Positions 1 through 14,872 of a DNA stretch of 14,872 bases are shown here, piece after piece. Under the pieces are notes generated by a model. That model searched no databases. It worked only from the letters and a program-made list of their open reading frames with translations, and was not told the origin of the DNA. Origin of the DNA: Elainellaceae cyanobacterium (GTDB taxonomy: Bacteria > Cyanobacteriota > Cyanobacteriia > CAZCXK01); NCBI GenBank assembly GCA_051117555.1, contig JBNPEG010000031.1, positions 1-14,872 on the forward strand. Direction: 5' to 3'. How positions within the stretch are numbered: position 1 is the first letter of the stretch; each line of letters begins with the position of its first letter. Position numbers and translations under genes: made by a program.

Positions 1-113
1 ATAAAACGGGTCGAAAAGTTGCTGAAGATTTCAAAGCCAACATGAAGATTGTCTTCGATGAAGTTTTACCACAATGGAATTACACAGCCAAACCAGAATT
101 ACAGATTATTTAA
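1..113 (+). CDS. ISAzo13-family transposase, C-terminal end (runs off the window start)
   Basis: Frame from base 3 reads KTGRKVAEDFKANMKIVFDEVLPQWNYTAKPELQII* (TAA 111-113). This resembles the conserved TGRKV...FD..LP.WNY tail of ISAzo13/Rhodopirellula-type transposases. Not in the ORF track. Confidence 0.8.
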   Translation, partial: KTGRKVAEDFKANMKIVFDEVLPQWNYTAKPELQII

Positions 114-123
114 TTCCCGTTCC
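1..123 (+). mobile_element. Right end of an ISAzo13-like insertion sequence
   Basis: The transposase stop lies in the putative terminal repeat (attatttaattcccgttcc, ending 123), followed by TAA (124-126), a plausible 3-bp target. The neighbouring gene loses its family-like sequence at this point. Confidence 0.65.
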
Positions 124-487
124 TAATCGGATGAAACGCCGCGCCGAATGAAAGGGCCGAGAGCATGGAAAGTTGAATCGTCCCGACTTGCATAAAAAAC
201 AAGAAGACTGCCAACCCAGCCAGACTGCAAATTGTTTTTGGGAATCGTCCCATTAGCGCCGCCGAAAACAAAACTATCGACAGAAACCCAACGACACGGG
301 AGAACTGGATATGTGTTGCCCACCAGGATGGGTCGATAAATACTGACATGCCTACGGTGAAAACCTGAATCAACAAACAGGCTACGAGCAGCCAAGTCCC
401 GATCAAAAATGGAAGCCTGAATGACTTTTTGCCAAACGAAACTGAACCACTTGAGGCAGTGGTTTTGGACATGGATTGAATATTCAT
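110..487 (-). CDS. DUF6220-like membrane protein, probably 3'-truncated by the IS
   Basis: Hydrophobic helices and motifs CLLIQVFTVGMSVF.DP.WW..H and AAFHP. It ends abruptly (HPI-RNGN*) using IS-derived codons where a further TM helix would be expected. Confidence 0.65.
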   Translation of the reverse strand: MNIQSMSKTTASSGSVSFGKKSFRLPFLIGTWLLVACLLIQVFTVGMSVFIDPSWWATHIQFSRVVGFLSIVLFSAALMGRFPKTICSLAGLAVFLFFMQVGTIQLSMLSALSFGAAFHPIRNGN

Positions 488-682
488 CGTTGTTGTTAAG
501 AATGGATGAGGTTTAAGAGAGAATTTTCATTCCGTATTGGTCAGCGAGTGCGATCGCCTTTTGATCAAATGAAGGATTAGGCGTGCCAAAAGCCGTTATA
601 GCTATGCGGCAGTTTGCTGCACCCAATGATTCGATTTTATTTTGCGGCTATTGAGCGAACTTGTGGTGTAGTGCTAAAACGT

Positions 683-847
683 TTATTGCGCGGTGAAGAC
701 TTCTCGCAATGCTTGTGCCGCCGCTTCCAGTCGATCGGCGCGTCGCGCCCCTAACAAAACCTGTAAGCCCTGACGAGCCAGCAATCTAGCAGTTGCTTCA
801 CCAATACCGCTACTGGCTCCAGTAATCGCAATAACTTTGTTCTTGAC
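683..847 (-). pseudogene. SDR oxidoreductase N-terminal fragment with no start codon
   Basis: Reads [54 protein letters not shown]. It has the TGxxxGIG Rossmann motif and GARR.DRL but is only 54 codons. It begins in frame directly after the TAG of the upstream gene. Confidence 0.85.
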
Positions 848-1300
848 CTACGGAAGAATGCCGTCTTTTTGTAATTGCTTCTGGAGCGTTTTCGGCAGGC
901 TCTTAATGTCGCAATGCCTCGGAGAACTACCCTCATAGCGCCAGGACTGAATTTCACCAGAGCGATCGAACTCGACATCAATCTCACAGAAATCACGATC
1001 AACAACCGTGTTGCCTCCGCTAATTATCGTAGTTGTATCGCCCTGATCGTTCTCAAACTCATTCACAGTGGTTGGCTGATTAAACTCCCGTTCTCGATCC
1101 GTTCTGTAAGAATAGATTGTGTTTCCATTGGGTAATGTAAGCGTTGTCGTGGGTGTACCATATCTGCGAACAAACTCATCGATATCCCGACCAATCCAAC
1201 TGTTCATTGTGCTATTCAATTGTTCTCTCGCTCGTTGATCGTCGCACCCGAACAAGCTCACGCTTGCTAAAATTAGCAGCATCGAAATCCAAGTCTTCAT
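848..1300 (-). CDS. Hypothetical lipoprotein
   Basis: From ATG 1300: MKTWISMLLILASVSLFG-C, a signal peptide with lipobox. AGAGGA RBS upstream. Mature region has SWIGRDIDEFVRRYGTP and two further Cys. Alternative starts are 1306 and 1330. Confidence 0.8.
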   Translation of the reverse strand: MKTWISMLLILASVSLFGCDDQRAREQLNSTMNSWIGRDIDEFVRRYGTPTTTLTLPNGNTIYSYRTDREREFNQPTTVNEFENDQGDTTTIISGGNTVVDRDFCEIDVEFDRSGEIQSWRYEGSSPRHCDIKSLPKTLQKQLQKDGILP

Positions 1301-1430
1301 ATTCATTCCTCTGTGTTGAAAGGTCTTCATGTGCGATCGTTCATTTCAGTCGCAGTAAAGCTAGGTCAAAGGACTCAATCAATTATTCGTGCAGTCGTTT
1401 GAAAGGAGAGTCAATCGCGTTGTGTTATCT

Positions 1431-1493
1431 GAAGTGTACTGAGGTTCAATGCTTGATTTCTTTCAGATTCTTATGGCGGTTTGTAAGATTCTT
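1431..1493 (-). promoter_or_regulatory. Putative AraC-activated promoter, copy 1 (upstream of the lipoprotein)
   Basis: Minus strand: AAGAATCTTACAAA-N7-AAGAATCTGAAAGA (21-bp period), then CTCAGTACACT with a -10-like TACACT. Paralogous to 2733-2794. Confidence 0.55.
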
Positions 1494-1499
1494 AAGGTG

Positions 1500-1846
1500 T
1501 TAGTGAACCTGTTTCGGCGTCATTCCAGTGAATCGCTTGAACTGTTGCGTCAGATGACTTTGACTGGAGAAGCCAACTTGTAGAGCGATGTCTGCGTTGG
1601 CGCAGCCTGTGCGCAGCACGTATTGCTAAATCTGTTTTCGACAGCATTAATTTTGTTTGTTCTACGCGCTGCTGAATCACGTACTGATGGCAGGGCTGAT
1701 TCATCTCCTCAAACCCTTGCTTGATCTTCGTATCTATGTTTTGCCGCGGTAGAGCACAAGTAGACCTGGATAAACTTCGCGATTTGAGGCTCTATAAAGT
1801 AGCTCAATTTGGAACTGATGTTCTGAATCAGTTAATTGGCTAACAT
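1500..1846 (-). pseudogene. AraC-family regulator pseudogene, paralogue of 2799-3155
   Basis: 1500-1692 aligns with the 3' part of the intact AraC (HQYVIQQRVE..KLMLSKTDLAI / ADIALQVGFSSQSHLTQQFKRFTGMTPKQVH*). It is frameshifted by a 25-bp insertion at 1597-1621 and the first HTH is missing. The 5' limit (ATG 1846) is tentative. Confidence 0.85.
1597..1621 (+). mobile_element. 25-bp small dispersed repeat (SDR5-like) inserted in a HIP1-like site
   Basis: gatgtctGCG[ttggcgcagcctgtgcgcagcacgt]ATTGCtaaatc here, versus the empty site gatgtctGCGATCGCaaaatc in the paralogue (2886-2906). Confidence 0.8.
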
Positions 1847-1876
1847 GATTTGTCTACCGATTAAAGTTGATTTGAG

Positions 1877-2638
1877 CTAGAGAGACTGCCCCCCGGAAAC
1901 TTCGATTCTCTGTCCAGTCATCCATCGATTCTCTTCCGACAGCAACAGCGCGATCGCACCTCCAATATCATCGGGTTCACCCACCCGACCTAAAGCCGTT
2001 TGGGACGCGATGTACTTATTGATCTCTGGATTGTCCCGCACGACACTGCCCTCGGTGGCGATCGCTCCAGGAGCGACTACATTCACTGTGATTTGCCGCT
2101 GTCCTAGTTCCTTCGCTAAGGAGCGAGTCAGAACCTCGATCGCGCCCTTCAGACTGGCATAGATCGCTCGTCCTGGGCTTATCGTGCGGGTTAGAAACGA
2201 TGAAAAATTCACGATTCGTCCACCATCTTTGAGCAATGGCAGCAACTTCTGAGTGAGAAAGAAGACACCCTTGAAATTAACGTTGAATATTCGATCAAAT
2301 TCTTCCTCTGTTGTTTCTGCAAACAGTGAACCGCCACTAATTCCAGCGTTATTGATGAGGAAATCAAATTGCTCGATACCCCAAGTGTTTTGCAGGGCTT
2401 GCTTGACTTGTATCACAAACGCATCAAGGGTTTCGATGCTGCCGATATCGAGCTGCAATGCCACTGCTTTATTGCCCATTGCCTCAATTTCAGAAACAAC
2501 GGATTTTGCTTCCGCTTCACCGTTGAGATAGGTTACAATTACGCCCACTCCTTTCTTTGCCACTGCCAAAGCAGTATTCTTTCCCAGTCCTCGACTCGCT
2601 CCTGTCACTAGAGCAATTTTGGGTTTATCTTGTGTCAT
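1877..2638 (-). CDS. SDR family NAD(P)-dependent oxidoreductase
   Basis: TGASRGLG, NNAG, catalytic YASLK (YxxxK), VNVVAPGAIAT, GRVGEPDDIG; 253 aa. Confidence 0.95.
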   Translation of the reverse strand: MTQDKPKIALVTGASRGLGKNTALAVAKKGVGVIVTYLNGEAEAKSVVSEIEAMGNKAVALQLDIGSIETLDAFVIQVKQALQNTWGIEQFDFLINNAGISGGSLFAETTEEEFDRIFNVNFKGVFFLTQKLLPLLKDGGRIVNFSSFLTRTISPGRAIYASLKGAIEVLTRSLAKELGQRQITVNVVAPGAIATEGSVVRDNPEINKYIASQTALGRVGEPDDIGGAIALLLSEENRWMTGQRIEVSGGQSL

Positions 2639-2732
2639 TACCTTATTTCTCCAATAAAAGACAATCAGGTGTACTCCTGGATAGAATTAATGGAGATATT
2701 AATCCTGCCGTTCTATCTATTCTGAGTGTTCT

Positions 2733-2794
2733 AAATGTACTGAGTTCTTGTGCTTGACTTCTTTCAGGTTCTTAGCCTAATTTGTCAGATTCTT
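2733..2794 (-). promoter_or_regulatory. Putative AraC-activated promoter, copy 2 (upstream of the SDR)
   Basis: Minus strand: AAGAATCTGACAAA-N7-AAGAACCTGAAAGA, then CTCAGTACATT, immediately after the AraC stop codon. Confidence 0.55.
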
Positions 2795-2798
2795 CCTG

Positions 2799-3155
2799 TT
2801 AGCGCACCTGCTTCGGTGTCATGCCAGTGAATCGCTTAAACTGTTGCGTCAGATGGCTTTGGCTAGAAAAGCCAACTTGTAGAGCGATGTCTGCGATCGC
2901 AAAATCTGTTTTCGACAGCATCAATTTTGCTCGTTCCACGCGCTGTTGAATTACATACTGGTGTGGAGAAATGTCAATCGCTTGTTTAAATACACTGGCA
3001 AAGTAAGTCGGGCTGAGGTTAAGCGTCTCTGCAAGTTCAGCTAGCGACAAGTCTCGATCGAGGTGAGTCTGAATGTAGTCGAGTACTTGTTGCAACTGGG
3101 TGTGTGTTAAACCTTTGCGCTTGAACTCAATGGTTGGTGTTGGTGTTGTTAGCAT
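2799..3155 (-). CDS. AraC family transcriptional regulator (DNA-binding domain only)
   Basis: LSLAELAETLNLSPTYFASVFKQ and IADIALQVGFSSQSHLTQQFKRFTGMTPKQ form the double HTH; 118 aa, no sensor domain. Confidence 0.93.
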   Translation of the reverse strand: MLTTPTPTIEFKRKGLTHTQLQQVLDYIQTHLDRDLSLAELAETLNLSPTYFASVFKQAIDISPHQYVIQQRVERAKLMLSKTDFAIADIALQVGFSSQSHLTQQFKRFTGMTPKQVR

Positions 3156-3257
3156 GGTTCAAAAATTGGCCATTTTTTCAACAAAACAGGCAAAAACTAG
3201 CGATCGCGCATTCGATCGCTGACTAGCACTAACCAACAAGTCAGATATGAATAGAGC

Positions 3258-3815
3258 TTAGTGACTTGCAGCAATCATGGCTGCCATCAACTCCGTCGTG
3301 TTCCAGTGCCCGATATACCGACTTCTATTGATAAACAGGGCTGGGGCAGTCGTTACTCCGCTCTGTATTCCGCCTTCGATATCTTCATTGATGCGATCGA
3401 CATGCACTTGTTTAGACAACTCTTTGAGAAATTGAGGAATGTCAAGTCCTAAATCATTGGCGTACTCGACAAGATAACCGTTCTCCAACCTTTGTTGATG
3501 GTCAAACAAAGTATCGCTCATTAACCAAAACTTTCCTTGGGCGGCGGCGGCAACGGCTGCTTGGGCTGCCCGCTGAGCATGAGGATAAATCTGTGCTTGT
3601 GGAAAATGACGGAAGATGAAGCATAAATAATCTTCTCCAAAAGCAGCACTAAGCTCTCGTTTGATCGCTTTAATCAGCTTGTAAACGTCCGCACTTCTAG
3701 GGCATTGATAGTCTCCGTATATCACCAACACTACCTTGGCACTCAGAATACCTTGAATCCAATCTTGGGTTGAAGGGGATACAAGTAAGAAACTGTAACT
3801 ATGATCGTCATTCAT
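3258..3815 (-). CDS. DsbA/thioredoxin-fold protein with CxxS active site
   Basis: YGDYQCPRS, FRHFP, AAAQGKFW.M.D.LF..Q and GVTTAPALFIN match the Thioredoxin_4/DsbA-like pattern. Confidence 0.9.
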   Translation of the reverse strand: MNDDHSYSFLLVSPSTQDWIQGILSAKVVLVIYGDYQCPRSADVYKLIKAIKRELSAAFGEDYLCFIFRHFPQAQIYPHAQRAAQAAVAAAAQGKFWLMSDTLFDHQQRLENGYLVEYANDLGLDIPQFLKELSKQVHVDRINEDIEGGIQSGVTTAPALFINRSRYIGHWNTTELMAAMIAASH

Positions 3816-3848
3816 CTCTCTACATCTGCATCAAGCCTGGAACCTCGC

Positions 3849-3891
3849 AATAAAAGCTGGGAAAAACCTTATGATTCAAGGCATTCCCAGC
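3849..3891 (-). terminator. Putative intrinsic terminator after the peptidoglycan-binding gene
   Basis: Minus strand: GCTGGGAA..CCTT-loop-AAGG..TTCCCAGC followed by TTTTATT. Confidence 0.55.
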
Positions 3892-3942
3892 ATCAGCAAT
3901 TGGAACATGGGCTGAATAACTTTGAGGTCGGTGATTAGTGCG

Positions 3943-4314
3943 TTAGCGTAGGTTTCGCCAACGACGGGCAAATTCCCTTAGAACTGAACTAGAGAGTTGC
4001 AATTGCAGCCATTCAAATGCCTCTTTTTGATAAGGGTAGTTCGACGGATCGTAGTAAACGGCTGCATCAGTCAGTTGAATGGGGGCATTGACTCGACGAA
4101 GGGCTTGCCAAGTTTGAGGGCCAACGATGCCATCTGCAACAAGTCCATTCCGCTGTTGAAACTGAACCACTGCGGCACGAGTCGCATTGCCAAAAATTCC
4201 ATCGACTGCAATGTTGATTCCTTTCGCATTCAACAATCGTTGTAGCTCAGTGACAGCAGCACCAGAATCGCCTTGGCGTAGCATTGGGTCTGTAGCTGTG
4301 GAAGTAGAGGTCAT
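3943..4314 (-). CDS. Peptidoglycan-binding domain protein (PG_binding_1-like)
   Basis: LRQGDSGAAVTELQRLL...VDGIFGNATRAAVVQFQQRNGLVADGIVGPQTWQAL, followed by a short C-terminal helical module. No signal peptide. Confidence 0.92.
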   Translation of the reverse strand: MTSTSTATDPMLRQGDSGAAVTELQRLLNAKGINIAVDGIFGNATRAAVVQFQQRNGLVADGIVGPQTWQALRRVNAPIQLTDAAVYYDPSNYPYQKEAFEWLQLQLSSSVLREFARRWRNLR

Positions 4315-4540
4315 CGATTTATCTCCGATGGGTTAGGGTTGAAAACTCAATCAGCTTCATTGCTCTAGAGGAGCATGATTTGCCTAATTGAATGCACTTC
4401 TGGCGAGATTTGCCCACCAATTGTGATTCTGCAAATAGGATTCAAGGTTGATTAGGCTAGGAAATAGGCGCTGCAATTGGCAAAGTTCGCTGTATCACTC
4501 ACGTTCTCAAACCAACAATACAAGACTGCCATTTCTGCTC

Positions 4541-4721
4541 CAATTTACTTACTCAATCCATTGACTGAATCTTTGTTTGCATACATTCAATGTAGGAGAT
4601 CGCTTTCAAGCTGTCGCCTACAGCAAGTTAAATCTTTTACAGTGCAAATTGATAGATTAACCATGCCATCGCGGAGTAGAAGGCTGGCTCTAACTTAAGT
4701 TAGAATCCGAATTTGATCGAA
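4541..4721 (-). repeat. Left copy of the ~180-bp inverted repeat (partner 12887-13064)
   Basis: Reverse complement of 12887-13064. I count 5 mismatches over the inner ~116 bp; the outer ~65 bp is more diverged. Confidence 0.95.
4689..4704. promoter_or_regulatory. Perfect 16-bp palindrome TCTAACTTAAGTTAGA, candidate response-regulator operator
   Basis: Self-complementary, compatible with a 7-2-7 geometry, identical at 12904-12919, and next to a NarL/LuxR regulator gene. Confidence 0.6.
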
Positions 4722-4729
4722 AGTACATC

Positions 4730-5377
4730 CTACAAACTGACAATGCCGCGTTTAACGGCAACAATCACCGCTTGGGTGCGATCGCCCACATCTAACTTAT
4801 TCAAAATCCGATTGACATGGGATTTGACGGTGCCCTCACCAATACTCAAAGCAGTCGCAATATCAGCGTTACTCATCCCCTGTGCGAGTGAACGGAGTAC
4901 CGCCAGTTCTCGTTCACTCAGTTCTGGATTGCTGAGCCGCTGTACCAACTTTGCTCCCACATCGGGCGGAATGTACTTCTGCCCCCGATGAACAGTACGA
5001 ATCGCATTCAGAAGCTCGTCAGGTTCAGTTTCTTTCAACAGGTATCCTTTTGCGCCTGCCTGCAATCCTCGATAGATATCTTCGTCACTATCATACGTGG
5101 TCAATACAATAATCCGAGCCGATTTAGCCGTCGCACAAATTGCACCAATGGCGGCAACTCCTTCCACTTCCGGCATTCGCAGATCCATGAGCGTGACATC
5201 CGGTTGGTGTTCCCTAAATAGAGCGATCGCCTGTTCCCCATTTTCGGCTTGGGCAATTACCTGCATATCTGGGTCACGGTTAATAATCGTGGCTAATCCT
5301 TGCCGAAAAATGGCATGGTCGTCCGCAATCAGAACCCGAATTGGGGGTGTGGGGTGTGGGGTGTGGGGTGTAGTCAT
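4730..5377 (-). CDS. NarL/LuxR family two-component response regulator
   Basis: REC domain (IRVLIADDH, VTLMDLRMP, VLTTYD, GYLLK) plus LuxR HTH (LSERELAVL...GMSNADIA...TVKSHVNRILNKL). Confidence 0.97.
   Translation of the reverse strand: MTTPHTPHPTPPIRVLIADDHAIFRQGLATIINRDPDMQVIAQAENGEQAIALFREHQPDVTLMDLRMPEVEGVAAIGAICATAKSARIIVLTTYDSDEDIYRGLQAGAKGYLLKETEPDELLNAIRTVHRGQKYIPPDVGAKLVQRLSNPELSERELAVLRSLAQGMSNADIATALSIGEGTVKSHVNRILNKLDVGDRTQAVIVAVKRGIVSL
5344..5371. repeat. STRR-like heptamer (GGGGTGT)x4 in the regulator N-terminus
   Basis: Four exact units, translated as TPHTPHPTP. Confidence 0.9.
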
Positions 5378-5542
5378 TATCCCTCAGCAATGTTGGCAGG
5401 CACAGAAACACAGGCTCTACGAATCTGTGAAGTTAGTCCATAGATTTCATGCTTTGGTAGTGCTTCTGTTGCTTGATAAACTTCCTTTGCCAATCGCATT
5501 GACACTCTCCAAACCTCCAAATCACGATAACTCTCTAACTTA

Positions 5543-5570
5543 CCCACACCCCACACCCCAATTACACCCC
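5543..5570. repeat. STRR-like heptamer (CCCCACA) remnants at the kinase stop codon
   Basis: cccacaccccacaccccaattacacccc overlaps the last kinase codons. Confidence 0.75.
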
Positions 5571-8500
5571 AACGACTACGATAATCTCCGTTCCCTGCCC
5601 AGGCTGACTCCTAATCTTGAGTTGTGATCCGATGCGCTCTGCCCGTTCGCTCATGCCGAGTAAGCCAAATCCCTCAGAGGCTGGAATACTGCCAACTCCA
5701 AAGCCCTGTCCATTGTCTCTCACGCGCAGGCAAACCTGATCGTGATTGTAGACTAGCCCCACTCGAATTTCGTCAGCATTAGCGTGTCTAATTGCGTTGG
5801 TTAATGCCTCCTGCCCAATCCGCAGTAGGTTACTCTCAACTTCAGTGGGTAGAGCATACACTGCACCCTCGATCTCATAGTGCAAAGTGGTATCCATTGC
5901 GGCAGTTCTGATTTGAGCGACGAGACGATGTAGAGCGCTCTGTAAACTGCCCTCCTCCAAAAGCTGAGGACGGAGTGCGACGACTGATCGCCGCGCTTCA
6001 GTCAGTCCAGTTCGCGCCAATTCTTTGATCAGGCCTAGATGTGCCTGAGCTGCGTCTACATCATCCGTTAGTACCTGATTTACAGCTCCGACCTGAGCCA
6101 GAATGCCTGTAAACGACTGCGCGAGTGTATCGTGAATTTCACGTGCCATGCGGTTGCGCTCCTCTAAAATTGAGGCTTCTTCTGCTTGCTTCTGCGCCGT
6201 AATATCTCGCACCAGCCAAATCACCTGATCGTGGCTGATTGGGGCAATGCGAGCCGAAAACCACATTTCTCGTCCATTTAGAAACGCACCATACTCGACC
6301 GTGAGGATTTGTCGGGTTTTCAGTACCTGCTGAATATAACCTAGAAACTCATCAGCTTCTTCCCTTCCGAGTTGATGCATTGTTTTACCAATCATCTCCT
6401 CAAAGGGGTGCCATAGCAGATCTGGGTCCAGTACCATTATTTCAAGAAATCGCCCTTCAGCAGAGAATACAAACAATGGATCGGGAATTGCCTCAATTAG
6501 ATTCCGTAGCTTTGACTCTGAGACTTGTAGGGCTGCTTCTGCTTGTTTGCGATCGTCGATATCCGTAACAACTCCCAACGCTCGGATGGGTTCACCGAAT
6601 TCGTTCCAGGCAACAACGTTGCCAACAGCAAAAAACCATTTCCACTGACCATCCTGAGTACGATGGCGATACTCTGCTTGATAGCTGGAAACTTCTCCAG
6701 TAAGACTAGCATGGTAAGCTGCAAGCACTGATTCTCTATCGTTAGGATGCAAACTCTCAATCCACCTAGATATGGTTACATGAAATGTTGCTGGATCGTA
6801 GCCCAGCATTAAAGGGTATCCTGGGCTAACCACAACTTCTTCAGTTTTGATGTTGATATCGTAGAGTCCCTGATTTGACGCGGTTAATGCCAAGCGCAGT
6901 CGTTCTTCACTTATTTGTAGAGCTGCTTCTGCTTGCTTGCGATCACTAATATCCGCAAGCACCCCTTCGATGTAGTCGTCGTCTGCACTCAGATAAGAAG
7001 AGAAAAGTCCCCAAAACACTGTCCCATATCGTTTTCGCATCTGTGCTTCATAGCTTCGCACTTCCCCATCCCGCTTCATCACCTCAATGCCTTGTTGGCG
7101 ATCGCTGGGATTGACCCAATAGCCTATAGTGTGTTCAATTCCAATAATCTCTTGGGGTGAATCAAAGCCAAATAGATCGGCAAAGCGTTGATTGGCGTCG
7201 AGAATTAATCCATCACAGGTGCGGGTTCGGTAGATGCCAACCTGCGAGTTTTCAAAGATAGTTCGGAACTTAGCTTCACTGCGTTGTAAAGCCTCTTCTA
7301 CTTGTTTACGCTGGGTGGTGTCACTGCCCACCGATAAGATTTCAACGACATCTCCCTGGTCATTGAAGATGGCTTGATTCGACCAGGCAATCCAAACCCG
7401 TCTACCGTCTCGACAAAGATTTTCATTCTCGGTTTGCAAGTAGGCTTGAGGTAAGGAAGCTTCAAACTTATGAAACAGATCGTGAACAAACGGCTTGAGA
7501 TTACGTCCAGATGTTTCGATTTCTGGAACGATTGTTTCAAGTAGAGTACGCCCTAGAATCTGATCTTCCTCATAGCCAAAAAAGCTCAGTCCATAGTCAT
7601 TCATGTATTGAATTCGTCCTTGCCTATCTGTGCGCAGGATGATTGAATTCGCGGTTTTTAGCAGGTTGCGATAATTCGCTTCGCTTTGTCGTAACGCAGC
7701 AGTTCGTTCTGCGACCTGTTGCTCTAAAGTGTAGTTGTAGTCGGCTAGGAGCTTCTCGGCTTGTTTACGCTCTGTAATGTCCTGAAAGGTAGCTATCGCA
7801 TGAGTGATATTGCCCTGTTGATCAAAAACTGGTGTTCCCCGTGCCTCAAGTAAAATTGTGGCATGATCTCGATGAATTTCTATATCCTCAGTCCTGATGC
7901 ATTCGCCTTTTAATGCCCGCACAATAGGCAAGCTCTCCGCTGGATAGATTTTATCCGTTCCCGCTACATAAAGCTGATAAGCCTCTGAGATCTGCTCCGG
8001 TGCTATGGAAGTATCAGTTTCTTGACCGGTGAGCTGATTGCTGCATTGGTTGGTATAGTAAGGGCGACCCGTCGCATCCACGATCCCAATTCCCACCGGA
8101 ATCGCTTCGAGGAACTGGGTGATCTTGCTTTCCTTAGCCTGCAGTTCTGAGTAAAGGTTGGCATTTTCGATGGCGATCGCGGCTTGAGTCGATAATAGCT
8201 GCAAGACCTGCGATCGCTCTGGTGTAAATACTCCAGCTGCTAACCGATTTTCTAAATACAATACACCGACCAGCTTGGCTTGATTCAGCAGCGGCAAACA
8301 GAAAACAGATTGAGGCTGGTTCTGTTGAATGTATGGCTCATTAATAAAAGCACCTTCACGAGTCGCATCATTTAAGGTGACGGGCTTCAGAGTCCGAATC
8401 ACATATTGAATGATTGATTCTGGCAATTGACCGGCAATTGGAATAGACTGTAACACCTGAGTCGCACAAGCATTCTCAACGGCATTGAGTTCACAAGCCG

Positions 8501-11500
8501 CTTCAATCGACCATTCTCCTGAGTTTTCTAAAATCAGATATCCCGTTTGTGCGCCAGCATTCTCAATTAAAGTTTGCATCAGCGATTGCAGTAGTTGCTT
8601 CAGTTCAATTTCACGAGAAATCGCCTGTGAAGCTTTCATCACTGCTGCTAAATCGAAAGCAGTATGGAAGGGATTAGAGATAGTTTCAGCAGTAATAGGA
8701 ATTGATGCGGAAGCGGCTCTAGACGACTGAGAAAAGAACTGTGGATAGCGAGTTTCTAAGTCTTTGACTTTAGCGATCGCGCCCCAGCGATCGTAGCAAT
8801 AGTGCGCCTCTTTCATGTAGGTCTGAGCGATCTTTTCCCGGCCTCGCGCTAGATAATGTTTTGCCGCTAATTCATAAGCTAATGCTTCTTCCTGAATATA
8901 CTCATTTTCAGCAGCACCTGCGATCGCTCGTTCATAAAGTTCCTCAGCCTCAAAGAATTGCCCTGAGACTCGCGCTTTCTCTGCTTCGACTAAATAAAAT
9001 TTATGTAGATAATTCATTGGGGCATGTTCTGCCCATTTCTGCATTTTTTCTTGGTTGGTGTTAACACAACTTAGCCAAGCTTCTTCTTCAGAGTTTGAAG
9101 CATCGAGCGGTAGGCTCAAAAGCGCTAGAGAATGATAGAAACAGAATATAGGTAAAATCTTTATTGCTGTCACTTCTTCAAAATGTTTCCTTGCCAAAAT
9201 AGCAGTCTGTACAGCTTGATGATATTTTCCAAATAGATAACACAGTATAACTTTGTGCAGATATAGCATTTGAATTGCAGTTCCATCTTTAACTGCAAGG
9301 GCGTGTGGTAATGCCTGCTCTTCATTACACACCCGACCAACTAAGCGACTGGGATTCTCAGACCTATCTAACAAATTAAGAATGGTCTGCGACACTATTG
9401 CAATCCAAGTCGAGGGGCTTTCCCGTCTGATTTGATCAACCGCTTTGCTGTAGGTTGCTGTTTTTTGTTCCAGTTGGGTGAGTTCCTCACCGACGAAAAA
9501 CGAGTTATAGCACACGTCATATGCAGCATAACCAGCGGTTTCAAAGTCTCCGGTTTCCAATCCTTCCTGATAAGCCTCAACCAGCAGTGGTATCGTCTCC
9601 TTAAGATGTACTTTCCATTGCATAACGTGGTCACTAAATAACTGTAATGCTTTAGCCTTGCCTTTTTTAGTATTCAATCGTTCTGCCAAGCTAAGAGCCA
9701 ATTGACCAAATTTATAGCCGAGTTCAATGTCTTGAACAACTCCACATAGAACAAACCCGTAGCCAGCATAATACAGTGGTGACCAGATAGCATTACCGTA
9801 GTTGATTGATAAATTTACCGCTTTGCAAGCAATCAGTATCACCAGTGCTGGTGATACTATGAATGCAGCAGCCCCTATATTCGCTAGGATTGACATTGCT
9901 GCTAGCGGTTCTGGTGCAATCATCTCTGGTAAATTAACCAAGTCTTCAATTTTTTGTTCAGCTAATCGTGCAGCCGTTTCCTCCAATCCGCCTCGAACAT
10001 CTAACTCACTTGGATTTTCTGGTAAGATTACTCCCAGGAGCTTCAACACTTCCAAACCAATTTTGAGTGCTTCTTTCAGGTTGCCCTGTGACAAATATCT
10101 TTGAATGCTGTTATCGTAAACTTGCACTTTGTCAACCACTGTCTTAGCGCGATCGAGTACCACTTCTACTAATTGTTCCATCTCATCAAAGCAACCCTGG
10201 AGATACGCCGCTTCTGCTGCTTCTGAGTACAGCGCCAAGGTGAGGTCATACTCACTCTGCCAACTCTCTGAATTGAGGAGTTTAAGCCCTGTAGTGAAAT
10301 ACTTAAAAGCTGCTTCATAAGCCGTTGCTGCCTTTGCTTTCTGACCTGCTATTAAATTCAATCTGGCAATTTCAGTTCGTTCTGATCGAGCAGTGACTAG
10401 CTCAAGTCCTTGATTGAGATGATCGATGATTTCAAACAACCGATCGGATCGTTGCTCTGGTGAAGTTTTTTTGAGCAAATTGCCACCGATTTGGAGATGA
10501 ACCACTTGTTTGCACGACTCATCAATTAGGGCATAAGCCGCTTGCTGCACGCGATCGTGCAGAAACTTATACTCTTGAACTAACAAATCTTCGTTCAAGT
10601 CAGACAGAGGTTGAATTAATCCCGCTTGTATTGCTGCTAGTAGATCCTGGAAAATTGCTTTCGGTGATTTTTCACAAACGATTCCTTCGGAGTTGCGCTC
10701 TGCGCTAAACGCCAGCGTTTCTAAATCAAACTCAGACCCAACACAAGCAGCGATGGAGAGAATTTGCTGTGTTGCTTCCGGCAATTTCTGCAACTGACGT
10801 AGCAGCAACTCCACCACATTATCGGTGATATCTTGAGCTTCAATCTCAGCTAGGTTCCACTGCCACCCCCCTTTACTTCCCCCCTTACCAAGGGGAGGGG
10901 GGTCAAAGGTTAACAGGTTTTCGCTATGCAGCAGCTTCAAAAACTCACCAATAAAGAAAGGGTTGCCCTCGGTTTTACGCAACACGACTTGGGCTAAAGA
11001 ACGAACGGTATCAGAATTGTGATGTAATGTCTCAGCTATCAGTTGAGTCAACGGTTCCAGCGTTAAGGGGGTCAGGATGATTTCCTGAAGCGCTGCTCCC
11101 TGGTTTCGCATGCTCTCTAGTGTTAAGACCAACGGATGCGTTGGAGTCAGGTTGTTATCTCGGTAGGCTCCGATCAAAAACAGATACTGGATTTGCTCAT
11201 CAAGTAAGATGAGTTCGATTAACTTCAACGTCGCAGAATCGATCCACTGTAGATCGTCTAAGAAAATGACCAGGGGATGCTCTTTTGCACAAAACGCCCG
11301 CACAAACCTTTGAAACGTGAGATTGAAGCGATTCTGTGCCTCAGTTGCTCCAACTTCGGGTATAGGCGACTGCTTGCCAATGATTAACTCAACTTCGGGG
11401 ATGACATCAATGATGATTTGTCCGTTGCTGCCCAGAGCAGTGAGCAGGCGCGATCGCCACACTTCCACTTGCTCCTCCGGTTCGCTCAAGAGTTGCTGCA

Positions 11501-12761
11501 CTAACTTTTGCAAGGCATTCACAATGGCGCTGTAGGGAATGTTGCGTCCAAATTGGTCAAATTTGCCAGAGATAAAATAGCCTTGGTTTGCTGTGACCGG
11601 TTTATGGAGTTCCTGCACCAATGCCGTTTTGCCGATGCCAGCATAACCAGAGACCAGCATCATTTCGCTGCATGAAGGTGTGGGGTGTGGGGTGTGGGAT
11701 GTGGAGTGTTTCTCCTGATCCCCGATTTCCGATTCCCGACTCCCCGTCACTTTGTCAAACGCCATAAATAATGCTTCGATCTCCGCTTCTCGCCCATACA
11801 GTTTTTGAGGAATGTGGAACTGCTCAGAAACATCTTGCAGTCCCAATGGCATAGGTTCTATTTGACCCATTTCTGCCAGTTGTTGGGCACAGCGCTCTAG
11901 ATCTGCTTTGATGCCCCAAGCACTTTGATAGCGATCCTCCGCATTCTTTGCCATCAGTTTCATCACAATGTCGGAAACTGCTTTAGGAATTGTATGCCTG
12001 GTAGATGATGAACCATCCGTCCCCACACCCCACACCCCACACCCCACACCCTCAACCTCATGGGGAGGAGTCGGCGGTCTGGCAATGTGGCAGTGGACTA
12101 GCTCTAGGAGATCTTCTGTGGGAAACGGTAATTGTCCCGTCAACAGTTCGTAGAAGGTTACGCCCAGTGAATAAAAGTCGGTGCGATAGTCGAGCATCCG
12201 GTTCATTCGTCCGGTTTGCTCTGGCGACAAATAGGTGGGGGTTCCTTCTAGAAGATGGAGACTTTTGAATGTGGGGTTGGTGCGACTGAAGCGAGTGGCG
12301 TTGCCAAAATCAATGATTTTGACAACGCCAGTCTTCGGATTAAAGACAATGTTGCCAGGATTAATATCTTTATGAATGACATGAGCCGCATGAATTTTGC
12401 CTAGAGTATCAGTAATGGCGATCGCCATATTCAAAAAAACCGACAGCGGCATGGGACAGAAGTTTAATTGTTGCCGCATCCAGCATTCTAAAGACTCTCC
12501 ACCAAAGTCTTCCAAAAGAATAACCAGCGTGCGCTGGTAGTCTTGCTGGCTGTATGCCTTGACTACGCCTTCAATGTTGAGAAAGCGAGTGATTTCATAC
12601 TCCTGCCGATAGCGAGTTAAATCCTGAGGAGAGGGATAATCCTGCTTGAGAACTTTGGCAATCACTGCACAGTCATCTTGCTCTCTGATGCCTCGATACA
12701 CCAAAGAAGCTAAGCTCTCATAAATTTTGCTGTGGATAGTAATTCTAGGCAGGGTAATCAT
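5562..12761 (-). CDS. Hybrid Ser/Thr kinase - AAA ATPase - GAF - 5xPAS - HisKA_3/HATPase sensor histidine kinase
   Basis: Kinase motifs HKDINPGN, DFG, YLSPEQTGRMNR. Walker A GYAGIGKT and Walker B LVIFLDDLQW. A helical TPR-like region and GAF (CLPLLNQAKLVGVLYLEN). Five PAS/PAC units, each ending D.(T/S/D)..KQ.E. H-box EERNRMAREIHDTLAQ, QEALTNAIRHA, DNGQGF, GFGLLGMSERA. ATG 12761 is preferred over TTG 12818. Confidence 0.96.
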   Translation of the reverse strand: MITLPRITIHSKIYESLASLVYRGIREQDDCAVIAKVLKQDYPSPQDLTRYRQEYEITRFLNIEGVVKAYSQQDYQRTLVILLEDFGGESLECWMRQQLNFCPMPLSVFLNMAIAITDTLGKIHAAHVIHKDINPGNIVFNPKTGVVKIIDFGNATRFSRTNPTFKSLHLLEGTPTYLSPEQTGRMNRMLDYRTDFYSLGVTFYELLTGQLPFPTEDLLELVHCHIARPPTPPHEVEGVGCGVWGVGTDGSSSTRHTIPKAVSDIVMKLMAKNAEDRYQSAWGIKADLERCAQQLAEMGQIEPMPLGLQDVSEQFHIPQKLYGREAEIEALFMAFDKVTGSRESEIGDQEKHSTSHTPHPTPSCSEMMLVSGYAGIGKTALVQELHKPVTANQGYFISGKFDQFGRNIPYSAIVNALQKLVQQLLSEPEEQVEVWRSRLLTALGSNGQIIIDVIPEVELIIGKQSPIPEVGATEAQNRFNLTFQRFVRAFCAKEHPLVIFLDDLQWIDSATLKLIELILLDEQIQYLFLIGAYRDNNLTPTHPLVLTLESMRNQGAALQEIILTPLTLEPLTQLIAETLHHNSDTVRSLAQVVLRKTEGNPFFIGEFLKLLHSENLLTFDPPPLGKGGSKGGWQWNLAEIEAQDITDNVVELLLRQLQKLPEATQQILSIAACVGSEFDLETLAFSAERNSEGIVCEKSPKAIFQDLLAAIQAGLIQPLSDLNEDLLVQEYKFLHDRVQQAAYALIDESCKQVVHLQIGGNLLKKTSPEQRSDRLFEIIDHLNQGLELVTARSERTEIARLNLIAGQKAKAATAYEAAFKYFTTGLKLLNSESWQSEYDLTLALYSEAAEAAYLQGCFDEMEQLVEVVLDRAKTVVDKVQVYDNSIQRYLSQGNLKEALKIGLEVLKLLGVILPENPSELDVRGGLEETAARLAEQKIEDLVNLPEMIAPEPLAAMSILANIGAAAFIVSPALVILIACKAVNLSINYGNAIWSPLYYAGYGFVLCGVVQDIELGYKFGQLALSLAERLNTKKGKAKALQLFSDHVMQWKVHLKETIPLLVEAYQEGLETGDFETAGYAAYDVCYNSFFVGEELTQLEQKTATYSKAVDQIRRESPSTWIAIVSQTILNLLDRSENPSRLVGRVCNEEQALPHALAVKDGTAIQMLYLHKVILCYLFGKYHQAVQTAILARKHFEEVTAIKILPIFCFYHSLALLSLPLDASNSEEEAWLSCVNTNQEKMQKWAEHAPMNYLHKFYLVEAEKARVSGQFFEAEELYERAIAGAAENEYIQEEALAYELAAKHYLARGREKIAQTYMKEAHYCYDRWGAIAKVKDLETRYPQFFSQSSRAASASIPITAETISNPFHTAFDLAAVMKASQAISREIELKQLLQSLMQTLIENAGAQTGYLILENSGEWSIEAACELNAVENACATQVLQSIPIAGQLPESIIQYVIRTLKPVTLNDATREGAFINEPYIQQNQPQSVFCLPLLNQAKLVGVLYLENRLAAGVFTPERSQVLQLLSTQAAIAIENANLYSELQAKESKITQFLEAIPVGIGIVDATGRPYYTNQCSNQLTGQETDTSIAPEQISEAYQLYVAGTDKIYPAESLPIVRALKGECIRTEDIEIHRDHATILLEARGTPVFDQQGNITHAIATFQDITERKQAEKLLADYNYTLEQQVAERTAALRQSEANYRNLLKTANSIILRTDRQGRIQYMNDYGLSFFGYEEDQILGRTLLETIVPEIETSGRNLKPFVHDLFHKFEASLPQAYLQTENENLCRDGRRVWIAWSNQAIFNDQGDVVEILSVGSDTTQRKQVEEALQRSEAKFRTIFENSQVGIYRTRTCDGLILDANQRFADLFGFDSPQEIIGIEHTIGYWVNPSDRQQGIEVMKRDGEVRSYEAQMRKRYGTVFWGLFSSYLSADDDYIEGVLADISDRKQAEAALQISEERLRLALTASNQGLYDINIKTEEVVVSPGYPLMLGYDPATFHVTISRWIESLHPNDRESVLAAYHASLTGEVSSYQAEYRHRTQDGQWKWFFAVGNVVAWNEFGEPIRALGVVTDIDDRKQAEAALQVSESKLRNLIEAIPDPLFVFSAEGRFLEIMVLDPDLLWHPFEEMIGKTMHQLGREEADEFLGYIQQVLKTRQILTVEYGAFLNGREMWFSARIAPISHDQVIWLVRDITAQKQAEEASILEERNRMAREIHDTLAQSFTGILAQVGAVNQVLTDDVDAAQAHLGLIKELARTGLTEARRSVVALRPQLLEEGSLQSALHRLVAQIRTAAMDTTLHYEIEGAVYALPTEVESNLLRIGQEALTNAIRHANADEIRVGLVYNHDQVCLRVRDNGQGFGVGSIPASEGFGLLGMSERAERIGSQLKIRSQPGQGTEIIVVVGV
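10683..10709 (-). mobile_element. 27-bp SDR5-like element inserted in-frame in a HIP1-like site of the kinase
   Basis: Minus strand CTG GCG[TTTAGCGCAGAGCGCAACTCCGAAGGA]ATC GTT. Removing it restores GCGATCGT and the family-typical FDLETLAIVCEKS; the insert adds FSAERNSEG. Confidence 0.75.
10866..10902. repeat. CCCCCCTT-N3-AAGGGG palindromic dispersed repeat inside the kinase
   Basis: ccccccttaccaaggggagggggg hairpin with a flanking C-run, translated as PPPLGKGGSKGG between LLTFD and WQWN. Confidence 0.7.
11677..11747. repeat. Two adjacent STRR-like heptamer arrays (GGTGTGG-type and TCCCGA[CT]-type) just before Walker A
   Basis: ggtgtgg x3 plus degenerate units (11677-11709), and tcctgat ccccgat ttccgat tcccgac (11713-11747). 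Translated GSRESEIGDQEKHSTSHTPHPTP. Confidence 0.85.
12021..12051. repeat. STRR-like heptamer (CCCCACA)x4 in the Ser/Thr kinase domain
   Basis: Four exact units, translated GVGCGVWGVG. Confidence 0.9.
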
Positions 12762-12886
12762 TGAATGCTTCCCCGATGAAGGACTGTCATCCGTTTCCCA
12801 AAGTATATCGCTTGCCAAACTCCAGAATATAAAGCTCCTTGTGTAGGTCCTTATATCTTGACTTGTAATTGCTCAACTCAGTAGCC

Positions 12887-13064
12887 TTCGATCAAATTCG
12901 GATTCTAACTTAAGTTAGAGCTAGCCTTCTACTCCGCGATGGCATGGTTAATCTATCAATTTGCACCGTAAAGAATTTAACTTGCTATAGGCGACAGCTT
13001 GAAGGCGACCCCCTATATTGAACTTGTGCAAACAGTCATGCAAATGGATCGAGCAAGTAAATTG
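12887..13064 (+). repeat. Right copy of the ~180-bp inverted repeat (partner 4541-4721)
   Basis: Reverse complement of 4541-4721. Lies between the divergent kinase and azoR genes. Confidence 0.95.
12904..12919. promoter_or_regulatory. Second copy of the palindrome TCTAACTTAAGTTAGA
   Basis: Identical to 4689-4704. A -10-like TAATCT lies at 12949-12954. Confidence 0.6.
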
Positions 13065-13266
13065 CACGGTTCCATGCTTGAAGGCATGAATATTCAAGGT
13101 GCAACTGGATTAACGCACGCTCAAGCAGCAACGTTGAATTCACAAAAAAGCTCCTACGATGGCTCACGTGTAACGGTTAGCTTTACACACTGTTGGGTCA
13201 GCGCTAATCCGTTGGTTGCTCATTTGTCTCCGCTATATTTTTCACTCACAATCTGAGATTTATCCT

Positions 13267-13884
13267 ATGACCCACATTCTCCATTTAGATGCGAGTCCGC
13301 GTGGCGATCGCTCCATCTCCCGCATGCTCTCCAAAGAGTTCATTAACCAGTGGAAAACCACCCATCCCAACGACACCATCACTTACCGTGATATTGGGCA
13401 TTACCCTGTTCCTTTTGTGAGCGAAGACTGGATCGCGGCTGCATTTACTCCGTCCGATCAACATACACCTGAGTTGGCCGCTGCAATTCAAATTTCTGAC
13501 GAATTGATCGACGAGTTTTTATCCGCTGATCGCTACGTTTTCAGTGTCCCTGTGTATAACTTCAGCATTCCTGTTAACTTCAAAGCTTATCTTGACCAGA
13601 TTGTGCGTGCAGGTCATACCTTTTCTGTTGATGAAACAGGTTACAAGGGACTGGTTCACAACAAGAAAATGACGATCATTATGGCGCAGGGAGGAACCTA
13701 CCCCGAAGGTAGCCCGACCCATGCCTATGATTTACAAACACCTTATCTAAAACTCATTTTTGGGTTTATTGGGATAACGGATATTGAGTTTATCTATGCC
13801 GATAGCTTGAATATGGGGGATGAAGCCCGTGAGCTGGCGATCGCAAATGCTCAGTCTGCCTTAAAAGCTGCGATCGCACATTAG
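13267..13884 (+). CDS. azoR: FMN-dependent NADH-azoreductase (AzoR/AcpD, flavodoxin-2 fold)
   Basis: ILHLDASPRGDRSISR, SDELIDEFLSAD, PVYNFSIP..FKAYLDQIVRAG.TF, YLKLIFGFIGITD. ATG at 13267. Confidence 0.93.
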   Translation: MTHILHLDASPRGDRSISRMLSKEFINQWKTTHPNDTITYRDIGHYPVPFVSEDWIAAAFTPSDQHTPELAAAIQISDELIDEFLSADRYVFSVPVYNFSIPVNFKAYLDQIVRAGHTFSVDETGYKGLVHNKKMTIIMAQGGTYPEGSPTHAYDLQTPYLKLIFGFIGITDIEFIYADSLNMGDEARELAIANAQSALKAAIAH

Positions 13885-13930
13885 TACTCATCAAGTGCCT
13901 TGCAACCAAGTTTTTCTGAGGTCATCTCTC

Positions 13931-14150
13931 ATGCTAGAGCCCGGGGTAGTGGGTACAGAGGCAGAAACTCACCAGGTAACCGCCATTATTTCTCACCTCA
14001 TTCGAACTGGACGTGAGCAGGGATATGAGGAGTGGTTGCACGGGATTGCTTAGAACGTTGTTGGATTCAGGCGTAACAGTTGTCCTGCTGACCTACGTGA
14101 TTATGCCGCGCCTCACCCAACTCTTTCGCACATGGCTGTATCCCATTTGA
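13931..14150 (+). pseudogene. Antibiotic biosynthesis monooxygenase (ABM)-like membrane protein, internally deleted
   Basis: ATG 13931 gives MLEPG...VTAIISHLIRTGREQGYEEWLHGIA* (TAG 14051). A different frame gives the family C-terminus SGVTVVLLTYVIMPRLTQLFRTWLYPI* (TGA 14148-14150). The middle is absent. Confidence 0.8.
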
Positions 14151-14186
14151 CCAAGTACATATCTTGCACATTCACAGGAATCTTCC

Positions 14187-14462
14187 ATGTCTTGTCAACG
14201 CCTGAACGAACTGACGCTAGAGACTATGATTTCAAAAGCCAATTACCCGGTATTCCGCTGTGAAGAATGCCTTCGGGTTGGCGACCGCTGGGTTCACTTA
14301 AGAATTTGTCAAACCTGCGGCAAAATGCTGTGTTGCGACTCGTCTAAAAATCAACATGCTCGCCGTCACTATGAAGAAAGTGGACATACGGTGATTAGTT
14401 CAGCCGAATTGGGAGAACAATGGCTGTGGTGTTTTGCCGATGAACAACAGAAGACCTATTGA
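14187..14462 (+). CDS. UBP-type zinc finger domain protein
   Basis: CEECL..GDRWVHLRICQTCGKMLCCDSSKNQHARRH....GH.VI.S.E.GE.W.WC; 91 aa. Confidence 0.92.
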   Translation: MSCQRLNELTLETMISKANYPVFRCEECLRVGDRWVHLRICQTCGKMLCCDSSKNQHARRHYEESGHTVISSAELGEQWLWCFADEQQKTY

Positions 14463-14494
14463 TCACGCGCCCCTTTTCTACTCACGAGGAAACC

Positions 14495-14872
14495 ATGATG
14501 TCAAATCAGCCTGCCCTAACAGATACTTGGCCGAGTTTACCCCTGGACGCATGGCAGGATACCTATGCCACCTTGCACATGTGGACTCAAATCATCGGCA
14601 AAATCCGATTTTCTGGGGAAGTTTTGATTTAGCAGTGACTCGCTTTTCGGGGCGATCGGCTCCGGAGCATCCGGGAGGGGTGCCGAATCTACCGGATGTA
14701 GTGGCAAAGGAAGCCTACTCCCAGGAAGTTAGTAGCGCCGGATTCTGGCCCGGAGTCGGATTATCATACCCAGCGTTTTTTTCCTATGCGTACCCAGAAC
14801 CCGATGGGTTTAAGCAGGCTGAGGTTCGTCCCGATGCTGCATTTTACAATAAGGAACTGGGTGAATTTATTT
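14495..14872 (+). pseudogene. DUF5996-like protein, internally deleted and frameshifted (runs off the window end)
   Basis: GAGGA RBS and ATG 14495 give WPSLPLDAWQDTYATLHMWTQIIGKIR. From 14611 another frame gives FWGSFDLAVTRFSGRSAPEHPGGVPNLPD...EAYSQEVSSAGFWPG...AFFSYAYPEP. These two blocks are normally far apart. Confidence 0.82.

Follow-up and report, generated by a model that had tools for sequence, protein, structure and literature searches.

At the center of the window, by which we mean the whole 14,872-nucleotide stretch analyzed here, the genes of a response regulator and a histidine kinase lie side by side on the minus strand between two non-coding repeats in inverted orientation (Table 1). 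The window is the entire contig C6 of a 6.06-Mb assembly. Between the repeats we found the NarL-type regulator, the Ser/Thr kinase-AAA-GAF-PAS-His kinase, and nothing else, and the family-matched ORFs lie all on the minus strand in the left arm and all on the plus strand in the right arm, as the first-pass annotation had stated. The kinase ORF spans 5562–12818 (minus strand), with an ATG at 12764. In the PDB the regulator matches best to chains labelled VraR, and we take the top match to be enterococcal LiaR; for the named NCBIfam regulator families listed, it does not reach the cut-off. Tandem repeats of a heptamer (GGGGTGT / CCCCACA) occur at 5344–5371, 11677–11709, 12021–12051, and 5543–5560, and within the regulator and kinase reading frames heptamer repeats encode PHTPHPT- and GVGCGVWG-like inserts.

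Table 1. Annotated features of the window.
Feature	Position	Strand	Remark
DsbA-like protein	3258-3815	-	proximal left arm; ancestral downstream gene of the element
Peptidoglycan-binding protein	3943-4314	-	proximal left arm
Left copy of the element	4541..4728	-	original-position copy, directly 3' of the regulator stop codon
Predicted promoter, left copy	4589..4617	-	-35 GCGACA (4612-4617), 17-nt spacer, -10 TACATT (4589-4594)
Boxes 2-4, left copy	4665-4680, 4641-4656, 4617-4632	-	degenerate; 24-bp steps
Box 1, left copy	4689..4704	-	perfect 16-bp palindrome TCTAACTTAAGTTAGA; predicted primary regulator site
Box 0, left copy	4713-4728	-	
NarL/LuxR-family response regulator	4730..5377	-	receiver + GerE HTH; predicted box binder
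Dual Ser/Thr kinase-AAA-GAF-PAS-HisKA_3 histidine kinase	5562..12764	-	~2400 aa; cbSTKIII-type architecture
TATACT	12802..12807	-	conserved; candidate kinase -10, back to back with the right copy
Right copy of the element	12887..13078	+	read as an inserted duplicate; element positions 1-192
Box 1 palindrome, right copy	12904..12919	+	
Boxes 2-4, right copy	12928-12943, 12952-12967, 12976-12991	+	degenerate
Predicted promoter, right copy	12991..13019	+	-35 GCGACA, 17 nt, -10 TATATT
TGAA junction (13079-13082) and stub (13080-13142)	13079..13142	+	final codons of an NB-ARC-WD40 gene interrupted by the insertion
AzoR-like flavodoxin-fold reductase	13267-13884	+	right arm
zf-UBP protein	14187-14462	+	right arm
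DUF5996 protein	within arm 13267..14872	+	right arm; cut by the contig end

The distal left arm carries an AraC remnant and an SDR gene, both on the minus strand. Because window positions 1300–3099 are 92% identical to contig C224, these distal genes need not belong to a regulon of the central pair, and the description of the locus as self-contained was too strong: they form a module duplicated elsewhere in the genome. The AraC-remnant/SDR block as a whole (742–1127 and 1300–3099) is 92–96% identical to C224, and the window contains two versions, 75% identical (1432–1689 and 2733–2963), of the AraC 3' end plus the flank behind it. An ORF at 848–1330 (minus strand) encodes 150–160 aa with a lipoprotein-like N-terminus, judged by eye, and matches no Pfam family. 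At the contig ends, window positions 2–126 match the ends of seven other contigs at 99–100%, a multi-copy element that is likely an IS, and positions 14746–14872 form a 127-nt overlap with the end of contig C92.

BLASTN aligned 4541–4721 (minus strand) with 12887–13064 (plus strand) at 88.4% identity over 181 columns (E 8e-61), which bears out the inverted repeat, and the near-identity reported for its inner part also holds, as the first 116 nt match at 111/116. A repeat search of the window placed about 150 bp in inverted orientation at 92%. We number the element from 12887 in the right copy and from 4721 in the left copy (position 1). The homologous unit is about 198 bp long (positions -6 to +192); the window's right copy is without its first few bases, and the left copy, which begins 8 nt after the regulator stop codon, diverges past position 181. 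No third copy was found in the 6.06-Mb assembly by BLASTN or by a profile HMM built from related copies. The repeat ends 227 and 203 nt ahead of the next start codons, and the first downstream ORF is co-oriented with the element in 133 of 151 copies. Of the two copies, said to head outward transcription units, only the right one is divergent from the kinase; the left arm is co-directional with the minus-strand kinase and regulator and could also be read through from their operon. Terminator-like hairpins before AzoR (13196–13217, plus strand) and after DsbA (3220–3199, minus strand; at chance level) could cut either transcript short.

The element carries box 1, a perfect palindrome at element positions 18–33, which is accompanied by degenerate boxes at 24-bp steps. 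Among the periods of 16–40 bp tested, 24 bp scored best both in the near set of 69 copies (8.1 vs 7.0 for the next) and in a distant set (6.2 vs 5.3), while a period of 21 lay at background in both. When offsets were scored against the palindrome in the 69 copies, +72 and +24 ranked second and third of 180, -24 ranked eighth, and +48 ranked twenty-first. Boxes 0, 2, and 3 are weak, box 3 ranking 21/180 in the near set and 43/180 in the first deep set. Downstream of the boxes, GCGACA and TATATT, separated by 17 nt, occupy element positions 105–110 and 128–133. This pair is the sole promoter-like site around the right copy, where one is expected by chance, and its counterpart in the left copy scores below the promoter-scan threshold. 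From the position of the -10, we infer that transcription starts near 4582 (left) and 13026 (right), at about element position 140; given that start, the center of box 4 would lie at -42.5 of the right copy.

The pattern scan for the element, which returned at least 122 stretches, fixed the palindrome bases; its box-1 conservation was therefore set aside, and conservation was measured instead on loci fetched with the regulator protein. In these regulator-selected copies heterozygosity was 0.06 in box 1 and 0.04 in the -10 (positions 128–133), vs 0.19–0.33 in the spacers. For reference, 47 regulator genes gave 0.30 at 86 four-fold sites and 0.04 at codon positions 1/2. The palindrome and the -10 are thus conserved to the same degree as codon positions 1/2. 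Among 27 kinase-side copies, which were not selected by box pattern and include the window's own, the values were 0.025 for box 1, 0.0 for the -35, and 0.035 for the -10, against 0.06–0.16 in the spacers and 0.105 in the leader; the WD40-tail value among kinase-side copies may be inflated by replaced, non-homologous tails and was given no weight. The low variation of box 1, -35, and -10 in these copies is modest evidence that the new copy works.

The element also extends to more distant systems. At 24 of 30 loci with regulators of 66–84% identity, we found a profile match near the regulator, usually ahead of a DsbA-like gene, and the placement after the regulator and before a DsbA-like gene holds in relatives down to about 68% regulator identity. 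A strict pattern anchored 20 of 32 such loci (the 30 plus L205 and L206) and missed 12, and the -35/-10 conservation of this anchored set is partly built in by the anchoring pattern. C6 and G11 of the box are invariant in all 20 anchored loci, and changes at the outer arm positions of the box are symmetric (45, against 35.3 ± 2.7 in shuffles that ignore relatedness). The near regulators carry an EGTVKSH helix in 47/47 cases, together with T3/A14 boxes; the distant regulators carry ESTVK (ESTIK in two), with C3/G14 in 14/20, and in their VTHI/VTRI group positions 4/13 have changed too. In an alignment of the regulator with the structure, the Gly/Ser helix position falls on LiaR Lys174; the bases that Lys174 contacts lie three steps outward from the C/G read by Lys177 (PMC4482077), and this spacing leads to box positions 3/14. 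Across few independent events, these correspondences are suggestive of a box sequence that tracks the recognition helix of the adjacent regulator, and the pairing of Gly/Ser with T/C may reflect a single evolutionary event.

Among 301 genomes of the class, 34 carry the element, scattered over families, and it is absent from the three closest relatives searched (one of them 61% complete). A regulator of at least 93% identity is present in 29/301 genomes, and the element accompanies it in 29/29 (27 in the first search and two in a deeper one). Seven other genomes are element-positive: four hold broken pieces of a regulator of at least 93% identity, two (G058 and G163) hold the kinase-side copy with no regulator found, and one (G247) has a marginal 41-bp element match only. 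There are two copies in the genome studied here (G000) and one to four elsewhere. A recurring layout places a zf-UBP/DUF5996 arm, an element, the kinase, the regulator, a second element, and a DsbA arm in succession, and an outward-pointing pair of copies 4.6–10.1 kb apart surrounds the regulator at 30 distinct loci. Six plasmids bear the element, three of which are predicted to be conjugative. Because the regulators are 93–99% identical across families, the whole appears to be a horizontally moving island. The first-pass view of a duplicated promoter/leader module tied to the regulator is thus upheld by conservation, box architecture, co-oriented genes, and co-occurrence, its promoter role being a prediction.

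The islands vary in content. The kinase is often reduced to its GAF/PAS/His-kinase half with a variable number of PAS domains (L036, L070, L079, L096, L158, and others), alongside regulators that are 93–99% identical. Extra direct copies of the element occur in the DsbA arm of some islands (L046, L048, L074, L086, L087, L090; L049, L080, L092, L099), with 1–5 kb of variable cargo between them, and several of these follow a duplicated 3' piece of the regulator gene; the promoter seems to have been re-duplicated while the DsbA arm grew. A distant system with a 79% identical regulator, L209, has three diverged element copies and two tandem regulators, suggesting independent multiplication of the promoter.

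The origin of the right copy can be read from its junctions. In the window this copy runs straight into the WD40 stub, and the WD40 head is lost; on plasmid pOSC7112.02, a WD40 ORF enters the kinase-side copy, and the final codons of that ORF follow on the far side. Kinase-side copies share common junctions, with TGAA on both sides of an insert of about 198 bp that matches the regulator-DsbA spacer. An empty site is found in L079, where the regulator, kinase, pirin, hydrolase, an intact 1220-aa NB-ARC-WD40 gene, and AzoR are present and the element lies only behind the regulator. Likewise, L272, L250, and L269 have an uninterrupted NB-ARC-WD40 gene with a single TGAA, followed in L272 by zf-UBP and DUF5996. 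In a tree of 153 copies, whose bootstrap had not converged and whose model is violated by recombination, 46 of 47 kinase-side copies form one clade (100/98) nested among the regulator-side copies. On this comparative evidence the kinase-side copy arose by insertion into an NB-ARC-WD40 gene, at the 3' end, and one insertion event behind all kinase-side copies is the simplest reading. As the donor has TGA at its right end, the TGAA duplication may be microhomology. The locus was called mirror-symmetric, which overstates its order: a pair of copies does face outward, as an old original and a later insertion, and the arms hold unrelated cargo, different from genome to genome.

The WD40 head has been deleted to differing extents among loci, with the TATACT ahead of the kinase spared each time. 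Several distinct WD40-remnant deletions end just upstream of TATACT, leaving the right copy 95–125 bp from the kinase gene. The right copy lies next to the candidate kinase promoter (window 12764–12887), and kinase autoregulation through it is possible. In L079 (6722–10384), the NB-ARC-WD40 protein has a helix-turn-helix-like N-terminal segment, judged by eye, and its gene is divergent from the pirin and hydrolase genes; this protein may have been an earlier regulator of the AzoR/zf-UBP/DUF5996 arm.

The copies also exchange sequence. Fifteen of 106 regulator-side copies fall in the kinase-side clade, and the kinase-side copy L038 falls outside it; judged by such allele patterns, the copies recombine and are mosaics of each other's alleles. 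The window's left copy carries kinase-side alleles at 10/11 diagnostic sites over positions 8–111 and the alleles of five arm-sharing relatives at 9/9 sites over positions 118–151, which marks it as a chimera whose breakpoint lies within element positions 111–118 and accounts for the 96% inner vs 76% outer identity of the window pair. Its similarity to its own partner (0.955) does not exceed its similarity to the best-matching other kinase-side copy (0.982), so that the exchange may have taken place within this genome or between islands. The within-locus excess of identity is small (0.868 vs 0.856, p 0.005, from 21 non-independent pairs and class means that leave out four truncated regulator-side copies and one kinase-side copy) and is absent for positions 117–156 (p 0.76).

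We consider it quite probable that one control element is present twice, likely as a promoter that the NarL-type regulator between the copies activates, and that an NB-ARC-WD40 gene received the kinase-side copy in its 3' end, by which the AzoR/zf-UBP/DUF5996 arm was likely captured. The first-pass annotation had also proposed that the repeats could let the core invert, and a switch of this kind would draw on the roughly 150 bp that match at 92% in inverted orientation and on the allele mosaics, which indicate that copies recombine. We regard it as very improbable. With a flipped core, the WD40 tail would be expected next to the regulator end, or the DsbA leader next to the WD40/kinase side. 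None of the 28 informative loci is flipped: among the 30 paired loci, 21 show the window orientation at both arms and 7 at one arm, and 2 are uninformative, in counts where some genomes may occur in two collections. Among 201 distinct copies, 41 of which have other or cut upstream flanks, leaving 160 classifiable with 0 flipped, the WD40 tail follows 0/121 regulator-headed copies and the DsbA leader 0/39 WD40/kinase-headed copies. No recombinase was found among the 12 window ORFs scanned, and an inverted core would still leave both promoters pointing outward. Among the best 15 of 55 matches from the DNA runs X2, X6, X12, and X21 there is a single joint between opposite strands, a soil-metagenome contig that connects 4677 with 13045; this joint lies wholly inside the repeat, as it would for a mosaic allele. 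A MITE or a structured non-coding RNA is just as improbable and largely refuted. Many copies in unrelated contexts would mark a MITE, and we found two per 6-Mb genome here, one to four elsewhere, and no terminal inverted repeat (the ends are not complementary, and none is among the 25 longest inverted pairs listed); what speaks for one is the target-site duplication, TGAA flanking kinase-side copies and occurring once in empty sites, and the extra direct copies in some islands. As for an RNA, the left copy folds with z -2.56, with which the right copy (z -0.78) is inconsistent, the consensus fold of 36 copies reaches -0.32 kcal/mol and consists of 4 pairs that fall within the palindrome, and a gathering-threshold scan gave 0 Rfam matches. 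The RNA runs X15–X17 and X19 hold contigs of relatives with no strand or start information and are evidence neither way. Two further candidates were dropped: an attC-like palindrome by inspection, with only 4 nt between the arms, and a coding function, the sole right-copy ORF (85 aa, 12999–13256) owing its recognizable part to the WD40 stub.

The two remaining alternatives keep a promoter and dispute how it is used. It is unlikely that the regulator acts as a repressor on the operator boxes or that another trans-acting factor binds them. Repression sits poorly with a weak predicted -35 and with a box 4 that would sit at the activator position reported for DevR (PMC3177182), and the one-base overlap of box 4 with that -35 is the point in its favor, as it is for another factor. 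Candidates for the latter exist in the six other NarL-like regulators of the genome (33–44% identity), but box sequence varies in step with the recognition helix of the regulator beside it, and no other site in the genome lies within one mismatch of the 14-bp box core. We think it quite unlikely that the left copy alone is functional, the right one being a recent and neutral insertion whose likeness to it gene conversion maintains. The kinase-side copies are indeed young (91% alike over positions 33–156), AzoR, zf-UBP, and DUF5996 were in place downstream of the WD40 gene while it was still intact, a terminator-like hairpin stands ahead of AzoR, and two genomes keep the copy with no detectable regulator. 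Neutrality is at odds with box 1, -35, and -10 varying less than the spacers and leader in kinase-side copies, with the repeated deletion of the WD40 head around a retained element core, and with a first downstream ORF that is co-oriented in 35/38 of them.

Under the preferred reading, of a regulator-activated promoter present twice, the kinase would phosphorylate the regulator (at Asp65, by position), whose dimers would bind box 1 first and then fill the weaker boxes cooperatively. The dimer at box 4 (about -42.5) would recruit RNA polymerase to the weak -35, and both copies would fire outward together, while recombination from copy to copy would keep them alike without inverting the core. 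Judging by the cargo, the signal may be redox or electrophile stress. It is conceivable, if rather doubtful, that the locus is a self-propagating regulon cassette, in which a five-box, 24-bp operator array, implying a regulator filament geometry unlike the 21-bp DevR arrangement, is copied again and again inside a horizontally spreading island and recruits new cargo with each copy; that the kinase-side copy also drives the kinase as a positive-feedback switch; and that the regulator family embodies a natural residue-to-base code for NarL-type helices. Such a switch, if real, would account for the repeated deletions that bring the right copy within 95–125 bp of the kinase gene.

Several parts of this arrangement have counterparts in known systems. 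As in tandem-box promoters of the NarL type, there is a linked regulator, a palindromic primary box with symmetric changes, and adjacent weak boxes. Promoters of the mycobacterial DevR (DosR) regulon combine a strong box with up to three weak tandem boxes, one at -42.5 (PMC3177182), and the likeness extends to a NarL-family regulator and a palindromic box with inner ACT half-sites; box 4 would take the -42.5 position given the start predicted from the -10. DevR boxes measure 18 bp and are spaced at 21 bp in helical phase, whereas the boxes predicted here are 16 bp long, number up to five, and recur every 24 bp, out of phase; the sensor here is a 2400-aa dual kinase. The LiaR operator skeleton T(X)4C(X)4G(X)4A (PMC4482077) fits box 1, and the Lys177 equivalent is invariant along with C6/G11. 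In contrast to LiaR/VraR, the regulator here has Gly at the Lys174 equivalent and Ser at the Thr178 equivalent, and the locus has no LiaF partner or cell-envelope operon.

The putative mobile promoters of PMC3575422 are likewise highly similar non-coding pairs upstream of unrelated genes, in distant taxa and on plasmids. That survey sought at least 80% identity over at least 50 nt upstream of non-paralogous genes, which the pair here exceeds (88.4% over 181 nt), and a match within -150 to -50 of start codons, a filter that would miss this element. Here, unlike there, the donor, the empty target site, a 4-bp duplication, and a cognate regulator are all identifiable, and the copy stays in one island, inverted around its own regulator. 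The kinase belongs with the cbSTKIII/HstK-type dual protein kinases, for which the part of PMC2176072 available gives no output regulon, and differs from the class described there in its HisKA_3 domain, directly linked NarL-type regulator, and predicted target promoter. Full-text literature searching returned no description of the element. Its parts, namely tandem-box NarL promoters, promoter reuse, and gene conversion, are known kinds, and the element likely resembles the DevR and LiaR promoters and the promoter reuse reported in PMC3575422. Set beside these systems, the locus offers a specific predicted DNA site at which a cyanobacterial dual Ser/Thr-His kinase system would deliver its output, a bacterial promoter capture whose donor, empty site, junctions, and later decay are all readable from genomes, and, through helix/box covariation, a sharp specificity-swap prediction.
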